64,000 bases of DNA from Patescibacteria group bacterium UBA5272. Lineage in GTDB: Bacteria > Patescibacteriota > Minisyncoccia > Phycocordibacterales > UBA5272. The translations under genes and the position numbers were made by a program. The DNA is taken from the NCBI GenBank assembly GCA_002408565.1, contig DHTA01000005.1, positions 108,049-172,048 of the forward strand, given 5' to 3'. This document shows positions 1 through 64,000 of this stretch, piece by piece; positions within the stretch are counted from its first letter, which is position 1; each line of letters begins with the position of its first letter. Under the pieces are notes generated by a model. The model was given only the letters and a program-made list of their open reading frames with translations, did no database searches and was not told the origin of the DNA.

Positions 1-413
1 TTCCTAATAAAAATTTCTTTATATATTCTGACGACTTAGATTTCAGTATGAGAGCAAAAAAGATAGGTTATAGTTTCTATATTTCACCTTATTTAATTAT
101 AGAAGATTTACATTTAACTTACAATGACCATTATCCTCATTTCTTCTTTGCGAATAATACCAAAAATTATCAAATATTCTTATCCATTAGAAATTCTATA
201 ATAGCTACAAAGATGAATAATTCTCATAATAGATTTTTATTTATATTAAATATTATTTTCTATTTTTTTGGGATATTGGTTTTAGTCTCCTTAAGAAGGA
301 AGTTTTTATTCAAAAAGACAGACCTAGAAAGGTTTAATCTCATTTTAAGGGCTATAAAAAGTGGATTTGAAATGGATTTTACTATTCCTGATTTTATTGG
401 TTTGCCGAAATAG
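1..413 (+). CDS. Family-2 glycosyltransferase, C-terminal fragment (5' end cut by the window edge)
   Basis: The reading frame is open from position 3. The translation ...PNKNFFIYSDDLDFSMRAKKIGY... matches the GT2 C-terminal DD-x-D/RA-K-GY region. The ORF-track M at 48 is internal. Confidence 0.5.
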   Translation, partial: PNKNFFIYSDDLDFSMRAKKIGYSFYISPYLIIEDLHLTYNDHYPHFFFANNTKNYQIFLSIRNSIIATKMNNSHNRFLFILNIIFYFFGILVLVSLRRKFLFKKTDLERFNLILRAIKSGFEMDFTIPDFIGLPK

Positions 414-461
414 TTGTCTTCTTTATAAAATAATTAAAATAAATTTAAATGAAACAAAACA

Positions 462-1214
462 TTAAGACAACAGGCACTTTGTTTGTCTTAAAAGTAGATA
501 TAAAAATATTTTTAAAGTTATTTTCTCTTTCCAAAGTAATTTTGTATTTCCTTTGTACTTATCTTTTAAAATATCAGTAAGACCTTGGGGTAGGTATCCG
601 TTAGAATCTTTAGTATTTATATCTTTATAAATTACAGTCGCAGGAAGTTTTATAAAATAAAACCACTCCTCTCCATTTTTAATCTTTGTAGAAAATCTAG
701 ATGAGATAGCTAATTTTCTAGAGATTGTGTGTGTGGCATCACCTTTTATATTTTTAAAAAGTAAAATATCCCAAAAATAATTATATTTTTTTTTAATTTT
801 TCTTACTTTAGTTTGAGAAATTTCTTCTATACAAAAATTAGTAACTAACCAGGCTATAGGTATTTTCTTATTTTTTGAAAAGGTAAGAATATCGTTTACT
901 TTCCTTAGGGAGTCTTTTGCTAAAAAATCATCATCATCTAAAAATACTACATAATCACTCGTTTTAGAAATACTTTCCAAAGCAAAATTTCTTGAAAAAT
1001 TCACACCCGTATTTTTTTCATTTTTAAAATATCTGATTCTATTATCTTTGATACCCTCTCCATTTTCAAATTCGCTGTAATCAAAATCAGGAGAATCGTT
1101 AACTATAATCATTTCAAAATCTAAATAATTTTGATCTAAAACACTTTGAACAGCTCTAATAAGTTCTTTAGGTCTTTTATATGTGGGTGTAATTATAGAG
1201 AATTTCATGTCCAA
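462..1214 (-). CDS. Family-2 glycosyltransferase (GT-A fold)
   Basis: N-terminus FSIITPTYKRPKELIRAVQSVLDQNYLDFEMIIVNDSP plus a DDDD acidic motif (VVFLDDDDFL) are typical of GT2 (PF00535). Confidence 0.75.
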   Translation of the reverse strand: MDMKFSIITPTYKRPKELIRAVQSVLDQNYLDFEMIIVNDSPDFDYSEFENGEGIKDNRIRYFKNEKNTGVNFSRNFALESISKTSDYVVFLDDDDFLAKDSLRKVNDILTFSKNKKIPIAWLVTNFCIEEISQTKVRKIKKKYNYFWDILLFKNIKGDATHTISRKLAISSRFSTKIKNGEEWFYFIKLPATVIYKDINTKDSNGYLPQGLTDILKDKYKGNTKLLWKEKITLKIFLYLLLRQTKCLLS

Positions 1215-1218
1215 ATTT

Positions 1219-1977
1219 TTATTCCATTTTTAATTTTTTTTTAATAACTTTTTTGATTCCTAAAAACTCTGTAATCTTTTTAAGAATTTTATGAAGACCT
1301 ATTTTTTTTATAAATTTATTTAAAGGATGTCCCCAAGAATAATTCCACATATGAACGCCATAAGCCTCCTCAGGAGCATTTGTTTTTAAAATATTATCTT
1401 TATAGCTAACACGAAAATTTTTAATCTCATATTGATCAAATGCATAAAAATATTTTTTTGGGTGGATTTTTATAAAAGCATTATCTCCAGATTGATTTCT
1501 GTAATTATGATAATTTTCTGTCATTACAGCTGGTCCAGTTTTTAAAATTCTATAATTTTCGTCATTATATTTTTCGTAATAATCCAAACAAAATTTAATA
1601 AAAGGATTATCTTTTTCTGCTCCAACAGCTCCACAACTTAAATTTTCGTCATCTTCATAAGCGGTAAAACAAGAGTCGTTTAAAAGATTGTCTAAAGACT
1701 TAAGCATAAACATATCAGAATCTAAATAAACCCCTCCGTGATTATATAAAATATATAATCTTAAATAGTCTACGATAAAACCCCATTTTTTTGCGTCGCT
1801 TATATATTTTGTATAAGGATGAGAATTTATATCAAAATTACTTTCATTCCACTCTTTTATCTCATAATCAGGCATTACTTTTTTCCAGCTTTCAATACAT
1901 TTTAAAACCAGGTCTGGTTTTGGATTTCCGCCAAACCAACAATAATGTAAAACCTTAGGAATTTTTGTTTCAGTCAT
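1219..1977 (-). CDS. GT32-like glycosyltransferase with DXD sugar-binding region
   Basis: IPKVLHYCWFGG ... DYLRLYILYNHGGVYLDSD matches the Gly_transf_sug (PF04488) signature. Confidence 0.65.
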   Translation of the reverse strand: MTETKIPKVLHYCWFGGNPKPDLVLKCIESWKKVMPDYEIKEWNESNFDINSHPYTKYISDAKKWGFIVDYLRLYILYNHGGVYLDSDMFMLKSLDNLLNDSCFTAYEDDENLSCGAVGAEKDNPFIKFCLDYYEKYNDENYRILKTGPAVMTENYHNYRNQSGDNAFIKIHPKKYFYAFDQYEIKNFRVSYKDNILKTNAPEEAYGVHMWNYSWGHPLNKFIKKIGLHKILKKITEFLGIKKVIKKKLKME

Positions 1978-1984
1978 ATTTCTA

Positions 1985-3388
1985 TTATACCCCGCTTCGA
2001 CTCAATAAATTTCTCACAGTTTTTACCATCAAAGATAAATCCATTAAGAAAGATCTATGCTTTAAATAGAAAATATCATAACAAAGTTTGTCTCTGGTGG
2101 CATCGGTCGCAATGCCAAACTTTGGAACAGATTTTTGTTCTTGATAAATCTGGGCGTAGCCGGAAAGGCCAGGGGTGACAGTGTGGCGAATTCCATAAAA
2201 AGGAATTTGTTTCGCATATTCTTCTACAAGAGTAGGGACTTCTGGACGAGGTCCAATGAGAGACAAGTCTCCCGAGATAATATTTATAAGTTGAGGAAGT
2301 TCATCTAGTCTAGTTTTTCTTAAAAAGCTTCCAAACTTTGTAATTCTTTTTGCTTCATTTTTACTGCTAGAATCTATGTCTTTATTTTTAAGATCGGTCA
2401 TACTTCTAAATTTATAGACTTTAAAAGGAAGTCCATCTTTACCTATTCTTTCAGAAATATAAAAGAGGCTTCCACCGTCTTGTGCTTTTAAAACAAGAAA
2501 GATAATCGGGTAAATAGCTAGAGAAATCAAAAAGATAGGAATAGACAAATATAAGTCTAAGAGCCTTTTTGCATTTTCGTAAAATTTATTTTTCTTTCCG
2601 TAAAGATTATTAAAGAACCAGCTAGCATCAATATTATCTAGCGGGACTTTTTGAAGCACTTCTTCATAGAGATCGGCAAAATTTACCACCTCTACTTTTC
2701 CGAGTAGGAATTCATAAAAGAAAGAAATGTTGTTTTTAATTTTTGGATGATGCATGTTTATGGCGAGCATGCTTATCTCCTCTTCGGCAACTTTCTTTTT
2801 TATGGAATCCAGACTTTCTATTTCGCTAAGAGATAAAGAGTTTACTTTTTGTATATTTAAAATTTTGTTTTGAGCAATTTCATCTTTTAAGTCTTCTAAT
2901 TCTTTTCCTTCCGCTACCAAGAGGATTCGGGTATTTCCACTTCCTTTAAAAATCTTACGGACGCTTTTTCGCCAAAAGAAAATGAAAAGACTAGAGATCA
3001 AAATGTAAATTATCAAAATAGTTTTGGGAGCGATGGAGAAAAGAGGAATGGTGTAGAAAATAATTGCTCCTAAAATAGAAGAGAGTATTTGGCTCGCGAG
3101 AATTCTCTTGTCTAGCTCGGTGTAGATTTTGATAGTCATCTTGTCATAGAGTCCATACATATAAAAGACCAGCATATTTAAAAAGATGATGATGAGAAAG
3201 GGATAAAACACTCCTAGAAATCTCTCCCAAGACACAAAGCCTATATTTTCAATAGCGAAAGAATATCGGAGAGAGATGGAAAGATATAAAGCCGTGGAGA
3301 GAATTATGAAATCAGTAAATGCGATAAATACCCTTTTTGTGATTTTGGTTGAAATCATATATAATTTTATTATAGAGATATTATACAA
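1985..3388 (-). CDS. Polyprenyl-phosphate glycosylphosphotransferase (WbaP/EpsL-like priming bacterial sugar transferase)
   Basis: N-terminal multi-TM region. The C-terminal bacterial sugar transferase domain has DLSLIGPRPE and PGLSGYAQI motifs. Confidence 0.75.
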   Translation of the reverse strand: MYNISIIKLYMISTKITKRVFIAFTDFIILSTALYLSISLRYSFAIENIGFVSWERFLGVFYPFLIIIFLNMLVFYMYGLYDKMTIKIYTELDKRILASQILSSILGAIIFYTIPLFSIAPKTILIIYILISSLFIFFWRKSVRKIFKGSGNTRILLVAEGKELEDLKDEIAQNKILNIQKVNSLSLSEIESLDSIKKKVAEEEISMLAINMHHPKIKNNISFFYEFLLGKVEVVNFADLYEEVLQKVPLDNIDASWFFNNLYGKKNKFYENAKRLLDLYLSIPIFLISLAIYPIIFLVLKAQDGGSLFYISERIGKDGLPFKVYKFRSMTDLKNKDIDSSSKNEAKRITKFGSFLRKTRLDELPQLINIISGDLSLIGPRPEVPTLVEEYAKQIPFYGIRHTVTPGLSGYAQIYQEQKSVPKFGIATDATRDKLCYDIFYLKHRSFLMDLSLMVKTVRNLLSRSGV

Positions 3389-3419
3389 TTTAAACTAAAA
3401 AATAAAAGCTTTAAAGTCT

Positions 3420-4511
3420 ATGAAAATCTTATACGTAATTACCAAAAGCAATTGGGGCGGAGCGCAAAAATATGTGTTTGATTTAGCTCTCGCTATGAAA
3501 AATTTTGGCTATGATGTGGCAGTGGCTTTTGGAGGCTCTGGCAAGCTTGCGGAGAAGCTAAAAGAAAAGGAAATTCGTACTATTGAGATCCCTAATTTAG
3601 AGAGAGATGTAAACTTTCTGAAAGAGCTATCGGTTTTAAGATATTTAGGAAAAGTTTTTAGAGATGAAAAGCCGAATGTGGTGCATTTGAATAGTTCCAA
3701 GATTGGAGTCTTGGGAGCTATCTTAGCCAGAATGACTAATATTAAAAAAATAATTTTTACTGCACACGGATTTGCTTTCAGGGAAGATAGATCTAAAGTA
3801 GAAGTCACTTTAATCAAATTTTTATCTTGGCTAACAATTTTATTTTCCCATAAGACAATTTGTGTTTCAGAAAGGGATTTGAGAGACGTTGAAGATTGGC
3901 TTTGGATAAAAAATAGATTGACGGTTATTCAAAATGGAATTGAAATTAGGGAAATATCTAAGCCAGAGAGACCGAAAGAAGATTTAATAAAGATTGTTTC
4001 TATAGGCGAGCTTCATAAGAATAAAGGATTTAAATATGCTCTAAAAACTATAAATATTTTGAAAGAGAAAGTGTCAAATTTTAAATACACGATTTTCTCT
4101 TTTGGGGGAGAAGAGGAAAATAAATTGAGAAAGAAAATCGTAAAACTAAATTTACAGAATTTTGTAGAGCTGATCATAACCAAAGAAAAGTCTGACGACG
4201 AACTCAAAAATTTTGATATTTACTTTCTACCTTCTATTAAAGAAGGATTGCCATATGTCCTCTTGGAAGCTTCTCTAAATTATTTACCTATAGTCGCTAG
4301 CGAGACAGGTGGAGCCGGGGAAGTTGTAGAAAATAATAGAAGTGGATTTTTGGTTAAAACAAAAGACAAAGAAGGTTTTGCAGTGGCTCTGGAAAAATTA
4401 ATTAGAGATAAGGAGCTGCGAGAAAGTTTTGGAAAAGAGGCAAGAGAAATCGTAGAGAGTAAATTCAATATCGAGACCATGATCGCCAAAACTTTGAGTC
4501 TTTACAGTTGA
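3420..4511 (+). CDS. Family-4 glycosyltransferase (GT-B fold)
   Basis: N-terminus YVITKSNWGGAQKYVFDLA and a C-terminal EGLPYVLLEA...E motif (E-x7-E) fit Glycos_transf_1. Confidence 0.7.
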   Translation: MKILYVITKSNWGGAQKYVFDLALAMKNFGYDVAVAFGGSGKLAEKLKEKEIRTIEIPNLERDVNFLKELSVLRYLGKVFRDEKPNVVHLNSSKIGVLGAILARMTNIKKIIFTAHGFAFREDRSKVEVTLIKFLSWLTILFSHKTICVSERDLRDVEDWLWIKNRLTVIQNGIEIREISKPERPKEDLIKIVSIGELHKNKGFKYALKTINILKEKVSNFKYTIFSFGGEEENKLRKKIVKLNLQNFVELIITKEKSDDELKNFDIYFLPSIKEGLPYVLLEASLNYLPIVASETGGAGEVVENNRSGFLVKTKDKEGFAVALEKLIRDKELRESFGKEAREIVESKFNIETMIAKTLSLYS

Positions 4512-4679
4512 TTTCGTGTCTTGGTTTGGATCCCTATCTTATTTGTATTTTTTTAAAAAATATGATATATTATTTTCAGTTAAGTTTTGAGTTCTAATCA
4601 AGAGAAACAGCTAAATTTAAATCAAACTTTTTCAACTGTTTTTTCATTTTTCGCTCAATTTTCTATCGAGCCATTTTTT

Positions 4680-4720
4680 ACCCTCTGTCCGTTCTGCGGA
4701 TGGAGGGTTTTTCTTTTATT
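4680..4720 (+). terminator. Rho-independent terminator-like hairpin plus U-tract, about 170 nt downstream of the GT4 stop
   Basis: ACCCUC-UG-UCCG-UUCUG-CGGA-UG-GAGGGU followed by TTTTTCTTTTATTATTTT. Confidence 0.5.
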
Positions 4721-4727
4721 ATTTTCA

Positions 4728-4736
4728 TGCTAAAAT
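4728..4736 (+). promoter_or_regulatory. Extended -10 element (TGcTAAAAT) for tRNA-Trp
   Basis: TGCTAAAAT lies 9 nt upstream of the tRNA 5' end. Confidence 0.4.
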
Positions 4737-4745
4737 CTAAAGACT

Positions 4746-4818
4746 GGGTCTATAGTTCAGTGGTAGAATAGCGGTCTCCAAAACCGTTGACCGAGGTTCG
4801 AATCCTCGTGGACCCGCA
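4746..4818 (+). tRNA. tRNA-Trp (anticodon CCA)
   Basis: Cloverleaf folded by eye: acceptor GGGUCUA/UGGACCC, anticodon loop CUCCAAA, T-arm GGUUCGAAUCC. It aligns nearly position-for-position with E. coli tRNA-Trp. Confidence 0.9.
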
Positions 4819-4860
4819 TCAAAGATCGTATTTTAAAACTATGTTACAATAGTTTCTATT

Positions 4861-5415
4861 ATGACGACTGCCTATTGCTCACAATATAGAGACATTGAAG
4901 ACAAAATCTGGAAAGATAGAGCTTGTTCTCTTTGTGCTCTTTGGATGGCTTTAAAATCTTTAAAAAGTGATTTTAATTTGTCTCCCAATGAATTATTGAA
5001 AAAAGGACTTTATATAAACGCTTTTGTAGATCCTGGATATTGGAGACATGACAGACTGACAGTTCTTTCTCACAATTATGGACTACCTTCTTATGCGGAA
5101 GAGTTTAAAAGTGCCCCTTTTGGAAAAGAGACAAAATACGCGGAAGAAATTTTGAATCATGGAATAAACAAAATTTTTAATTTTTTAAAAAATGGGGAAG
5201 GTATGATTATAGTTTCTGTGCCAAAAGATTTTATACATTTTGATAAGCCACATTCTATATTGTTGCATTCTGTAAAAGAAGAAAATAATGAAAAATATTT
5301 CATCTATAATGATAGCGCCAAAGAAAACGAAGAAGAGGGTAAAAATCTCAAAGTTTCTCTCCAAGATTTTGCAAAGTCTTGGAGGAGATTGGCTATATTC
5401 ATCAATAAGATTTAA
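4861..5415 (+). CDS. Papain-fold cysteine peptidase, C39-like (Peptidase_C39_2/BtrH-like), stand-alone
   Basis: N-terminal Q...C pattern (CSQYRD...DRACSLCALWMAL) resembles the Gln/Cys of the C39 active site. A downstream His (HFDKPHSILLHSV) could complete it. No signal peptide. Confidence 0.4.
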   Translation: MTTAYCSQYRDIEDKIWKDRACSLCALWMALKSLKSDFNLSPNELLKKGLYINAFVDPGYWRHDRLTVLSHNYGLPSYAEEFKSAPFGKETKYAEEILNHGINKIFNFLKNGEGMIIVSVPKDFIHFDKPHSILLHSVKEENNEKYFIYNDSAKENEEEGKNLKVSLQDFAKSWRRLAIFINKI

Positions 5416-5456
5416 ATAAATTTTTAGAGAATATCTGTGCTAAAATTAAAGTATCT

Positions 5457-6089
5457 ATGAAAAAGAAAAATATAATTATTTTAATTTTAATATTATTAAT
5501 AGCATTTATTGGTAGTGTTTATTGGTTATTTAATACCTACGACAAACTTTCTTTAAGGGGAAGGAATGCTCCTTCCGAGATTGTCCTTAGTGACGCCGAG
5601 AAATTCCAAGCTGAATATCCTGGAGTCTCTCCAGATAATGTTTTCGTTTATAAGTCAGCTAGTGAAATTATTGATATTTTAAAAACCGGTACAGGATTAG
5701 TTTATTTAGGTTTTCCAGAATGTCCTTGGTGCCAGAAATATTCTATTTATTTAGATGAAGTAGCTAGAGAGCAAAATTTAGAAAAGATTTATTATTATAA
5801 TGTTCGCCAAATCCGTTCCGATAACGCTCCGGAATATCAGGAAATGGTAGCTCTTCTTCAAGAGTTCTTAGACAAAGATGCAGATGATAATCCTAGAATC
5901 TTCGTGCCAGATTTGACAGCTGTCAAAGATGGTGAAATTATTGCACATGACAATAGCACTTCTTTAAACTCTTCTGCGGATGGTACTCCAGCTGAGTGGT
6001 GGACAGAAGAAAGAGTTCTAAATATCAAAGAGGCTTTCAAAAGTATGATTGAGCCAGTCAATGTTTGTGAGACAACTTGTAATCAATAA
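5457..6089 (+). CDS. Membrane-anchored thioredoxin-fold protein (CPWC redox motif)
   Basis: N-terminal TM helix. LVYLGFPECPWCQ is a thioredoxin-like CxxC after a beta strand. It resembles the thioredoxin-family bacteriocin transport accessory proteins. Confidence 0.55.
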   Translation: MKKKNIIILILILLIAFIGSVYWLFNTYDKLSLRGRNAPSEIVLSDAEKFQAEYPGVSPDNVFVYKSASEIIDILKTGTGLVYLGFPECPWCQKYSIYLDEVAREQNLEKIYYYNVRQIRSDNAPEYQEMVALLQEFLDKDADDNPRIFVPDLTAVKDGEIIAHDNSTSLNSSADGTPAEWWTEERVLNIKEAFKSMIEPVNVCETTCNQ

Positions 6090-6173
6090 TATATAAATTC
6101 TTCGAAATTTATTTTTCGAATCAACCCCGCTTCGCGAAAATTCCAAAAACAAATTTCTCGAATTTTCTATAAA

Positions 6174-6206
6174 AAACGCGCCAAAAGAGCGCGTTTTTTA
6201 TTTTTT
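6174..6206 (+). terminator. Rho-independent terminator
   Basis: AACGCGC-CAAAAGA-GCGCGTT followed by TTTTTTATTTTTT. Confidence 0.6.
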
Positions 6207-6221
6207 CTAAGAAAGGCTTTA

Positions 6222-6230
6222 TGATATAAT
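6222..6230 (+). promoter_or_regulatory. Extended -10 promoter element (TGATATAAT) for alaS
   Basis: Part of the recurrent motif CTTTATGATATAATGCT, 31 nt upstream of the alaS ATG. Confidence 0.45.
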
Positions 6231-6260
6231 GCTTTCAAATCATTTAACTTAAAAGCTATT

Positions 6261-8111
6261 ATGACAATTAATGAAATTAGAAAAAAATATTTAGAATTTA
6301 TGAGAGGTAAGGGACATGTTATTGTCAGATCTGCTTCTCTTGTTCCAGAAAATGATCCAACTACTCTCTTTACTGCAGCTGGCATGCAACCTATGATTAA
6401 CTATATTCTCGGCGCGACTCATACAGCTGGAAAGAGAATTGTTGATACTCAAAAATGCTTTCGCTCTCAGGATATAGAAGAAATTGGGGATAATAGACAT
6501 ACCACTTTTTTTGAAATGCTTGGAAATTGGAGTTTTGGAGATTATTTTAAAAAAGAACAAATTGCTTGGATGTATGAATTTTTGACAAATAAAGAAGTTG
6601 GTCTTGGTCTTTCCAAAGATAGACTTTATTTTTCTTGCTATGAAGGAAATCAAAAGTTGAATGTTCCTAAAGATGAAGATTCAAAAAATTTCTGGTTAGA
6701 GAATGGTGTCACAGAAGATAAAATTTATTTTTACGATGATAAGAAAAATTGGTGGAGCCGAAGTGGAATTCCAGAAAATATGCCAGTCGGTGAGCCGGGT
6801 GGACCAGATTCAGAAATCTTTTTTGATTTTGATCCAAAAGGTGAAAAGAAGATTCACAAAAATAGTAAATTTGCTAAAGAAGCTTGTCATCCAAACTGCG
6901 ATTGTGGACGATTTGTAGAAATTGGAAACAGTGTTTTTATTCAATATAAAAAGACTGAAAACGGACTTGAAGAATTGATTCAAAAAAGTGTGGATTTTGG
7001 TGGAGGGTTAACTAGAATGGCGGCAGCTGTAGAAGACGATGAAGATATTTTCAATTTAAATGTTTTTGAACAGGCTAAAAAGATTATAGAAGAAAAATCT
7101 GGAAAAAAATATAAGGAAAGTGAAGAGAATAAAATTAATTTCAGAATAATTTTAGATCATATTCATGCAGCTACATTTTTAATAGGGGATGGAGTTTTTC
7201 CTGGCAATAAAGATCAAATGTATTTTGTGAGAAGGCTTATTCGTCGAGCGATTGTGGCTGGGCATAAACTTGGAATCCAAAACAATTTTACTAAAGAAAT
7301 TGCTAAAACTTTTGTTGAAAATTATAAAGAAGCAGAAGAGTATTTAGGAAATAATCTTTCCAAAAATAAAAGTGTGATTTTAGAAGAAATGGAGAAAGAA
7401 GAAAACAAATTCCGAAAGACTTTAAATAATGGCATGAAAGAATTTAGTAAAGTCACCAGTGAAGGTATTACTGGAGAAGAAGCTTTCAACCTTTTGCAGA
7501 CTTACGGTTTTCCAATTGAGCTCACTTTAGAATTGGCTGAAGAGAAAAATCTAAAAGTAGATTTAGAAACTTTTATCAAACTTAAAGAAGAACATTCTTT
7601 AAAAAGTAGAACCGCTAGTGAGGGTATGTTTAAAGGAGGGTTGGCTGATCAATCTGAAATCACTACCGCACTTCATTCCACTTGTCACTTGATGTTGGCT
7701 GGTATGCGAAAAATTTTAGGAGAAAATGTCACTCAAGCTGGAAGCAATATTAATAGCGAAAGACTACGATTTGATTTTGCTTTTGATAGGAAGGTGGAAA
7801 AAGAAGAAATTGAAGCTATAGAAAATTATGTAAATCAAGCTATACAAAAAGGTTTTTCTACCAAAATTGAAGAGATGAATAAGGAAGAAGCTAAAGCTAA
7901 AGGAGTGACTGGAGCTTTTTGGGAAAAATATCCAGAAATTGTGAAAGTTTATAATATGATTGGCGAGGATGGTGAGATTTATTCTCGAGAATTATGTGGT
8001 GGTCCACATATAGAAAATAGTAGAGATTATTTAGCCAAGAAAACTTTTAAAATTGTAAAAGAAGAATCTGTCTCCGCAGGGGTACGAAGATTTAAAGGGA
8101 TATTGGAATAA
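6261..8111 (+). CDS. alaS: Alanine--tRNA ligase, short form (catalytic plus editing domains, no C-Ala domain)
   Basis: N-terminus matches the AlaRS catalytic core (PTTLFTAAGMQP, HTTFFEMLGNWSFGDYFK). The editing-domain HxxxH (HSTCHLM) and the CGGPH zinc site are present. 616 aa against about 870 for canonical AlaRS. Confidence 0.9.
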   Translation: MTINEIRKKYLEFMRGKGHVIVRSASLVPENDPTTLFTAAGMQPMINYILGATHTAGKRIVDTQKCFRSQDIEEIGDNRHTTFFEMLGNWSFGDYFKKEQIAWMYEFLTNKEVGLGLSKDRLYFSCYEGNQKLNVPKDEDSKNFWLENGVTEDKIYFYDDKKNWWSRSGIPENMPVGEPGGPDSEIFFDFDPKGEKKIHKNSKFAKEACHPNCDCGRFVEIGNSVFIQYKKTENGLEELIQKSVDFGGGLTRMAAAVEDDEDIFNLNVFEQAKKIIEEKSGKKYKESEENKINFRIILDHIHAATFLIGDGVFPGNKDQMYFVRRLIRRAIVAGHKLGIQNNFTKEIAKTFVENYKEAEEYLGNNLSKNKSVILEEMEKEENKFRKTLNNGMKEFSKVTSEGITGEEAFNLLQTYGFPIELTLELAEEKNLKVDLETFIKLKEEHSLKSRTASEGMFKGGLADQSEITTALHSTCHLMLAGMRKILGENVTQAGSNINSERLRFDFAFDRKVEKEEIEAIENYVNQAIQKGFSTKIEEMNKEEAKAKGVTGAFWEKYPEIVKVYNMIGEDGEIYSRELCGGPHIENSRDYLAKKTFKIVKEESVSAGVRRFKGILE

Positions 8112-8112
8112 A

Positions 8113-8136
8113 AAAATTGCCTATTCAGGCAATTTT
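8113..8136. terminator. Bidirectional terminator hairpin between convergent alaS and the 118-aa ORF
   Basis: AATTGCCT-ATTC-AGGCAATT overlaps the stop of the minus-strand ORF. The T-run is better on the minus strand (TTTTTTTATT). Confidence 0.45.
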
Positions 8137-8477
8137 ATAAGGATTAATTCTGTGCATATGGGCGAAGTGTCTAAATCTGGTCTTTTATTCCAAAAGTAAG
8201 CCACATTTTGCCCTTTGATGATTTTGAAGAAAGTTTCTGCGTTTACAGAATAATTGTTTCTGGCTCGAAAAATTGTTAAACCAGTTTCAGGTTTCATCTC
8301 TTTCACTTTTTCTCGAAAATCTTCATTCAACAAGAAAAGTGAATCTTCGGTAAACCTTTTTGGCTCATAAACTTCCAGCTTTAAATCTTTAGTTAAATAA
8401 CATTCTTCAAATTCTTCTTCCCCGTCTTTTTTTATAAAAACACGACGACTATTGGCTCTTAAAAACAAAATTCTCAT
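8121..8477 (-). CDS. Hypothetical protein (118 aa)
   Basis: Intact ORF with its own terminator. No family recognised. Confidence 0.45.
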   Translation of the reverse strand: MRILFLRANSRRVFIKKDGEEEFEECYLTKDLKLEVYEPKRFTEDSLFLLNEDFREKVKEMKPETGLTIFRARNNYSVNAETFFKIIKGQNVAYFWNKRPDLDTSPICTELILIKLPE

Positions 8478-8610
8478 GTCTTTAATCTTTAAAGGTTTTT
8501 AAAAGTTACTATTTGACTGACTTCAACCTAACAAAGATTTAGATTTTCGTCAAATGATTTTTTTATTAAAAATTTTAAAATTTGATAGCTATTTGTGTTA
8601 AAATATTTGT

Positions 8611-9105
8611 ATGAACGAAAATTATTTGAGGAAGTATTTGGATATTAAAGTCTTTGACGACAAGACTCAAGTTCAATTTTGGAAAGATGAAGTTTTGGTT
8701 GAGAGTTCAGAGTTTGCTTTAGGTTTAAATCAAATCTCTGAAAATTTGGTGTCTGATTATATTATGAATAATTGGTTAGCTGGGATTCTTTATATTTTGG
8801 ATAAAATTTCTCTTTTAGATAGAATACCAACTTTTTTTTATGTGAGTGCTGAGAGATATGGTAGTGTCTTTGAAAAATTTTTGAAAAAACCTGAAACTTA
8901 TTCACAGTTTTATTTAGAGCCGACCGAATACGGTTTAGGTGTCCATGTTATAATAAAAAAGATAAATCCTATCAATATTAATTCTCATCGAGAGGATTAT
9001 ATAAAGAATGAGGGCATCAGGGATAAAGTTATTATTAAAGATAATAAAGAAGATTCAAAATCATATGAGAGATATACGAAGGCCATATCGCAATTCAAGG
9101 TCTGA
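8611..9105 (+). CDS. Hypothetical protein (164 aa)
   Basis: ORF heading the infA/ribosomal-protein operon. It overlaps the next ORF by 40-100 nt. Confidence 0.4.
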   Translation: MNENYLRKYLDIKVFDDKTQVQFWKDEVLVESSEFALGLNQISENLVSDYIMNNWLAGILYILDKISLLDRIPTFFYVSAERYGSVFEKFLKKPETYSQFYLEPTEYGLGVHVIIKKINPININSHREDYIKNEGIRDKVIIKDNKEDSKSYERYTKAISQFKV

Positions 9106-10516
9106 GGAAAAAAATCCAGCCAGACACAAAGATAACTCTTCTCGTTTTTCGGAGAGAGAAGAGATTATTTCTAGAGACGAAGAAGTTTCTAGAAGAAAAA
9201 AAGAATTTGGAGATGTTGAGTATACCAGAGAAGGCAGACCAATGATTAAAGCTTCCTCTCATTTTGATGTCAAACCAGCAAATTATAGAAGAGAGAGATC
9301 GGGAGAAGAGTTTGATGTTTTAAAAAGAAGTGAATTTTTCAATAATACTAGTCAAAGAAATTTTGATGAAGACAAACTTAAAGAGTTTAAACAAAAAAGA
9401 AATAAAAAGAAAACTGAAAGGAGGGCTTTTGGTATAATTTTTCTTATTTTAATTGTGGGAGGTTTAGCCGCTTGGACTTTCTTATTTAATAGCGTCAAAC
9501 TTTATGTCAATCCAAAATATGAAGATATAGAGCTCACTGGAAGTTTTTTGGTTTTTAAGGATGACATAGTGGTAAATTATGCCAGCTCAACCTTAACCAA
9601 AACTGTCTTAAAATCTGAGCCAAAAGAAGTCAATCAAAAAGCTGCTGGAGAATTGACCATTTACAACAATTATTCTGAAGCCCCTCAAGTTTTGATTACT
9701 AATACTAGATTTCAAACTCCAGACGGAAAGATTTTCAGGATTGGTGAAAGTGTGACCGTGCCTGGGAAAAAGGGGACGACTCCCGGATCTGTTAAGGTGA
9801 AAGTTTCAGCTGATGCTTATGGGGCAGAATATAATATTTCTGCTACCGAATTTACTATTCCTGGTTTTAAAGGTACAGCTAGATTTGATGGCTTTTATGC
9901 AAAGTCCACCGAGCCTATGACTGGCGGAGTTTCAGGAATTGTACAAATTGTTTCTCCAGATGATATAGCCAAGGCTAAACTAGAGCTTTCTTCTTCTATT
10001 AAATCAAACATAATCGCGGAGGCTGAGAAAATCAAAAGAGAAAATTATGTGACTTTAGTTAAAGCTCCTTTAATCACTTACACTGACAATCAAGAAGATC
10101 TCATGACTACTGAAAAAACTTCTTATGAATTGACTGGCTCAGGAATTATTCTTTCTATACGAGAAGAAGTTTTAGCAAAAATGTTAGCTCAACATGCTTT
10201 AGGAGATTCTTACAATGAGTTGGAAAGTGTTCGTTTAGATAATGAAGAATATTTAATCTTTTCTCTAGATGAAAAGACAGACTTGGCAGCTGATATTATT
10301 AAAATTGATATCACTGGAAGAGCGAGAATCGTTTGGACTTATGATGTTGAAAATATTAAAGCTTCTTTGGTAGGTCAAAGGTTGACTACTTTAAATGAAG
10401 TTCTAGCAAATTATAGTTCAGCTATTACTGATAGCTCATACAACGCTTCTCCTTCTTGGATTAAAAAGTTTCCAACTTCTATAGAAAGAATTAGACTTAT
10501 TGAAGAAATAAGGTAA
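9065..10516 (+). CDS. Hypothetical membrane-anchored protein (start ambiguous: 9008 or 9065)
   Basis: Basic Arg/Ser/Glu-rich N-terminal region, a single TM (FGIIFLILIVGGLAAWTFLF), then a roughly 330-aa extracytoplasmic domain. No family recognised. Confidence 0.5.
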   Translation: MRDIRRPYRNSRSEEKNPARHKDNSSRFSEREEIISRDEEVSRRKKEFGDVEYTREGRPMIKASSHFDVKPANYRRERSGEEFDVLKRSEFFNNTSQRNFDEDKLKEFKQKRNKKKTERRAFGIIFLILIVGGLAAWTFLFNSVKLYVNPKYEDIELTGSFLVFKDDIVVNYASSTLTKTVLKSEPKEVNQKAAGELTIYNNYSEAPQVLITNTRFQTPDGKIFRIGESVTVPGKKGTTPGSVKVKVSADAYGAEYNISATEFTIPGFKGTARFDGFYAKSTEPMTGGVSGIVQIVSPDDIAKAKLELSSSIKSNIIAEAEKIKRENYVTLVKAPLITYTDNQEDLMTTEKTSYELTGSGIILSIREEVLAKMLAQHALGDSYNELESVRLDNEEYLIFSLDEKTDLAADIIKIDITGRARIVWTYDVENIKASLVGQRLTTLNEVLANYSSAITDSSYNASPSWIKKFPTSIERIRLIEEIR

Positions 10517-10530
10517 AATAGGTATTAATT

Positions 10531-10788
10531 ATGAATAAAGAAAATAAAAATATAGAAGATATAGAAGAGTTCGAAGACGAAGATGTTTTGGAAGTCAAAG
10601 AGGGACGGGTTATAGAAGCTTTGCCGGCAGCTCTTTTCAGAGTAAAATTTAATAGTGATGGTAAGGAGTTGATTTGTTTTTTGAAAGGTAAAATTAAAAT
10701 CTTTAAAATTAAGATTTTGGTAGGGGATAAGGTCTTGGTCGAGATCGATCCGTATGGAGGAAGAGGTAGAATTATAAGAAGGCTCTAA
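10531..10788 (+). CDS. infA: Translation initiation factor IF-1, with a roughly 20-aa acidic N-terminal extension (an internal TTG alternative start is possible)
   Basis: KEGRVIEALPAALFRVKFNSDGKELICFLKGKIK...ILVGDKVLVEIDPYGGRGRIIRR matches IF-1 S1-like OB-fold motifs. Confidence 0.85.
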   Translation: MNKENKNIEDIEEFEDEDVLEVKEGRVIEALPAALFRVKFNSDGKELICFLKGKIKIFKIKILVGDKVLVEIDPYGGRGRIIRRL

Positions 10789-10884
10789 AAGCTTTAGAGA
10801 TATAGCTAGAAAGTTTGCAATTTTTTATTAATTATAGTATACTTTCTCTCACAAACTAAATACTAGTTTTTTATTTTTTTGCTT

Positions 10885-10998
10885 ATGAAAGTAAGATCAT
10901 CTGTTAAAAAGTTTTGCGGAAATTGTAAAATGATAAAGAGGAATGGCGACCTCCGTGTTATTTGTACTAATCCAAAACATAAGCAAGTACAAGGATAA
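10885..10998 (+). CDS. rpmJ: 50S ribosomal protein L36
   Basis: Translated by hand to [37 protein letters not shown]. This closely matches E. coli L36 (C-x2-C-x12-C-x4-H). It is too short for the ORF track. Confidence 0.85.
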
Positions 10999-11014
10999 TT
11001 TATTATTAAACATT

Positions 11015-11395
11015 ATGCGTATTGCAGGTATTACAATTCCAGAAGACAAGAGATTAGAGGTGGCTCTGACTGTGGTTCACGGTATCGGTCGCCCAAGAGC
11101 TAAGACTATTTTAAATAGTCTTAATATTGATTCTGCTAAAAAGGTTCCAGATCTTACAGCTGATGAAGAAAAAGATGTGAGACGTGAAGTGGAAGCTTTT
11201 AAAATCGAAGGAGACTTGAGAAGAGAAAAACAAATCAATATTAAAAGGCTCAAAGATTTAAAATGTTATCGTGGCGTCAGACATACTCGCGGTTTGCCAG
11301 TCAGAGGACAAAGAACCAAAACCAATAGTCGCACAGTAAGAGGCAATCAAAGAAAGACTATGGGCTCTGGTAGAAGAAAAGTCGAAAAGACCTAG
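11015..11395 (+). CDS. rpsM: 30S ribosomal protein S13
   Basis: MRIAGITIPEDKRLEVALTVVHGIGRPRAKTIL... is the S13 signature. The start is trimmed from the track ORF, which overlaps rpmJ. Confidence 0.9.
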   Translation: MRIAGITIPEDKRLEVALTVVHGIGRPRAKTILNSLNIDSAKKVPDLTADEEKDVRREVEAFKIEGDLRREKQINIKRLKDLKCYRGVRHTRGLPVRGQRTKTNSRTVRGNQRKTMGSGRRKVEKT

Positions 11396-11419
11396 AAATA
11401 TAATTATTATTAAAAAAAT

Positions 11420-11854
11420 ATGGGAAAGAAACGTGTAGTTAAAAAAAGTGGTTCAGGATTAGATCATGCTCTTAAAAACAGAGCTCTTTCTAAGTCCGTC
11501 AAAAGAAAACTCTCAGAAGGTATTCTTTATGTTGAATCTACTTACAACAATACAAAATTAACTCTGACAGATTTGTCTGGTAATGTAATTATTTGGTCCA
11601 CTTCTGGTTCTCTTGGATTTAAAGGAGCCAAAAAAGGTACCCCTTATGCCGCTGGAAAAATTGCTGAAGTGATTGGAGAAAAAGCTTCTCTAGCTGGAGT
11701 GAAAGAGGTAAAAGTTATAGTTAACGGTGTCGGTTCAGGAAGAGAGGCGGCTATTAGATCTTTTGCTGCTTTCGGAATTGATTTAACTTCTATCGAAGAT
11801 AAGACTCCTGTTCCTCACAACGGTCCAAAACCAAAGAAACCAAGAAGAATTTAA
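11420..11854 (+). CDS. rpsK: 30S ribosomal protein S11
   Basis: GILYVESTYNNTKLTLTDLSGNVIIWSTSGSLGFKGAKKGTPYAAG is the S11 core. Confidence 0.9.
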   Translation: MGKKRVVKKSGSGLDHALKNRALSKSVKRKLSEGILYVESTYNNTKLTLTDLSGNVIIWSTSGSLGFKGAKKGTPYAAGKIAEVIGEKASLAGVKEVKVIVNGVGSGREAAIRSFAAFGIDLTSIEDKTPVPHNGPKPKKPRRI

Positions 11855-11872
11855 TTTTAATATTATAAAAAT

Positions 11873-12505
11873 ATGATGGATAAAAAATGTAAAATTTGTA
11901 GAAGAGCCGGTGAAAAACTTTTTCTAAAAGGGGAAAGATGTTTTACTCCTAAATGTGCTATGAACACAAGAGCTTATCCTCCTGGAAAACTTGCTTCTGA
12001 AAAGAAACGTAGATCTCCAATTTCTGAATATGGTATTCAAATGAGAGAGAAACAAAAAATCAAAAATATCTACGGCGTTTCTGAAAAACAATTTGTAGCT
12101 TATGTCAAAAATGCAGAGACTTCAGCTGTAAACACAAAAGTTATGCCTGCTCTTGGTGCTTATATCAATCTAGAAACTCGTTTAGACAATGTGGTCTTTA
12201 GAATGGGTCTAGCTAAAAGTCGTCCTTTGGCGAGACAAATTGTCTCTCATGGACACATATTGGTCAACGGGAAAAAGATTAATATCCCTTCTCACAGAGT
12301 AAGAGTGGGAGATGTGGTGGCAATCAGAGAGGGTTCAAAAAGTAGCAAGCTTTTCAGTGAGGCTACAAACAAATTGAAAGATGTTTCCTCACCAGATTGG
12401 TTGGCTTTAGACGCTACCAAACTTGAGGCTAAAGTAAATTCTTTCCCTAAAGAAATTGAAGGAGGATTTGACTTTGCGAAGGTTCTCGAATTTTACAGCA
12501 AATAG
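11873..12505 (+). CDS. rpsD: 30S ribosomal protein S4
   Basis: N-terminal zinc-ribbon-like CKICRRAGEKLFLKGERCFTPKC and an S4 domain. Confidence 0.9.
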   Translation: MMDKKCKICRRAGEKLFLKGERCFTPKCAMNTRAYPPGKLASEKKRRSPISEYGIQMREKQKIKNIYGVSEKQFVAYVKNAETSAVNTKVMPALGAYINLETRLDNVVFRMGLAKSRPLARQIVSHGHILVNGKKINIPSHRVRVGDVVAIREGSKSSKLFSEATNKLKDVSSPDWLALDATKLEAKVNSFPKEIEGGFDFAKVLEFYSK

Positions 12506-12525
12506 TAAGAATATCGGTTTTCCCC

Positions 12526-12555
12526 TTGATTTTCTTAGGCTTTTTGTGTTATAAT
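12526..12555 (+). promoter_or_regulatory. Putative internal sigma-70-type promoter for rpoA (TTGATT, 18 nt, TGtTATAAT)
   Basis: -35 TTGATT at 12526-12531 and extended -10 TGTTATAAT at 12547-12555, in the rpsD-rpoA spacer. Confidence 0.4.
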
Positions 12556-12639
12556 AACCTCCGTCAATTTTTGTCGGTTAATTTATTAATTTTATTAATT
12601 ATTAAGAACAATAGGTCAGAAAAATAATAAGATAAAACT

Positions 12640-13608
12640 ATGCATTCACAAAATATCAATCTCCCATCCAAGCCAAAAATTATCAAAGAAGAAGATAATA
12701 AAGGTATTTACGAAATCGATGGATTATATCCTGGATATGGATATACTTTAGGCAATTCTATTAGAAGAATTATAATTTCTTCTATTCCTGGAGCAGCTAT
12801 CACTTCTCTTTCTATCGAAGGAGTCAAACATGAATTTTCCACCATTGAAGGCATCAAAGAAGATGTCATTTCTCTTATTTTAAATTTAAAAGAGATTAAC
12901 TTTACTTTACACTCAGATGAGCCTCAAAAGATTTCTCTCAAAGTTAAGGGGCCAAAAGTTGTCACTGCAGCAGACTTGGATGTCAATTCTGAAGTGGAAG
13001 TTTTAAATAAAGATGCATATCTTTGCGAAATTACTGGTAAAGTCACTTTAGAATTTGAAATGACTGTAGAAAAAGGTATTGGTTATATTTCTAAAGAGCA
13101 AGTGGAAAAAGAAAGAACAGCTATTGGAGATATTGCTTTGGATGCAGCTTTTACACCTGTAAAAAGAGCGAGTTATGAAGTAGAAAATATGCGTGTTGGA
13201 GATAGGACAGATCACAATAGATTAAGACTTTTTATTGAAACAGATGGTACAATTTCTCCTAAAGAAGTTTTAGAATATTCTATTTCTCTTATGATCAAAC
13301 AGCTTCAAGCTGTAGTTGGTTTTAAGGAAAATGTCATTGAAGCAGAAGACGGTATGATGTCAGACAATATGGTAGAAGGAGCTCAAGATACTGCAGAGTC
13401 TCCATCTAAAATCAAAATTGAAGAGTTACAATTTTCTACTCGTACCGAAAACGCTCTCTTGGCTGGAGGGGTAAAGACTTTATCTGGCCTTTTGAAAAAA
13501 TCAGAGTCTGATTTGAAGGCTCTTGGAGGGCTTGGTGACAAAGCAGTAGAAGAAATAAGGGAGCTCTTAGAAGGAAAAGGTCTTTATCTTAAACAAGAGA
13601 AGAAATAA
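12640..13608 (+). CDS. rpoA: DNA-directed RNA polymerase subunit alpha
   Basis: EIDGLYPGYGYTLGNSIRRIIISSIPGAAITSLSIEGVKHEFSTIEG is the canonical RpoA N-terminal domain. Confidence 0.9.
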   Translation: MHSQNINLPSKPKIIKEEDNKGIYEIDGLYPGYGYTLGNSIRRIIISSIPGAAITSLSIEGVKHEFSTIEGIKEDVISLILNLKEINFTLHSDEPQKISLKVKGPKVVTAADLDVNSEVEVLNKDAYLCEITGKVTLEFEMTVEKGIGYISKEQVEKERTAIGDIALDAAFTPVKRASYEVENMRVGDRTDHNRLRLFIETDGTISPKEVLEYSISLMIKQLQAVVGFKENVIEAEDGMMSDNMVEGAQDTAESPSKIKIEELQFSTRTENALLAGGVKTLSGLLKKSESDLKALGGLGDKAVEEIRELLEGKGLYLKQEKK

Positions 13609-13654
13609 GAGTTGCAAAAATACTTAAAAAAGTGTATAAAATATAGACAAAAAC

Positions 13655-14008
13655 ATGAAGCATCATAAAAATTTTAGAAAATTTGGACGAGAGAAAAATC
13701 AGAGAAAGGCTTTTATTAAAGGTCTAGCTGTGAACTTGATTCGTCACGAAAAAATAGAGACAACTGAAGCTAGAGCCAAAGAGATTAGACCTTTTGTGGA
13801 GAGATTGGTCACTTTAGCTAAAGAAGATACTGTAGCAAGAAGGAGATTAGTAGCTAGCAGAATTCTCAATCAAGAACCTGAAACTAAAAAACTTTTCACC
13901 GAGATTGCTCCAAAATATAAAGATGTGAATGGTGGATATTTAAGAATTACTAAATTAGGACAAAGAATTGGAGACGGTTCACCAATTGCTATAATTGAAT
14001 TTGTATAA
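13655..14008 (+). CDS. rplQ: 50S ribosomal protein L17
   Basis: RKFGREKNQRKAFIKGLAVNLIRHEKIETTEARAKEIRPFVERLVTLAK is the L17 signature. Confidence 0.9.
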   Translation: MKHHKNFRKFGREKNQRKAFIKGLAVNLIRHEKIETTEARAKEIRPFVERLVTLAKEDTVARRRLVASRILNQEPETKKLFTEIAPKYKDVNGGYLRITKLGQRIGDGSPIAIIEFV

Positions 14009-14012
14009 AAAT

Positions 14013-14378
14013 ATGACAACTCTAAAAGAAACAAAAGAATATACAATTGATGCGACAGGAAAATCTTTAGGAAGATTATCTTCTCAGGTAGCAGCTCTTT
14101 TAAATGCTAAAAATTCTACTAGTTTTGCAAAAAATGTAGTGGCTCCAGTAAAGGTTAAAGTTATTAATGCTTCAAAAGTAAAAGTGACAGGTAAAAAAAT
14201 GAATCAAAGTGTTCACAAGACTTATTCTGGTTATCCAGGAGGACAAAGAGTGAAAACTTTAGCTACAGTTGTAGAGAAAAAAGGATATAAAGAAATTGTG
14301 AGACATGCTGTGGAAGGAATGCTTCCTAAAAATAAATTACAAGACAAGAGAATGAAAAATCTTTTAATAGAAGAATAA
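14013..14378 (+). CDS. rplM: 50S ribosomal protein L13
   Basis: KTYSGYPGGQRV and the L13 family pattern. ATG at 14013, immediately after the rplQ stop. The track's 13995 start is TTG inside rplQ. Confidence 0.9.
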   Translation: MTTLKETKEYTIDATGKSLGRLSSQVAALLNAKNSTSFAKNVVAPVKVKVINASKVKVTGKKMNQSVHKTYSGYPGGQRVKTLATVVEKKGYKEIVRHAVEGMLPKNKLQDKRMKNLLIEE

Positions 14379-14396
14379 GTTTAATATTATAAAATT

Positions 14397-14795
14397 ATGA
14401 GTAAAGAAAAATACATTGAAGGCATAGGAAGAAGAAAAACTGCGACAGCTAGAGTTCGTATAACTCCATCAGCTAAAGCTTCTTTTATCGTAAACGATAA
14501 AGATGTTCACGATTATTTTCCAACTTCAGAACTTCTCACTGTAGTAAATTCGGCTTTTGCTAAAGCTGATATTCCAAATAAATATTCTATTACCGTCAAA
14601 GTTTCAGGTTCTGGTATTCATTCTCAAGCCGAAGCTGTTAGACATGGTATCACTAGATGTTTGGTAGAAGAAGATAAAGAGCTTAGAACTACTCTCAAAA
14701 AACTTGGTTTCCTCAAAAGAGATCCTAGAAAGAAAGAAAGAAAGAAATTCGGTCTTAAAAAAGCTCGTAAAGGTCCAACTTGGTCAAAAAGATAG
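14397..14795 (+). CDS. rpsI: 30S ribosomal protein S9
   Basis: GRRKTATARVRITP... with a C-terminal KKARKGPTWSKR tail characteristic of S9. Confidence 0.9.
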   Translation: MSKEKYIEGIGRRKTATARVRITPSAKASFIVNDKDVHDYFPTSELLTVVNSAFAKADIPNKYSITVKVSGSGIHSQAEAVRHGITRCLVEEDKELRTTLKKLGFLKRDPRKKERKKFGLKKARKGPTWSKR

Positions 14796-14798
14796 TAA

Positions 14799-14826
14799 AA
14801 ACCCGGATATTCCGGGTTTTTATTTT
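14799..14826 (+). terminator. Rho-independent terminator after rpsI
   Basis: ACCCGGA-UAU-UCCGGGU followed by TTTTTATTTT. Confidence 0.7.
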
Positions 14827-14911
14827 ACAAAAACCCCATTTGACAAACATCTTAAAGCTTGATAGATTAAAACTAGAAAATGTTATTTGAAATCTTTTAA
14901 AATAATCATTA

Positions 14912-15445
14912 ATGAGAAAAGATGTTTTAACAATCGTTGGGGAAGGGTTGTTTGGCGCAGACTGGATTCCAATTATGGAAAACCAAAAGTTTTCTTTTCG
15001 AAAAGAGTTTAAGACTTCATTGTCTAGAAAGTATAATGAAGAACAAAGACTTCCGTCCAAAAAGAAATACAAAGTACACATTTTGGCTGGAAATGAAATT
15101 GAAAAGAAACAGGAGCGTACAACCGAAAATCTAAAAAGATTAGCCGAAGAAAAGTATGGCTTTAAATCTTTTGAAACATTGAAAGGTGAAGGAGTCTTTT
15201 TGTGTAGACTCAAAATCTCAAATCAAAAGATGAGGGAGATGGGCTTTGATTATATTTCTATGCTGCATAAACCTTATGAAGATGACTATGGAGATGAGGG
15301 ATTTATAATCTTTGACGATTCCTTGCAGGATAATATTTATTTATATTATGCTGAAATGAATGATTATTGGGCAAAAAATGGGGGATTTATTTTCTTGGAA
15401 GAAATTCCTGTCCCTCAATCGAAAAAAGATAAAAAACCTTTGTAA
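14912..15445 (+). CDS. Hypothetical protein (177 aa)
   Basis: Intact ORF between two terminators. No family recognised. The antisense ORF 14755-15213 is judged spurious. Confidence 0.45.
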   Translation: MRKDVLTIVGEGLFGADWIPIMENQKFSFRKEFKTSLSRKYNEEQRLPSKKKYKVHILAGNEIEKKQERTTENLKRLAEEKYGFKSFETLKGEGVFLCRLKISNQKMREMGFDYISMLHKPYEDDYGDEGFIIFDDSLQDNIYLYYAEMNDYWAKNGGFIFLEEIPVPQSKKDKKPL

Positions 15446-15468
15446 TTTTACAAAGGTTTTCTTTTTTG
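15435..15468 (+). terminator. Rho-independent terminator overlapping the stop codon of the preceding ORF
   Basis: AACCTTTGTAA-TT-TTACAAAGGTT followed by TTCTTTTTT. Confidence 0.55.
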
Positions 15469-15491
15469 CTTTTTGTTAAAAATATTTTTTA

Positions 15492-15500
15492 TGATATAAT
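15492..15500 (+). promoter_or_regulatory. Extended -10 promoter (TGATATAAT) of the grpE-dnaK-dnaJ operon
   Basis: TTTTATGATATAATGCT, the same motif as upstream of alaS. About 115-nt leader to grpE. Confidence 0.45.
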
Positions 15501-15616
15501 GCTAATATCACTAATAGGTTGTAAATGATAGATGTTTCTCGCATGACTTTTATTAGTGTTTTGTTATTTTAAAAAATCGCCTACAATAATTAATTTATGG
15601 CGTGATAAAGCTAATT

Positions 15617-16264
15617 ATGAAAGATAAAAAAGATAAAAATGATTCTGAGATTGAGGAGAAAGAAATTACTGAAGAGGAGGCGAACGATGTGGTTTTTGAA
15701 GAATTGGATGAGGATGGCGAAGAGATGACCGGAAGACAGAAGAAAAAAAACGAAAAAGATAAATTAAAAGAAAAGTTTGAAGATAAAATTAAAAGACTTG
15801 AGAAAGAGAGAGATGAATATTTGAGAGGTTGGCAAAGAGCTCAAGCGGATTATAAAAATAGAGAAAAAGAATTAGAAGATTATAGAAAAGGTATTGTCAA
15901 ATTTGCTAACGAAAATTTGGTAAAAGAAATGCTGCCAGTTTTTGATGGATATGATGCTGCCCGTAGCAACAAAAAGCAATGGGAAGATGTCAATCCAGAT
16001 TGGAGAATAGGAGTAGAATATCTCTTTTCTCAGTTCTTAGATATTTTAGCTGATGCTGGAGTCGTGATTTATGGAAAAGAAGGAGATGTATATGATCCTT
16101 CACTTCACGAAGCTATAGAATTAATAGAATTATCTCCTGAAGAAAAAGCTAAAGATCATAAAATTGTTTCCGTTTTACAGAAAGGATATAAAATGGGAGA
16201 CAAGATTTTGCGAGCAGCCAAAGTGAAAGTTGGCAAATTAAAAGAGAATGACAATTTATTATAA
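15617..16264 (+). CDS. grpE: Nucleotide exchange factor GrpE
   Basis: Coiled-coil region KRLEKERDEYLRGWQRAQADYKNREKELED and a C-terminal GrpE beta domain. First ATG at 15617; the track's 15602 start is GTG. Confidence 0.85.
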   Translation: MKDKKDKNDSEIEEKEITEEEANDVVFEELDEDGEEMTGRQKKKNEKDKLKEKFEDKIKRLEKERDEYLRGWQRAQADYKNREKELEDYRKGIVKFANENLVKEMLPVFDGYDAARSNKKQWEDVNPDWRIGVEYLFSQFLDILADAGVVIYGKEGDVYDPSLHEAIELIELSPEEKAKDHKIVSVLQKGYKMGDKILRAAKVKVGKLKENDNLL

Positions 16265-16290
16265 AATATTAAGAAAAGAAAGAAACGAAT

Positions 16291-18192
16291 ATGAGTAAAA
16301 TTATTGGAATCGACTTAGGAACCACAAATTCAGCAGCGGCAATTATTGAAGGAGGACAACCAAAAATAATTGAAAATGTTGAGGGATATAGAACTACTCC
16401 GTCTGTGATTTCCTATGCAAAAAACGGAGAAAGAACAGCTGGAATTGTAGCTAAAAGACAGGCCGTTATCAATCCAGAAAATACTATTTATGGAGTAAAA
16501 AGATATATGGGTCACTCTTTTAAAGATAAAGAAGTGCAATCTGATATTTCTAAAGTAGCTTATAAATTAAAAGAGGGGCCAAATGGTTCAGTTTTAATTA
16601 CTTTAGGAGGAAAAGATTATCGTCCCGAAGAAGTTTCAGCTATGATACTTCAAAAATTAAAAGCCGACGCAGAAGCTAAACTTGGAGAAAAAATTACTGA
16701 AGCTGTTATTACAGTGCCTGCTTATTTTAATGACACTCAAAGACAAGCTACGGTAGATGCTGGAAAAATTGCTGGCTTGGAAGTTAAAAGAATTATTCCT
16801 GAACCTACAGCAGCAGCTTTGGCTTATGGATTTAATACAAATAAAAATGAAAAATTAGCTGTCTATGACTTTGGGGGAGGGACTTTCGATATTTCCATTC
16901 TAGAAGTAGGAGACGGTGTGGTGGAAGTAAAATCTGTGGACGGAGACTCTCATCTTGGAGGTCGTGACATCGACCATGAAATAATGAAAGTCATTATAGA
17001 TAAATTTAAAGCTGAAACTGGTATTGATGTTAGTGGAGACACTTTGGCTTTGCAAAGAATTGATGAAGCAGCAGAAAAAGCTAAACATGAGCTTTCTACT
17101 CAATCTGTAGCTGAAATCTTTCTTCCATTCTTGACTGCTGGTCAAGATGGACCAAAGAATCTTCAAATGAATCTCACTCGTGCCGAGCTTGAAAATATTG
17201 CTCGTCCATTTGTAGAAAGAACAATAGAAATTACTAAAAGAGCACTTGAAAGTTCTCCTTTCAAAAAAGAAGAAATTCATGATGTGATTTTAGTAGGCGG
17301 ACAAACCAGAATGCCTATGGTTGCAGAAGCTGTAAAAAATCTTTTTGGTAAAGAGCCAAATAGAAATATCAATCCAGATGAAGTGGTGGCTATGGGGGCA
17401 GCAGTGCAAGCTGGTGTCTTACAAGGAGACGTGAAAGACGTTTTACTTTTAGATGTTATACCTCTTTCTCTTGGTATTGAAACTTTAGGAGGTGTGGCAA
17501 CCAAATTGGTAGAAAAAAATACCACTATCCCAACTCAAAGATCGCAGACTTTCTCTACTGCGGGCGATAATCAAACTTCAGTAGAGATTCATATTGTCCA
17601 AGGAGAAAGACCAATGGCGGCTGACAACAAATCTTTAGGTAGATTTATTTTGGATGGCATTCCTCCAGCTCCACGTGGAGTTCCGCAAGTAGAAGTATCT
17701 TTTGATATCGATGCAAACGGTATTTTAAATGTCACCGCTAAAGATAAAACTTCTGGTAAAGAACAATCTATCAGAATTGAAGCTAGCTCCGGTTTAACCG
17801 ATGAAGATATTAAAAGAATGCAAAATGAAGCTGAAGCCAATGCGGAAGCTGATAAAAAGAAAATGGAAGTCATTGAAGCTAGAAATCTTGCTGACCAAAC
17901 AATTCATATTGCGGAAAAAGCTTTAAAAGATGCGGAAGGTAAAATTTCTGATGAGATTAAAAATGAAGTTACTCAAAAAAGAATTGATTTAACTTCTGTT
18001 AAAAATAATCCAGAATCTACTGTAGAGCAAATCAAAAAAGCTACAGAAGAATTATCGGAAGCTATGATGAAAATTGGCGAAGCTATGAAGTCATCTAACG
18101 ACGCTAACTCAAACCCAAATCCTAATCCTGAAAATCAGGAAAATAAAGAAAATCCTGAAAATACAGAAAATAACGAATCACAAACTAATTAA
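16291..18192 (+). CDS. dnaK: Chaperone DnaK (Hsp70)
   Basis: [14 protein letters not shown] and DLGGGTFD signatures. 633 aa. Confidence 0.95.
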
Positions 18193-18203
18193 AGTTTTTT
18201 AAA

Positions 18204-18227
18204 GTAGAAAATAAAAATATTTTCTAC
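18204..18227 (+). promoter_or_regulatory. Intercistronic 10-bp hairpin between dnaK and dnaJ
   Basis: GTAGAAAATA-AAAA-TATTTTCTAC, a perfect stem, 12 nt after the dnaK stop and 24 nt before the dnaJ ATG. Confidence 0.4.
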
Positions 18228-18251
18228 TTGATAAAGATTTTACATAAACCT

Positions 18252-19376
18252 ATGGCTAAAAAAGATTATTATCAAATATTAGGGGTTAATAAAAGCGCTT
18301 CAAAAGACGAAATTAAGAAGTCTTTTTACAAACTTGCCTCAAAGTATCATCCAGACAAAAAAGACGGTGACGAGGCCAAATTTAAAGAAATAAACGAAGC
18401 TTATCAAGTACTCTCCAACGATCAAAAGAGAAAAGAATATGATACTTATGGCCAAACTTTTTCTGGAGCTGGTTCAAATGGGGCTGGTGGCTTTAATGGT
18501 GGACAAGGTTTTGGGGGATTTGATTTTTCTGGGTTTAAAGAAGGAGATTTTCAAGGGGCGAATTTTGATTTTGGAGATTTAGGAGATATTTTTGGAGACA
18601 TATTTGGTGGGGGAGGTTTCTCTTCTCCTTTTGGAAGACAAAAAGAAAAAAGAGGTAGAGATATGGCTATGGAAATGGATATTAATTTTGAAGAATCTAT
18701 TTTTGGAGTTGAAAAAAATGTAGTCATTACTAAAATTTCTAAATGTAAAACTTGTGTTGGTTCAGGAGCAAAACCTGGCACCAAAATGGAAACTTGTAAA
18801 AAGTGTAATGGTAAAGGAAGAGTTAGTGAAGTAAAAAGAACTATTTTTGGAGCTATGCAGTCTGAGCAAACTTGTTCAGTCTGTAATGGTAAAGGACAAA
18901 TTCCTAAAGAAAAATGTGTTACTTGTAATGGGGCTGGAGTGCTTAACGCTAAAGAAGACATAAAAATAAATATTCCAGCTGGAATTCGAAGTGGAGAAAC
19001 TATAAAAATTACTGGTATGGGTGAAGCGGTCTCTAATGGTAGAACAGGGGATTTATATGTAACCATTTTAGTCAAACCTCACAAAATCTGGAAAAGAGAA
19101 AATTATGATTTAGTAATAACTCATGACATCAAACTCACTGATATACTTTTAGGAGCTAAGCAAACTATTTCTGGTCTTGATGGAAATATTGAATTTGAAA
19201 TTCCGGCTGGCATTTCTTTAAATGAGGTTATTAGAATCAAAGGACGAGGTGTGCCTATAGCTAATAATAGAAATCAAAGAGGGGATGTCTTGATTAAATT
19301 AAATGTGCAACTTCCTAAGAAAATGAGTAAAAAATTAGAAGATTTAATTAAAGATTTAAAAAAAGAAGGACTTTAA
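18252..19376 (+). CDS. dnaJ: Chaperone DnaJ (Hsp40)
   Basis: J-domain DYYQILGV...KYHPDK, a G/F-rich region and four CxxCxGxG zinc-finger repeats. Start at the ATG encoding MAKKDYY. Confidence 0.9.
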
Positions 19377-19424
19377 AAATGGCTTAAATTTTTAGTTTAA
19401 ATAAGTTATAATACTGAAGCAAAT

Positions 19425-19498
19425 TGCCCATTCGTCTAATGGTAGGACAACAGTTTCTGGCACTGTTAATTGAGGTTCGACTCCTTGATGGGCAGCCA
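19425..19498 (+). tRNA. tRNA-Gln (anticodon CUG)
   Basis: Acceptor UGCCCAU/AUGGGCA with U1:A72 (a GlnRS identity feature). Anticodon stem ACAGU/ACUGU with loop UUCUGGC. T-loop GGUUCGACUCC. A TATAAT box lies at 19407-19412. Confidence 0.85.
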
Positions 19499-19546
19499 AA
19501 TTGAGCTAGCACGAGGATATTGCTATGTGTATGCTAAAATTAATTT

Positions 19547-20854
19547 ATGAAAGAATTTGTGCCAAAGGCTAATATAGATAAAGACGGAGATAGAAAAAAT
19601 AAAGAGAGTTTAGAGGATCAAAAAATAGACTTAAAAGTTTTTATTCGAGAGATATCCAAAGAGATATCTGAGTGTGAACCAGATTCTTTAGAATTTTTTA
19701 AATTAAAAAACTCTTTTATAAAAGCCGCGCCTATATTTAGGGAAAGTATAAAAGAATATATAGAATTATCCAAAGAATATCTTTTTATCATGGATTCTGA
19801 AAAAGAAGATTATTTTAGATTGGCCGATAAATTAGACTTAATGGAAGAAGAAGATAGGGAGATATTTTTTCAGGTCTTTAGACGAGGACAGGTGTATGGG
19901 CAATTAATTGATAATATTTTAGAAAAAAAAGAATTTTATCTAAATCAAAATGAAATAGAAAGAGATAAAGAAAAGGAAGAAATAAAAGAAGCTAAAGAAG
20001 AGCTTTTAGAATTTATTTTAGAAAGATTTGGATTTTCTGAAATAGAAGTAAAAAAGCTTATCAAAAGTTGGCTCACTATAGAGGATGATGAAATTGCTCG
20101 TTGGTATGTTGCTAGAAATTTACAAAATATAAATTTTCTAGAAAATCGTGAAGTTGGCTCAGCAAAATATTTATTTGATAATTTTGGTATTAGAGGTTTC
20201 GGGAGATATGAAATTCATGAACTCAATAAACAATATAGAGAAAGAGAAAATATGGGACCATACGGAATATATTATCAGGCAGTTATGGATTGGAATGGTT
20301 CTTTTATAAACTCAGATAATTCCGAAGACTTAGGTAGAAAAATAGAAAAACAAGGTTTTCTTATGAGAATAATAGAAGCAGATGGAAAAATCGATTCAGC
20401 TAAGAGATTACTCTCTTTAAGAGACAAATATGAACAGAAAATAAAATTTATGTATGTGCACGCTCATGGCAATACAGATGTTATAGGTCTCGGAGATGAC
20501 AAGATGTCCAGCAATAGATTGTTTGAACAGAAAGACTTAAAAGGCAAAGGAGTTCAGAGAGTCAAAGATTTATTTGAAGATGATGCGGAAGTTATCTTAT
20601 CTAGTTGTCTAACCGGTGTTAAAGGTGGTCTCGCAGAAGAAATTGCAAATACTTATGGGGTGAAAGTTATAGCTGCCGATAAACCAACAGTATGTAGACC
20701 TATTTCTGTAGATATTGAAAAGACAAAAGATGGGAATAATTTAGAATTTGATATTATCTTTAATACTGTAGACCTAGAAGTTGCAGAGGAGAGAGAAGAT
20801 AAAAAAAGATCTGATTTATTAGGCACTGTTATTTATAACCCAAAAGGTAGATAA
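19547..20854 (+). CDS. Acidic hypothetical protein with a C-terminal caspase-fold-like (His...Cys) domain
   Basis: FMYVHAHGNTDVIGLGDD ... EVILSSCLTGVKGG resembles the His-Gly and hydrophobic-strand-Ser-Cys dyad of CHAT/C80/caspase-like peptidases. The N-terminal roughly 250 aa are Glu/Lys-rich and helical. Confidence 0.45.
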   Translation: MKEFVPKANIDKDGDRKNKESLEDQKIDLKVFIREISKEISECEPDSLEFFKLKNSFIKAAPIFRESIKEYIELSKEYLFIMDSEKEDYFRLADKLDLMEEEDREIFFQVFRRGQVYGQLIDNILEKKEFYLNQNEIERDKEKEEIKEAKEELLEFILERFGFSEIEVKKLIKSWLTIEDDEIARWYVARNLQNINFLENREVGSAKYLFDNFGIRGFGRYEIHELNKQYRERENMGPYGIYYQAVMDWNGSFINSDNSEDLGRKIEKQGFLMRIIEADGKIDSAKRLLSLRDKYEQKIKFMYVHAHGNTDVIGLGDDKMSSNRLFEQKDLKGKGVQRVKDLFEDDAEVILSSCLTGVKGGLAEEIANTYGVKVIAADKPTVCRPISVDIEKTKDGNNLEFDIIFNTVDLEVAEEREDKKRSDLLGTVIYNPKGR

Positions 20855-20873
20855 TATAAAATTAATCCCCTCT

Positions 20874-21602
20874 ATGAAAAACTTAAAGAAAAAATACATA
20901 CTTATAACACTTGCAATATTCTTATTGTTTGTTGCTGGTGTCTTTTATATATTTTATAATATACAAGAAAAAAAATCTGATACAACTAGCTCAGAATCTG
21001 TTAGTGTTTGGGATGCAGAAACAGCATCTTTCAAAAAATATGCTTCTTATTCTGAAATGGAAGAAGAAATGGAAAGTGAGAAACGAATAGATCTTGAAGA
21101 ATATAATAGGGCCATAAAAGGAACTGTCGTAGAGCAGATTCAAAATATAGAAATACCCTCATATGATAGTGATGAGCGCCTCTTCCGGTTAGAAGATGGA
21201 AAGATAGAAGTAAGATCTATGTCTCCAATGAAAGACGACTTATCTAAATATGCTTTACTCTGGTCTGCCTCTTTGGAAAAAAACCTAAGATCTTTTACTG
21301 TGGCTGATTTTAATAATGACGGATTGGAAGACGTTGCTCATATTATTGGATATACTGGTGGGGGTAGCGGGTATTTTTACTATCTCAATATTTTTATAAA
21401 TGAACAAGGTAAATTAAAATATCTTACTCAGCGTGAATTGGAAGATAGGATTATCATTAAGGGTCTGAAATATAGTGCTGGAGATTTTTTGCTAGATGTT
21501 ATTGCTCACGGAGAAGGGGAAGATTTTTTGGGATATTGTTGTCCAAATGTGCCTAAAACACTCACGTTTCAATTGCAAGACAATAAGTTGATAGAAAAAT
21601 AA
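20874..21602 (+). CDS. Membrane-anchored hypothetical protein with an FG-GAP-like Ca-binding motif
   Basis: N-terminal TM helix. DFNNDGLEDVAHIIGY fits the DxNxDGxxD FG-GAP/VCBS-like pattern. Confidence 0.45.
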   Translation: MKNLKKKYILITLAIFLLFVAGVFYIFYNIQEKKSDTTSSESVSVWDAETASFKKYASYSEMEEEMESEKRIDLEEYNRAIKGTVVEQIQNIEIPSYDSDERLFRLEDGKIEVRSMSPMKDDLSKYALLWSASLEKNLRSFTVADFNNDGLEDVAHIIGYTGGGSGYFYYLNIFINEQGKLKYLTQRELEDRIIIKGLKYSAGDFLLDVIAHGEGEDFLGYCCPNVPKTLTFQLQDNKLIEK

Positions 21603-21622
21603 ATTTTTTTTAAAAATAGAAT

Positions 21623-22606
21623 CTAATCCCTCACTATCACCGTAGTACCTAAAGGTGCCCATTCGTATAATTTTTGAGCGTCATCTAAAACTAAATTCAC
21701 ACAACCGTGAGACCACTGTTTACCAAATTTATCATGCCAATAAGCGCCGTGAATGGCTCCACCTTGATAAGTGAAATACATTGTCCAAGGGACTCCTGGA
21801 AGATCATAGTATTGATCTGAGATACCAGGTAAGGGTCCTTGCATATAACGAGTAGGAGTTTTTTCAAAAATATGAAAAGTGCCACGAGGGGTCGGTAAAT
21901 CATCTAGACCAGTAGAAACTAAAATTTCCATAAATAATTTTTCACCATCATAAGCGTAAAGTTTTTGTTCGCTTCGGTCTATAATTATTTTTTTCTCAGT
22001 AAGATTTTCTATTTTAGCGTCTTTCGTATATCGAGTTTTATAGCTATCAATTTCTTCTAAAAATTCGCTTGAAACATACCACTCGCTACCAGTTCTATCT
22101 GAATAACGCACCCATTCATCAAAGATTATGTGATACCATTTAATGCCATCACTTTCCGTGATTTCTCCGTCAGTTTTCAAAACCATACCATTACGCAAAG
22201 TTGTGGTTACGGGACAGTTGATGCTTGGGCAAACTCTAGCTCTCACGCAGACACCACTAAAATGAGCATCACAACTATCTATTACTTTGACATATTTTCC
22301 TTCAGAAGTGATTACGGAAGCTTTTTCAGGAATAGGAGAAGTTGTGGTGGAGGTGGTAGCGGAAATAGAGCTGCTGGTCGCCAATTCTTGGCTGTCGAGT
22401 ATAGGTTCTGTAACTTGTATAATTTCTGGATTTTGATAATAAGAGTCATTTATCTCACTATTTGAAGAAAAACTGTTTTTTGTTAAAGCGTTTGTGACTA
22501 AATAAACCAAAAGAAAAGCCAAAAAAATGGCAATAGAAATAAGTAAAACTTTTTTAATATTTGAATTAAATATTTTGTTGTAGAGTTTATTTTCTCCTTT
22601 TTTCAT
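21623..22606 (-). CDS. L,D-transpeptidase (YkuD-fold) with N-terminal TM and Ser/Thr-rich linker
   Basis: Catalytic region HGAYWHDKFGKQWSHGCVNL matches the YkuD HG...SHGC motif. N-terminal TM and an S/T-rich stretch. Confidence 0.7.
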   Translation of the reverse strand: MKKGENKLYNKIFNSNIKKVLLISIAIFLAFLLVYLVTNALTKNSFSSNSEINDSYYQNPEIIQVTEPILDSQELATSSSISATTSTTTSPIPEKASVITSEGKYVKVIDSCDAHFSGVCVRARVCPSINCPVTTTLRNGMVLKTDGEITESDGIKWYHIIFDEWVRYSDRTGSEWYVSSEFLEEIDSYKTRYTKDAKIENLTEKKIIIDRSEQKLYAYDGEKLFMEILVSTGLDDLPTPRGTFHIFEKTPTRYMQGPLPGISDQYYDLPGVPWTMYFTYQGGAIHGAYWHDKFGKQWSHGCVNLVLDDAQKLYEWAPLGTTVIVRD

Positions 22607-22621
22607 TTCTTTTTTATTTTT

Positions 22622-23140
22622 TTATTTTTTGATTTTATTATCCAACAAAGCAAAAATACTCCCTAACATTATACCAAAAAAATTACTTGTTAAATCGAGC
22701 CAAGTATCGTTCAAATTGTCAGCGAAAACTAAATTGGTATTAATTTGAATAATAAATTCTAAAATTTCGTTTAAAACACCTAAAAAAGTAACTACTAAAG
22801 CACTTAATAAAATAATTTGTAATTTATTGATTTCGACTTGGCTATCTTTAAAAGCTAAATAAGAAATTAACATTGCTAAAAAACCTCCAGCTATAGCATG
22901 TTGAAATCTGTTGGCTAATTCAGGATCTTTTATTAAAAAGACTATAGAAAAAATTGTCACCGAAGAGAGGGCTATTAAAATAAATGATTTTTTTTGAAGA
23001 GTTTGTTTGTTAATTTTTTTCTTCAAAACTAATTGCAGGGCATAATTTAAGATTATATATAAAAGTAAGTAAGCAATTGTAAAAAAAATTGAATAAATCA
23101 TACAAATCTTTATTGGCTGCCAGACCTGGAATCGAACCAA
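22622..23140 (-). CDS. VanZ-like polytopic membrane protein
   Basis: Four to five TM helices. EILEFIIQ...FADNLNDTWLDLTSNFFGIMLG fits the VanZ E-x-x-Q...D..D..N..G..LG pattern. Confidence 0.45.
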   Translation of the reverse strand: MVRFQVWQPIKICMIYSIFFTIAYLLLYIILNYALQLVLKKKINKQTLQKKSFILIALSSVTIFSIVFLIKDPELANRFQHAIAGGFLAMLISYLAFKDSQVEINKLQIILLSALVVTFLGVLNEILEFIIQINTNLVFADNLNDTWLDLTSNFFGIMLGSIFALLDNKIKK

Positions 23141-23187
23141 GATTCACAGCTTCAAAGGCTGCTGTCCTACCATTAGACGATCTGGCA
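23114..23187 (-). tRNA. tRNA-Gln (anticodon UUG)
   Basis: Reverse complement: UGCCAGA...D-arm GUCUAAUGGUAGGAC, anticodon stem GCAGC/GCUGU with loop CUUUGAA, T-loop GGUUCGAUUCC, acceptor 3' UCUGGCA-G-CCA. U1:A72 as in the other tRNA-Gln. Confidence 0.85.
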
Positions 23188-23254
23188 ATAGATAAAATAT
23201 AACACAAAGAAAGAGGGAATTCAATTTTTATTTAAAAATATATAAAAAGTAAAA

Positions 23255-23278
23255 GCTCTGACCGAAGTCGGAGCTTTT
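23255..23278. terminator. Orphan terminator-like hairpin (reads as hairpin plus U-run on both strands)
   Basis: GCUCUGAC-CGAA-GUCGGAGC followed by TTTT. No obvious upstream gene on either strand. Confidence 0.4.
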
Positions 23279-23514
23279 ACAGCGTTGCGATACGAATACC
23301 ACAACAGTACTAATATAACATAAACGAAAATAAAATGCAAGTCTTTTGAAATTATTTTCAGAAAAAAGATAATTTGTCAAATTTTTTATATTCTGCCACA
23401 AAAAAATATTTTTACTAGTTGATTTTGTTTTTAACTTTAGGCTATAATTGAAAAAACGTTTACTAAGTTTTTAGTTTCTTTTATTAAAATAATTAATTTA
23501 AAAAACACAAAGAT

Positions 23515-23745
23515 ATGACATTCATAAATGAAAATCCTATTAGAACTCCTGTAAATAATACTGAAAAAATTTTCTCTCTAAGAGATGTGCCAAAGAATGT
23601 CATAGAGAAAGCTAATACTAAATTAGAATCTTTAACTAAAAACGAAAAAGCTAAATTAGAATCTTATGGAAGTTACGGAAAAATAATACAAATGATGAGT
23701 AAAGCCTCTATTTATCGAATGGATTTTGCCCCAGCTAGAGCTTGA
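23515..23745 (+). CDS. Hypothetical protein (76 aa)
   Basis: Short ORF preceded by a TATAAT box at about 23443. No family recognised. Confidence 0.35.
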   Translation: MTFINENPIRTPVNNTEKIFSLRDVPKNVIEKANTKLESLTKNEKAKLESYGSYGKIIQMMSKASIYRMDFAPARA

Positions 23746-23816
23746 CATGTTGTGGATAAAAAATAGGAGCTTTTCTAATGCGTGATATTATAAATATATA
23801 AAAAGTATATAAAAGT

Positions 23817-24137
23817 ATGGATGATGAAATGATCAATGAGAATCGCGATTTGAACGTCGAGATCAAAAATATCTTATACAAATCCAATCTTTCTTTTGAC
23901 GAGACAAGAGCTTTTTTCGATGGTCTACAATATTTGCCAGACGAAGATAAGACTCAATTTATAGAAATTCTTTCTGAAGAGCCAGAATTGATTTATCCTC
24001 TTTATATCAATTTTAAAGCTAAGCTAAAAGCTTTAGAGGCTGAAGATCCAGAAAAAGAATGGGAACAAATTGTGGAAGACGAGCTTGCACAATTGGACGA
24101 ATATTTAGACAAAAAAGGAGGGAAAAACGATAATTAA
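23817..24137 (+). CDS. Hypothetical acidic protein (106 aa)
   Basis: Glu/Asp-rich helical ORF. No family recognised. Confidence 0.4.
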   Translation: MDDEMINENRDLNVEIKNILYKSNLSFDETRAFFDGLQYLPDEDKTQFIEILSEEPELIYPLYINFKAKLKALEAEDPEKEWEQIVEDELAQLDEYLDKKGGKNDN

Positions 24138-24140
24138 TTT

Positions 24141-24326
24141 ATGGCTAGTGTCGCAAGAATCTTATTAATTATAGGAGGAATAAATTGGGGTCTGGTAGGC
24201 CTTGGTTATTTTTTGGATAAAAAATTAAATTTTATAGATTTGTTTTCTGCTTATCATATCGATTTGCCAGCTATAATTTATTGTGTAATGGGAGCTGCAG
24301 GCATTTGGTTAATTTTTAAAAGATAA
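24141..24326 (+). CDS. DUF378-family small membrane protein
   Basis: LLIIGGINWGLVGLGYF...AIIYCVMGAAGIW matches the DUF378 two-helix GG-NWG signature. Confidence 0.6.
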   Translation: MASVARILLIIGGINWGLVGLGYFLDKKLNFIDLFSAYHIDLPAIIYCVMGAAGIWLIFKR

Positions 24327-24327
24327 T

Positions 24328-24996
24328 ATGGTATCTCTTAGTGATCTTCCGCAACCAGCAAAAAATATTGCTAGAATAGTTTTCCTTATTATAGTTATTG
24401 CTATTTTTGTGGCTATTTTCCAATTTGGAAAAGAATATTTGATTTCCAAAGGATATTTGTCATCAACTAATATTCCCAGAAAAGCTTTTATTCAAGATTT
24501 AAAATTTGATTACAAAATAATTAGAGTAGTAGACGGCGACACTTTGGAAATAAAAAGGTTGGACGGTAAAGCTGTTGAAGATGTTGAGAAAGTGATGAAG
24601 GTGAGATTAATAGGCATCAATTCTCCAGAATTAGTGGATCCTAGAAGGCCTGTAGAATGTTTTGGTAAGGAAGCTAGTGCTTACATGAAAAATGTCGCAG
24701 AGGGGAGAGTGGCAGCTTTAGAATTTGATTTTACTCAAAATAAATTTGATGACTATGGAAGACTTTTGGCTTACATTTTTGTAAAAGATTCTGGTTTGGC
24801 AGATAATAATGTTCGCTTCTTAAATGAAGAGATGATTAAAGAAGGTTATGCTTATGAATATACTTATAACTATCCTTACAAATATCAAGCTCAATTTAAG
24901 TTGTTAGAAAACACCGCTAGAATAAATTATGTCGGTCTTTGGTCTACCAATACTTGTAGTGGCTTAAAAACACCAGTAGGCTCGCCAGCGAATTAA
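24328..24996 (+). CDS. Membrane-anchored thermonuclease (staphylococcal nuclease/SNase homologue)
   Basis: N-terminal TM. VVDGDTLEI and VRLIGINSPE match the SNase Ca-binding/catalytic motifs (DGDT, R...PE). Confidence 0.7.
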   Translation: MVSLSDLPQPAKNIARIVFLIIVIAIFVAIFQFGKEYLISKGYLSSTNIPRKAFIQDLKFDYKIIRVVDGDTLEIKRLDGKAVEDVEKVMKVRLIGINSPELVDPRRPVECFGKEASAYMKNVAEGRVAALEFDFTQNKFDDYGRLLAYIFVKDSGLADNNVRFLNEEMIKEGYAYEYTYNYPYKYQAQFKLLENTARINYVGLWSTNTCSGLKTPVGSPAN

Positions 24997-25033
24997 TTTT
25001 TACTGCCGTTTTTCGATGCTATAATTATTTTAT

Positions 25034-25753
25034 ATGAAAAACTTTTTTGCTTTGATGTGGAGAAAAGGCTGGAAATTTATTTTAATTTTAATAATTATTT
25101 GGCTAATTTATTTTTTAATCACTTTCTTTTATCCTAAAGCTTTTGATTTTGTTAGAAATAAACAAATAGAAAATCCTCAAACTTCCGAGTCTTCAAATTT
25201 GGAAACAAAACCTCCTTTAAGATTAAGAATCTATAACACTCTTTTCAATAATCCCGTTTTAAAAGGTTTGACTGGACGCAACAACGCTAGCGGTACTGAA
25301 ATCTCTACAAAAAATAAAGAGCCTTATATTTGGGGATCTGAAGCTGGTTCTGCGCAAAGAAATAAAAACTTTCTAAAAGCTGAAGACCTATATGTTTTTC
25401 CAAATACTAAAGTTAATGCCGTAGCTCAAAATTTTCGTTTTGACGACGTTTTGGTTAAAGAAAATAGTGAAAATATTTTAAAAGACGGTACAATTATTAC
25501 TGGAGAAATCAATACTCATTATCTTTCTACTCCATTTTTTACAATTGATATTTATGATGCAGAAGGTGCTTTTTTATACGCGATTTCAGCTAGTGGAAGA
25601 ATTTTAGAAGATAATGAAAATCTTATAGCCTTTTCAGCTACCAATATAGCTTCCTATAATTTCTCACAATACAAAGGGGAGGGTTTTTTAGTAATTTGGA
25701 CAGACAATTTAGATGTAGAAAGTGTTTTAATTAGCCAAATAACTATTGAATAA
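25034..25753 (+). CDS. Hypothetical membrane-anchored/secreted protein (239 aa)
   Basis: N-terminal TM/signal anchor. No family recognised. Confidence 0.45.
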   Translation: MKNFFALMWRKGWKFILILIIIWLIYFLITFFYPKAFDFVRNKQIENPQTSESSNLETKPPLRLRIYNTLFNNPVLKGLTGRNNASGTEISTKNKEPYIWGSEAGSAQRNKNFLKAEDLYVFPNTKVNAVAQNFRFDDVLVKENSENILKDGTIITGEINTHYLSTPFFTIDIYDAEGAFLYAISASGRILEDNENLIAFSATNIASYNFSQYKGEGFLVIWTDNLDVESVLISQITIE

Positions 25754-25773
25754 TTTTAAGAAAGATTTTCCTC

Positions 25774-26361
25774 TTAGTCTTCGTCTTGCTCTTTTTGAGA
25801 TTCGTAAAAATTTCTTGGAGGGTTAGCATTATATTCTTCTGCTTTTACTTTAGCTTTATATTCTTGTTTAATTTCTTCTCTTAAATTACTTAGCTCTTTA
25901 TAAGAAGCTTTTTTATTTATTTTATTAAAATAAGTCTTAGCTAAAACTTCAGCTGAAAAAGCTACCCACCAATCCCAATCATCTTTTCTTAAATAATGTT
26001 CATAATAATTTGAATTTATTTGTTCGGTAATAAAAGATTCGTCCATCATTTCTTTTAATTCTTCTAAGATTTTCAGTTTTTCTTCTTTAAGGTTTTCTTT
26101 GTTTTCTCTTCTTTTTTCTCTTTCAAATTCCTCCCAGTCTTTCACCATTTGCCATTCTCTTTTTAAAGCTTCTTTTTCTTTAATTTCATGTTCTTTGGCA
26201 AAATATTTTTCCAAAGTTTCCCGAAGTTCATCTTTTAATTCAGTTCTAGCTTTAGGCAATTCAGAATCTACTATTTCTTCAATAGAAAAATGAGAAGGAT
26301 ATTTCTCTACTATTTTCTCAGGGTTTATTTTAGGTCTTGACGCTCTAAAACCTTCTAACAT
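25774..26361 (-). CDS. Hypothetical charged protein (195 aa)
   Basis: Lys/Glu-rich ORF. No family recognised. Confidence 0.45.
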   Translation of the reverse strand: MLEGFRASRPKINPEKIVEKYPSHFSIEEIVDSELPKARTELKDELRETLEKYFAKEHEIKEKEALKREWQMVKDWEEFEREKRRENKENLKEEKLKILEELKEMMDESFITEQINSNYYEHYLRKDDWDWWVAFSAEVLAKTYFNKINKKASYKELSNLREEIKQEYKAKVKAEEYNANPPRNFYESQKEQDED

Positions 26362-26364
26362 AAA

Positions 26365-26811
26365 TTATTTAATTAATTCGTCTATAGCTTCTTTTACCAA
26401 AGCTCCATCAGCAGAATCTCCAAGCTCTTTTAGCATTAAGCCAACGAATTGTCCTTTTTTAGAAGAATCAATTGGATCAGTAGCCAATTTAGCAGAAACC
26501 TTTGCTAAGATTTCTTCTTTAGACATTTGAGTTGGTAAGAATTCTTCAATGATTTTAGCTTCAGCCAATTCTCCTTCAACCAATTCTGGTCTTCCAGCGG
26601 TAGTAAATTGTTCAATGGCGTCTTTTCTTTTCTTTAATTCTCTTTTTAAAACCTTCAAAACTTCAGCGTCTTCTAAAGTGTCGGTAGGGAGTTTTTGCAT
26701 ATAAACGAGTTCGTTGGTAAGAGCGGCCGAAAGCATACGAAGCACTCCTAATCTTTCCATCTTTTTATCCATCATGGCTTGTTTAAGTTCAGCTTTAATT
26801 TTTTCTTGCAT
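26365..26811 (-). CDS. GatB/YqeY-domain protein
   Basis: MQEKIKAELKQAMMDKKMERLGVLRMLSAALTNE is the typical YqeY N-terminus. Confidence 0.7.
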   Translation of the reverse strand: MQEKIKAELKQAMMDKKMERLGVLRMLSAALTNELVYMQKLPTDTLEDAEVLKVLKRELKKRKDAIEQFTTAGRPELVEGELAEAKIIEEFLPTQMSKEEILAKVSAKLATDPIDSSKKGQFVGLMLKELGDSADGALVKEAIDELIK

Positions 26812-26901
26812 ATTTTTATTTTCTAGTTATTTTTAAGTTTTATTTTTAAATTATATCACAAAAATAAGATTTTATTTGCTTTATTTAGACAGCTTTCTTT
26901 A

Positions 26902-26910
26902 TGATATAAT
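26902..26910 (+). promoter_or_regulatory. Extended -10 promoter (TGATATAAT) for rmuC, giving a leaderless or near-leaderless mRNA
   Basis: CTTTATGATATAAT ends 8 nt before the rmuC ATG. Confidence 0.4.
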
Positions 26911-26918
26911 CTCTAAAT

Positions 26919-28019
26919 ATGGATACTTTGACTATTTTTTTATTTTCTTTTGTGGTGGTTTTATTGTTGGCTTTAGTGATAGTCTTTTTTCTTTTAAATA
27001 AAAAATTAAAAGAGAAAGACAGTAGGGGAGAAATGTTAGTTTTGGCAGAAACTATGAAAGCTTTAAAAGAAGATATAAAGACAGATATTCGCGAAACTCG
27101 TCGTGAACTTGATCAAAAAATCTCTTTTGGGCAAAAAGAAAGTAATGAAAATGTAAAATATCAATTTGAGGCTTCTCAAAAATTGATTAAAGATATAAAT
27201 GAGCATTTAGGAAAGGTTAGTGAAAGTAACAAACAAGTAGTCAGTATGACTGAGCAACTTTCTAATTTGGAAAAAGTTTTAACCAATCAAAAACAAAGAG
27301 GAAATTGGGGAGAGGGATCTCTACAATTAATTCTTTCAAATTTTTTACCAACAGGAGTTTATCAAATGCAATATTATTACAAAAATGGAGAGGTGGTAGA
27401 TGCGGTAATCTTTATTAAAGATAAAATCTTGCCAATCGATTCCAAATTTTCTATAGACAATTACACTCGCTCTTTGGATGCTCAAAATGAAGAAGATAAA
27501 AAATACTTTGGTGAAGAATTTAAAAAAGACATTAAAAAAAGAGTTGATGAGACTTCTAAATATGTGGACGAGATAAAGGAAAACACTTTGCCATTTGCTT
27601 TTATGTTTTTACCTAGTGAATCAATTTACTATGATTTAAATGCTGGAGACAATGGAAATTTGAAAGTCAACACCCAAAAACTTTTAGATTATGCTCAATC
27701 TAAAAAAGTGATTTTTGTTTCTCCTACTTCTATTTTGGCTTATTTGCATTTAGTGATTTCTGGCATTAAAGACGGCAAGATTGAAGAAAACGCTAGAGAA
27801 ATTAAAAAAAAAGTGGAAGAGTTGGGTAAACATATGCAAAAATATGAAGAGTATGTGCAAAAGCTTGGCAATTCTTTAAATACTACAGTTAACCATTACA
27901 ACGCTTCCTATAAAGAGCTTAAAAAAATAGATAAAGACGTTTACAAAATTACAGACGGTGCTAGCGATATGACCATAGAGCCAACGCTTTTAGATAAGGT
28001 AAATCTTGAAGAGGAATAG
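26919..28019 (+). CDS. rmuC: DNA recombination protein RmuC-like
   Basis: N-terminal TM, a coiled coil, then QRGNWGEGSLQLILSNFLP, similar to the RmuC RGxWGE motif. Confidence 0.6.
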   Translation: MDTLTIFLFSFVVVLLLALVIVFFLLNKKLKEKDSRGEMLVLAETMKALKEDIKTDIRETRRELDQKISFGQKESNENVKYQFEASQKLIKDINEHLGKVSESNKQVVSMTEQLSNLEKVLTNQKQRGNWGEGSLQLILSNFLPTGVYQMQYYYKNGEVVDAVIFIKDKILPIDSKFSIDNYTRSLDAQNEEDKKYFGEEFKKDIKKRVDETSKYVDEIKENTLPFAFMFLPSESIYYDLNAGDNGNLKVNTQKLLDYAQSKKVIFVSPTSILAYLHLVISGIKDGKIEENAREIKKKVEELGKHMQKYEEYVQKLGNSLNTTVNHYNASYKELKKIDKDVYKITDGASDMTIEPTLLDKVNLEEE

Positions 28020-28093
28020 GTTTTTTATTTGCAAAAATAAGGATTTTGTGATAATATTTCTTTATTAAAAAATCTAAGATTTTATTAAAATTA

Positions 28094-28420
28094 TTGAAAT
28101 TTATGACCAATTTTGCAGTTATTCAAACAGGAGGAAAACAGTATAAAGTTTCCGAAGGATTAAAACTAAAAATAGAAAAAATTATTGGAGACTATAAAGT
28201 AGGCGACAAGCTTTCTTTTGAAAATGTACTTCTTGTGGTCAATGGAGACGATGTAAAAGTCGGAACTCCTTTTGTTTCTGGAGTGAAAGTGGAGGCAGAA
28301 ATCACAGATATTGCTAGATACAAAACTGTAGAAGTCATAAAATATAAAGCAAAAGCTAATTATTACAAGAAAAATGGACATAGACAACCATATTTTGAAG
28401 TTAAAGTATTAGCTATCTAA
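28094..28420 (+). CDS. rplU: 50S ribosomal protein L21 (alternative start at 28103)
   Basis: AVIQTGGKQYKVSEG...VLLVVNGDDVKVGTPFV...KNGHRQPYFEVKV matches L21. Confidence 0.85.
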   Translation: MKFMTNFAVIQTGGKQYKVSEGLKLKIEKIIGDYKVGDKLSFENVLLVVNGDDVKVGTPFVSGVKVEAEITDIARYKTVEVIKYKAKANYYKKNGHRQPYFEVKVLAI

Positions 28421-28440
28421 TCCAAAACTAAACAAAATAA

Positions 28441-28470
28441 AAACCTGAAATATTTCAGGTTTTTATTTTT
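28441..28470. terminator. Bidirectional rho-independent terminator shared by convergent rplU and recR
   Basis: AAACCUGAAAUAUUUCAGGUUU with T-runs on both sides. Confidence 0.6.
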
Positions 28471-28471
28471 A

Positions 28472-29101
28472 TTAGCCTCGATGTTCAAAAGCTTCTTTAA
28501 AAGTATTTTTGTCTACATATTCAATATCTAAGCCGGAAGACAAACCTCTAGCCAAAGTAGAAATTTTTACCTTTTCTATACCGACAATTTGAGAAAGAGT
28601 TTTTCTTAAATAGTTAATAGTATTTTCTCCTTCATCGGTAGCTGGTAAAGCAAAAATAATCTCTTCGATTTTTTCTTCTTTTTGTAAACTGGTATGAATC
28701 AGATTTACAAGCTCGCGAATATTTATGACTTCACTTGGTTTTTCTGTTAAAAAAGGAAGTAAATTTCCTAAAACAAAATATTTTCCACTGTAAAATTTTG
28801 TTTTTTCTATGGCGTCAATGTCTAATTCTTTGACGACTATCATTAAAGATCTTTCATCTCTCATTTTGTTGGCGCAGATTTCGCAAAGTTTAGATTCTTT
28901 TTGATTTATATTTTTACTAAAGACTCTTAAACATTTTTCACAAATATTAGCTGAATCTTTTAAAGCTTCAATATTTTTTGCTAACTCTTGTTTATAATTA
29001 TTTTTTTCTCGCATTAGAAAATAGACAAAGCGAGCAGCTTGTTTGGGGCCAATACCAGGAAATTTAAGGAATAATTCTTGTAGTTTTTCAGAAGGATTCA
29101 T
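28472..29101 (-). CDS. recR: Recombination protein RecR
   Basis: N-terminal HhH (FPGIGPKQAARFVYFL), a C4 zinc finger (CEKC...CEIC) and a Toprim domain. Confidence 0.9.
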   Translation of the reverse strand: MNPSEKLQELFLKFPGIGPKQAARFVYFLMREKNNYKQELAKNIEALKDSANICEKCLRVFSKNINQKESKLCEICANKMRDERSLMIVVKELDIDAIEKTKFYSGKYFVLGNLLPFLTEKPSEVINIRELVNLIHTSLQKEEKIEEIIFALPATDEGENTINYLRKTLSQIVGIEKVKISTLARGLSSGLDIEYVDKNTFKEAFEHRG

Positions 29102-29130
29102 AAAGTTTTTTTATTTTAACTCAAATTTTT

Positions 29131-30621
29131 CTAGAAGTCGTCTGGTGTCTCTACGCTAGGCATTTCAAAATCTCCAAATTCATTTTTATCAATAGATAAG
29201 AAAGAGGTCTTTTTATTATCAAAGTAGAGCTCAGCTTTTCCGGTAGGACCATTTCTGTGTTTTTCAATTAAGATTTCTACAATGTTTTTCTTATCAGAAT
29301 TTTCGTCGTGCTTATCTTCTCTGTGAATAAACATCACTACGTCAGCATCTTGTTCAATAGATCCGGAATCACGCAAGTCTGAGAGGCGTGGACGTCCACC
29401 ACGAGCCTCTACAGCACGAGAAAGCTGAGAAAGGGCAACTACGGGCACATCAAACTCTTTAGCTATACCTTTTAAAGAGCGAGAGATTTCGGTGACTTGA
29501 TTTACCATGCTGTCATAGCTTTTAGCTGTGCCCATTAATTGCAAATAGTCTACTATTACCAAACCCACTTGTTTTTCGTGATTTATTTTTCGTAGAACTG
29601 AGCGCATATTCATGGCCGTGTTGGCTGGCTTGTCATCAATAAAAATTGGAGCTTGCATAAGTTTATGCATACCTTCTTGCAATCTTTCAATTTCTTCTTC
29701 CATATTTAGTTTGCCAGTACGAAGTTTCCAGCCATCTACTTGAGCTTCAGCTGAAAGCATTCTGTCTACTAGTTGTTGTTTACTCATTTCTAGAGAAAAG
29801 ATAACGGTGGGGACATTGTATTTTACAGCAGCATTTCTAGCCAAGTCTAAAGCCAGTGAGGTTTTACCGACAGAAGGACGAGCTGCTAAAATAATTAAGT
29901 CTGATTTTTGAAAACCAGAAAGTTTATTATCTAAATCTCTAAATCCAGTTGGTACTCCACGAACTTCATTTTGATTTTCAGCTAAGTGAATAAAACGAGA
30001 AATAGTTTCTTCTCCCAGATCTTTCATAGCCACCACATCACTTTTATTATTGGTTTTGGAAGTAATGTCAAAAATTTTTCTTTCAGCTTCTTCTAAAACA
30101 TTTTCCAACTCTTCTTCCTCTCTAAAAGCCATCTCTCCAATGTATCCACTAGCCACAATTAATTTTCTTAAAATAGATTTCTTTTTGACAATATCTGCAT
30201 AGTAAACAATATTGGCTGCAGAACCAACCAAACCAAGTAGGCTGGATAAATAATCGGTGCCTCCAATTTGTTCTAATTCTTTTTTCTCTCTTAATTTAGC
30301 TGAAACAGTCAAAAGATCAATCGGCTCTTTACGGCTAATCAAATCAGTTACAGTTTCAAAAATAATTTTATGTTTTTCAGAATAAAAATCATGTCTTTCT
30401 ATAAGATGAGCAATTTCAAAAAAAGAATCTGGCACCAAGAGCAAAGACCCTAGTAAAGCTTTTTCAGTTTCTAAATCTTGTGGTGGAACACGAAGAGAAG
30501 AAAGCTCATCAAAAGGTGAAAGAATGTTTTTGTCTTGAAAATTTTTTTTAGAGAAATCATTTCTTTCTCTTTTTTGATTTTCTTTGTCGTTTTGACGGGC
30601 TAAATCTTTTGAAGTTAACAT
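29131..30621 (-). CDS. dnaB: Replicative DNA helicase DnaB
   Basis: GFRDLDNKLSGFQKSDLIILAARPSVGKTSLALDLA (Walker A) and the DnaB C-terminal motifs. Confidence 0.9.
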   Translation of the reverse strand: MLTSKDLARQNDKENQKRERNDFSKKNFQDKNILSPFDELSSLRVPPQDLETEKALLGSLLLVPDSFFEIAHLIERHDFYSEKHKIIFETVTDLISRKEPIDLLTVSAKLREKKELEQIGGTDYLSSLLGLVGSAANIVYYADIVKKKSILRKLIVASGYIGEMAFREEEELENVLEEAERKIFDITSKTNNKSDVVAMKDLGEETISRFIHLAENQNEVRGVPTGFRDLDNKLSGFQKSDLIILAARPSVGKTSLALDLARNAAVKYNVPTVIFSLEMSKQQLVDRMLSAEAQVDGWKLRTGKLNMEEEIERLQEGMHKLMQAPIFIDDKPANTAMNMRSVLRKINHEKQVGLVIVDYLQLMGTAKSYDSMVNQVTEISRSLKGIAKEFDVPVVALSQLSRAVEARGGRPRLSDLRDSGSIEQDADVVMFIHREDKHDENSDKKNIVEILIEKHRNGPTGKAELYFDNKKTSFLSIDKNEFGDFEMPSVETPDDF

Positions 30622-30755
30622 AGTTTTAGAAATGATGTTTAAGGTCTTTTAATGTTATAAATCATAACAAAAAGTAAAGTATATTTATAATTCAAAAACC
30701 TGTTGAAAACGGGGATTAGGTGGAAAACTAAAAAATAAGCTTTAAAATGAGTCTT

Positions 30756-32024
30756 TTAAACCTTATTCTTCTCTCGAGAGAGGTTAAGTCCTAAATATTT
30801 ATCAAAATAAAGAATTAAGGTGTGTTTTTCTGTGTCGAGAATACTTTTATCATTGATTAAGGACCACATTTTAGCTAAAGCTATAGAAGTATTTAAATCG
30901 TCATTCATAGCTTCTTCAAATTTTTCTTTATAGTTATTAGCCTCGAAGGTTAGCTCTTCTAAACTAACTCTTTTTTGTCCATTTTCAACAATAGTTTTAA
31001 ATTTCTTTAACAACTTTTGATAAGCATTGTTTGCAGCTTCTAGAGATTCCCAAGAGAATTTTAATTCTTTTCTATAATGAGTCATCAAAAGTAAATAACG
31101 ATAAGAAAGGGGAGAGAAATTTTTTTCTTTAAGATTTTCTAATCTTAAAAAGTCTCCACTACTTTTGCTCATTTTTTCTTTATCAGCATTTAAAAAATTG
31201 ACATGCATCCAATAATTTACAAATCTTTGCCCATCTTCTAAAGAAGATTCGCTTTGAGCAATTTCATTTGTGTGATGAACTGGAATCAAATCGACTCCTC
31301 CAGTATGAATATCTATGTGTGGTCCAAGTACCGCGCGACTCATAGAGCTACATTCAATATGCCAACCAGGAAAACCGACTCCCCAAGGTGAATCCCATTC
31401 CATTTGTCTTTTTTTATCTTTAGGAGAAAATTTCCAAAGAGCAAAATCTGTTTTATTCCTTTTTTCATTATTTTCGTCAACAATTCTTTTACCCTTTTGC
31501 AATCCTTCAATATCAATATTTGCTAGCTCTGTATATCTCTCAAATTTACTAGTATCAAAATACAAGCCATCTGAAGTTTTGTAGGTATAATTTTTCTCTT
31601 CTAAAAGTTTTACCATTTCAATTTGTTCTTTTATATAATCTGTAGCTTTGGTCCAAATAAATTTTTCTCTATCAATGTTTAAATCCAAAAGGTCTGCAAA
31701 AAAAGCTTTAGTGTAAAATTCGGCTACCTCCCAAACGCTTTTTCCTTCCCTGAGAGATCCTTTTTCCATTTTATCTTCTCCTTCATCATCGTCTGAGACC
31801 AAATGTCCCACATCAGTGATATTGATTTGATGCTTCACGGTATAACCATTTTGGCGTAAAGTATTATTCAAAATATCCGCAAAGACAAAAGCCCTCAAAT
31901 TTCCAATATGAGCATAATGATAAACTGTGGGACCACAAGAATAGACTAAAATTTTGCTTTTAGAGAGCGGTAAAAACAACTCTTTTTCTCTTTTTAAAGT
32001 GTTATAAAAATATAATTTTGCCAT
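30756..32024 (-). CDS. cysS: Cysteine--tRNA ligase
   Basis: YSCGPTVYHYAHIGNLRAF (HIGH) and KMSKSSGDF (KMSKS). Confidence 0.9.
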   Translation of the reverse strand: MAKLYFYNTLKREKELFLPLSKSKILVYSCGPTVYHYAHIGNLRAFVFADILNNTLRQNGYTVKHQINITDVGHLVSDDDEGEDKMEKGSLREGKSVWEVAEFYTKAFFADLLDLNIDREKFIWTKATDYIKEQIEMVKLLEEKNYTYKTSDGLYFDTSKFERYTELANIDIEGLQKGKRIVDENNEKRNKTDFALWKFSPKDKKRQMEWDSPWGVGFPGWHIECSSMSRAVLGPHIDIHTGGVDLIPVHHTNEIAQSESSLEDGQRFVNYWMHVNFLNADKEKMSKSSGDFLRLENLKEKNFSPLSYRYLLLMTHYRKELKFSWESLEAANNAYQKLLKKFKTIVENGQKRVSLEELTFEANNYKEKFEEAMNDDLNTSIALAKMWSLINDKSILDTEKHTLILYFDKYLGLNLSREKNKV

Positions 32025-32077
32025 AGATTTTTTAATTTTAGCACATTTTAACTCGCATATTAATCACTCTAAGAATA

Positions 32078-32086
32078 TGGTATACT
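32078..32086 (+). promoter_or_regulatory. Extended -10 element (TGGTATACT) for the ctp gene, with a very short leader
   Basis: TGGTATACT ends 14 nt before the ATG at 32101. Confidence 0.4.
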
Positions 32087-32100
32087 CTTAAGGTAAAAAT

Positions 32101-33345
32101 ATGCCTAACTTTTTTCAAAAGAATTTTAAAAATTCCAACCTTAAATATATATTTTTAGTAGTTATTTCTATCTTTTTCTTTGGATTTGGATACTTATTTG
32201 GAGATTTGACCAACAAAAATGTCTTCAGTAAAGCTGCAGCTTCAGACTCTCCAATTATGATTCCTTCAGTTTTGAGCGAAGTCAAATATTATTTAACCAA
32301 TTATTTTGTTTCCTCTAAAGCTACTTCCACTTTACCGACCGACGAAGATTTGGCTTATGGCATGCTTAAGGGTTATGTGAATGCTTATGGAGACCCTTAT
32401 ACTCAATTTTTTGATCCAGAAGAATCTAAACAATTCGAAGAGGATGTCAAAGGTAGCTTTGGTGGTATAGGTGCAGTGATTGGCTATAAAGATCAAATAC
32501 CGGCTGTTATTTCGGTAATGAAAGATAATCCCGCTGAAAAAGCTGGAGTTCGAGATGGGGATTTGATTATTTCTGTAGATGGTACTTTTGTGCAAGGTAT
32601 GTCTGTCGATGAGATTGTGCGCTTGGTGCGTGGAGAGGTAGGCACGACTGTGACTTTGGGAGTACTTCATAAAGATGAAACTAAAACTAGCGAAATTGCT
32701 ATTACCAGAGGAGAAATTCATACTCCAATTTTAGACACAGAAATTATTAATGATGTCTTTGTGATTCATTTTTATTCTTTTACCGAAACTTCTTCTGTTA
32801 AATTTAGTCAAGCCATGATAGAATTTTTGAATTCTGGTAAGAATAAATTAATTATTGACTTACGAGGTAATGGTGGAGGATATTTGGAAAGTGCTATAGA
32901 TATCGCTTCTTTCTTTTTACCGTCAGACAAATTGATTGTGATAGAAAAGAGCGGTAAAGGTTTACCAGAAAAAGCTACTTATTCTAAGGGTTTTAATTAT
33001 TTTGCTAATAAAAATCTAAAAGTTGCTGTCTTAATTAATGAAGGCTCAGCTTCCGCTTCAGAAATTGTGGCTGGAGCTTTGAAAGATCACAAGGTGGCCA
33101 CAATTATTGGTGAAAAATCTTTTGGTAAAGGTAGTGTGCAACAATTAATTAAGCTTTCTGATGGTTCAGATTTAAAGTTTACTGTGGCTAAATGGTACAC
33201 TCCAAACGGAGTAAATATTTCTGAAAGCGGTATTGTTCCAGATATACTGGCTACCAGTTCTTCTAAAGTTTTACTTGATGAAGCTGGAGATCCAATTGAT
33301 GAGCAATTAAATAAAGCTGTAAAAATTATTAGAAATTTAAAATAG
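32101..33345 (+). CDS. Carboxyl-terminal processing protease (S41A, Ctp/Prc-like), membrane-anchored
   Basis: N-terminal TM, a PDZ domain (GGIGAVIGYKD...AEKAGVRDGDLIISVDG) and the S41 catalytic region (RGNGGGYL, GSASASEIVAGALKD). Confidence 0.85.
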   Translation: MPNFFQKNFKNSNLKYIFLVVISIFFFGFGYLFGDLTNKNVFSKAAASDSPIMIPSVLSEVKYYLTNYFVSSKATSTLPTDEDLAYGMLKGYVNAYGDPYTQFFDPEESKQFEEDVKGSFGGIGAVIGYKDQIPAVISVMKDNPAEKAGVRDGDLIISVDGTFVQGMSVDEIVRLVRGEVGTTVTLGVLHKDETKTSEIAITRGEIHTPILDTEIINDVFVIHFYSFTETSSVKFSQAMIEFLNSGKNKLIIDLRGNGGGYLESAIDIASFFLPSDKLIVIEKSGKGLPEKATYSKGFNYFANKNLKVAVLINEGSASASEIVAGALKDHKVATIIGEKSFGKGSVQQLIKLSDGSDLKFTVAKWYTPNGVNISESGIVPDILATSSSKVLLDEAGDPIDEQLNKAVKIIRNLK

Positions 33346-33370
33346 TTTAAATAGTTTTGAGATTTGTCTT

Positions 33371-33835
33371 ATGAAAGTTATTTTTATACAAAATGTAGCC
33401 AAACAAGGAAGAGTAGGTGAAATCAAAGAAGTGGCGGATGGTTTTGCGGTCAATGTTTTAATTCCTAAAAAGCAGGCTGTGATAGCTACTCCAGGAGCTA
33501 TTAAAAAACTAGAAGCTGAAAAGAAAAATAAAAAAATTAAACAAGAGCTTGATAAAAATCTTTTCCATCAAGCTTTGAATGATTTGCAAAAGATTTTAGA
33601 TGAAAAAACAAAGGGTATTTTAGAAATACTTGGGCACAAAAATGATGGCAAAGGAAATCTTTTTTCTCAAGTGAAAGAAGTAGATATTGCTGAAGCTATT
33701 TTCTCTTTAATAGGCATCTCTTTAAATCCTAGTCAAATAATTTTACCTAAAGAACCGATTAAGAAAATAGGGGAATACGAAATAGAAATTAAAGAAAAAG
33801 ATTTAAAAAAGAAAATTAAAATCGCTATAAAATAA
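33371..33835 (+). CDS. rplI: 50S ribosomal protein L9
   Basis: MKVIFIQNVAKQGRVGEIKEVADGFAVNVLIPKKQA is the L9 N-domain. Confidence 0.85.
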   Translation: MKVIFIQNVAKQGRVGEIKEVADGFAVNVLIPKKQAVIATPGAIKKLEAEKKNKKIKQELDKNLFHQALNDLQKILDEKTKGILEILGHKNDGKGNLFSQVKEVDIAEAIFSLIGISLNPSQIILPKEPIKKIGEYEIEIKEKDLKKKIKIAIK

Positions 33836-33853
33836 AAATAAATAAATCAAAAC

Positions 33854-33884
33854 AAATCCCGCTTTCGCGGGATTTATATTTTAT
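33854..33884. terminator. Bidirectional terminator shared by convergent rplI and rpmA
   Basis: AAAUCCCGC-UUUC-GCGGGAUUU flanked by A/T runs. Confidence 0.6.
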
Positions 33885-34153
33885 AAAACGCTGACTACTT
33901 TTTTCTTGATTGTAGTATTGTCAAATTTGGTTTGTCTTTTTTCAGTAAAAGTAACTTTACCTTCTTTAAGAGCAAAAAGAGTATGATCTTTTCCTATACC
34001 GACATTTTTGCCAGCGAGGTATTTTGTACCTCTTTGTCTTACAAGAATGTTTCCAGGAATAACAGCTTCTCCAGAACCTTTTTTAAGGCCTAAATACTTT
34101 GGATTACTGTCTCTCAGGTTTTTCGCTGTTCCAGCGGCCTTACGTTGTGCCAT
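33881..34153 (-). CDS. rpmA: 50S ribosomal protein L27
   Basis: [29 protein letters not shown]...[24 protein letters not shown] matches L27. Confidence 0.9.
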
Positions 34154-34180
34154 AGATTTAGTATATAATTAATTAATATT

Positions 34181-34531
34181 ATGGGTGAAAGTATATCAAA
34201 AACTTGGAAAAAAATCAATGTTGAGTTAAAAGGAAAGCCATTTTTATCCATTATTCTAACTCTTATTTTATGTATTAGTTATTTAAGTTATAAGATATTA
34301 ACCCATCCTAAGCTTTTTTCCGCTAAAGCTTTTGATTATCAAGCTTCCAATATCTCAGCTGAAACTCTAAAAAAAGCTAATTCTATTCGCTATATCTATG
34401 CTAGTCGCAGAGGCAGTAAATATTATTTTTACAATTGTAAATCTAGTATTAAAGAGACTAATAAAATCTATTTTGATTCAGAAGCCGCCGCCCAAAAAGC
34501 TGGCTACACTTTAGCCAAAACTTGTCAGTAG
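34181..34531 (+). CDS. Membrane-anchored small protein with an Ada-like metal-binding C-terminal motif
   Basis: TM helix, then KYYFYNCKSSIKETNKIYFDSEAAAQKAGYTLAKTCQ. This resembles the Ada_Zn_binding pattern YH..C....I...N..F.S..A..AGY.PCK.C. Confidence 0.45.
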   Translation: MGESISKTWKKINVELKGKPFLSIILTLILCISYLSYKILTHPKLFSAKAFDYQASNISAETLKKANSIRYIYASRRGSKYYFYNCKSSIKETNKIYFDSEAAAQKAGYTLAKTCQ

Positions 34532-34572
34532 CTAGATTTTTTGTGATATAATATTCCTATAAATATAAAATT

Positions 34573-34665
34573 ATGGCAAAAGGTGATTTTAGAGAAAGAA
34601 AAGAAAAAAAGAAACCAAAAAAATGTGGTTGTATGGGAAAGTGTAAGTGTAAAAAAGAATTTTAA
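34573..34665 (+). CDS. Putative 30-aa basic Cys-rich peptide (MAKGDFRERKEKKKPKKCGCMGKCKCKKEF)
   Basis: Hand-translated short ORF, not in the ORF track. It has its own extended -10 upstream (TGTGATATAAT at about 34541) and a terminator 27 nt downstream. Confidence 0.3.
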   Translation: MAKGDFRERKEKKKPKKCGCMGKCKCKKEF

Positions 34666-34691
34666 TCTATATCTTACTAGTTTAAAATAAA

Positions 34692-34719
34692 AAACATCTC
34701 GGGAACGAGGTGTTTTTTA
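34692..34719 (+). terminator. Rho-independent terminator after the small peptide ORF
   Basis: ACAUCUCG-GGAA-CGAGGUGU followed by TTTTTT. Confidence 0.5.
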
Positions 34720-34811
34720 TCTTTTAAAATTCAAAATGGCTCTTCAAAAAGTCAAAAAATATGGTATATTAAAACAATGGGGAGGGGAGACTAATGTAAA
34801 TATAAATTTGT

Positions 34812-35294
34812 ATGTCAGGAGAGGAAAAAAAAGAAAGAACAGAAATACCTGTATTAAAAGAATATCTAAAGTTTAATAGTATAAGTTTCGATCAGAAACT
34901 GTTACAAACAAAAGTCAAAGAACCTGCTGATTTAATTTATGACAATCAAGGCTATCAAATAACCACAGCTGACGGAAAACATTTCGGAAAGCTAAGGAGC
35001 AACACTGATAAATATGATATAGAAGATGTTAAAAATAGAACAGTTTATAGGTGTATAAATACAAATAAGGTTCTCGAAGAGAAGTTGAAAGATATCTTGG
35101 AAAAAAAAAGAAAAAGATCTGATAAAAATATTATTTTACTCATTAAAGACTACTTAGCAGATCCTTTCACTTCTGAAGAAGACAGGTTGAGACATTACGA
35201 AAAATTTAAATCATCCTATAAAAATTTGATAGATGTTTGGAAAGATGTCTATTTAATTGATCTGAATAAAAATGTAATAAAATTATCAGATTAG
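34812..35294 (+). CDS. Hypothetical protein (160 aa) heading the R-M module
   Basis: Intact ORF directly upstream of the methyltransferase, preceded by TGGTATATT (about 34757). No family recognised. Confidence 0.4.
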   Translation: MSGEEKKERTEIPVLKEYLKFNSISFDQKLLQTKVKEPADLIYDNQGYQITTADGKHFGKLRSNTDKYDIEDVKNRTVYRCINTNKVLEEKLKDILEKKRKRSDKNIILLIKDYLADPFTSEEDRLRHYEKFKSSYKNLIDVWKDVYLIDLNKNVIKLSD

Positions 35295-35347
35295 AATTGG
35301 TAGGCTAAATACTCTATAAAAACACCCTTTGTGCTTTAATTCTACAA

Positions 35348-36166
35348 ATGTCTATGACTCAAATTTTAAAAAATATAAAATCTAAACCTTATTTTTCTTC
35401 TAATGATTTTGTTCTGTATTTAGGAGATAGTATTGAATATTTAAATCAATTACCTGAAAATAGCGTAGACATGATTTTTGCTGATCCACCTTATAATTTA
35501 TCTAATGGGGGTTTTTCTTTGCATGCTGGGAAAAGGGTTCCTGTGAATAAGGGAGACTGGGATAAAAGTAAAGGCTTTCAAAATGATTATGAATTTCATT
35601 TAACTTGGTTACGGGCTTGTTATAGAGTTTTAAAACCAGACGGAACGATCTGGGTTTCTGGGACATATCACTCTATATATCAATGCGGGTCAGCTATGCA
35701 ACAAATTGGTTTTCATATTTTAAACGACATTTCTTGGTTTAAACCAAATGCATCTCCTAATTTATCTTGTAGATTTTTTACAGCTTCACACGAAACTTTA
35801 ATTTGGGCTAGAAAAGATAAAAAAGGAAAACATTATTTTGATTATAAGTTAATGAAAGAGGGAGATTGGAAGGAGGATTTTATCAAAAAACCCAATTTAC
35901 AAATGAGATCAGTTTGGTCAATTTATCCTCCTAAAACTTATGAAAAAGTCCATGGAAAACATCCTACCCAAAAACCTTTAGAGTTATTAAGAAGGTGTAT
36001 TCTGGCTAGTACAAAAGATGGGGATATTATAATAGATCCGTTTACTGGCAGTTCTACTACTGGGATTTCTTCTAAAATTATAGGAAAAAGGAAATTTGTT
36101 GGTTTTGATCTTGAAAAAAAGTTTTTGGATGTTAGTATTAAAAGGTATAAAGATTTATTGAAATAA
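35348..36166 (+). CDS. DNA methyltransferase, beta-class amino-MTase (N6-adenine or N4-cytosine; PF01555)
   Basis: Motif IV DPPY (MIFADPPYNL) precedes the C-terminal motif I region HPTQKPLELLRRCI...IIDPFTGSSTTG. The order IV then I indicates the beta class. DPPY favours N6-adenine. Confidence 0.8.
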   Translation: MSMTQILKNIKSKPYFSSNDFVLYLGDSIEYLNQLPENSVDMIFADPPYNLSNGGFSLHAGKRVPVNKGDWDKSKGFQNDYEFHLTWLRACYRVLKPDGTIWVSGTYHSIYQCGSAMQQIGFHILNDISWFKPNASPNLSCRFFTASHETLIWARKDKKGKHYFDYKLMKEGDWKEDFIKKPNLQMRSVWSIYPPKTYEKVHGKHPTQKPLELLRRCILASTKDGDIIIDPFTGSSTTGISSKIIGKRKFVGFDLEKKFLDVSIKRYKDLLK

Positions 36167-36171
36167 AAAAT

Positions 36172-36696
36172 ATGAAAAAAGGTGGAGTGGGTGGTGGAAA
36201 TACATTAACGGGTTTAAATTTTGAAAGAGAAAGAGATTTTTTATCTGTTTTAGATAAATCTAAAGGATATTCTATAAAAGATAATATAATATATTTCAAA
36301 AATAAAGAGGTTGCTAGAAACTATAGAAAAAATAGTTTATATAAATACTTAGAATCAAGAGGGGTAGATTATAAAAATCATATAAGTAAAAAATTATTAC
36401 CTGATGACGCTATTTATGTTATTAAAAATAACACTCTATTTATTATAGAAATGAAATTCCAAACTGTTGCTGGATCTGTAGATGAAAAATTACAAACTTG
36501 CGATTTCAAACTAAAACAATATAAAAAATTAATGTCTCCTTTGAATATAGATGTAGAATATATTTATATATTAAATGACTGGTTTAGAAAGTTTGAATAT
36601 AAAGACGTTTTAGATTATATAATTTCTGTAGGATGTGATTATTATTTTGAATATCTGCCACTTAAAAGACTGGGTTTGCCAGTTCCTAAACAATAA
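36172..36696 (+). CDS. Putative Type II restriction endonuclease (small PD-(D/E)xK fold)
   Basis: Immediately downstream of the MTase (5-nt gap). LLPDDAIYVIKNNTLFIIEMKFQ gives PD-x13-E-x-K. Confidence 0.5.
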   Translation: MKKGGVGGGNTLTGLNFERERDFLSVLDKSKGYSIKDNIIYFKNKEVARNYRKNSLYKYLESRGVDYKNHISKKLLPDDAIYVIKNNTLFIIEMKFQTVAGSVDEKLQTCDFKLKQYKKLMSPLNIDVEYIYILNDWFRKFEYKDVLDYIISVGCDYYFEYLPLKRLGLPVPKQ

Positions 36697-36744
36697 AACA
36701 AAAGAGGCGTATTCACACCTCTTTTGTTTTTTTAGTAATTAAAA

Positions 36745-36972
36745 TTATTCATTATGACATGATGTGCAGTAATAGCACCCATCCACGTTGTCAGCAATCT
36801 CCTTAGAGAAATTTTCTTTTACATAATTGATTGCGGTATGACAAGAAGTAAAAATTCCTAAAAATTTTTGATTTTCTGATTTTGGTAGAAGAGAACAACT
36901 AGAATTATGTACTTCGTAATTTTCTCCACTTTTAGAATCTTGTTTGTTTAAATTTAAAATATATTTATTCAT
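36745..36972 (-). CDS. Small Cys/His-rich protein (75 aa), putative zinc-binding, Ada-like N-terminal motif
   Basis: YEVHNSSCSLLPKSENQKFLGIFTSCH ... DGCYYCTSCHNE gives C-x3.. and C-x2-C-x2-CH clusters. Convergent with the R-M genes. Confidence 0.4.
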   Translation of the reverse strand: MNKYILNLNKQDSKSGENYEVHNSSCSLLPKSENQKFLGIFTSCHTAINYVKENFSKEIADNVDGCYYCTSCHNE

Positions 36973-37294
36973 ATTTTTTATTTACCATTAATAATAAGTT
37001 TTTGTTCTTTATCCAACTAGAAATTTTACAGCTGGGTATATTCTTTATCTCTATCGATTCTTGCTTTAATAAATCTTTTCTCTGAATCTCAAGAACTATA
37101 AATTAATATTTTTTACTGAATTTAAACCCTTAAGAACTATTAAATTATACAAAAATTCAAACCCTGTCACAAATATTATGGTGTTTTAATTGTGTGGATA
37201 GTGTGGAAAAGTAAAAACATTCATACATTCATATTTGCCAATAGATATAAACACTTGTTTATTCATGATCTTTATAAAATGCTATAATCTACCT

Positions 37295-40200
37295 ATGAAT
37301 AATCTAAATCAAACCTTCGAAACCCGCTATAAAAACCTAAATGAAAAGCAAAAAGAAGCTGTAGATACGATTGATGGCCCGGTTTTAGTAGTGGCTGGAC
37401 CAGGGAGTGGAAAGACAGAACTTCTCTCACTTCGTGCAGCAAATATTTTGAAAGAAACTCAGGCAACTCCTGGAAATATATTACTCCTCACATTTACTGA
37501 AAATGGAGCTAAAAATATGCGTGAGAGAATAGTCTCTCTAATTGGTGAAGCTGGATATAGGATAGCGATTTATACTTTCCACGCTTTCGCGAGCGACATT
37601 ATGAATAAATATGCCGAATTCTTTTTTGATGGAGCAAATTTTAAACCAGCCACTGAAGTGGAAAAGATAAATATTATTGAAAAAATCCTAGAGGCACTTC
37701 CAAGAGAAAATCCTCTGACCAGTCTTCATCCTGAAAAAGGCTACGCCTATCTCTATGATATTATTGCCCTCATCTCCGCTCTCAAAAAAGGAAATCTCAC
37801 CGGTGAAGAATTTAAAGAAAAAATTAAAAGAAATGAGAGTGAATATAAAGAGATAAATGAAAAAGTCAGCGAATACTTTTTAGAGATCGCAGGTAAAAGA
37901 AAATTTGAATTACTTCGCGATGTATATTTACAGATTTATAATGAATTAAATTTAATGGGGCAAAATGACAACAATGTGGCTAAGTTTTTGGCGGATATTT
38001 TATCTTTAGAGATAAAGCACGCTGAAGAAGTTGGTAAAGGGAACAATTTAACCAAATGGAAAGACCAATATTTTACCAAAAGCGAAGATGGCAGATTTAT
38101 TTTAAAAGATAGCCGCGAAGAAAAGATCAAGAAATGGATGGCTGTTGAAGATGTCTATGAGAAATACAACGCCAAAATGTATGAGGTTGGGCTATACGAC
38201 TTTGACGATATGATTTTTAAAGTTGGGCGCGAGCTTGAGAAAAATGAGGGACTAAGAAATGAGCTAGAAGAAAGATTCCAATATATTATGATTGACGAAT
38301 TCCAAGACACTTCGGACTCACAGTTTAATTTAGTTTTAAATCTAACTAAAAGTCTGGTAAATGAGGGAAGACCAAATGTTTTGGCTGTTGGAGACGATGA
38401 TCAGGCTATTTTCAAATTTCAAGGAGCTGAATTGGACAATATTACTAAATTTATAAAAAGTTACAAAGAAGTTAAACTTGTCACCTTAGATAAAAACTAT
38501 CGCTCTACTCAAAATATTTTGGATGAAGCGAGAAAGCTTATTACAAAAATTGGAGACAGACTAGAAACTAGGTACCCAGAAATAAATAAAGAAATCAAAG
38601 CGGAAAATGAAAAATTAATCAAGGCTCACAAAGGAGAAATCGTAGAGAAAAATTTTGACAATATTCATAGCGAGTTTAATTTTGTAGCTAAAGAGATAGA
38701 ATCTTTAATTAAAAAGGGAGTAAATCCAGAGGAAATAAGCGTCATCTCACGAACCCATAAAAATTTGAAAAACTTAGCTTCTATTTTTAATGAATACAAA
38801 ATCCCTTATAGCTATGAAAAAGAAGAGAACGTTTTTGATAAAGAACCGATTAGAGAAATAATTACTTTGGTAGAATTTGCGGAAAGTGGACTTGAAAATA
38901 TTAAAGAGGAATTGCTTCCAGAAATTTTGTCTTATAAATTCTGGGGTCTAGATAGAATAGAGGTTTGGAAAATAGGGGAGGTGGTCAGACAGGGAGAGAT
39001 TAGTTTAGGAGAGTTTGGAGAGAGAGTTTATATTAAACCATCTTGGCTTAAAGTAATGTTGGAAAGTCAGAATGAAAAAGTAAAAGGTGTTGCAAAATTT
39101 TTAATAGAACTAGTTAGCGATGCAAAATCTTTACCACTCCTTCACTTGATAGATAAAATAGTCGGTACTCGTGAATGGGAAGTGAATCGTGAATACGACG
39201 ATGGGGAAGAGGGAGAAAAAGAAATTAATTTTATTTCTCCATTTAAAGGATATTATTTTGGAAAGGAAAATTTTGATCACAATAAACCAGAATACCTAGA
39301 CTTCCTTTTTGCGCTTCGCACATTTATTGGTTCTCTTCGCGAATACAAAGGTGGTGATACCCTGTATGCTAGAGATTTGAAAGATTTTGTAGCTATTTAT
39401 GAAAATAATAAAAACTTAACCCTTTCTACCATTTCTCCTTTTGCGACTAGTGAAAAAGCGGTAGTACTTCAGACGGCCCACAAAAGTAAAGGACTTGAAT
39501 ATGAATATATTTTTATTTTAAATAGTGATGAAAATGAGTGGAATGGTAGGAAAGGTGTAAATAAAATTGGACTTCCAATCAATTTGCCACTCTTGCCGTC
39601 AGATGATGATATTTCGGACAGGGTGAGACTTTATTATGTAGCTATGACTAGAGCTAAACATACTCTTTATATCACTAATAATAAGGAAAAGTTTTCTATG
39701 CTTTTAACGGAAAAAGAAGAGAAAGAGAAAAACGAAATAGATGACGACTTGATTAAGACTTTATATCCGGTAGAGAAAAAGATATTTTTGGAAGATGAAA
39801 AAGCCCTTTTAAAAAGAGTTTTAGAGGATTATAAAATGCCGGTTACTCATATTATAAATTTCTTAAATATTGGAAAAATTGGTCCAGAAAAATTCTTGGA
39901 GCAAAATTTACTTCGTTTTCCACAAGCTATGAGTCCATCTAGTGTCTATGGAACAGCTATACACGAGGCTATTCAAAACTACTATCTTTATAAAAAGAAA
40001 TATGAAAAGAATCCAGATCTTGACAGAGTAATCTCTTTTTTTAAGAACGCTTTAAATAGAGGAGCTCTTTCAAAGATAGAATACGAAAAATATTATAATT
40101 CCGGAGTGAAAAATTTGGAAATATTTATTCAAAATTTAGAGAAGCAAAAAGAGTTAGGGCAGATTGAAGTGGAAGTAAACTTTGCTAACGAAGGAGTGCA

Positions 40201-40675
40201 GATAAAAGATGTGCCAGCAACTGGAAAGATAGATAAATTAGTCTTGAATGGAAATTCTGCTGTGGTCACTGATTTTAAGACGGGAAAAAGTTTTAGAGAT
40301 TGGAATGATGGAGATAGCAATTATGACAAAATAAAATTGCATTTCTTTGAATATCAGCTGGCTTTTTATGCCCTACTTCTACGAAATTCCAGAACCTATG
40401 AAAGGGTTAATTTTGAAAAAGGAATTATAGAGTTTGTAGAAGCTGATTCAAAAAATAAAGTAAATATTTTGGAAATAAAAGATGGTGAGGAATTTGAGGT
40501 TATCATAGATAGGGTAGAGTCTTTGGCTAATGCTATTTACAAAAAGATAGTCGATTTAGATTTTCCAGATACTGCGAGATATAAACTGAAAAAAGATAGA
40601 GCGGAAGAAAAAGATGAAGTCACCCTGAGAGATATTATTCAATTTGAAGATGATTTATTAAGTGGTAATATATAA
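37295..40675 (+). CDS. AddA-like ATP-dependent helicase/nuclease (UvrD/PcrA-type SF1 helicase fused to a C-terminal RecB-family PD-(D/E)xK nuclease)
   Basis: Walker A VVAGPGSGKTE, UvrD motifs (MIDEFQDTS, VGDDDQAIFKFQGA, YRST) and the C-terminal nuclease motif GKIDKLV...VVTDFKTGKS. TATAAT at 37283-37288. The track's 37235 start is in-frame upstream junk. Confidence 0.8.
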   Translation: MNNLNQTFETRYKNLNEKQKEAVDTIDGPVLVVAGPGSGKTELLSLRAANILKETQATPGNILLLTFTENGAKNMRERIVSLIGEAGYRIAIYTFHAFASDIMNKYAEFFFDGANFKPATEVEKINIIEKILEALPRENPLTSLHPEKGYAYLYDIIALISALKKGNLTGEEFKEKIKRNESEYKEINEKVSEYFLEIAGKRKFELLRDVYLQIYNELNLMGQNDNNVAKFLADILSLEIKHAEEVGKGNNLTKWKDQYFTKSEDGRFILKDSREEKIKKWMAVEDVYEKYNAKMYEVGLYDFDDMIFKVGRELEKNEGLRNELEERFQYIMIDEFQDTSDSQFNLVLNLTKSLVNEGRPNVLAVGDDDQAIFKFQGAELDNITKFIKSYKEVKLVTLDKNYRSTQNILDEARKLITKIGDRLETRYPEINKEIKAENEKLIKAHKGEIVEKNFDNIHSEFNFVAKEIESLIKKGVNPEEISVISRTHKNLKNLASIFNEYKIPYSYEKEENVFDKEPIREIITLVEFAESGLENIKEELLPEILSYKFWGLDRIEVWKIGEVVRQGEISLGEFGERVYIKPSWLKVMLESQNEKVKGVAKFLIELVSDAKSLPLLHLIDKIVGTREWEVNREYDDGEEGEKEINFISPFKGYYFGKENFDHNKPEYLDFLFALRTFIGSLREYKGGDTLYARDLKDFVAIYENNKNLTLSTISPFATSEKAVVLQTAHKSKGLEYEYIFILNSDENEWNGRKGVNKIGLPINLPLLPSDDDISDRVRLYYVAMTRAKHTLYITNNKEKFSMLLTEKEEKEKNEIDDDLIKTLYPVEKKIFLEDEKALLKRVLEDYKMPVTHIINFLNIGKIGPEKFLEQNLLRFPQAMSPSSVYGTAIHEAIQNYYLYKKKYEKNPDLDRVISFFKNALNRGALSKIEYEKYYNSGVKNLEIFIQNLEKQKELGQIEVEVNFANEGVQIKDVPATGKIDKLVLNGNSAVVTDFKTGKSFRDWNDGDSNYDKIKLHFFEYQLAFYALLLRNSRTYERVNFEKGIIEFVEADSKNKVNILEIKDGEEFEVIIDRVESLANAIYKKIVDLDFPDTARYKLKKDRAEEKDEVTLRDIIQFEDDLLSGNI

Positions 40676-40677
40676 TT

Positions 40678-41556
40678 ATGGCTGATAAATATAATGCAGT
40701 TTGGCTCTCCCATTCATCTTTTAACGACTTTTTAAGTTGCCCTAAAGCTTATTATCTTAAAAATGTCTATAAAGACCCTAAAAGTAGAAATAAAATCTCT
40801 CTAATTTCTCCACACACCTCTCTTGGCTCAGCCGTTCATTTAACTATTGAAACTCTTTTAGATTTTCCTTCAGAAAAGAGGACAGAAAAACTAAATACTT
40901 TAGAAAAAGACTATGAAAAAATTTGGCAAGCTAATTTTCAAGGGAAAAGAGGTGGATTTTTGAGCGAAGAGGAAGAAAAAGATTTTTTTGAAAGAGGTTT
41001 AGCAATGATTAAAAATATCAAAGAAAATCCAAATTTTTTATTAAATAAAATTATAAAAAGAGAAAGTTATTATAAGGGAGATATTTTACCAAACTTTTTT
41101 ATTGATGACGAAGAAGAAATTTTGCTTTGTGGAGTACCAGACTGGGTAGAATATTTAGACGATGACACTTTGCACGTGATAGATTTTAAAACTGGAAAAA
41201 ATGAAGAAAGAGAAGATAGTTCTCAATTACCAATTTATGTTTTACTTTTAGAAAATTTACAAAAAAGAAAAGTCTCTCGGGCTAGCTATTGGTATTTGTC
41301 CAAAGATAAGAAAGCACAAGAAAAAGAAATCAACAGAGAAGAGATTGAAGACCTTAAAAATAAAATTGTTAAAACCGGAAAAGATATTAAAGATTTAAAA
41401 AATGAAGCCTTAAAAAAAGACTGGCGAGAAGTCTTTTTTTGTGGAAGAGGGGAGGAGGGTTGTATACATTGTAAAGATTATGAGAAAATAGTTTCTGGTG
41501 AAGCAGAATATGTCGGTAAAGATATTTACAATAAAGATGGTTATATTTTAAATTAA
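40678..41556 (+). CDS. Stand-alone RecB-family/Cas4-like PD-(D/E)xK nuclease with a 4-Cys cluster (AddB nuclease-domain-like)
   Basis: N-terminal Cys (FLSCPKAYYL), nuclease motifs (GVPDWVEY, HVIDFKTGKN) and a C-terminal CGRGEEGCIHC cluster: the 1+3 Cys Fe-S arrangement seen in AddB/Cas4. A 2-nt gap after the helicase suggests translational coupling. Confidence 0.65.
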   Translation: MADKYNAVWLSHSSFNDFLSCPKAYYLKNVYKDPKSRNKISLISPHTSLGSAVHLTIETLLDFPSEKRTEKLNTLEKDYEKIWQANFQGKRGGFLSEEEEKDFFERGLAMIKNIKENPNFLLNKIIKRESYYKGDILPNFFIDDEEEILLCGVPDWVEYLDDDTLHVIDFKTGKNEEREDSSQLPIYVLLLENLQKRKVSRASYWYLSKDKKAQEKEINREEIEDLKNKIVKTGKDIKDLKNEALKKDWREVFFCGRGEEGCIHCKDYEKIVSGEAEYVGKDIYNKDGYILN

Positions 41557-41557
41557 C

Positions 41558-43291
41558 TTAGTTTTTAATTTGTAAACGAAGAAGCTTGAGAGAATCGTAA
41601 TCTATTTTTATTTTTAAATCTTTATTTAATTTATCAAACTTAGTCTTTAGTCCAGAGTCTTCTGCTAAAACTTTTTTAATAGCTTTTAATTGAATATTAG
41701 TATATTTTTTCTCAATTTCTTTCCAAATATATTTCAAATCTTTTTCTTCTATTTCTCTCCCTTCAAATAATTCTTCAATATGACTAATAATAGTATTGGT
41801 TTTTAAGCTTCTCTTTTTAGCAATTTCTTTTGGCAAAAGTTTTTCTTTGAGAAAGTCTAAAGTCACTAAAGTGGTTTTAGTTTTTACAGGTTTTTCAAAA
41901 GTTTCTTTTTCTAGTTCGTGAGGAACTAAATCCCCATCAGAAGCCAAGATAAAATCTTCTTGTAATCTTTTGAGTTTATTTTCCATTTCTTTACTAGAAA
42001 AATATTTTTCTAAAGCTTGACTAGCTTTCTCGGATCTAGCTCGAAAAACTTTATCTTGCTTTGTAACCCCAGGATTAATTTTTAAAGCTTTATCATGAAT
42101 ACCCAGAAGACAAATATTTTCAAATTTCCTTACTCTAGATAAGGCTACGTAACCCATGCCTGTACCAAAAGCTTTAGAAAGGTCAATTTCGGCAGCGTCT
42201 AAAGTCATACCTTGAGATTTGTGCACTGTAATAGCCCAAGCGTAGCGAAGAGGCAATTGTGAAATTTCAGCCAAGACTTTGCCGTCATCATTTACATATT
42301 GCCAATTTTCTCGAGAGACCGAAATCTTTTTTCCATCAAAAGTTTTAACTATAGGCATATTGGAGACATCAAAGTCTATAATTTCTCCCAAAGTTCCATT
42401 TTGATATTCGCGATTTTTATCATTTTTTACAAAAATAACTTTAGCTCCTTTTTTGAGATTAATACTTTCTGGAGCCAGACAGTTAGCTTTCAAAATTTCT
42501 ACAAAGTTTTTCTTCCCGTTGCAAATCACTTCATAAGAAAATTCTGGAGAGTCAATTTTTAAATCACAATATTTTTCTAAATTAATAGTATCTACATCAA
42601 TATTATGAGTGTAAAGTTTTAAAGTTTCAGTTTTTGTTTGAGAAGAAAGGTTTTTGTTTAATTTTTGAAGAATTTTATTTGTGTCTCTTTCAAAACGAAT
42701 ATCGTTTAAAATTTTTGTTAAAGTTTCACCTTCTTTTTGGCGATAATTTTCTTCTAAATAACAAATTATCGGATTTAATTCTTTCCAAGCTAGAGAGTTA
42801 TAAGCAAATTCCTGATCTTCGTCCGGATAATCTTCCATCTTTCCATATCTTTTAACCACTGGTGGAAGCTGAAAAAAATCTCCACAGAAAACTATTTGTA
42901 TTCCACCAAAAGGTAAATCATTTTTTCTAAAAGTTTTAAAAAGAGTATTAATCATATCAAGACGATTGGCGTGAAGCATGGAAATTTCGTCGATAATTAA
43001 AACTTTAACATTTGCATAACGTTTATAAAGTTTTTCATTTTGTTCAAGTTTATCTAAAGTATATTTATCTAATTTTTCATAGACACCAATTCCGCTCCAA
43101 GAATGAATAGTTTGTCCTCCAATATGAGTGGCTGCGATACCAGTAGAAGCTGTAATAGCTGGAGGAATAGAATGAGACTTTAAATATTCAATATATTTAT
43201 TTAAAACAAAAGTTTTACCAGTGCCAGCAGCTCCAGTCAAAAATACCGAATGTCCCATTTTCATTATATCCAAAGCTTCTTTTTGAGTCAT
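41558..43291 (-). CDS. Pif1/RecD-like SF1B DNA helicase with a C-terminal extension
   Basis: Walker A LTGAAGTGKTF, Walker B LIIDEISM, Q-motif and RecD/Pif1 family motifs (VHKSQGMTLD). About 130 extra C-terminal residues. Confidence 0.7.
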   Translation of the reverse strand: MTQKEALDIMKMGHSVFLTGAAGTGKTFVLNKYIEYLKSHSIPPAITASTGIAATHIGGQTIHSWSGIGVYEKLDKYTLDKLEQNEKLYKRYANVKVLIIDEISMLHANRLDMINTLFKTFRKNDLPFGGIQIVFCGDFFQLPPVVKRYGKMEDYPDEDQEFAYNSLAWKELNPIICYLEENYRQKEGETLTKILNDIRFERDTNKILQKLNKNLSSQTKTETLKLYTHNIDVDTINLEKYCDLKIDSPEFSYEVICNGKKNFVEILKANCLAPESINLKKGAKVIFVKNDKNREYQNGTLGEIIDFDVSNMPIVKTFDGKKISVSRENWQYVNDDGKVLAEISQLPLRYAWAITVHKSQGMTLDAAEIDLSKAFGTGMGYVALSRVRKFENICLLGIHDKALKINPGVTKQDKVFRARSEKASQALEKYFSSKEMENKLKRLQEDFILASDGDLVPHELEKETFEKPVKTKTTLVTLDFLKEKLLPKEIAKKRSLKTNTIISHIEELFEGREIEEKDLKYIWKEIEKKYTNIQLKAIKKVLAEDSGLKTKFDKLNKDLKIKIDYDSLKLLRLQIKN

Positions 43292-43356
43292 AAATTATTC
43301 TAAGTATAACAAATTTCTTTCTTTTTAAGTTGTGTAAAATATGTTATTTTGTATAA

Positions 43357-44730
43357 ATGATTTTTAATCTATTTAATTCTAAAAAAAATCTTAAAAAAGA
43401 AGAGGATTTCTCTTTTGGTTTAACCAAAAAGCTAGTAAAAAGCATTTCTAAAGACAAAAAAGAGCCAAAATGGATGCTTAAAAAGCGTTTAGAGGCTTTT
43501 GCCGTCTATAAAAGTACTCCTTTACCAAATTGGGGACCAAGTTTAAAAGATTTAAATTTAAATGAAATTGTCTATTATGTGCCAAGTAATTTGAAAGAGC
43601 AAAGTAGTTGGGAGAAAGTCCCTAAAGAAATTGCTGAAACTTTTGAAAAATTGGGTATTCCAAAAGCTGAGAAAGAATATTTAGGAGGGGTGGGAGCTCA
43701 ATACGATTCCGGAGTAATTTATCATTCTATAAAAGAGTCTCTTAAAAAACAGGGAGTGATTTTTGAAAACTTAGATACCGCTCTCAAGCTTTATCCTGAT
43801 TTAGTGAAAAAATATTTCATGAATGATTGTATAAAAATAAATGAGCATAAATTTGCTTCTTTGCATGCGGCTTGCTTTAGTGGTGGAACATTTATTTACG
43901 TACCTAAAGGAGTAGAAGTTCGTATGCCACTTCAATCTTATTTTCGAATGAATAAAGAAAAGGGTGGACAATTTGAGCACACTATTATTGTGGCAGATGA
44001 AAATAGTTATGTAGAATATATTGAAGGGTGTTCTGCGCCAAGATATTCTTTTTCAGCTCTTCACGCTGGTGGAGTAGAAATTTTTGTTGGTAAAGGAGCT
44101 AAAGTAAAATATTCTAGCATTGAGAATTGGAGTAAAAATGTTTACAATTTGAATACTAAAAAAGCTTTAGTTTTTGAAAGGGGAGAAATAGAATGGCTAA
44201 ATGGAAATACTGGATCTTCTACTACCATGCTTTATCCATCTTCTATTTTACTTGGAGAATATGCGAGGAGTGAAAGTCTGGGTATAGCTATGGCCGGTAA
44301 AGGACAATTTCAAGATGTAGGGAGTAAAGTCGTACATATTGCTCCAAATACTTATTCTGTCATTAAATCAAAATCTATAGCTAAAAACGGAGGAGTTTCA
44401 AATTATAGAGGCTTTGTGGAAATTGGCAAAAAAGCCAAAAATTCTAAAGCTGTAGTAAATTGTGACACTTTAATATTAGATGAAAATTCTAAAGCTCTCG
44501 CTGTGCCAGTCAACAAAGTTTCTAATCAAGATGTAGAAATTTCTCATGAAGCTAAAGTGGGGCAGCTTTCTCTTAAAGAAATTTTCTATACCAATCTCCA
44601 CGGTTTTGATGAATATGGAGCACAAAGATTAATTATCGGTGGATTTGCTAATGAAGTTATTAAAAAACTTCCTTTAGAATACGCGATAGAGTTAAACAAA
44701 TTAATTGACTTAGAAATAGAAGGAATGTAA
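43357..44730 (+). CDS. sufB: Fe-S cluster assembly protein SufB
   Basis: SufB/SufD beta-helix core, IIVADENSYVEYIEGCSAP (conserved Cys) and a C-terminal KEIFYTNLHGFDEYGAQRLI. Confidence 0.8.
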   Translation: MIFNLFNSKKNLKKEEDFSFGLTKKLVKSISKDKKEPKWMLKKRLEAFAVYKSTPLPNWGPSLKDLNLNEIVYYVPSNLKEQSSWEKVPKEIAETFEKLGIPKAEKEYLGGVGAQYDSGVIYHSIKESLKKQGVIFENLDTALKLYPDLVKKYFMNDCIKINEHKFASLHAACFSGGTFIYVPKGVEVRMPLQSYFRMNKEKGGQFEHTIIVADENSYVEYIEGCSAPRYSFSALHAGGVEIFVGKGAKVKYSSIENWSKNVYNLNTKKALVFERGEIEWLNGNTGSSTTMLYPSSILLGEYARSESLGIAMAGKGQFQDVGSKVVHIAPNTYSVIKSKSIAKNGGVSNYRGFVEIGKKAKNSKAVVNCDTLILDENSKALAVPVNKVSNQDVEISHEAKVGQLSLKEIFYTNLHGFDEYGAQRLIIGGFANEVIKKLPLEYAIELNKLIDLEIEGM

Positions 44731-44734
44731 ATAT

Positions 44735-45307
44735 ATGGAAAAAGTAAAATACGGATTAAAAATTTATACTGATTTTAAAGAGAGTGAAATAAAAGAAAGG
44801 ACTCGAATTATTAATATAGACGAGGCTAAACATCTTGAGATCAAAGAAGAGAATTTTGAAAATGATTTTCTTTCACACATTATTATAAATCTAAATGTAG
44901 CAGAAGCTAGTGTGAAATTTATTGGCAGATATAGAGCGGAAAAATCTTTATGTGATATTTCTTGCGTGATTAATCATAAAGCCGATTACACCAAATCCGA
45001 AATCGATATTAAAGGCATTGCAGAAGCAGAGGGAAAAATAATTTCTCGTTCCAATATTTTTGTAGATGAAGATGTGAAAGGTGCAGAAGGGGAAGAAAAA
45101 GTAAAATTTATTTTTGTAGTTAAAGAAGGTGGAGAAGCAGGGGAGATAGACGCTATTCCAAATCTAGATATCAATAGTCACGATGTAAAAGTCTCTCACG
45201 CTCTTTCTATCTCAAAAATAAAAGAAACTGATATTTGGTATGCCAATCTTCATTCTTTTGACGAAAAAGAGTCCGAAGTCTTTTTTAAGGAAAACTTTTT
45301 AAATTAA
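44735..45307 (+). CDS. sufD: SufD-like protein (short, beta-helix core only)
   Basis: Parallels the SufB C-terminal core (VKVSHALSISKIKETDIWYANLHSFDE). 190 aa. Adjacent to sufB. Confidence 0.55.
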   Translation: MEKVKYGLKIYTDFKESEIKERTRIINIDEAKHLEIKEENFENDFLSHIIINLNVAEASVKFIGRYRAEKSLCDISCVINHKADYTKSEIDIKGIAEAEGKIISRSNIFVDEDVKGAEGEEKVKFIFVVKEGGEAGEIDAIPNLDINSHDVKVSHALSISKIKETDIWYANLHSFDEKESEVFFKENFLN

Positions 45308-45398
45308 AACAATACTTAGTTATTGTCAAGGCTAAAAAGGCTTTATTTTATGATATTATTTAAGAATTATCAGGTTTTTATTATTTTTTTAGAAGACT

Positions 45399-46667
45399 AT
45401 GTTAGATATTAAATTTATTAGAGAAAATCCAGAGCTTATTAAAATGGCAGCTCAAAAAAAACATTCTGATTTTAATGTTGACGAGTTAATAGAATTAGAC
45501 AAAAAAAGAGTTGAATTTTCTCAAAAAATAGAAGAGTTTCGAGCTAAACAAAATGCTGTCTCAGAAGAAATTGCAAAACTCTCTGGAGAAGAAAAACAGC
45601 GTAAGATTGCAGAGATGAGTCTTGTAAAAGAAGAAATGAAAAAGCTAGATCCTAAACTAACTGAGATTAGTGAAAAATGGAAAGAGCTAATGTTGAAAGT
45701 ACCAAATGTTCCAGATATGACTGTGCCAGATGGTAATTCTGATGCTGACAATCAAGAAGTAAAAGTTTGGGGAGAGAAAACGAAATTTGATTTTGAACCA
45801 AAAGATCATATTGAGATTATGGAAAATCTAAAGATGGTAGATTTTGAAAGAGGGTCTAAGGTACACGGTTTTAGAGGATATTTTTTAACTGGCGAAGGAG
45901 TTAGACTTTCTTTTGCGATTTGGAATTATGCTTTAGATTTTTTTAGCAAAAGAGGCTACAATCCTGTGATTCCTCCAGTCATTGTTCGTAAAGAAAATCT
46001 TTATGGCACTGGACATCTTCCTGGAGACGCTGATGACTATTATGTGACTCAAGATGATGACGCTTTAGCTGGTACAGCCGAAGTGCCACTTATGGGGTTC
46101 CATCGTGATGAGATTTTAGATATAAAAAGTCTTCCTATCAAATATCTTGGCTTTTCTCCTTGTTTTAGAAGAGAAGCGGGCAGCTATTCCAAAGATGTGA
46201 AAGGATTGATTAGGGTGCATGAATTTTATAAATTTGAACAATTTATACTTTGTGAAGCTAACCATGAAGAGTCTGTAAAATATCATGAAGAGTTAAATAG
46301 AAATACGGAAGAGTTTATCGAATCTTTAAAAATTCCATATCATACTGTTATTAATTGTGGCGGAGATTTGGGACAAGGTCAAGTTAAGAAGTATGATGTT
46401 GAGCTTTGGGTGCCAAAAGAAGAAAAATACAGAGAGATTTCTAGCGCTTCTTATTTTCACGATTTTCAAGCTAGAAGATCAAATGTAAAATATAGAGATG
46501 AAGAAGGTAAGGTTCGTTATGTACACTCTTTAAATTGTACAGCTATTCCTACCCCAAGAATTTTAGTTTCTTTAGTAGAAAATTATCAAAACGCAGACGG
46601 AAGTATTACTATTCCAGAAATTCTTGTTCCTTATATGCAAGATAAAAAAATAATTACTCACTCTTAA
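45399..46667 (+). CDS. serS: Serine--tRNA ligase
   Basis: N-terminal coiled-coil arm (MLDIKFIREN...) and the class II catalytic core (FRREAGS, GLIRVHEF motifs). Confidence 0.9.
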   Translation: MLDIKFIRENPELIKMAAQKKHSDFNVDELIELDKKRVEFSQKIEEFRAKQNAVSEEIAKLSGEEKQRKIAEMSLVKEEMKKLDPKLTEISEKWKELMLKVPNVPDMTVPDGNSDADNQEVKVWGEKTKFDFEPKDHIEIMENLKMVDFERGSKVHGFRGYFLTGEGVRLSFAIWNYALDFFSKRGYNPVIPPVIVRKENLYGTGHLPGDADDYYVTQDDDALAGTAEVPLMGFHRDEILDIKSLPIKYLGFSPCFRREAGSYSKDVKGLIRVHEFYKFEQFILCEANHEESVKYHEELNRNTEEFIESLKIPYHTVINCGGDLGQGQVKKYDVELWVPKEEKYREISSASYFHDFQARRSNVKYRDEEGKVRYVHSLNCTAIPTPRILVSLVENYQNADGSITIPEILVPYMQDKKIITHS

Positions 46668-46671
46668 AAAG

Positions 46672-47289
46672 ATGGCGAAAAAGAAGAAAAGAAAATTTAA
46701 AAAAGGATTTAAGGCTTTACTTTGGTTAATAATTTTGCTTTTAATAGCTGGAGGATTATTTTATTTGAATAATAAAAAAATAATTAGTTTTCAAAATATT
46801 TGGACGGAAACCAGTAATAAAGTTTTGAAAATAAAAGATTATTTAGAGAAAAAAGAAAAATCTACTGAGGCCACCGAAAATTCTCTTACCGATATTTTTG
46901 AAAAAGATAAGATAAACAAAGAAGAATATATTAGGATTTTTAGAACTCGTTTGCCAAGCAAAAATCTAAATTTTGCCTCTTCTAGCGAACCCTCTTTAAA
47001 TGGAGACATGAAAATCTTTTTACAGGACACCAGAGAAGAAATGGGATATTTATACGTCAATATTAATAATGATCCAGAATATGTTTGGATTACTTTTGTT
47101 TCAGCTGTAGACGCTGAGCCTTTAAAAACAGATTTGAAAAAGAAATTAAAATATTTAGATTATTTGGATTTGAGATTTTCTAACAAAGTTTTTTATAGAT
47201 TCCATAAAGAAAATGAAATTATACCTACCGTTAACACAAACATAGAAATGCCGATAGAGATTGCTACTTCTACCACAGAAATAAATTAA
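46672..47289 (+). CDS. Hypothetical membrane-anchored protein (205 aa)
   Basis: Basic N-terminus plus a TM helix. No family recognised. Confidence 0.4.
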   Translation: MAKKKKRKFKKGFKALLWLIILLLIAGGLFYLNNKKIISFQNIWTETSNKVLKIKDYLEKKEKSTEATENSLTDIFEKDKINKEEYIRIFRTRLPSKNLNFASSSEPSLNGDMKIFLQDTREEMGYLYVNINNDPEYVWITFVSAVDAEPLKTDLKKKLKYLDYLDLRFSNKVFYRFHKENEIIPTVNTNIEMPIEIATSTTEIN

Positions 47290-47295
47290 CAAAGT

Positions 47296-48369
47296 ATGAA
47301 AAATGATTTTATTCAAGAGCTGAAAGAGAAAATCAAAAAAGGAAAACCTTTAACCGCTTTAGCTCCTATGGCTGATGTGACAGATGAAGTTTTCAGAGAA
47401 ATGATAGTTAAATATTCTAAACCTTCAGGTCCGGATATTTTTTGGACAGAATTTGTTTCAGCTGACGGATTAAATAGCGTTGGTAAGAAAAATTTGATGC
47501 GTGATTTAGTTTTTAACAAAAAAGAATCTCCGATACTGGCTCAAATTTTTAGTTCTAAAAAAGAGAATATTTTAGAAGCTATAAAATTAGTTTACAAACT
47601 TGGTTTTAATGGGGTAGATTTAAATATGGGGTGTCCAGATAGAAGCGTAGAAAAACAACTTTCTGGTTCAGCTATGATGAAATATCCAAAGCTCTCTCGA
47701 GAAATTGTTGAGGCTTCCAGAAAATTAGTTGACGAAATAAATAAAAAAGATAAAACTAGACACTTTAGTTTTTCTGTAAAAACTAGACTGGGCTACAACA
47801 AAATAGAATATGAAAAATGGTTTCCAAATATTTTAGATTTTGAACCAGATATTTTTTCTGTACATTTGAGAACTAGAAAAGAATTGAGCTTAGTAGAGGC
47901 TCACTGGGAAATAAGTTTTGAAGTTGTAGATTTTATTAAAAAATATTGCAAAGGAAATGATCTGAAGACTCCTATTATATTTTTAAATGGAGATGTTAAG
48001 AGCCCGATACAAGTCAAAGAAAAAATAAAACTTTCCACTTGCGATGGAATAATGATTGGCAGGGGAGCCTTTGGCACACCTTGGTTTTTTAATGAAAAAG
48101 AATTTAAAAAAAGAGAAGAGCAAAATTTAGATAGTAAAAAAGGGAAAGAGAACATTTTATACAGATTAGAAATTTTAAAAGAACATACCAAACTTTTTGA
48201 GAAAAAATTAAACAATTTCAAAAGTTTCAACTTAATGAAAAAGCATTATAAAGCCTATGTAAATGGTTTTGATGGGGCTAAAGAGTTGAGAGTAGATTTG
48301 ATGGAAGCTAAAGATTATAAAGAGGTAAAAAAGATTGTAGATAATTTTATAAAGAATAGACTAAAATAG
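47296..48369 (+). CDS. tRNA-dihydrouridine synthase (Dus family)
   Basis: LAPMADVTDEVFREM (Dus signature LAPMAxVTD) and a TIM-barrel FMN-binding core. Confidence 0.8.
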   Translation: MKNDFIQELKEKIKKGKPLTALAPMADVTDEVFREMIVKYSKPSGPDIFWTEFVSADGLNSVGKKNLMRDLVFNKKESPILAQIFSSKKENILEAIKLVYKLGFNGVDLNMGCPDRSVEKQLSGSAMMKYPKLSREIVEASRKLVDEINKKDKTRHFSFSVKTRLGYNKIEYEKWFPNILDFEPDIFSVHLRTRKELSLVEAHWEISFEVVDFIKKYCKGNDLKTPIIFLNGDVKSPIQVKEKIKLSTCDGIMIGRGAFGTPWFFNEKEFKKREEQNLDSKKGKENILYRLEILKEHTKLFEKKLNNFKSFNLMKKHYKAYVNGFDGAKELRVDLMEAKDYKEVKKIVDNFIKNRLK

Positions 48370-48423
48370 ATTTATATTCTTGTCAAATTTTAAAAAACAA
48401 GCATTTTATAATATACTTTTAAT

Positions 48424-49509
48424 ATGAAAGATGAAAAAACGACCCAAAAAGACGAAAACGTCCGTCATTTAGCTTTATATAGAAAATATCGTCCTCAGGA
48501 ATTTAAAGAGGTCTTAGGGCAAGATTTGGCCATTCAGGTACTAGAAACTGCCATTGAGCAAGACAAAATCTACCACGCTTACATTTTTGCTGGAGATCGT
48601 GGTACTGGTAAAACCACTGTGGCCAGGATTTTTGCGAAAAATATTGGTTGTTCTCAAGATGACATTTTTGAACTAGATGCAGCCAGTAACAATAAAGTAG
48701 AAGATATTCGTCTCATTATTGATGCTACTCAAGCTTCAACTTTTGGCTCCAGATATAAAGTTTACATCTTAGACGAAGCTCACATGCTTTCTAGATCAGC
48801 TTTTAATGCACTCCTAAAAACTTTAGAAGAGCCACCAAGTCATGTGATTTTTATTTTGGCTACTACGGATAAATATAAAATTCCAGACACCATCATTTCT
48901 CGTTGTCAGGAAATCAATTTTGCTTCACCAGATATTAAAAGTTTAGAAAAACTAATTACTTCAGTTAGCAAAAAAGAAGGTATTGAAGTTGACTCTGGGG
49001 CTAAAAAGAAAATCGCTGAAGAAGGTCGTGGATCATTTAGGGACACTTTAAGCGTTTTAGAGAAAATTTTAAACACCTTAAATAAAAAAGAAATTTCTCT
49101 TGAAGATGTAAAAAAGATTTTTGGTACAGTGGAAGACGATGAAATCTTTAATGTCTTAGAAGCTATTACTGAAAAGAATGTTTACAAGCTTTTAACTTCT
49201 CTAAATAATTTAAAACTTGAAACCAGTCAAATAGTAGACAGAGTTTATGTGGAAATAGTAAAAATGTTTGAACTAGCTCTTTTTATGAGATATTTGACCC
49301 TAGAGGAAGCTAAAGAAATTTTTATGGGACAAGAAGGGGAAAAGCTTATCAGAAAAACCAAAGCTTTAGCCGAGAAACATCCAAAAGTTATTTCTTCTGG
49401 TAATTTGTATAGTTTGTTAGAAATAGAGAAAGAATTAAATCAGAATTCAAATCTTAAGAAGAGTATATTAAAAACTGGTTTGATTAGAATATTAGAGAAT
49501 GTAGAATAA
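48424..49509 (+). CDS. dnaX: DNA polymerase III subunit gamma/tau, short gamma-like form
   Basis: KYRPQEFKEVLGQD, Walker A FAGDRGTGKTT, DEAHML and SRC motif (ISRCQ). 361 aa. Confidence 0.8.
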   Translation: MKDEKTTQKDENVRHLALYRKYRPQEFKEVLGQDLAIQVLETAIEQDKIYHAYIFAGDRGTGKTTVARIFAKNIGCSQDDIFELDAASNNKVEDIRLIIDATQASTFGSRYKVYILDEAHMLSRSAFNALLKTLEEPPSHVIFILATTDKYKIPDTIISRCQEINFASPDIKSLEKLITSVSKKEGIEVDSGAKKKIAEEGRGSFRDTLSVLEKILNTLNKKEISLEDVKKIFGTVEDDEIFNVLEAITEKNVYKLLTSLNNLKLETSQIVDRVYVEIVKMFELALFMRYLTLEEAKEIFMGQEGEKLIRKTKALAEKHPKVISSGNLYSLLEIEKELNQNSNLKKSILKTGLIRILENVE

Positions 49510-49875
49510 CTAAATCTGAAGGCTAAATCAGGTTTAAGATAGATTAAGTCTTTATATTAATAAACAAAGCTTTTCTTGTTTTTTATATGTATAGTGTCGT
49601 AAAAGAGAGATTGTGCGACACTGTATAAATTAAAACATCCTAAACCCTTTTTCTTATTAAAGCACTTTTATCAAGATTCAAGATTTTTAATATAAACAAA
49701 ACACACGGTGTCGAACCGTGTGTTTTGCTAGTCACCCAGACTATTAATATTTTGTAGATTCAATTTCTTGAATCTGTAGGAGAGACAGAAATGTGGGATT
49801 TTTCTATCTCCCCTATTAAAAAGTATAGCAAGATATCAAAGAGCGAAAAGATTTACAAAATTAAAAAATATTGTA

Positions 49876-50115
49876 TTATTTTTTACCAAAAACTTCTAAT
49901 TCTATTCCTGTAGTAAACTTTACAATCGAAACCACACCTTTCCAAAAGCGTTCAAAGATTTCTGGCAAATTGACGCTTTTAAAAATATAGAAGAAATCAA
50001 ATTTTCCTTTCTCATGATTTCCTTTAGTCAAAGTAGCGCAGATAGCCGAATAGCCCAACAAGAAAGCTATAAAACAATAAATTATAAGTCTTAATAAATA
50101 TATTTCTACCACCAT
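49876..50115 (-). CDS. Hypothetical small hydrophobic protein (79 aa); uncertain
   Basis: The only sizeable ORF in a 750-bp gap. TM-like N-terminus. Its ATG overlaps the stop of an upstream 38-codon hydrophobic ORF (ATGGTGGTAG). Confidence 0.25.
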   Translation of the reverse strand: MVVEIYLLRLIIYCFIAFLLGYSAICATLTKGNHEKGKFDFFYIFKSVNLPEIFERFWKGVVSIVKFTTGIELEVFGKK

Positions 50116-50222
50116 ATAAAGAAATTTCTTTTAACAGTCAAAAAGAAACCTAGGACTATACCGAGGATGAATAGGAGAATAAATAAAAGTAATAAGTCGT
50201 TTAAAGCCATTCTGATTAACAT
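50106..50222 (-). CDS. Putative 38-aa hydrophobic mini-ORF (MLIRMALNDLLLLFILLFILGIVLGFFLTVKRNFFIWW); uncertain
   Basis: Hand-translated. It is translationally coupled by a 10-nt overlap to the 79-aa ORF. It may be spurious. Confidence 0.2.
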   Translation of the reverse strand: MLIRMALNDLLLLFILLFILGIVLGFFLTVKRNFFIWW

Positions 50223-50261
50223 GGTTTTATACTACAATATTCAAAAAAAGATTGCAATTCT

Positions 50262-51602
50262 TTAAAAATTTACTAAAGCTTTCAAAGCATTATCAATTCT
50301 AAGCAGAGATTCTTCCTTACCTAAAATATTTAATAAAGATTTTGGATCTGGAGATTTATCTTTGCCTGATAGAACGTAACGTAATGGCCAAAGTATGTCT
50401 CCTTTACCTTTTTCTTCGGCTAATTTGTATATTTCTTCCCAGCACTCTTCTATTTCTTTTGATTCAGCAAGAATGTTTTTAATTAGATTTAAATTGATTA
50501 CAGCATTATCTTTATCTGACTTTTTCCAAATTATCTCTGAAGGATTATTATAAACTGGAGCGTTAAGGTAAAAATCTAATTCTCCATCTTCTTTCATTTT
50601 TTTCAATTCTCCATAATAGCTAAGTCTGTCTACTAAAATCGGTCTTAATTTTTCTAACATAACAGAAGTATATTTTTCAGATTCTGGTAAATATTTTTTA
50701 AGATATTCTAATTGTTCTGCTTCAGATTGAAGTTTGATATATTCCTTATTAAACCAATTTAGTTTTTCAATATTAAAAACCGCTCCACCTTTTTGTACCC
50801 TTTCTATATCAAATTTTGAAATAAGCTCTTCCAAAGAATAAATCTCTCTTTCTCCGCCCGGATTCCAGCCTAAAAAAGCTAAGAAATTTATAAAAGCTTC
50901 TTTTAGGTAACCGTTGTTTTTATAATGTTCCACAGAAACTATTTCTCCGTGTTTTCTTTTAGAGAGTTTTTCTTTGGTTTCTGAAAGAATTAGTGGTATA
51001 TGAGCATAAGTAGCTCTCTCTCTTTCTCCAATAGCTTCCCAAATCAAAATTTGACGTGGAGTGTTAGCTAAATGTTCTTCCCCACGAATAATATGAGTTA
51101 CATTCATGAGAATATCATCTACAACATTGGAAAGATGAAAGACTGGTTCGTCTAAACTTTTAGCAATAACAAAGTCTCCAAGATCTGTAGTGTCTACTGA
51201 AACTTCTCCCCGAATAAGATCGGTGAAAGTGATAATTTTATTTGGATTTTTAAAACGAATCACTTCGTCTCTTTGACTTTCTTCCAAAACTTCTTCTTTA
51301 GAAAAATAAGCGTGACCGTTCTCAATTAATTTTTCTAAATATTTTCTATGAATAGGAAAATTGTCGGACTGCTTTTTTGTCTCATCAAATTTTAAATCTA
51401 ACCACTCAAAAGCTCTCAAAATACCTTCTGTAAATTCTTCTTTATTTCTTTCTAAATCAGTATCTTCTATTCTTAAAAGAATTTTACCTCCCTTTTGTTT
51501 AGTGTAAAGATAATTAAAAAGTGCAGATCTAGCTCCGCCAATATGAAGGAATCCTGTGGGACTAGGAGCAAAACGAGTTATTATATTATTGGTTTTTGAC
51601 AT
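50262..51602 (-). CDS. gltX: Glutamate--tRNA ligase (probably non-discriminating)
   Basis: RFAPSPTGFLHIGGARSALFNYL (HIGH region) and KLSKRK (KMSKS-type). Confidence 0.9.
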   Translation of the reverse strand: MSKTNNIITRFAPSPTGFLHIGGARSALFNYLYTKQKGGKILLRIEDTDLERNKEEFTEGILRAFEWLDLKFDETKKQSDNFPIHRKYLEKLIENGHAYFSKEEVLEESQRDEVIRFKNPNKIITFTDLIRGEVSVDTTDLGDFVIAKSLDEPVFHLSNVVDDILMNVTHIIRGEEHLANTPRQILIWEAIGERERATYAHIPLILSETKEKLSKRKHGEIVSVEHYKNNGYLKEAFINFLAFLGWNPGGEREIYSLEELISKFDIERVQKGGAVFNIEKLNWFNKEYIKLQSEAEQLEYLKKYLPESEKYTSVMLEKLRPILVDRLSYYGELKKMKEDGELDFYLNAPVYNNPSEIIWKKSDKDNAVINLNLIKNILAESKEIEECWEEIYKLAEEKGKGDILWPLRYVLSGKDKSPDPKSLLNILGKEESLLRIDNALKALVNF

Positions 51603-51664
51603 AAAAAGCTTTATTTACAAAGGAAATATAACACAGAATCCCCTGTTTTTACTATTGACAATTC

Positions 51665-52801
51665 TTAATAATTGTGTGATATACCTATTTTTACAATCTC
51701 TTCAGCTATTGTCTCTGCGGCTCCGGCTTTAAAATTTTCAACATTATTAAGCTGTAATTTTAAATATTTTTCTTTATTTTCTAGAATATTTTCTATAGTG
51801 TTTGATAGAATATTTCTTTTCAAATTAATCTCTTCGATAACTACAGAACATCCAGCTTTTTCAAAAATATAAGCATTATTCATTTGATGATTATTGTTGC
51901 TATTGGTAATAGGAATAATTATTGACGGAATACCCCAAGCAGACAATTCGAAAAGAGTTGAACCTGCTCTGGTAATACAAAGATCAGCTGACTCGTAATA
52001 TTTAGAAAGCTGACCAAAAGGAAAGTAAAAGTAATTTTGTCTATTTGGATTATTTTTTAACAAGACTTCGCTAGCGATTTCTACTGCTTTTAAATTGTTA
52101 TCCCCCACTTGATGAATCACATTATATTTTTCTAACAATTCTGGTAAAATTTCTAAAACTGTATTGTTTATAATTTCACTTCCTTGCGAGCCACCGATTA
52201 CTAAAATATTTTTTCTTTGATTTTCACTATGAATGATTTCATTTTTTGTATCTAAAAGTTTTTTTTCAATTTGAGCTTTCGTAGGCAAATATTCTTGCAT
52301 AATAGGTTGTCCGGTATAAGCAGTCTTTTTAAGATTAAAATATTTGGCGGCATCAACATAACTAACGGCAACTCTTTTCGCTAATTTAGATGCTAGAATA
52401 TTACTTCTACCTGAAGCTGAGTCACTTTCGTGAACAATAATAGGAATAAATAAAAATTTAGCTGCAAAAACCACAGGCATACTAGCATAACCGCCTTTAG
52501 CAAAAACTACATCTGGATAAATTTTAAAAAGATGATATAGGGCTACAAAAAAACCAAAAATAGATTTTAAGGGATCTAGAAAATTTTTCAAAGAAAAATA
52601 AAGCCTTAATTTCCCAGCAGGAATTTTTACAAATTTTATTTTTTTCCTTTCCAGTAATTGCTTATCATATTCTTTATCTGACAAGAAAAAAATCTCAGCG
52701 TCAATAATTTTTTGAGCCTGAGCTTCTTTTTCTACCTTTTCAGCTACAGCTATTAAAGGGTAAAAATGTCCTCCTCCCGCTCCTGTTAAAACAACTCTCA
52801 T
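51665..52801 (-). CDS. murG: UDP-GlcNAc:lipid I GlcNAc transferase MurG
   Basis: MRVVLTGAGGGHFYP (G-loop), a GT28 C-terminal domain and dcw context. Confidence 0.85.
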   Translation of the reverse strand: MRVVLTGAGGGHFYPLIAVAEKVEKEAQAQKIIDAEIFFLSDKEYDKQLLERKKIKFVKIPAGKLRLYFSLKNFLDPLKSIFGFFVALYHLFKIYPDVVFAKGGYASMPVVFAAKFLFIPIIVHESDSASGRSNILASKLAKRVAVSYVDAAKYFNLKKTAYTGQPIMQEYLPTKAQIEKKLLDTKNEIIHSENQRKNILVIGGSQGSEIINNTVLEILPELLEKYNVIHQVGDNNLKAVEIASEVLLKNNPNRQNYFYFPFGQLSKYYESADLCITRAGSTLFELSAWGIPSIIIPITNSNNNHQMNNAYIFEKAGCSVVIEEINLKRNILSNTIENILENKEKYLKLQLNNVENFKAGAAETIAEEIVKIGISHNY

Positions 52802-52861
52802 AATCTTTTATTTGTTAATTTATATTAATATAATTATATCTTATATGTCCTGAAAAGAAAA

Positions 52862-53989
52862 CTATATCTCTACTCTGTGACGAGAAATATTTAACAAAAC
52901 TCCTAGCTCAAACATTAAAAATGTGAGAGAAGTTCCCCCTTTTGAAACCAAAGGAAGTGGAATACCCGTTAAAGGAGTGATGCCAATAGATGAACTAATA
53001 TTTAAAGCCATTTGGAAAAAGAAAGTCGAAATTATGCCTATAATTAATAATTTTCCAAAACTATCAGTGGCTCTTTTGGAAATAAAGATACCTCTCATAA
53101 TAATAGAAAAAAAGAGACTTAATAGAATGATTGATCCGACAAAACCAAGCTCTTCAGCATAAACCGCAAATACTGAGTCTGAAATTTGTTCTGGTAAATA
53201 ATTGAATTTTTGTATAGATTGTCCTACCCCTCTACCAAATAGACCGCCAGAACCTACAGCTATCAAAGACTGATTTAAATGATAGCCAGAACCTAAAACT
53301 TCTCTTTCTGGTTGTATAAAAGTTAAAACCCTTTCTTTCATATAAGGTCTGACTTGAATCAAAACCAAAAAAGTTAAAATTCCGGCAACTATTAAAATCA
53401 ACACATCTCTCATTTTTGCTCCACCTACAAAGTACACAATAAAAGCCGGAATTAAAACAACTAAAAATGTTCCAAAATCTGGTTGAACCAAAAGTACCAA
53501 ACCCACTATAAATACAAAAGTCAAAAAGGGTAAAAGTCCAAATTTTATTTTGTTAAATTGTTTAGAATATTTGCTACAGTAGGCAGCGATTAAAATTACG
53601 CTAGCAAATTTCAATGATTCACTAGGTTGAATCGAGATATTAAAAATATGAATCCAACGATTAGACCCATTATAAGCGAATCCTAAATTTGGGATAAAAA
53701 CGCTTAAGGTAAACAAAACAGCCAAAATAAATAAAATGATAGAATATTTTTTATAATATTTATAATCTATTTTAGAACCTATAAAGAGTGCCAAAAATCC
53801 AAAAATAAAAACATAAAACATCTGGGATTTTACGACAGAAAAAAATTTTAATTCGTTACTAGGAAGTATACCTAGAGCTGCTGACAAGAAAATTAATATA
53901 CCAACAACAATCAAAACTATGATTAAAATCAAAAAAACTTTATCTACTTTCAATTTACTATTTTTAAAATTCTGAAAAACTTTTGCCAT
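52862..53989 (-). CDS. ftsW: SEDS-family peptidoglycan polymerase FtsW
   Basis: Ten-TM FtsW/RodA family pattern. Sits between mraY and murG. Confidence 0.8.
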   Translation of the reverse strand: MAKVFQNFKNSKLKVDKVFLILIIVLIVVGILIFLSAALGILPSNELKFFSVVKSQMFYVFIFGFLALFIGSKIDYKYYKKYSIILFILAVLFTLSVFIPNLGFAYNGSNRWIHIFNISIQPSESLKFASVILIAAYCSKYSKQFNKIKFGLLPFLTFVFIVGLVLLVQPDFGTFLVVLIPAFIVYFVGGAKMRDVLILIVAGILTFLVLIQVRPYMKERVLTFIQPEREVLGSGYHLNQSLIAVGSGGLFGRGVGQSIQKFNYLPEQISDSVFAVYAEELGFVGSIILLSLFFSIIMRGIFISKRATDSFGKLLIIGIISTFFFQMALNISSSIGITPLTGIPLPLVSKGGTSLTFLMFELGVLLNISRHRVEI

Positions 53990-53992
53990 AAA

Positions 53993-55093
53993 TTAGGATA
54001 TGATGTATATAGCAATACCAAGTAAAGCGAAAATTGCTCCAAAAATCCAATATCTCATCACCACTTTTTCTTTACTCCAACCAAGATACACAAAAGTGTT
54101 GTGAATTGGTGTAACGGGAAAGATTTTCTTTTTCCTGAATTTTTTAGATAATAATTGCAAAATGGTGGTTATTTCGGTAATCACAAAAGGCATAGCAATA
54201 ATTAAAAGCAAAAATACAGCATCAGTCATTACAGCAATTAAGCCAAGCAATATGGACAAAGGCATATAACCTACTTCTGAAAGATAAAATCTAGCTGGAG
54301 GTATATTAAACCAAAGAAAAGCCAAAATTCCTCCAACTACCACAAAACAAAGAGTAGCAATGTCTATTTGGTTATTGATAAGAGCTATCACGCCATAAGC
54401 TGAATATAAAATAGCGAAAAGCCCACCAGAAAGGCCATCTAATCCATCTATGTTTGAAGCTCCGTACATTCCTAAAAAGACCAAAATGAATAGTAGTATT
54501 ATATATTTACCAAAATAAATCTCCCCCAAAAACGGAATCGTGAGAGTTGTAAAATCAAGTTTTAAGAAAAACCAAAGCCCAGCTACTATGGCAAAAGCTA
54601 TAACAAATATTAAACGAATCTTGAGAGGCATACCCACTTCTCCTTTTTTTTTCACTTCTAAGACTCCAACTGAAGCCAAATCGTCTAAAAGTCCTATTAA
54701 GGCTGCCAAGATAAAAATGATTATTGGAAGCCAGGTTTGATTTCTAGAAATAAAATTTAGTTTTTCAAAAATATTAAAATGAAAGAAATCTGGCAAGATT
54801 GCGTAAAGTAAAATACAAAATAATACAGAAAAAACAATAATCAGCCCTCCCATTCTAGGAGTTTCTCTTTTTCCATCATTCAAAATGGAGGCAGTAATGG
54901 TAGCTTGATTACCATCAATAGTTTTGGCTACATTTTTCTTTTTCCAAAGCTTTTTTTTGTAAAGAAAATCCGACAAAATCGGAGTAATTAAAATTCCAAA
55001 GAAAAAGGCCGTAATACTAGGCCAAAGTATTTTAAAAATAGAAAGAGATGAGAAGGCAAGTTCTAAATTTTGCCCACTAATTGGTCCAGGCAT
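53993..55093 (-). CDS. mraY: Phospho-N-acetylmuramoyl-pentapeptide transferase MraY
   Basis: LIGLLDDL and ASNIDGLDGLSGG (NxxDGxDGL) motifs. Polytopic membrane protein. Confidence 0.8.
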   Translation of the reverse strand: MPGPISGQNLELAFSSLSIFKILWPSITAFFFGILITPILSDFLYKKKLWKKKNVAKTIDGNQATITASILNDGKRETPRMGGLIIVFSVLFCILLYAILPDFFHFNIFEKLNFISRNQTWLPIIIFILAALIGLLDDLASVGVLEVKKKGEVGMPLKIRLIFVIAFAIVAGLWFFLKLDFTTLTIPFLGEIYFGKYIILLFILVFLGMYGASNIDGLDGLSGGLFAILYSAYGVIALINNQIDIATLCFVVVGGILAFLWFNIPPARFYLSEVGYMPLSILLGLIAVMTDAVFLLLIIAMPFVITEITTILQLLSKKFRKKKIFPVTPIHNTFVYLGWSKEKVVMRYWIFGAIFALLGIAIYIIS

Positions 55094-55169
55094 ATGTTTT
55101 TATTGTTTTATTAAATAATAAAAACATTATATCACTATTTTATCTTTGCAAAACCTTGACAATTTTTGA

Positions 55170-56168
55170 TTATTTTCTAGAATCAATTACAGTTTGATAC
55201 AACTTATCTACATCCGTAAACCGATCTTCTATTGTAGAACTTAAAACTACAATCACAATTGGACGATTCACATCATAATCAAACATTATAGCTAAATTTC
55301 CTCCAGCTAAATCAGTAAAGCCTGTTTTGGAAGCTAAAAGACCGACTGACTGACTAGCATAAATATTTGTATTAGGAATTTTATACAAATTTCTATAATC
55401 AGAATAGATGTCCACTTGAGAATCTATGGTGTATGACATAATGTCTGGAATTAATTCATAACTTTTAGCAAAAAATCTTGCATATTCTGCCGCTGTTCCT
55501 ACTCCACCAAGCACTTCGCCATAGTCTAAGCCGGAAGCAGAATTGAAACGAAAATTTTTAAAACCTAAACTTTTTACATAATCATTCATTTTTGAAACAA
55601 AAGCAGAATTTGAGGTGCTCACAGTAGAAGCAATTATGTCCATAGAAGAATTAGAAGAAATAGCTAAGCCATATTTCAAAAGAGCGTCCATCTTCCAAAT
55701 TTGTCCTTCAGCCATACCTAAGTCTAACTTTTCATCTTCTCTCATTAAATCGCTTTTGATTGTAATATTGGTGTCTCTATCTTTTAAATTTACAGCTGTG
55801 GCTGCAGTGACAACTTTTGTAAGAGAAGCTAAAGGTAAAATCGTATTAGGATTTTTAGAATATAAAATCTCATCATTTCGAACATCATAGACCACATAAC
55901 TTTTTGCCACAATATTCTCAGAAAGACTTTTTGTTTCAATTTTTTGAGAGCTGTGTCTATTGTTAAGCTCATTTATATTTTGATCAAACAATTCTTTTTT
56001 TGATTTGTTAATCAAGTTTGCATATTTATTATTAATCTCTAAAGGATTTTTTCCTAAAAACTGAGGCAAAGTATCTAAAGATACCACCAATAAAATTGCA
56101 GCTATTACAGTGGTCACAGCTAATTTTTGCAGACTTTTTTGTTTTATCAAATCTCCCGTTTGCTTCAT
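55170..56168 (-). CDS. D-alanyl-D-alanine carboxypeptidase (PBP5/6-like, peptidase S11)
   Basis: SxxK (ASLTK), SxN (SSNSS) and KTG (SKTGFT) motifs with an N-terminal TM. Confidence 0.7.
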   Translation of the reverse strand: MKQTGDLIKQKSLQKLAVTTVIAAILLVVSLDTLPQFLGKNPLEINNKYANLINKSKKELFDQNINELNNRHSSQKIETKSLSENIVAKSYVVYDVRNDEILYSKNPNTILPLASLTKVVTAATAVNLKDRDTNITIKSDLMREDEKLDLGMAEGQIWKMDALLKYGLAISSNSSMDIIASTVSTSNSAFVSKMNDYVKSLGFKNFRFNSASGLDYGEVLGGVGTAAEYARFFAKSYELIPDIMSYTIDSQVDIYSDYRNLYKIPNTNIYASQSVGLLASKTGFTDLAGGNLAIMFDYDVNRPIVIVVLSSTIEDRFTDVDKLYQTVIDSRK

Positions 56169-56175
56169 AATTTTA

Positions 56176-56757
56176 TTATTTTAAATTTGAAGAAGTTTCT
56201 TCTTTTTCTGTTTCCAAAACTTCTTTTAATCTCTCTGAAAAATCAGTTTTTATCTTCTCATATTCTGGTAAGTCTTCTATTTTTGTTAAACCTAACATTT
56301 GCAAGGCTTCAGTAGAAAGAGTATATTTTTCACCTTCTCTTTTTAAAAGTCCCCGCACTGAAAGAGAGCGAATACTTTGAGAAGATTGTATTCCTCGAAT
56401 AAAAGATATTTCAGATTTTGTAGAAGATCCTAAATAGGCGCAAATTGTTAAGACCTGTAAAGAAGCTGGAGTCAATTCTCCTTCCAACTCATCAGCACGA
56501 ATCTTTTTGGCGATTTCATTTAAATCACTATTTACTGCGATAGAATATTCAGATTTATTTTCGTTTTTAGATTCATTTTTTATAATAACTAAGCCAATTT
56601 TAGAAAGAGAAATTTCTAAATCTTTTATAGCTTCTAAAATAATTTCTTCAGGCAATTCTTCATCGCCTAGAAAAGTTTTTAATTTTTGTATGTTTATGGG
56701 CTCATTATATAAAAAAAGAATCGCTGAAATCTTTTTTGTTAAATCGTAATTTGGCAT
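56176..56757 (-). CDS. scpB: Segregation and condensation protein B
   Basis: Tandem winged-helix pattern (LTPASLQVLTICAYLG...IRGIQSSQSIRSLSVRGLLK). Confidence 0.8.
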   Translation of the reverse strand: MPNYDLTKKISAILFLYNEPINIQKLKTFLGDEELPEEIILEAIKDLEISLSKIGLVIIKNESKNENKSEYSIAVNSDLNEIAKKIRADELEGELTPASLQVLTICAYLGSSTKSEISFIRGIQSSQSIRSLSVRGLLKREGEKYTLSTEALQMLGLTKIEDLPEYEKIKTDFSERLKEVLETEKEETSSNLK

Positions 56758-56774
56758 AAAAAAATTATAGCATA

Positions 56775-57512
56775 CTATATTTTACTAATGTTTATATCAT
56801 TAAATCCTTGTCCTTGTTCAGCGTGCAAGACTCCATTTTTAATAAGCTCAAGCATAGCTAAAAATGAGACTATAAAAGCAGATTTTTTTTCTTCTAAAGT
56901 CTTAGTTTCTCCAGAAAGAGAGTTGGAAAAATCTTTGAAAGATAAGCTGAAACTACTTTTCACTCTCTCTAAAAGTTTCTCTATAACATCTTCTATTTTT
57001 AAAACTTGACGAACAGCCACTTGTTTCAATCTTTCTTTTTTAGGTATTTTTAAGAGTGAAGCTATAGCTATAGAATGAAGCAAAACCGTATCAACTCTTT
57101 TATCCCAAACAAAAACATTTTCTTTATTTTCAAATTTAGAAACATTGTGTAGTCCATTTTTTCCAAAAATTTTATTAACATTTTTGCCAGCCTCTAAAAC
57201 TAGTTTATATAATTCAAGTTTTTTTTCTAAATTAGAAACAGACTCCTGCTCTTCTGAAGAATAAGAAATTGTAGGAAAAAGAGATTTGGCTTTGATTAAC
57301 ATCAAAGTAGAAGCTACAGAAATAAATTGAGAGATATCTACAATATCTTTTTGCCCTCTGTCCCCCATTTCTTTGATATAAGTAATATACTCATCAGTAA
57401 CCTGACTTAAAGAGAATTCATTAATAGAAAGTTTTCTTTGTTCAATCAGCTCTAGCAGTTTAGAATATGGCCCAGAAAATCTTTCCAGGGTTACGCTAAA
57501 TCTTTCTGTCAT
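56775..57512 (-). CDS. scpA: Segregation and condensation protein A
   Basis: ScpA family N-terminus (LLELIEQRKLSINEFSLSQVTDEY), adjacent to scpB. Confidence 0.8.
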   Translation of the reverse strand: MTERFSVTLERFSGPYSKLLELIEQRKLSINEFSLSQVTDEYITYIKEMGDRGQKDIVDISQFISVASTLMLIKAKSLFPTISYSSEEQESVSNLEKKLELYKLVLEAGKNVNKIFGKNGLHNVSKFENKENVFVWDKRVDTVLLHSIAIASLLKIPKKERLKQVAVRQVLKIEDVIEKLLERVKSSFSLSFKDFSNSLSGETKTLEEKKSAFIVSFLAMLELIKNGVLHAEQGQGFNDINISKI

Positions 57513-57536
57513 AATATTACATCAATTATATCACGC

Positions 57537-58553
57537 TTAAAAATCCAAGCCTGTTTCCTTTCTAACTTTTTTCAACATGAGACTTGCTTTTTTGTTAGCT
57601 CTTTTAGAGCCAGATTTTAAAACTGAAAGCATTTCTTTTTTTCCTTTAGGAGTATTCAAATAATAATTATATTTCTTTTTCATTTCAGAAAAATAAGAAA
57701 GAATGGTCTTTAAAAGTTCTTCTTTGGCCTCTTTATAGCCGTAAGGATTTTTATCGCTATTTAAAAATTTCTGTCTTAGCGCCTCATCTTCTTTTTTGTT
57801 TAAGAAGATCTTATGAATCTTATAAATTAAAACCTCATCTGGATTTTTCTTTTCATTTGGAGCTTTGCTGTCAGTTTTGATGTTCATAACTTTCTTTTTT
57901 ATTTCCTCATCTGAAGCAAACATTGCTATAGCATTGCCTTTACTTTTGCTCATTTTTTCTCCATCAATACCAGGAATAACTTCCAACTCTTTTACAGAAT
58001 AAGCTTTGGGAGATTTAAAAGTGTTTGTATTATAAGCTCTGTTATATTTGCCAGCAATTTCTCTAGTCATTTCCAAATGCTGTTCTTGATCTTTTCCAAC
58101 AGGAACAATATCTGCCCCATAAATCAAAATGTCTGCTGCCATTAAAACTGGATAATTTAAGAGACCAATATTCACATCTTTTTTCTCATTAGCTTTATCT
58201 CTTTCTTTGTCTTTAAATGCGTGAGCTAAAAATAGCATAGGAAGAGGTGTGACAGTATCCAATATCCAAGTCAATTCTGTAACCAAAGGCACATCGCTTT
58301 GTTTAAAAATGGCGACCTCCTTCTTATTAAAACCACAAGCTAAATACGCAGCAGCCGTTTCTAAGATTTTATTATTTCTTTCTTTTTTGTCTATCAAAGT
58401 TGTCATAGAATGATAATCTGCCAAAAAGATATAAGACTCGTAATTTCCAGAATTCACTAACTCCACCATTTGTTTGATGGCTCCAAAATAATTCCCAAGA
58501 TGAAGCTCTCCGCTAGTTTGCACTCCCGACAATAACACTTTTTGTTTTTTCAT
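57537..58553 (-). CDS. trpS: Tryptophan--tRNA ligase
   Basis: VLLSGVQTSGELHLGNYFGA (HIGH-type) and KMSKSKGN. Start trimmed to Met-30 of the track ORF (MKKQKVLLSGVQ). Confidence 0.9.
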   Translation of the reverse strand: MKKQKVLLSGVQTSGELHLGNYFGAIKQMVELVNSGNYESYIFLADYHSMTTLIDKKERNNKILETAAAYLACGFNKKEVAIFKQSDVPLVTELTWILDTVTPLPMLFLAHAFKDKERDKANEKKDVNIGLLNYPVLMAADILIYGADIVPVGKDQEQHLEMTREIAGKYNRAYNTNTFKSPKAYSVKELEVIPGIDGEKMSKSKGNAIAMFASDEEIKKKVMNIKTDSKAPNEKKNPDEVLIYKIHKIFLNKKEDEALRQKFLNSDKNPYGYKEAKEELLKTILSYFSEMKKKYNYYLNTPKGKKEMLSVLKSGSKRANKKASLMLKKVRKETGLDF

Positions 58554-58566
58554 AATTTTTACAATA

Positions 58567-60963
58567 CTAATCTTCTGTAGTAGTGGTAGCTGTTTCAGAA
58601 TCAGAAACTGTTGATACAATTTCTGCAGTTGTACTAGCATTTAATAAAGATTGGACTTTTTCTGTATTTAAGAGTGTTGCCCTTAATTCTTGAACACTTT
58701 CATCGTCAGGTAAAATTTGACTCAAAATATCAACCAATTCATAAGCTTTATCATATTCTTTCGCAATTGTATAAGTGATAGCTAAATAGTACGCGGCAGG
58801 CACGCTATTTGAATCCAAAGTCAAAGCGGAAACAAAAGCTGTGTAAGCTTGATTGAGTTCATCTTGTGTGAGCTCTCCTTTATTTAAAATTAAAATACCA
58901 TATTGCAAATAAGCTTCAACATTTTGAGAATCAGACTGAATAGCTTTAGTTGCATACTCTAAAGCTAGTTCTTGATTATTGTTTTGTGCAGCCAATTGAG
59001 AGAAAAGATTATAAGCTTCAGAATAGTTAGATTTTGTATTTAATGATTGCTGAATGGCTTCTAGAGTACTTGTGGAGTTTTGATTATATGAATATTCTAA
59101 ATTGGCTAAAGTTAAATAAAGAGAAGGATTTTTTGGATACAAGGAAATAGCTGTCGTATATAATTCTTTAGCTTTTTGATAATTTGAATCTTTATTTTGT
59201 TTATCAAGATTCATTAAATAAACGTAAACCGAGCCAGAAGAAAGATAGTTGTTAAAATCTTGTGAGTCTATTTTTATAGCTTTTTCAGCAAAACTTACAG
59301 CATTATTAATTGAAGCTATAACTTCTTCTTGTAAAAGAGCTTTATCGGTAGAAGTTGAATTTGATATTACCCCAGCCTTAAATAGATAAAACTGGGACAA
59401 CAACCTATAACCTCCATCATTTCTTTGTACAAGATTGGTGCTTTTAGTTAAATCTTTTTCCATTTGAACAATGTCTCCATTATTTCTATAATTAATTAAA
59501 GCGTTATTTGTGATATAAACAGATCTAATTCTATTAATGGATAAAATTGTACCAAATAAAAGCAATAAAAAGGCTATTAAGGTTATTAGATTATAAGGTT
59601 TTGAAACTTCATATCTTTTCCACTGATAAAATGTCCCCAAAACTAAAGCCAGAGCCAGAGCAAAAACAAAAGTAGCGATATTTATATTAGCAAAAAAGAT
59701 CATTAAGAAAACAGAAAAGATAAATAATGTAGCTGTGGCTAGAAGATAAAATAGCTCTTCTTGATTAAATTCAAGATCTTCGCCGTCTTCATTTTTAAAT
59801 TTTATTCTTTTGACTCCTTTAAAAACTTTAACTGTTGGTAAAATCAAAATTGCTAAAATAAATAATAATCCTATTACCCCAAAGGTCACAGCTAAAGTTG
59901 TTATTGCTGAAAAAGAAGAAGAAAATTCTACACTCCAATAAGAAGAATCTATAACAGATTGAGGTTTTTCTTGTTGCCAAACTTTATAAAAATTTGCTGG
60001 ACCAGATCCAAAAATCCTGCCCTTTATTAATTCAGACTTAATTAAGCCTAAACTCAAATTTATATTTGGTTTAATAAAACCATAATTAATGCCAGAAACT
60101 TGGTTTGCAAAAGTAGAATAAGCTTGATTTAATTTTGAAGTTGGACCTGAAGAAAAAATAAACATCAAAGAAAAAAGGAAAGAGATAAGAAAAACATAAA
60201 AAGTGGCTGTTTTAAAAATCTTTACTTTTTTGGATTTTTTAGTAAATAGAAGAATAAATAAAGAGGAAAAAGCTAAGGCGTACCAAATGTCAGGAATAAG
60301 AATGAAAGATATTAATACTAAATGAAGTAAAATCAGTATTAAAGAAAATATTCTTTGAGCTTTGGTTGAAGCTATTGTTTCAAAATAGATTAGAGCTAAA
60401 ATCACAATAACAGCAGAAGCGGTGGCGACAATATCCCAATTTTCAATAAAAAAGATAAGCTTACCAGCAAGATTGAACACTTCAAATTTTGCCAAAATTA
60501 AAGCTAGTATAGACGGCAAAGTGACTAGCAAGCTTCCTAAAGTCAAAACTCCCCAGGTCAACCTTTTAAAATGTTTGGTATAAGAAGCAACTATTAGGAC
60601 CAGACAAAAAAGTGCAAAATAAGTTAAACCACTTTGTAAATAAACGTATTTACCAAAAAAGGAATCAAAAAAATCAGCTGTCAAAAAACTGATAAGAAGA
60701 ATTAAAATAGGGAAAACAAATAATAAAATCTTTGCTATTTTATTTTCTGGTAACAGAATTTCTTTTTTCTTAAAAATCAAAATCGAATACAGAGCTACAG
60801 CTAAAGTTGTAATTATCAAAAGAGTGGTATTCCTTACCATTTCAGGAGAAATTAAAGAAGTTGAAGAGGAAAATTTGTAAAAAATGGAAAAAATCAAACC
60901 CAGAAAACTCAATAAAAAACTCAAAAACAATAAAACCCTATTCCACGATATTTTTTTTGTCAT
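58567..60963 (-). CDS. Polytopic membrane protein with C-terminal TPR repeats (O-antigen ligase/Wzy_C-like)
   Basis: About 12 TM helices in the first 450 aa, an extracytoplasmic loop, then multiple TPR-like repeats (AYNLFSQLAAQNNNQELALEYATKAIQSDSQNVEAYLQYGILIL...). Confidence 0.5.
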   Translation of the reverse strand: MTKKISWNRVLLFLSFLLSFLGLIFSIFYKFSSSTSLISPEMVRNTTLLIITTLAVALYSILIFKKKEILLPENKIAKILLFVFPILILLISFLTADFFDSFFGKYVYLQSGLTYFALFCLVLIVASYTKHFKRLTWGVLTLGSLLVTLPSILALILAKFEVFNLAGKLIFFIENWDIVATASAVIVILALIYFETIASTKAQRIFSLILILLHLVLISFILIPDIWYALAFSSLFILLFTKKSKKVKIFKTATFYVFLISFLFSLMFIFSSGPTSKLNQAYSTFANQVSGINYGFIKPNINLSLGLIKSELIKGRIFGSGPANFYKVWQQEKPQSVIDSSYWSVEFSSSFSAITTLAVTFGVIGLLFILAILILPTVKVFKGVKRIKFKNEDGEDLEFNQEELFYLLATATLFIFSVFLMIFFANINIATFVFALALALVLGTFYQWKRYEVSKPYNLITLIAFLLLLFGTILSINRIRSVYITNNALINYRNNGDIVQMEKDLTKSTNLVQRNDGGYRLLSQFYLFKAGVISNSTSTDKALLQEEVIASINNAVSFAEKAIKIDSQDFNNYLSSGSVYVYLMNLDKQNKDSNYQKAKELYTTAISLYPKNPSLYLTLANLEYSYNQNSTSTLEAIQQSLNTKSNYSEAYNLFSQLAAQNNNQELALEYATKAIQSDSQNVEAYLQYGILILNKGELTQDELNQAYTAFVSALTLDSNSVPAAYYLAITYTIAKEYDKAYELVDILSQILPDDESVQELRATLLNTEKVQSLLNASTTAEIVSTVSDSETATTTTED

Positions 60964-61040
60964 AATAAAATCAATAATCTATAATAAACAAGCTTTTAAT
61001 AGATTTAATTATATCACACTCTAGACACCCTATATTAGAA

Positions 61041-61973
61041 TTATATCTTTAAATATCTTCTGATTGCTAAAAGTGAAGAAAAGGTAGCTAAAAGCAAACT
61101 TATAATTAAAAGTAGTAAAAATAACACAAAGAAATTTTGTAGATAATATTGAAAAATATCTAAACCACTAAAAAAGTCTATAGTATTTTTAGCTAAATAA
61201 AAAGTAGTAGGAAAAAAGAAAATCATGGCTAACAAAGAAGAAATTACAGCATAAATACTTGACTCCACCAAAAACGGCCCTCGAATATGCATATTAGAAG
61301 CTCCTACAAGCTTCATAACAGCTATTTCTTCTTTATAAATGAAAATAGAAAGTCTTATGGTGTTAAATATAATAAGTGAACTAATAACAAGGAATAAAAG
61401 AGTTATCCAATATCCAATTGAATTAAATAAGCGAATCATGTTATTTAATCTGTCGATAGTAGGTTTTAATTCAAAATAGTTAATTTTATCTATAGCCGAA
61501 TAAGATTCACCCAAAAAATCTGACTCTGAGCTTAAGGTGTTAGAAATATAATCGTAGCTATTTGTATCTTTCGCAAAGACGGTAAGCATAGCTCCAAAAG
61601 GATTGGTGTCCAATTCCGCTAAAGCTTGAAGAGTTACAGGATCATTAGAATGTTTTTCTTGAAAATCTGTCAAAGATTGCTCTGCCGTCACTAATTCTAT
61701 GCTCTGAACCTCTGGCAAAGTTTTAATCTTGTTTTTTATATCTAAAATTTGAGAATCTTCAGCGTCGAGTTTAAAATAAATTTTTATATCAACTTTATTT
61801 CTTACTTGATTTAAGGAATAATCAAAAATTCCTCTAAAGAAAAAAAAGACTCCAATAATTATAAGCGTTGTAGTGAGTATGCCAATAGAAGAAAGAGAAA
61901 CTGTTTTGTTTCTTAAAAAACTAACAAATCCTGATTTTAAAACTCTTTTAGTTGATATAATTTTCTTTTTCAT
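61041..61973 (-). CDS. ftsX: Cell division permease FtsX-like
   Basis: Four-TM topology with a large first extracytoplasmic loop. Immediately downstream of ftsE. Confidence 0.75.
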   Translation of the reverse strand: MKKKIISTKRVLKSGFVSFLRNKTVSLSSIGILTTTLIIIGVFFFFRGIFDYSLNQVRNKVDIKIYFKLDAEDSQILDIKNKIKTLPEVQSIELVTAEQSLTDFQEKHSNDPVTLQALAELDTNPFGAMLTVFAKDTNSYDYISNTLSSESDFLGESYSAIDKINYFELKPTIDRLNNMIRLFNSIGYWITLLFLVISSLIIFNTIRLSIFIYKEEIAVMKLVGASNMHIRGPFLVESSIYAVISSLLAMIFFFPTTFYLAKNTIDFFSGLDIFQYYLQNFFVLFLLLLIISLLLATFSSLLAIRRYLKI

Positions 61974-61996
61974 ATTTTTAAAAATTAATATTAAAA

Positions 61997-62677
61997 TTAA
62001 ATTGCATATTTTCCAATTCTTTCATCTTTCAAAATTCTGCCATCTTGCATAGTCACCACCCTCTTTTTTAAGTGATCAATTACTCCTTTATTGTGGGTGG
62101 TTAAAATTACAGTTGTACCTAAGTCATTAATCTTTTTTAAAACCTGAATAATATCGTAAGTGTTTACTGGATCAAGATTTCCTGTTGGTTCATCAGCTAT
62201 CAAAATTTCTGGACGATTAACCAAAGCTCTAGCTATGACCACTCTTTGTTTTTCACCACCAGAAAGTTGATCTGGGAAATGAAAAATTTTATTACGCAAA
62301 TCTACCAAATCTAAAACATTTGGCACATCTCGAGCAATCTCTTCGTCAGTCTTTCCAGAAGCTTCCATAGCAAAAGCGATATTTTCAAAAACAGTTTTAT
62401 TTTTTAAAAGTCTGTAATCCTGAAAAACCACACCGATTTTTCTCCTAAAATCAGTTAAATCTTTTCCTTTTAATTTATTAACCTGACTGGAATGAAAAGA
62501 CACTCTACCATAAGTTGGTTTCTCTTCAGCCAAAATCATTTTTATTAGAGTAGTTTTACCTGCTCCAGAATGACCAACAATTGATACGAGTTCTCCTTTA
62601 TCAATTGTTAAATTGATATCATCCAAGGCAACGAATCCTCCAGGATATTCTTTTCTTAAATTCTCAAAATAGAGCAT
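61997..62677 (-). CDS. ftsE: Cell division ABC ATPase FtsE
   Basis: Walker A GHSGAGKTT, ABC signature LSGGEKQRV, Walker B ILIADEPTGNLD. Confidence 0.85.
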   Translation of the reverse strand: MLYFENLRKEYPGGFVALDDINLTIDKGELVSIVGHSGAGKTTLIKMILAEEKPTYGRVSFHSSQVNKLKGKDLTDFRRKIGVVFQDYRLLKNKTVFENIAFAMEASGKTDEEIARDVPNVLDLVDLRNKIFHFPDQLSGGEKQRVVIARALVNRPEILIADEPTGNLDPVNTYDIIQVLKKINDLGTTVILTTHNKGVIDHLKKRVVTMQDGRILKDERIGKYAI

Positions 62678-62761
62678 AAAAAATAGCGTTCTAGCTTAAC
62701 TTTAATATTCTAACACATTTTTCTCTTTGCAAACATATTTATTAACAACAGAAAAATTCTA

Positions 62762-63661
62762 TTAATTTAAATCCTTTTCAGCATCTATAAACTCATCCAA
62801 TTTTCCTTTTTCTAAAACCTCTTCCAAATTACTAGTCTCCACTCCTGTTCTTAAGTCTTTAATTAATTTATATGGGTGTAAAACATAATTTCTAATCTGA
62901 TTCCCCCACTCTATTTCGACAGTTTTAGAAATTTGTCTCCCTTCTAGCTCAGCTTTCTTTTTCTCTTCTTCTCTAGTAAACAATTTTGCAAAAAGCAAAC
63001 TCAAAGCTTTTTCCTTATTTTTCTCCTGACTTCTTTCAGAAGAAATGTGAGCTGAAATATTTGTGGGCCTATGCACAACCCTGACGGCAGTTTCTCTTTT
63101 ATTTACATTTTGCCCTCCAGGTCCTGAAGCTTTAGAAGTCTCAATTTCAATGTCTTCTTCATTTACACTTTCTTTAAACTTGTTAAATTCTAATTTTGGC
63201 AAAATAGGTAAAACTTCTACCATAGCAAAACTAGTGTGTCTTTTTCCATTGGCGTTAAAAGGAGAGATGCGAACAAGTCTATGCACTCCAGATTCATTTT
63301 TTAATTTGCCATAAACATTTCTTCCTTTGATTTCAAGAGAAAGATTTCTAAAACCTCCATGGTCATTTTGATTTTCGTGTAATTTTAAATAATTCCAACC
63401 ATTATTTTCAAAATATTTTGAATACATATGAAATAACATTCTTGCCCAATCTTCACTATCGTCTCCACCAGCTCCAGCTAAAATATTCATGGTGGCACCA
63501 CCAACATCAAGAGTGTCACCCCCTTCTAATTCAAGTTTTAGGCTCTTTATTTTTTGTATAATTTCTTGAGCTTGAATTTTATCATTCCAAAAATCTACAC
63601 TATTCATCTGTATTTCTAATTCCTCTATTTCTTTTTGAATATTTTCTTTATCGAGATCCAT
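62762..63661 (-). CDS. prfB: Peptide chain release factor 2, N-terminally short, no programmed frameshift
   Basis: SPF tripeptide (VRISPFNANGKRHTSF), GGQ motif (SGPGGQNVNK) and an RF-2 core. Only about 60 residues precede the conserved AGAGGxxxxDW region, against about 125 in E. coli. Confidence 0.85.
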   Translation of the reverse strand: MDLDKENIQKEIEELEIQMNSVDFWNDKIQAQEIIQKIKSLKLELEGGDTLDVGGATMNILAGAGGDDSEDWARMLFHMYSKYFENNGWNYLKLHENQNDHGGFRNLSLEIKGRNVYGKLKNESGVHRLVRISPFNANGKRHTSFAMVEVLPILPKLEFNKFKESVNEEDIEIETSKASGPGGQNVNKRETAVRVVHRPTNISAHISSERSQEKNKEKALSLLFAKLFTREEEKKKAELEGRQISKTVEIEWGNQIRNYVLHPYKLIKDLRTGVETSNLEEVLEKGKLDEFIDAEKDLN

Positions 63662-63703
63662 ATTTAATAAGAGTATATTAGAAAATCTCTACATTTTTAA
63701 GAC

Positions 63704-63733
63704 TTGACATATAGTATAGATATATCGTATTAT
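63704..63733 (+). promoter_or_regulatory. Putative sigma-70 promoter (TTGACA, 18 nt, TATTAT) for the downstream small ORF
   Basis: TTGACA at 63704-63709 and TATTAT at 63728-63733, in the divergent region shared with prfB. Confidence 0.35.
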
Positions 63734-63796
63734 TAAAATTAGAAGTTCTTGCAAATAACAAACAATTTTAAATACAAACACTTAAAATCGAAAAAG

Positions 63797-64000
63797 ATGG
63801 AAACAATGACACCCGAGTATGCTGCCATAATCTTTATGGTTATACTTATCTTAGGTTTTTTTACTTTTACCGCTTACTCAAAAAATAAGCTCCCTTTACC
63901 AAAAAGAACGGTAAAGAGAAGAAAAGAAAAACTGCAGAGATTAGAGACCTTATTCCTGGGAAAGAAGCTATTTTTAGATCTCACAACTGAAGATCTAAAA
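63797..64000 (+). CDS. Hypothetical small membrane protein, 3'-truncated by the window end
   Basis: Hand-translated METMTPEYAAIIFMVILILGFFTFTAYSKNKLPLPKRTVKRRKEKLQ... with a TM helix then a basic stretch. No stop before the window end. Confidence 0.35.
   Translation, partial: METMTPEYAAIIFMVILILGFFTFTAYSKNKLPLPKRTVKRRKEKLQRLETLFLGKKLFLDLTTEDLK

Follow-up and report, generated by a model that had tools for sequence, protein, structure and literature searches.

Does a gene for a free-standing C39-like cysteine peptidase, followed at a short distance by a gene for a membrane-anchored thioredoxin, constitute a module for maturing a secreted peptide, or are the two genes simply neighbors? The question is raised by a locus of the Patescibacteria group bacterium UBA5272, which we analyzed inside a window of 64 kb (the whole stretch of DNA that was studied). 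A sequence-only reading had assigned the first protein to the C39-like peptidases and the second to the family of the bacteriocin transport accessory proteins, and had proposed that together they form a peptide-maturation or disulfide-handling module. Both open reading frames, of 184 and 210 amino acids, lie exactly where this reading had placed them, downstream of a tRNA-Trp gene (Table 1), and the two strings it quoted, CSQY...ACSLCALWMAL and CPWC, are both present in the sequence.

Table 1. Features of the locus; positions are counted from the first nucleotide of the window.
Feature	Position	Strand	Remark
GT4-family glycosyltransferase gene	3420..4511	+	conserved upstream anchor of the locus
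Terminator-like hairpin with T-run	4680..4708	+	closes the upstream glycosyltransferase gene; 5' limit of the tRNA-Trp/peptidase/thioredoxin unit
tRNA-Trp (CCA)	4746..4817	+	43 nt 5' of the peptidase gene
C39-like (PF13529-type) predicted cytosolic cysteine hydrolase, 184 aa	4861..5415	+	
Putatively PedC-like (PF20207/DUF6568) thioredoxin-fold protein, 210 aa	5457..6089	+	
Hairpin 1 (TTCGAAA / TTTCGAA)	6101..6120	+	single occurrence in the window
Hairpin 2 (GAAAATTC ... GAATTTTC)	6136..6167	+	single occurrence in the window
Intrinsic terminator, 13-bp stem and T-run	6169..6211 (hairpin 6169-6201)	+	ends the unit before AlaRS
Alanyl-tRNA synthetase (AlaRS), 616 aa	6261..8111	+	conserved downstream anchor in 12/12 related genome loci

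The assignment of the 184-aa protein to the C39-like peptidases proved correct. Of the two profiles by which it was to be checked, PF13529 (Peptidase_C39_2) matched over practically its full length (model positions 6-143 of 143, 22.5 bits, E value of 1.9e-4), just under the cut-off of 24, and PF03412 gave 12.8 bits (E value of 0.11), below its gathering threshold of 22. The 1.5 bits missing for PF13529 were counted against the hydrolase explanation discussed below. Close homologues carry precomputed PF13529 matches and the AF2 model presents a C39/papain-like fold; a non-peptidase fold, which the sequence-only reading had named as evidence against itself, was not seen. Gln8, Cys22, His131 and Asp151 are conserved in the family and the Gln-Cys-His-Asp catalytic set is intact in the window protein, while among the cysteines of the quoted string the only family-conserved one is Cys22 (together with Gln8), Cys6 and Cys25 being variable. 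Searches of the sequences of solved structures with the 184-aa sequence, or with a profile of its close homologues, returned chance matches only; a profile of the wide family, unlike the single sequence, reached C39 entries among these structures. The protein has no signal peptide and no hydrophobic segment (the highest Kyte-Doolittle mean over 19 residues is 0.75), and because of the latter it is presumably cytosolic. Encoded by a stand-alone gene present in a single copy in the window, it agrees with the free-standing, cytoplasmic enzyme that had been described.

The 210-aa protein is indeed a membrane-anchored protein of the thioredoxin type. It presents one N-terminal membrane helix (residues 6-24, Kyte-Doolittle 2.94; residues 4-33 are helical in the model) and, according to the fold search, a thioredoxin fold, with CPWC at positions 89-92, a cis-Pro loop at V150-P151 and a C-terminal C204-x3-C208; the CPWC, cis-Pro and CxxxC motifs do not vary in an alignment of 41 family members. 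A profile of the family found nothing significant among PDB sequences, and the fold matches came from structure comparison, among them 1ZMA from S. pneumoniae, a protein of the PedC/BrcD type. The kinship with bacteriocin transport accessory proteins held only in part: the similarity to PedC/BrcD exists but is weak, with 26.4 bits for TIGR01295, the PedC/BrcD equivalog, whose cut-off is 120, and all 41 aligned homologues match this model as weakly, far below the cut-off. Precomputed matches to PF20207.5 (named 'PedC-like') exist for practically every homologue listed, among them P0036, which is 98% identical; with the PF20207.4 model, there was no match for the window protein and 2 of the 41 homologues were matched. 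With the PedC/BrcD oxidoreductases (TIGR01295; S. pneumoniae 1ZMA; PF20207, formerly DUF6568) the protein has in common the N-terminal membrane anchor and the thioredoxin fold with its CxxC, but it differs from them by the extra invariant CxxxC at its C-terminal end and by a gene lying outside any bacteriocin operon, that is, without C39-ABC exporter and without precursor gene.

The two genes are separated by 41 nt without a terminator in between. The tRNA-Trp gene stands 5' of the peptidase gene in 12 of 12 related genome loci, and the gap between them measures merely 5-43 nt in 7 of 13 loci (the window counted), so that co-transcription of the tRNA with the peptidase gene is likely. To judge from the sequence, tRNA-Trp, peptidase gene, thioredoxin gene and terminator probably make up one transcript. 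The hairpins described at its 3' end, including the TTCGAAA/TTTCGAA palindrome, are three in number as had been claimed, but they follow one another in tandem rather than being nested; the third is a canonical intrinsic terminator, potentially bidirectional given the A-run on its 5' side. The fold z-score of this region is -3.2. Hairpin 1 belongs to a stretch of about 100 nt (6069-6170), and at the same position the closest relative (locus L001) presents a nitroreductase gene. An Rfam scan of positions 4400-6400 gave the tRNA alone above the gathering score, the 3' hairpins matching, with scores far under threshold, only models of leaders and of sRNAs that contain a terminator; a repeated element was also considered for hairpins 1 and 2 and rejected, with one copy of each in the window.

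Comparison with related loci showed which parts of this arrangement are stable. The order glycosyltransferase, tRNA-Trp, peptidase, variable interval and AlaRS is kept in 12 of 12 genome loci of the window clade. The interval between peptidase and AlaRS is the variable part: the thioredoxin gene, a nitroreductase, HxlR and malic enzyme come and go. Between the window and L001, identity is 94-100% over tRNA-Trp and the peptidase gene and 53-80% from within the thioredoxin gene onward. Acquisition of the gene pair by horizontal transfer was rejected, the G+C content being uniform (28-37% over 2-9 kb); att-type partial copies of tRNA-Trp, which are present at locus L011, were not found in the window.

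The synteny in relatives, on which the module had been made to depend, breaks down. The thioredoxin gene lies between peptidase and AlaRS in 5 of 16 related lineages, adjoining the peptidase in 4 of them, is missing in the other 11, and occurs at none of about 75 distant peptidase loci. Solitary genes of its family are widespread in both Firmicutes-like bacteria and CPR, where their surroundings are unrelated and contain no C39 gene. The peptidase and thioredoxin genes are most probably chance neighbors in a variable chromosomal spot and not a peptide-maturation module. A functional link specific to the lineage retains a small probability, because the closest relatives keep both genes together (L001, as well as L105/L106 with 83% identity) and the pair turns up again in L012.

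A more definite form of the module would have the C39-like peptidase trim a double-glycine leader in the cytoplasm and the PedC-like thioredoxin form or isomerize disulfides after export, with precursor and transporter genes located elsewhere. The model organization would be that of pediocin, where PedC works with a C39-bearing ABC exporter (PMC4919988). A cytosolic peptidase and an extracytoplasmic thioredoxin fit this paradigm, and so do the C39 fold with its full catalytic set, the weak but consistent similarity of the thioredoxin to PedC/BrcD, the short spacer without terminator and the retention of the pair in the nearest relatives. We nevertheless consider this scenario very unlikely. 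Apart from the absence of the pair in most lineages and the solitary life of the thioredoxin family, the scores for PF03412 and TIGR01295 are both below their cut-offs, and the window lacks the maturation machinery: it contains no PCAT-type ABC exporter, its sole ABC-type ATPase frame (226 aa) being 56 kb away, and a six-frame search of the complete window for the regular expression L-x3-E-L-x2-I-x-G-[GAS] near a start codon, which covers the consensus leader only, gave 0 matches. For the canonical leader, the earlier observation that the flanks hold no double-glycine precursor extends to the entire window. With the C39 domain of PCAT/AMS exporters (PCAT1, ComA PEP, LahT150; PF03412) the window protein shares the papain-like fold and the Gln/Cys/His/Asp set, but it stands alone, whereas that domain is the N-terminal part of an ABC transporter. 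The window protein exceeds it by about 45 residues, presents the family-specific conserved His63 and Glu81, and is encoded without a nearby GG-leader gene or exporter, in a family whose context consists of housekeeping genes.

By its sequence, the 184-aa protein belongs to a CPR-wide family whose members stand alone and measure about 185 aa: its score with the family HMM is 203 bits, and it has every position of the signature S-Q...C...H63...E81...H...D...F...W. Clustering at 50% identity divides the family into 382 clusters, almost all of them of 165-215 aa; the source names of its members are all those of CPR lineages, and of 123 wider-family sequences 116 match PF13529 at E<=0.01 (best value 3.4e-18). 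Its commonest genomic context is pheS-pheT-peptidase-gyrB, with an NlpC/P60 domain inserted in pheT; other contexts include LeuRS and gatCA, and in the window clade tRNA-Trp and AlaRS take this place. In 47 non-identical distant loci whose upstream sequence extends over 1.5 kb or more, an NlpC/P60 domain gene lies just 5' of the peptidase on the same strand in 36 (27 within PheT, 9 free-standing) and PheRS genes are present in 41, while gyrB follows downstream in 33 of the 44 loci with sufficient downstream sequence. The NlpC/P60 domain borne by PheT (66.8 bits) retains its Cys-His-His triad. None of the 13 window-clade loci has an NlpC/P60 gene directly 5' of the peptidase, and the 64-kb window contains no NlpC/P60, PheRS or gyrB gene. 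Literature searches on C39-like proteins in CPR/Patescibacteria and on NlpC with PheRS found nothing relevant.

In another reading, the family would be an accessory of tRNA charging and a partner of the NlpC/P60 domain carried by the B5 domain of the PheRS beta-subunit, and its thiol site would attack an ester or amide bond of an aminoacyl or peptidyl group. Example activities would be the deacylation of mischarged or N-blocked aminoacyl-tRNA, aminoacyl transfer through a thioester, or the trimming of a specific nascent N-terminus. The protein would then stand for an as yet undescribed class of papain-fold enzymes, cytosolic and CPR-wide, within the tRNA-charging machinery, paired with the NlpC/P60 domain inserted in PheRS beta B5 (or with a separate B5-NlpC/P60 gene when PheRS is monomeric), with aminoacyl-tRNA, peptidyl-tRNA or nascent N-termini as the targets of deacylation, proofreading or thioester aminoacyl transfer, and re-wired in the window lineage to co-transcription with tRNA-Trp beside AlaRS. 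Both the general idea and this elaborated version appear unlikely to us. Since translation genes abound in the small genomes of CPR, adjacency to tRNA-charging genes can arise by chance or through housekeeping operons; gyrB is as constant a neighbor as PheRS; and the B3/4 editing domain of PheT is intact (184.6 bits), so a replacement editing activity is not obviously needed. Moreover, we know of no papain-fold enzyme acting on aminoacyl-tRNA.

By analogy, the peptidase might also regulate or process, at a specific Gly-Gly site, a protein of the cytosol, the candidates being GyrB and a ubiquitin-like protein. The C39 peptidase toxins StbD-CT and Cpe1 cleave GyrB and ParE (bioRxiv 10.64898/2026.05.07.723447), cutting at the HAGG|K loop. 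For a ubiquitin-like protein, the parallel is with the proteases UfSP and ZUFSP. The C39 toxins, however, are delivered domains accompanied by immunity proteins, whereas the peptidase family is a conserved chromosomal gene without immunity gene, which in the window is not associated with gyrB, and a constitutive GyrB cleaver devoid of immunity protein would be toxic. The structural similarity of the 184-aa protein to PCAT1, PeiR and 3ERV also exceeds that to the GyrB-cleaving C39 toxin. We consider this reading very unlikely as well. As for PeiR/PeiW, the pseudomurein endoisopeptidase, it is a viral/archaeal lytic enzyme acting outside the cell, and its sequence similarity to the 184-aa protein is undetectable.

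On a slight balance of probability, we favor a reading in which the two genes are co-transcribed but functionally independent, the peptidase being a cytosolic thiol hydrolase and the thioredoxin an envelope oxidoreductase. For the 184-aa protein taken by itself, the most likely function is hydrolysis of peptide or amide bonds in the cytosol, rather than the removal of bacteriocin leaders. It would cut a peptide or amide bond of an intracellular substrate, the likeliest candidates being small peptides or murein-type peptides, which it may degrade jointly with a cytosolic NlpC/P60 partner; the gene for this partner is presumed to lie in another part of the genome because there is none at the window-clade loci or within the 64 kb. 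The amino acids released by the two enzymes could then feed tRNA charging. Against recycling of murein peptides, an NlpC/P60 domain embedded in a tRNA synthetase is an odd placement. The thioredoxin domain would face outward (N-in/C-out topology) and the protein would function as a general thiol-disulfide oxidoreductase of the envelope.

Known proteins provide partial parallels for such a hydrolase. PF13529 members such as the putative C39-like peptidase 3ERV of Bacillus anthracis and endolysin domains have the catalytic Cys and His in common with the window protein, and surveys of endolysins also count PF13529 among the domains that lyse cell walls. Whereas endolysins and secreted members attack the wall from the outside of the cell, the window protein has no export signal, and the context linked to pheT, gyrB and aminoacyl-tRNA synthetases is found in no characterized PF13529 member. 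A cytosolic C39-like protease is known from actin maturation (ACTMAP, or C19orf54). ACTMAP (PF09778, PF21646) is, like the window protein, stand-alone, cytosolic and C39-like, and 28 of 123 members of the peptidase family match PF09778 and 5 of 123 PF21646, although weakly (best E value 4.6e-7); ACTMAP is eukaryotic, though, and the window protein itself has no match to either model at E<=1.

The gene pair itself is ordinary: two correctly guessed families that are probably neighbors by chance. The broader pattern could matter, with a conserved, cytosolic C39-like enzyme, predicted to be catalytically intact, present across Patescibacteria and almost always beside genes of aminoacyl-tRNA synthesis, usually directly after a PheRS beta-subunit bearing NlpC/P60; in the searchable literature, we came across no account of such an arrangement. 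Stand-alone C39-like genes of CPR genomes should, as a caution, not be annotated as bacteriocin-processing peptidases. If the link with tRNA charging is functional, it would point either to a new activity accessory to translation or to a route for peptide salvage, in host-dependent bacteria with reduced genomes.

Both open reading frames and the upstream tRNA-Trp described in the sequence-only reading are present in the window, which holds a single copy of the peptidase gene and shows a uniform G+C content over this region. Terminators flank the locus and none is present in the 41-nt gap separating the two frames; from this layout, tRNA-Trp and the two protein genes probably belong to a single transcription unit. 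The three hairpins reported 3' of the thioredoxin gene exist, arranged in tandem and not nested as had been claimed. For the first two, neither a second copy within the window nor an Rfam family reaching threshold was found, and alignment with the closest relative (locus L001) showed that the segment carrying them (window 6069-6170) stands where L001 has a 633-bp nitroreductase gene (L001 1602-2234).

Features of the peptidase-thioredoxin locus and its borders (window coordinates)
Feature	Position	Strand	Remark
Peptidase ORF	4861-5415	+	184 aa
Thioredoxin ORF	5457-6089	+	210 aa
tRNA-Trp(CCA)	4746-4817		43 nt 5' of peptidase ORF
Terminator-like hairpin	4680-4708		closes upstream glycosyltransferase gene
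Canonical intrinsic terminator with T-run	6169-6201		3' of thioredoxin ORF
AlaRS	6261-8111		616 aa
Tandem hairpins of the 3' region	6101-6120, 6136-6167, 6169-6201		fold z = -3.2

The AlaRS gene encodes a short form of the enzyme, whose homologue at locus L103 has tRNA-synt_2c and tRNA_SAD only. Bacterial AlaRS typically has about 870 aa, and the shorter length of the window protein suggests that the C-terminal C-Ala domain is absent. Downstream lie two overlapping frames (8611-9105, 164 aa, and 9008-10516, 502 aa), kept in all 12 related loci, for which no significant Pfam match was found, only a weak one to a GlxA beta-barrel below threshold.

The 184-aa protein matches PF13529 (Peptidase_C39_2) over its full length with a borderline score (E 1.9e-4, 22.5 bits, Pfam cut-off 24) and PF03412 (Peptidase_C39) only in trace (12.8 bits, below the cut-off of 22). 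Its 35 close homologues (53-98% identity) are all of Patescibacteria (CPR) origin, e.g., Paceibacteria and Nomurabacteria; when aligned they keep Gln8, Cys22, His131 and Asp151 and vary at Cys6 and Cys25. Some homologues already bear the NCBI name "C39 family peptidase". An exhaustive profile search enlarged the family to 382 clusters at 50% identity, nearly all of 165-215 aa. Among 123 diverse members, conservation reaches 90% or more at S7, Q8, C22, H63, E81, H131 and D151, and 116 match PF13529 (best E 3e-18); the wide-family profile reaches C39 structures by sequence, its conserved Cys, His and Asp aligning with Cys17, His96 and Asp112 of ComA and with their LahT150 equivalents. The AlphaFold2 model is confident (pLDDT 95.3, pTM 0.92) and resembles the pseudomurein endoisopeptidase PeiR and 3ERV, a putative C39-like peptidase of Bacillus anthracis, and no hydrophobic segment was found in the protein. 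We thus show that the gene encodes a soluble protein of papain/C39 fold whose catalytic set is intact and which is conserved throughout CPR; the earlier calls of a C39 fold and of a free-standing, cytoplasmic protein were correct.

The 210-aa protein is membrane-anchored through an N-terminal helix and presents a thioredoxin fold (model pLDDT 89), with Foldseek matches to many thioredoxins and to the bacteriocin transport accessory protein 1ZMA of S. pneumoniae. Invariant in its 41 homologues are the CPWC motif, the cis-Pro loop (V150-P151) and C204-x3-C208. This second cysteine pair (C-x2-3-C) stands at the extreme C-terminus of the PedC-like family, in the window protein within the low-confidence tail of the model (residues 204-208), and could act as a shuttle disulfide. 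All 41 homologues match the PedC/BrcD equivalog TIGR01295 weakly, far under its 120-bit cut-off, and precomputed matches on homologues assign PF20207 (DUF6568, now "PedC-like"). The family is large (887 matches in a word-indexed search, Bacilli proteins among them), and the protein is most plausibly a general thiol-disulfide oxidoreductase that acts outside the cytoplasm, in a cell envelope with one membrane. By their scores in PF03412 and TIGR01295, both below cut-off, and by the absence of an exporter and of a canonical precursor gene from the window, neither protein of the pair belongs to the bacteriocin-specific families; by sequence, both would be new members within known Pfam families, PF13529 and PF20207.

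The sequence-only reading, having recognized the protein families, joined them into a bacteriocin-type peptide-maturation or disulfide-handling module and proposed synteny in relatives as one test. We compared 16 lineages of the window's clade (the window, L001-L012 with L103 as the same species as L008, L104, L105/L106 and L107). The order GT4 glycosyltransferase, tRNA-Trp, peptidase gene, variable interval, AlaRS is kept in all 12 genome loci, and just 5-43 nt separate the tRNA from the peptidase gene in 7 of 13. The thioredoxin gene is found in only five of the 16 lineages: it adjoins the peptidase gene in the window, L001, L105 and L012, and is separated from it by a nitroreductase gene in L008/L103. 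It is absent from about 75 more distant peptidase loci and stands solitary, amid unrelated genes (Mur ligase, UvdE, DinB), in three Firmicutes-like contigs. Between the window and L001, tRNA-Trp and the peptidase gene are 94-100% identical, and identity drops to 53-80% from a point within the thioredoxin gene; even nearest relatives therefore differ in the histories of the two genes. Moreover, the 64-kb window contains neither a canonical double-glycine leader ORF nor an exporter of the C39-bearing ABC type. Synteny is thus largely lacking: the thioredoxin gene has been gained or lost independently of the peptidase gene, their pairing is a local, recent juxtaposition, and the proposed functional module is not supported.

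Other features of these loci may be mentioned. The high-identity tract (window 4730-5430, L001 196-896; 94-100% at the nucleotide level, flanks 47-80%, AlaRS about 80%) stems either from recent recombination or from a chimeric join in a co-assembled MAG. In the variable interval, nitroreductase occurs in 12 of 16 lineages, the window not among them; it is duplicated in L008 (6578-8538) and L103, flanking the thioredoxin gene on both sides, and L104 and L107 carry a divergent HxlR regulator and malic enzyme. In three relatives, L008 (5714-5992), L011 (5697-5930) and L104 (3751-3984), small GIY-YIG-type ORFs (77-92 aa) separate tRNA-Trp from the peptidase gene; the window has none. L011 (4817-5600) also has, beside tRNA-Trp(CCA), a second tRNA, of 73 nt, whose anticodon is UCA. 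ARAGORN calls it SeC, but it shares about 80% identity with tRNA-Trp and could be a UGA-reading Trp tRNA. Three more partial copies of the tRNA-Trp 3' end (CGAATCCTCGTGGACCCGC), about 155-180 nt apart around a masked stretch of the same locus, look like att-site scars left by integrating elements, or like an artefact of assembly; none occur in the window.

The usual genomic home of the peptidase family lies elsewhere. Its nearest relatives outside the window's clade (33-37% identity) are all directly 3' of pheS-pheT. The wider family was represented by 75 non-identical loci, metagenomic or genomic, of which 47 extend 1.5 kb or more upstream and 44 far enough downstream. In 36/47 the peptidase gene is closely preceded, on its own strand, by a gene with an NlpC/P60 domain (27 within a PheT some 780-810 aa long, 9 free-standing); PheRS genes occur in 41/47 and gyrB is next downstream in 33/44. 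Pfam annotation places other members directly upstream of LeuRS (L074 2510-3679 and L075 4968-8069; gaps of 84 and 9 nt) or beside gatC-gatA (L083 2331-5504, L088, L096, L073), some in the order gatC-gatA-NlpC/P60-peptidase. Together with the tRNA-Trp and AlaRS of the window's clade, the family therefore has four context types, all with aminoacyl-tRNA synthesis genes.

The NlpC/P60 domain of PheT is genuine (PF00877, 66.8 bits, residues 351-476 of the 785-aa protein at L018 2642-4996). Inserted within the B5 domain, it keeps its Cys-His-His triad (FDCSS, DHVG and IHA motifs) in 19 non-identical sequences and is found in many CPR contigs (L018, L016, L021-L066 and others). In some CPR lineages PheRS is monomeric and of mitochondrial type, a 382-aa fusion of PheS (tRNA-synt_2d) and FDX-ACB (L013 4167-5877, L014 3253-4999, L040, L046); between it and the peptidase gene lies a 195-200-aa gene in which the two B5 half-flanks still enclose the NlpC/P60 domain and which looks like the sole PheT piece kept after loss of the beta-subunit. 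We found no description in the searchable literature of this insert in the PheRS beta-subunit, of the CPR-wide stand-alone C39-like subfamily, or of its linkage to NlpC/P60-bearing PheRS and other tRNA-charging genes.

What the enzyme does may be approached from this company. The recurrent synthetase, Gat and tRNA neighbourhood has suggested direct action on aminoacyl- or peptidyl-tRNA or nascent N-termini, a role without known precedent for the papain/C39 fold. If the enzyme instead cut a cytosolic protein, for example GyrB, site-specifically at Gly-Gly, it would have its analogy in C39 toxins that cut GyrB at HAGG|K (bioRxiv 10.64898/2026.05.07.723447), but gyrB does not adjoin the window's peptidase gene. 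NlpC/P60, PheRS and gyrB genes are all absent from the 64-kb window. We prefer peptide degradation: the peptidase would be a cytosolic thiol hydrolase of peptide or amide bonds, degrading small or murein-type peptides with a cytosolic NlpC/P60 partner, and the freed amino acids would supply tRNA charging in organisms unable to make them. In favour of peptide degradation are the NlpC/P60 partnership, the structural likeness to PeiR and 3ERV, occasional S51 peptidase and YkuD neighbours, and endolysin surveys in which PF13529 serves as a lytic domain against the cell wall; the embedding of NlpC/P60 in a tRNA synthetase and its absence near the window's peptidase gene argue against it. The interest of the locus comes from the unexpected genomic company of the peptidase family and not from the gene pair.

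Follow-up and report, generated by a model that had tools for sequence, protein, structure and literature searches.

A compact methyltransferase–nuclease gene pair from a Patescibacteria genome points to a candidate family of GATC-specific restriction enzymes

A methyltransferase gene and a small nuclease gene five nucleotides apart

The analysed window comprises 64,000 nucleotides of a contig from Patescibacteria group bacterium UBA5272 (assembly GCA_002408565.1, contig DHTA01000005.1, positions 108,049 to 172,048 of the forward strand). A previous inspection of the letters alone—hereafter the earlier note—had proposed a compact Type II restriction-modification (R-M) pair at one position in this window, made up of a methyltransferase gene and, 5 nt downstream, a gene for a small endonuclease. 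Both reading frames are present, with lengths of 272 and 174 codons. We refer to the product of the second gene as X. The features of the locus are as follows (positions within the window).

35348..36166, plus strand: gene for a DpnA-type beta-class N6-adenine DNA methyltransferase, 272 aa (Pfam N6_N4_Mtase, PADLOC PDLC03371)
35483..35494, plus strand: catalytic motif IV of the methyltransferase, DPPY, residues 46-49 (from the sequence)
36041..36064, plus strand: SAM-binding motif I of the methyltransferase, FTGSSTTG, residues 232-239 (from the sequence)
36167..36171, plus strand: 5-nt spacer, AAAAT, between the methyltransferase stop codon and the X start codon
36172..36696, plus strand: gene for nuclease X, a 174-aa PD-(D/E)xK protein and presumed restriction endonuclease
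36190..36225, plus strand: N-terminal motif GGGNTxTGxxFE of X, including the invariant E18 (invariant or near-invariant in two alignments)
36400..36408, plus strand: P77-D78-D79 of X with the first catalytic acid, the invariant D78 (alignments)
36448..36456, plus strand: E93-M-K95 of X, the ExK catalytic motif, with E93 and K95 invariant (alignments)
36472..36510, plus strand: block GSVDEKLQTCDFK of X, the most conserved of the family and a candidate DNA-recognition element (alignment of 46 sequences)
36695..36730, no strand assigned: 16-bp hairpin with a T-run behind it, which probably ends the operon as a bidirectional terminator (terminator scan and sequence)

With a likely terminator after the X stop codon, the two genes have the look of a compact operon. 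For both proteins, the nearest relatives belong to Patescibacteria (CPR) assemblies. The window as a whole is unremarkable chromosomal DNA of low GC content (about 31%) that also encodes DnaK, DnaB, CysRS, SufB, RmuC, ribosomal proteins and an AddAB-like helicase-nuclease.

The first gene encodes a beta-class N6-adenine methyltransferase of 272 aa. In this enzyme, the DPPY motif lies N-terminal to FTGSSTTG, confirming the motif order on which the earlier note had based this assignment, and the protein matched Pfam N6_N4_Mtase (PF01555) with an E-value of 5e-55 (187 bits; gathering score 26.7 bits). The best PADLOC model, PDLC03371 (3e-91), was also the best model for the DpnA-type enzymes of pSRQ700 and of a Staphylococcus plasmid and for a Treponema partner of X, with the runner-up models in identical order for all four methyltransferases. 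At the sequence level, the window enzyme shares 52% identity with the second methyltransferase of pSRQ700—a plasmid carrying the GATC system LlaDCHI—49% with the Staphylococcus plasmid enzyme and 54% with that of Neisseria cinerea. Among annotated proteins, its best relatives take the second methyltransferase position in three-gene cassettes (Dam-type enzyme, second methyltransferase, restriction enzyme) of Lactococcus pSRQ700 and of Staphylococcus and Lactiplantibacillus plasmids. In fact, all examined annotated relatives of at least 46% identity sit in cassettes composed of a Dam gene, a DpnA-type gene and a restriction enzyme gene.

The same protein matched the CcrM model NCBIfam NF050803 (1e-70), scoring 238 bits against a cutoff of 830 bits, and the CcrM structure 6pbd in the PDB (3e-59). 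The profile match spans positions 7-249 of 350, where the methyltransferase ends, and comparison with the NF050803 profile showed the CcrM C-terminal DNA-binding domain to be absent. The pSRQ700 DpnA-type enzyme of Lactococcus, of the GATC type, outscored the window protein on the CcrM model, implying that CcrM likeness does not entail GANTC specificity. Judging by homology and context, the window methyltransferase most likely makes G(m6A)TC.

As for X, a PD...ExK string can arise by chance in a single sequence. That it is more than chance here is indicated by the invariance of D78, E93 and K95 across 46 aligned relatives (57-83% identity), by the existence of a 973-cluster family and by the placement of these residues in a structural model. 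The AlphaFold model (pLDDT 82) adopts a PD-(D/E)xK fold with the catalytic residues on the canonical beta-hairpin: D78 immediately precedes strand 80-85, and E93 and K95 lie at the end of strand 88-95. The motif quoted in the earlier note (LPDDAIYV...IIEMKF) was found as described, whereas the spacing of 13 residues given there requires correction, as 14 residues separate the invariant D78 from E93; a spacing of 13 is obtained only when counting from D79, a position that varies between D and E.

Eleven of the 13 positions in GSVDEKLQTCDFK are invariant among 46 sequences from many phyla, and the remaining two are at least 90% conserved. In the model, the block comes after the catalytic hairpin, taking in a loop and the 103-107 helix and reaching as far as the beginning of the 110-124 helix; it might serve as a DNA-recognition element. 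The GGGNTxTGxxFE region has the lowest model confidence (block mean pLDDT 54); its motif may play a role in DNA or metal binding.

The solved structures nearest to the model are the Type II restriction enzymes BstEII, BsoBI, NgoMIV, PspGI, Bse634I and MunI. Together with the confident model, these neighbours uphold the endonuclease fold that had been assigned to the 174-aa protein. No close structural relative was found among solved structures, and searches of the PDB with the X sequence, both as a single sequence and as a profile, returned noise only. X had no PADLOC or NCBIfam model match; its match to Pfam PF20472 (PDDEXK_11) covers the catalytic hairpin and reaches 20.7 bits, with a gathering score of 23.7. 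Assignments of X as a DpnD-, MutH/Sau3AI- or Hjc-like protein were discarded for want of Pfam matches, the DpnD/PcfM family giving none at E-values up to 1 and the MutH/Sau3AI family showing no significant resemblance in sequence or structure. X is presumably a homodimer, and the type of its structural neighbours suggests that its cut might leave a 4-nt 5' overhang.

A widespread nuclease family encoded beside methyltransferases

Relatives of X form about 6,900 clusters at 90% identity. A HMMER scan of 50%-identity representatives returned 973 X clusters at E ≤ 1e-3 and 562 at E ≤ 1e-10, nearly all of them stand-alone proteins of 170-190 aa. In a dataset with one genome per species, X was carried by at least 569 species, its hosts including Patescibacteria, Alphaproteobacteria, Verrucomicrobia, Elusimicrobia, Clostridia, Cytophagales, Gammaproteobacteria and Neisseriaceae. 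X is patchily distributed among phyla, and identity between phyla remains at 63-80%. Family members are annotated as ‘hypothetical protein’ or ‘PD-(D/E)XK nuclease superfamily protein’, and the family may already stand in REBASE as putative enzymes. The gut and Firmicutes branch attains the PF20472 threshold, and one protein, P0271, scores 35.6 bits on PF20472, where the gathering score is that given above; a search of the accessible literature found no paper mentioning this Pfam entry and nothing of use on GATC methylomes of CPR bacteria. A phage origin of X was considered and rejected, with no match among 50,697 phage genomes and 24 matches, mostly more distant, among IMG/VR viral contigs.

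We fetched 80 genome, 80 metagenome and 24 viral-contig loci, plus several others, and classified the neighbours of X by local searches. In each of the 120 cellular loci that had 1 kb or more of flank to the left and to the right, a methyltransferase of one of three types lay within 4 kb of X. Partner sets, counted over all 140 loci that had such flanks, were distributed as follows.

DpnA-type only, orthologous to the window enzyme: 61 of 140 loci
Dam-type and DpnA-type: 16 of 140 loci
Dam-type and a third N6_N4 type (PADLOC PDLC03376): 11 of 140 loci
Dam-type only: 10 of 140 loci (for example, L157 and L201)
Third type only: 3 of 140 loci
Any of these types together with a DpnII-family gene: 24 of 140 loci
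Other combinations: 6 of 140 loci
None of the three types: 9 of 140 loci, all of them viral contigs, searched over 4-5 kb around X

The methyltransferase is thus not an orphan, a close ortholog standing directly upstream of X in about 62 of the 80 genome loci. Related loci show either a 4-nt overlap of the two genes or a gap of 1-22 nt, the usual arrangement being the overlap or a gap of 1-10 nt; this is consistent with a single operon and coupled translation. Pairwise identities of X and of its methyltransferase are correlated (r = 0.65; 1,275 pairs from 51 loci) and have near-equal means of 0.69 and 0.70, respectively, suggesting that the two move and diverge as a unit. There is also a natural fusion: P0293, a cluster representative of 489 aa, joins a Dam-class methyltransferase to an X domain.

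The remaining neighbours of X differ everywhere among the fetched loci. Small ORFs near the window pair—one of 160 aa upstream, one of 75 aa downstream and one of 116 aa—had no homologs in the other fetched loci searched and were dismissed as parts of the system. The mobile unit therefore consists of the two genes only. Taken together, these findings support the earlier reading of the locus as a compact Type II R-M pair: the small protein has the nuclease fold, and the methyltransferase has a nuclease partner across genomes.

Evidence on the target site

The methyltransferases with which X is paired bear on its target. The Dam-type partner scored 295 bits on TIGR00571 (cutoff 115), had DpnM as its best PDB match (2dpm, 2e-75) and is 49% identical to the Dam-type enzyme of pSRQ700; in ten loci, Dam alone suffices as a partner. 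On the X tree, loci paired with DpnA-type and with Dam-type enzymes intermingle, and mean X identity between the two groups equals that within groups (68%). X has thus repeatedly switched partner class while itself staying the same. This is most simply explained if all partners of X protect one common site, and GATC is the sole site known to be common to Dam/DpnM-type enzymes, DpnA-type enzymes and DpnII. While the earlier note had left the specificity of the endonuclease as unknown, the evidence drawn from these sequences now favours GATC over GANTC.

Under-represented palindromes were looked for, as the earlier note had proposed. GATC occurred 115 times in the window where 174 occurrences were expected (ratio 0.66), the most negative z-score among 96 short palindromes, and it likewise had the lowest z-score in the pooled related loci of the window type (ratio 0.74, z -12). 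By observed/expected ratio, however, ACGT, GCGC and GGCC were lower than GATC in the window. GATC avoidance is common among bacteria. We therefore read the modest depletion, covering the window and X-carrying loci and exceeded in ratio by other palindromes, as a weak indication of a GATC target. GANTC was not depleted in the window (ratio 0.97); with this, and with the higher CcrM-model score of the pSRQ700 enzyme, we abandoned the GANTC assignment that the CcrM match might suggest. A methyl-dependent mode of action for X was ruled out by logic, since X is always encoded beside methyltransferases.

Loci from Neisseriaceae provide a further line of evidence. The sole X match in a plasmid collection turned out to be a gonococcal chromosome filed there. 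Downstream of leuS, it carries drg (DpnI-like), followed by a frameshifted DpnA-type methyltransferase gene and a frameshifted X gene. At the leuS locus of N. cinerea, by comparison, the Dam, DpnA-type methyltransferase and X genes overlap and are all intact, and the X protein (184 aa) shares 97% identity with the gonococcal remnant and 51% with that of the window. Kingella oralis has the same Dam, DpnA-type and X trio at a genomic place different from the leuS locus, and Alysiella crassa has Dam and X. GATC activities such as NciAI and NlaII are reported from N. cinerea, N. lactamica and similar species; should these species lack a DpnII-family gene, X would be the candidate gene for such activities. 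As dpnM-dpnA-dpnB is the gene order of the pneumococcal DpnII operon (PMC3812788), the order Dam, DpnA-type, X places X in the nuclease slot.

Published descriptions of the Neisseria locus—named NgoAXI in one of them (PMC6789123)—list dam or drg and, behind it, a ‘truncated MTase’ or a ‘DpnIIB-like enzyme’ (PMC6789123, PMC4269198). They do not mention the third gene and treat Dam as an orphan (PMC6789123, PMC4269198). PacBio sequencing revealed GATC methylation in two gonococcal strains with dam at this locus (PMC6789123), and Drg, which can take the place of Dam at this gonococcal locus, cuts GmeATC (PMC4269198). The decay of the DpnA-type and X genes where drg is present is as expected if X cuts unmethylated GATC, and looks identical to plain decay.

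Proposed function, alternatives and comparison with known systems

The best reading of X is as a candidate new family of GATC-specific restriction enzymes within an ordinary type of system. With moderate confidence, we propose that the locus is a mobile two-gene Type II R-M unit, in which the DpnA-type enzyme would methylate the adenine of GATC on the host chromosome to give G(m6A)TC, and X, probably as a homodimer, would cleave unmethylated GATC in incoming DNA and be blocked by that same methylation. The two-gene unit would spread horizontally. The analysis establishes the gene structure, the motifs, the fold, the family size, the conserved methyltransferase linkage and the exchange of partner methyltransferase classes, and from these we infer for X a nuclease activity, a specificity for GATC, a sensitivity to methylation, a dimeric state and a cut position.

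Several observations could point elsewhere. Besides the modest GATC depletion, they include the sub-threshold PF20472 score of the window X, its lack of a PADLOC or NCBIfam model and the nine viral-contig copies with none of the three partner types nearby. One complication is the presence of a second nuclease gene. An intact DpnII-family gene (PF04556, E 3e-111; PADLOC REase_II) shared the cassette with X in the 24 loci tabulated above, many of which are close relatives of one another; they include cassettes from Finegoldia, Chakrabartyella, an uncultured Clostridia genome and many gut metagenome contigs, with at least three gene arrangements (Dam-X-DpnII-MTase, Dam-DpnII-X-MTase and Dam-DpnII-X-DpnA). 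Such co-residence is unexpected if X merely duplicates DpnII. X might then be tied to GATC methylation without being a plain DpnII isoschizomer, serving instead as a complementary, non-redundant second nuclease—for example, one that acts on single-stranded or hemimethylated GATC DNA or on replicating DNA, that nicks a single strand, or that stands in for DpnII in the face of phage inhibitors. X is also as conserved as its methyltransferase, which is unusual for a restriction enzyme, and its commonest partner is of the DpnA type, the pneumococcal prototype of which methylates single-stranded DNA (PMC3812788). A second nuclease matched to a single-strand methylase such as DpnA would explain both the retention of X beside DpnII and its strong conservation. 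On the other hand, co-residence could be redundancy arising from recombination between cassettes with common methyltransferase genes. SsuDAT1I of S. suis, a two-enzyme GATC cassette, is a precedent. On balance, we regard a complementary role as unlikely.

A Type II R-M pair directed at another target, be it GANTC (as for HinfI or CcrM) or a different adenine-containing site, is a touch less credible again. The matches to the CcrM model and structure would fit it, specificity is not reliably readable from about 50% identity, and Dam-family enzymes with different specificities exist. Yet the CcrM score falls far short of its cutoff and the C-terminal domain is absent, the GATC-specific DpnA-type enzyme of Lactococcus outscores the window protein on the very same model, and the annotated relatives examined at 46% identity or more all reside in Dam, DpnA-type and restriction enzyme cassettes. 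Moreover, X swaps DpnA-type and Dam/DpnM-type partners without diverging, X and DpnII occur in common cassettes, and the window shows no depletion of GANTC. Finally, the adjacency of the two genes might be meaningless, with X a housekeeping nuclease of repair or recombination (for example, resolvase-like) and the methyltransferase an orphan. This we consider highly improbable in view of the unbroken methyltransferase linkage in cellular loci amid otherwise ever-changing neighbours, the patchy phylum distribution of X, the joint divergence of the two proteins, the existence of a methyltransferase–nuclease fusion and the decay of both genes together in gonococci.

If the GATC restriction reading is true, both a function and a target site can be given to a family of some 7,000 sequence clusters, and GATC restriction would be very common in Patescibacteria (CPR bacteria). 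DNA from dam-plus E. coli should then be protected, a point of relevance for transforming Patescibacteria. With 174 aa, X would rank among the smallest GATC enzymes and be a convenient object for work on the recognition of four base pairs by a minimal PD-(D/E)xK core. The Neisseria dam/drg polymorphism would represent the exchange of a DpnII-like cassette (Dam, DpnA-type, X) with a DpnI-like one (Drg), as a counterpart of the pneumococcal DpnI/DpnII cassettes, and not a swap involving an orphan Dam. By-products of the analysis are hence a candidate function for a widespread nuclease family and a more complete account of the Neisseria dam/drg locus.

Compared with known systems, the window methyltransferase shares with CcrM and M.HinfI-type enzymes the beta-class fold and a strong similarity in the catalytic domain, but it remains far below the CcrM cutoff, is devoid of the C-terminal domain and, at ~42%, is less identical to them than to DpnA-type enzymes. 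BstEII, BsoBI, NgoMIV, PspGI, Bse634I and MunI share merely 9-15% sequence identity with X and carry extra domains absent from X, which is much smaller. PF20472, for which the NCBI annotation is ‘PD-(D/E)XK nuclease superfamily protein’, is assigned to gut and Firmicutes relatives ~60-66% identical to the window X, and its Pfam entry gives no function. The Neisseria leuS/dam/drg locus exists in an N. cinerea version with intact Dam, DpnA-type and X genes and in a gonococcal version with drg and two frameshifted genes.

A close parallel is provided by the DpnII, LlaDCHI and MboI-type GATC cassettes. The window methyltransferase is 50-54% identical to their DpnA-type enzyme and falls within the same PADLOC cluster, and X holds the dpnB position after the Dam-type and DpnA-type genes in N. 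cinerea, Kingella and several metagenome loci, whereas the Dam/DpnM gene is missing from the window cassette. X, with its 174 aa, is considerably shorter than R.DpnII (PF04556; about 290 aa) and has no Pfam or PADLOC match to DpnII. A remote homology between the two was pursued with hhalign, using both shallow and deep alignments: the resulting alignment is collinear, pairing D78 with D199, E93 with E212 and GS..KL with GGSKL, but is not significant (E = 0.07-0.2, probability below 1%), leaving a common ancestry of X and DpnII unproven. With a presumed target and a presumed methylation sensitivity the same as those of R.DpnII and R.MboI, X would be a functional equivalent of these enzymes from an unrelated, or very remotely related, sequence family.

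LexA and other partner genes in X cassettes

Among the loci carrying X, the 174-aa PD-(D/E)xK nuclease presumed to cleave GATC, or its relatives, six from Patescibacteria (L013, L012, L037, L066, L069 and L070) encode upstream of X a fusion of LexA to the DpnA-type methyltransferase (479-527 aa). The LexA part is full-length, comprising the DNA-binding domain and the S24 self-cleaving peptidase, and three further loci harbor a separate LexA ORF just upstream. Together, these arrangements suggest SOS-linked control of the restriction-modification unit; we know of no description of such control for a unit of this kind. Small ORFs also recur in these cassettes. A 196-aa ORF, for which Pfam returned no match in L013, lies beside or within X cassettes and has homologs in L039, L102, L107, L191 and L036, while other unmatched ORFs separate methyltransferase and X in L004 (142 aa) and L066 (124 aa).

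L013:3939-5399, LexA-methyltransferase fusion
L013:5409-5999, 196-aa ORF between methyltransferase and X

An intact restriction gene of the DpnII family (PF04556) shares a single GATC cassette with X in 24 of the 140 loci with at least 1 kb of flank on both sides, in at least three gene orders. In several Dam-type cassettes, X is separated from the methyltransferase downstream of it by an inserted gene for a modification-dependent nuclease of the GmrSD type (DUF262/DUF1524).

L079:6001-8150; L084:2552-6284; L086:3916-7165, cassettes with X and a DpnII-family gene
L033:3649-5309; L025:728-2434; L045:6490-6987, GmrSD-type gene insertions

X additionally occurs in natural fusions. The cluster representative P0293 (489 aa) combines the X domain with a D12, or Dam-class, methyltransferase, and in P0259 (290 aa) X is fused to DUF7004.

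Surroundings of the pair in the window

Directly downstream of the pair lies a helicase-nuclease region, whose first gene encodes an AddA-like UvrD helicase of 1146 aa with a C-terminal PD-(D/E)xK domain, followed by a 292-aa PDDEXK_1 protein (AddB-like) and, on the opposite strand, a PIF1-family helicase. The cassette itself is flanked by two small cysteine-rich ORFs: a Lys/Cys-rich 30-aa peptide, MAKGDFRERKEKKKPKKCGCMGKCKCKKEF, after which comes a hairpin terminator, and a 75-aa ORF ending in CYYCTSCHNE, of which no homolog was found in the other loci. A 116-aa ORF adjoining the L27 gene matches two domains weakly at its C-terminus: 'sunset' (NCBIfam) and the zinc-binding domain of Ada.

34181-34531, 116-aa ORF
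34575-34667, 30-aa flanking ORF
36745-36972 (-), 75-aa flanking ORF
37235-41556 and 41558-43291, helicase-nuclease region

Across the whole window, several 4-mer palindromes other than GATC are depleted as well (observed/expected: ACGT 0.46, GCGC 0.54, GGCC 0.56, CATG 0.70, TCGA 0.71), hinting at exposure to other restriction systems.

X homologs on viral contigs and in Neisseria

More distant X homologs reside on viral contigs (L178-L180, on contigs of 34-194 kb; L183, L185 and L188-L190). For some of them (49% identity), a search of the 5 kb around X turned up no methyltransferase of the three partner types. The X form in L183 is shortened to 138 aa and precedes a small NPPF-motif methyltransferase; the X match is similarly shortened in L185 and L188-L190.

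An X homolog is also the third gene of the Neisseria leuS/dam/drg locus (L081:2149-4500; L196:2390-4555). Published accounts describe Dam at this locus as an orphan and leave the X homolog unmentioned (PMC6789123, PMC4269198). In N. cinerea, the homolog is intact and the gene order is Dam, DpnA-type, X; in gonococci, it is frameshifted, as is the DpnA-type gene.

Follow-up and report, generated by a model that had tools for sequence, protein, structure and literature searches.

Two adjacent nuclease genes of a Paceibacteria bacterium: a possible AddAB/AdnAB-like pair without the second helicase-like scaffold

In AddAB of the Bacillus subtilis type, AddA joins an SF1A motor to a C-terminal RecB nuclease that is free of Fe-S, and AddB joins an inactivated helicase/Chi-scanning scaffold of about 800 aa to a C-terminal Fe-S nuclease module with a 1+3 cysteine signature. 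In the mycobacterial AdnAB both subunits carry a motor domain, with motor and nuclease of AdnB acting on the 3' strand. The nucleases of AdnA and AddB bind a Fe4S4 cluster and cut the 5' strand of the unwound DNA, and ACE1 is a Fe4S4 ssDNA endonuclease (PMC12094033). In Dna2 and in the bacterial Bad (PMC7430649) an Fe-S nuclease and an SF1B helicase are parts of one polypeptide. Unfused operons of UvrD and a Cas4-like gene, for which a role in repair was proposed, occur in Clostridiales (Hudaiberdiev et al. 2017, PMC5704561). A search of the accessible literature for AddAB, RecBCD or double-strand-break repair in CPR/Patescibacteria found nothing relevant.

The window, i.e. the whole 64-kb stretch of DNA analysed here, encodes a helicase-nuclease (A) followed by a small nuclease (B; Table 1). 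The start of A at the ATG is backed by its first methionine, which is nearly invariant in the alignment of homologues, such that a longer ORF from a TTG at 37235 is unneeded. Pfam detected UvrD-helicase (5e-59), UvrD_C (1e-25) and, at residues 867-1082, PDDEXK_1 (1.8e-11). Among 25 homologues the motor motifs Walker A, DEFQD, NYRST and VALTRAK were invariant, as were the catalytic residues of the nuclease (motifs GKIDK...VTDFKTGK...YQLAFY; residues H890, D980, D993, K995, Q1021 and Y1025). Cysteine is wholly absent from protein A, and none is conserved in its family. A sequence search found no PDB relative of the nuclease domain. For the AF2 model of A (pLDDT 83) the top full-length Foldseek match was AddA (4cej_A, E 5e-32), followed by RecB and by the AdnA and AdnB chains of AdnAB. 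The two parts that make up AddA, an active SF1A UvrD-like motor and a C-terminal RecB-family nuclease, are present in A, in agreement with the architecture given in the initial annotation. Judged by its sequence, A is a protein with an intact motor and an intact Fe-S-free nuclease of the RecB/AddA type. The designation as AddA-type is borne out by the overall fold but not by the motor sequence, which in NCBIfam was nearer to PcrA/UvrD (258.9 bits, below the PcrA cut-off) than to the AddA equivalogs, both of them below cut-off (TIGR02785, 92.4 bits, cut-off 707.65; TIGR02784, 101.1 bits, cut-off 860.75). This ranking of the motor speaks against an AddAB-like reading.

Table 1. Features at the A-B locus, in positions of the window
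Feature	Position	Strand	Evidence
N6_N4 methyltransferase	35348-36166		Pfam
Possible restriction enzyme	36172-36696		Sub-threshold PDDEXK_11 only (20.7 bits, cut-off 23.7)
AT-rich intergenic region 5' of A, presumed site of a separate promoter for A	36973-37294	+	
Gene A, helicase-nuclease, 1126 aa	37295-40675	+	Pfam, NCBIfam, Foldseek, alignment of homologues
SF1A motor of A, UvrD/PcrA type	residues ~1-830	+	Pfam, NCBIfam
Nuclease domain of A, RecB/AddA type, cysteine-free PD-(D/E)xK	39785-40672 (residues 831-1126)	+	PDDEXK_1, invariant catalytic residues
A-B junction (TAA, 2 nt, ATG)	40673-40680	+	Sequence
Gene B, free-standing Cas4-family PD-(D/E)xK nuclease, 292 aa, 1+3 Cys 'iron staple' signature	40678-41556	+	
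Pif1-like SF1B (5'-3') helicase with C-terminal HTH_40	41558-43291	-	Pfam PIF1 (2.7e-40), Pif1_2B_dom, HTH_40

For protein B, Pfam found PDDEXK_1 at residues 10-255 (1.1e-23), with PF12705 (85 bits) far stronger than PF01930 (Cas_Cas4; 25.8 bits, cut-off 22.7). The four cysteines C21, C255, C262 and C265 as well as the catalytic residues D155, D169, K171, Q183 and Y187 were invariant in 25 homologues. B thus holds the PD-(D/E)xK nuclease with 1+3 cysteines that characterizes AddB, while Fe-S binding itself is a prediction. Its AlphaFold model consists of one compact nuclease fold (pLDDT 92) without any helicase-like part, and the inactivated SF1 helicase-like N-terminal domains that form the Chi-recognition scaffold of AddB are missing, in line with what had been proposed for this gene. 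The description as an AddB/Cas4-like module holds for the cysteines and less clearly for Cas4 itself, whose PF01930 model is passed only narrowly. [quoted passage not shown] ACE1 was also the sole PDB relative found by sequence (16-18% identity). It is of similar size (~270-290 aa) and likewise free-standing, and B is predicted to share its Fe4S4 cluster and ssDNA endonuclease activity; unlike B, which is flanked by A and a Pif1-like helicase among housekeeping genes, ACE1 owes its definition to a long-A pAgo, with which it shares an operon and forms a complex. Members of the B family measure ~270-300 aa. A helicase-like extension was absent from all of the best 150 representatives, and four long matches checked by Pfam (610-1297 aa) contained 2-5 tandem nuclease domains. 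A truncated or degenerate AddB is ruled out by the large family, its uniform length of ~280 aa and the invariance of all catalytic and cysteine residues. B is, as far as its sequence tells, a complete single-domain Cas4-family nuclease with four putative Fe-S cysteines.

Neither gene is a peculiarity of the window's genome: both belong to large conserved families of Patescibacteria (Paceibacteria), and the B family was found in at least 586 species-level genomes. A and B are probably chromosomal, vertically inherited DNA-end-processing enzymes of this Paceibacteria (CPR) bacterium. The reading that we favour, tentatively and with somewhat less than even confidence, is that they divide the labour of end resection at double-strand breaks as AddAB and AdnAB do, in this case without a second helicase-like scaffold. 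A would bind the DNA end, move in 3'->5' direction and use its own nuclease to nick the 3' strand; B, either docked on A or acting in trans, would have the displaced 5' strand threaded into it and cut it. [quoted passage not shown]

Such a pairing is suggested by the domain content together with the invariant motor and catalytic residues, from which A and B would jointly provide one active motor and two nucleases as in AddAB. The modelled folds point the same way, A lying nearest to AddA, and B to the ACE1, AdnA and Dna2 nucleases. The nucleases are of complementary types, as had been noted initially: an Fe-S-free RecB/AddA type sits on the motor subunit and a separate Cas4/AddB type with four invariant cysteines on B, again suggestive of the arrangement in AddAB. 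The setting among housekeeping genes (AlaRS, DnaK, RmuC, DnaB, CysRS, L9, SufB, SerRS) also favours this reading. In contrast to AddAB, both proteins score far below the AddA and AddB models and their complex is putative; in contrast to AdnAB, there is no motor on B. If A and B cooperate, CPR bacteria would process breaks with an AddAB/AdnAB-like enzyme minus the whole second helicase-like subunit, the Chi-scanning scaffold would be dispensable for two-nuclease resection, and a small tractable system (~1400 aa in total) would be available for the hand-over of the 5' strand to an iron-sulfur nuclease. Such a pair would also bear on recombination and DNA scavenging in episymbiotic bacteria with minimal genomes.

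Gene B begins 2 nt past the stop codon of A on the same strand in another frame, and no terminator-like site was found between them. At this junction co-transcription and translational coupling are likely. A fusion or frameshift was ruled out by the differing frames and by the lack of a fused homologue among 150 representatives. A hairpin lies at 36695-36730, 3' of the restriction-modification (R-M) genes. Scans for promoters and terminators returned matches that were no better or more frequent than in shuffled sequence.

The main rival explanation, which we regard as less probable than shared resection and on the whole unlikely, is that A and B are independent: B would be a stand-alone housekeeping ssDNA nuclease like Cas4, EXO5 or ACE1 (e.g. 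for the processing of flaps, gaps or incoming DNA), A a self-sufficient helicase-nuclease derived from UvrD/PcrA, and their adjacency inherited gene order within one clade rather than a functional operon. We would then be looking at two ordinary conserved repair-type genes that are neighbours by chance. We surveyed 82 species-level B loci, each with up to 10 kb of flank. A was by far the commonest neighbour of B (25 of 82 loci, compared to at most 14 for any other family), and the reciprocal look from A revealed a PDDEXK_1 gene of ~255-300 aa downstream in each of the three distant A homologues examined. Short gaps, up to about 130 nt, occurred in at least two sublineages (1 nt in locus L073, 83 in L005, 87 in L043 and 128 in L035, next to the 2 nt of the window), and gaps of 1-2 nt in separate sublineages. 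The neighbour count, these short gaps and the reciprocal linkage suggest a pair. The neighbour count and the gaps of 1-2 nt also argue against independence, as does the pairing of just those two types of nuclease that AddAB and AdnAB bring together.

Other aspects of the survey favour independent enzymes. Among the 51 related species with sufficient flank (at least 4 kb), A lay upstream of B on the same strand in 19, and full-length A was missing from this place in the other 32, despite the wide occurrence of B. All A-B linkage falls in a single clade, which also keeps the surrounding gene order CysRS-S41-L9-HD-L27...TrmH-like; the adjacency of A and B is therefore no better conserved than that of functionally unrelated neighbours. 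Within this clade A and B are separated by 1 nt to 2.4 kb in the surveyed species and by as much as 5.2 kb in one contig from a metagenome, and the interval often holds opposite-strand ORFs. Even in the window's own subclade gaps of 2 nt, 83 nt and ~1.1 kb were found, and in one member (L065) A is encoded on the other strand, ~4 kb downstream of B. Moreover, CPR genomes often carry solo Cas4 genes (Hudaiberdiev et al. 2017, PMC5704561). The initial description as an AddAB-like pair thus stands for the domain content and not for the linkage, which unlike that of AddAB is unconserved across relatives. That A and B work as a pair is our inference.

The Pif1-like gene downstream, first noted as part of the context, is present and turned out to be a recurrent neighbour of B. 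Its homologues occur close to B at 12 of the 82 loci, on several branches of the B tree, 8 of them directly adjoining (5 on the same strand, 3 convergent), and they also occur where A is absent within 8 kb (L044, L053). The helicase is thus a possible third player. In the shared-resection reading its 5'->3' activity may drive the 5' strand, such that B and Pif1 would form a split Dna2/Bad-like module. Extending this, A, B and the Pif1-like helicase could constitute a modular, 'unbundled' bipolar end-resection machine of Paceibacteria, in which B, as a free nuclease cartridge, would dock on either motor and no Chi-scanning domain of the RecC/AddB type would take part. We think this improbable, clearly more so than independent enzymes; if true, the machine would be a functional equivalent of RecBCD or of AddAB plus Dna2 and provide minimal double-strand-break processing for ultra-small genomes. 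Still a little less probable is that the Pif1-like helicase is the main partner of B in a split 5'-strand helicase-nuclease, with A separate or a third activity only. Bad provides the precedent, and the recurrence beside B, with and without A, fits. Nevertheless, this linkage is rarer than that with A: of the 70 loci that offer 2.5 kb or more of flank downstream of B, 8 have Pif1 within 1 kb, and overall the linkage is seen in only ~12-15% of related loci. In contrast to Dna2 and Bad, the two are unfused, and no fusion of B to a helicase occurred among the 150 best representatives. In the window (stop codons 1 nt apart) and in its closest relatives the gene is convergent with B, so that they are not co-transcribed.

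A module of A and B that defends against phages or plasmids and works with the R-M genes beside it, like R-M-adjoining UvrD-Cas4 fusions or Gabija-like helicase systems, is very improbable: the R-M genes are common to the window and its closest relative only, which together with the housekeeping setting argues against defence, even though A directly follows the genes for a methyltransferase and a possible restriction enzyme and UvrD-Cas4 fusions are documented in defence contexts (PMC5704561). The R-M neighbour, on account of which, together with the Pif1 helicase, defence had initially been left as an alternative, is incidental, and of the system described there the methyltransferase is confirmed while the restriction enzyme stays sub-threshold. 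PADLOC matched A to GajB, and B to Cas4, an Argonaute-associated Cas4-like nuclease and DruK. These matches amount to generic UvrD and Cas4 similarity; GajA, pAgo and cas genes were not found nearby. Unlike in Gabija, where GajB sits beside the OLD-family ATPase-TOPRIM nuclease GajA, the PADLOC scan of flanking genes gave no match to a GajA model. In contrast to CRISPR Cas4, B lies outside any cas operon among housekeeping neighbours, without array-like repeats in the window, and cas genes were absent from the recurrent neighbour families of the 82 loci. There was no Argonaute-sized ORF near B; apart from A and the Pif1-like gene, the only ORF that approaches this size (798 aa, ~17 kb away) encodes a TPR protein. 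Both genes are kept in a stable context across a deep clade, unlike defence islands, and a patchy, HGT-like distribution or island contexts were not seen.

The locus resembles the UvrD-Cas4-like systems (PMC5704561) in its linkage of a pfam12705 nuclease to a helicase of the UvrD family. It differs in that A already carries an Fe-S-free nuclease, so that B is an additional second one, and in that the context is not one of defence. The UvrD-Cas4 fusions have the 1+3 set of Fe-S cysteines, and its absence from A is a further point against defence. No second UvrD-like or Cas4-like gene was found in the 64-kb window. Large ORF pairs near B in two loci (L030, L061), considered as canonical AddAB, proved to be RpoB and RpoC. 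In L082, considered as a second independent origin of the linkage, the protein adjoining B is a 976-aa UvrD-Cas4 fusion that has its own 1+3 cysteine set and belongs to a family distinct from A.

Genes A and B encode two nucleases that we tentatively consider to be partners in the resection of DNA ends. Gene A codes for a protein with UvrD-helicase, UvrD_C and C-terminal PDDEXK_1 domains (Pfam). Every SF1A motor motif was invariant across 25 homologues (43–86% identical to the window protein), and so were the nuclease residues H890, D980, D993, K995, Q1021 and Y1025. None of its 1126 residues is a cysteine; the homologues contain 0–8 cysteines, none of them conserved, such that the nuclease is of the Fe-S-free RecB/AddA type. 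A structural model of A (pLDDT 83) found its best full-length match in AddA (4cej_A, E 5e-32), with RecB and AdnA/AdnB coming next, while UvrD and PcrA matched the motor part alone. In terms of sequence score PcrA reached 259 bits compared to 92–101 bits for the AddA models, all of them far below the curated cut-offs. Despite its AddA architecture A is thus not an AddA equivalog. Its family comprises proteins of ~1100 aa with the same architecture, which, where named, bear the annotation PcrA/UvrD or just ATP-dependent DNA helicase.

Coordinates of features in the window and at the loci of relatives (L-numbers and the P0202 locus)
Feature	Locus	Positions	Strand	Remarks
Gene A, UvrD-type helicase-nuclease	window	37295-40675	+	1126 aa; start ATG 37295 corresponds to the nearly invariant M1 of homologues
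Gene B, Cas4-family nuclease	window	40678-41556	+	292 aa; starts 2 nt past the A stop, in another frame
Pif1-like SF1B helicase	window	41558-43291	-	convergent with B
Methyltransferase (N6_N4)	window	35348-36166		93% identity to that of the closest relative, L005
174-aa putative restriction enzyme	window	36172-36696		PDDEXK_11 match sub-threshold
Hairpin with 16-bp stem	window	36695-36730		after the R-M genes
75-aa Cys-rich ORF	window	36745-36972	-	between the R-M genes and A
190-aa SufBD-core protein	window	44735-45307		directly after SufB
A-B interval with small ORFs	L085	9343-10506
A-B interval with small ORFs	L086	9313-11586
A-B interval with small ORFs	P0202 locus	9301-14511
~102-aa ORF	L057	6693-7001		directly after A
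~102-aa ORF	L066	6044-6352		directly after A
~102-aa ORF	L071	7654-7968		directly after A
Homologue of the ~102-aa ORF	L055	4288-4671		~0.55 kb after A
B/Pif1-like gene overlap	L032	2656-2659		4 nt
Surroundings of B	L082	6245-12526		Parcubacteria relative

For gene B, Pfam showed one PDDEXK_1 domain and nothing else but a Cas4 match of lower score. The four cysteines C21, C255, C262 and C265 were invariant, as were the catalytic residues D155, D169, K171, Q183 and Y187. In the structural comparison B scored highest with ACE1, a cyanobacterial Argonaute-associated Cas4-family endonuclease (17.3), followed by the nuclease domains of AdnA (15.9) and Dna2 (15.2), a putative exonuclease of Eubacterium rectale (3l0a, 13.1), RecE (11.6), Cas4 (11.4), AddA (9.4), AddB (8.6), RecB (8.0) and EXO5 (8.0). 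Foldseek likewise ranked ACE1 at the top with AdnA next, and ACE1 was the only relative in the PDB detectable by sequence. According to the ACE1 paper (PMC12094033), ACE1 is an ssDNA endonuclease with an Fe4S4 cluster, and the nucleases of AdnA and AddB, likewise Fe4S4 enzymes, cleave the 5' strand once the DNA is unwound. By sequence and fold B is a putative Fe-S nuclease, most likely of the Cas4 family, and not an AddB.

Members of the B family are about 270–300 aa long. They formed 582 clusters at 90% identity in a word-indexed search. A collection with a single genome for each GTDB species yielded no fewer than 586 species-level loci, and E was < 1e-30 for 84 representatives at 50% identity. 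No helicase-like extension was seen among the best 150 representatives. The only long relatives among these were P0361 (1297 aa), P0372 (1047 aa), P0373 (769 aa) and P0384 (610 aa), which according to Pfam carry 5, 4, 3 and 2 tandem PDDEXK_1 (Cas4-like) domains, respectively; we are not aware of any function ascribed to arrays of this type. A further family member, P0242 (378 aa), contains a GIY-YIG domain at ~165-232 that overlaps the start of the main PDDEXK_1 match and looks like a homing-endonuclease-type insertion.

The initial annotation had proposed a minimal AddAB-like pair. Its description of the two genes was borne out for ORFs, domains, motor and nuclease motifs and the cysteines of B, and with 292 aa and one PDDEXK_1 domain B is indeed a nuclease module alone, free of an inactivated helicase scaffold. 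Neither another UvrD-like nor another Cas4-like gene was detected in the 64-kb window, in which A is the only ORF above 800 aa (a 798-aa ORF encodes a TPR protein). Eight large ORFs (907–1480 aa) were tested from the ORFs flanking B homologues (~0.9 Mb in all), and none of the eight was AddB- or RecC-like. Solo Cas4 genes in CPR as well as operons of unfused UvrD and Cas4-like genes in Clostridiales have been reported (Hudaiberdiev et al. 2017, PMC5704561). The separate components are of known kinds; our search of the open-access literature found no account of an AddAB/AdnAB-like system in which a CPR helicase-nuclease, itself equipped with a nuclease, is joined by a separate Fe-S nuclease.

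Gene linkage was analysed at 82 non-redundant B loci, 80 from a scan of one genome per GTDB species and 2 from contig look-ups. The A family was the commonest neighbour of B (25/82 loci, every other family at most 14). Upstream sequence of at least 4 kb was available for 51 loci; in 19 of these a full-length A precedes B in the same orientation, and in 32 no full-length A lies upstream. The former all fell into one large clade of a neighbour-joining tree of B, and loci lacking an upstream A belonged to other synteny classes, e.g. PPIase-B-histidine kinase. The A-B gap was 1–2 nt in the window and in L073, 83–128 nt in L005, L043 and L035, and 0.3–2.4 kb elsewhere, reaching 5.2 kb in a single metagenome contig. 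In the window's own subclade gaps of 2 nt, 83 nt and ~1.1 kb occur, and at L065 A and B are on opposite strands, ~4 kb apart. In relatives the interval contains 0–11 small unannotated ORFs (L085, L086, the P0202 locus, L013-L078); those in the longer gaps are variable and often on the opposite strand. The interval looks like an insertion hot spot within an otherwise conserved gene order. All three distant A homologues (41–43% identity) had a 255–300-aa PDDEXK_1 gene 1.2–5.2 kb downstream. The tight arrangement was probably ancestral in the A-linked clade and loosened repeatedly, which fits a functional link, though it proves none, and the pattern speaks against an obligate AddAB-type heterodimer with stoichiometric co-expression. 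The conserved ~102-aa ORF of L057, L066 and L071, located between A and B, starts with a 1–3-nt gap to, or a 4-nt overlap with, the end of A and could be a lineage-specific third component.

Judged from sequence, the motor and nuclease motifs of A and the catalytic and cysteine sets of B are intact. Cooperating in resection, A would unwind from a DNA end in 3'->5' direction and cut the 3' strand, and B, like AdnA and AddB, would take up the displaced 5' strand and cleave it. The 5' strand may also be the substrate of the Pif1-like helicase. Chi scanning in the style of AddB/RecC is not expected, since the inactivated-helicase scaffold is absent.

That A and B are independent enzymes is the main rival reading and somewhat less likely than their cooperation. 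The two are often neighbours, yet the A-linked clade also keeps the surrounding order (CysRS-S41-L9-HD-L27-...-A-...-B-...-TrmH-like), such that their adjacency is no better conserved than for unrelated housekeeping neighbours. If cooperation is not real, A and B are two ordinary conserved genes.

A partnership of B with the Pif1-like helicase is less probable still. Dna2 combines an Fe-S nuclease with an SF1B helicase. Bacterial Bad has the same composition (PMC7430649), which the neighbourhood of B and the Pif1-like gene resembles. Homologues of this helicase occurred near B at 12 of the 82 loci, 8 of them immediately adjacent (5 on the same strand, 3 convergent), on several branches of the B tree including loci without nearby A. 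The stop codons of B and the Pif1-like gene lie 1 nt apart in the window (41556-41558), so that the transcripts must overlap, as a terminator cannot fit between them. Of the context noted initially, Pif1 recurs, while the R-M system is incidental: the methyltransferase is shared with the closest relative alone, where the 174-aa ORF was not found.

A role of the pair in defence is highly improbable given the stable housekeeping context, the generic PADLOC matches and the lack in A of the Cys set of UvrD-Cas4 fusions, which have been linked to defence (PMC5704561). In contrast to the window, the surroundings of B at L082 do look defence-like. Upstream of B are an Mrr restriction enzyme and the remnant (71 aa) of a UvrD N-terminus; downstream come an ORF of 208 aa and a UvrD-Cas4 fusion of 976 aa that has a 1+3 Cys set itself.

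The window (G+C ~31%) carries ordinary chromosomal genes (AlaRS, DnaK, RmuC, DnaB, CysRS, S41 peptidase, ribosomal protein L9, SufB, SerRS) and three tRNA genes; no CRISPR-like array was found in its 64 kb. Nearly all homologues of A and B for which the source gives an organism stem from Patescibacteria (CPR) assemblies, with labels including Paceibacteria, Parcubacteria, Nomurabacteria, Taylorbacteria and Kaiserbacteria. At species level, the nearest genome bears the label "Candidatus Elulimicrobiales bacterium CA_14" (A 86%, B 84% identical). The 190-aa protein following SufB comprises the SufBD core domain alone and may be a minimal SufD-like partner.
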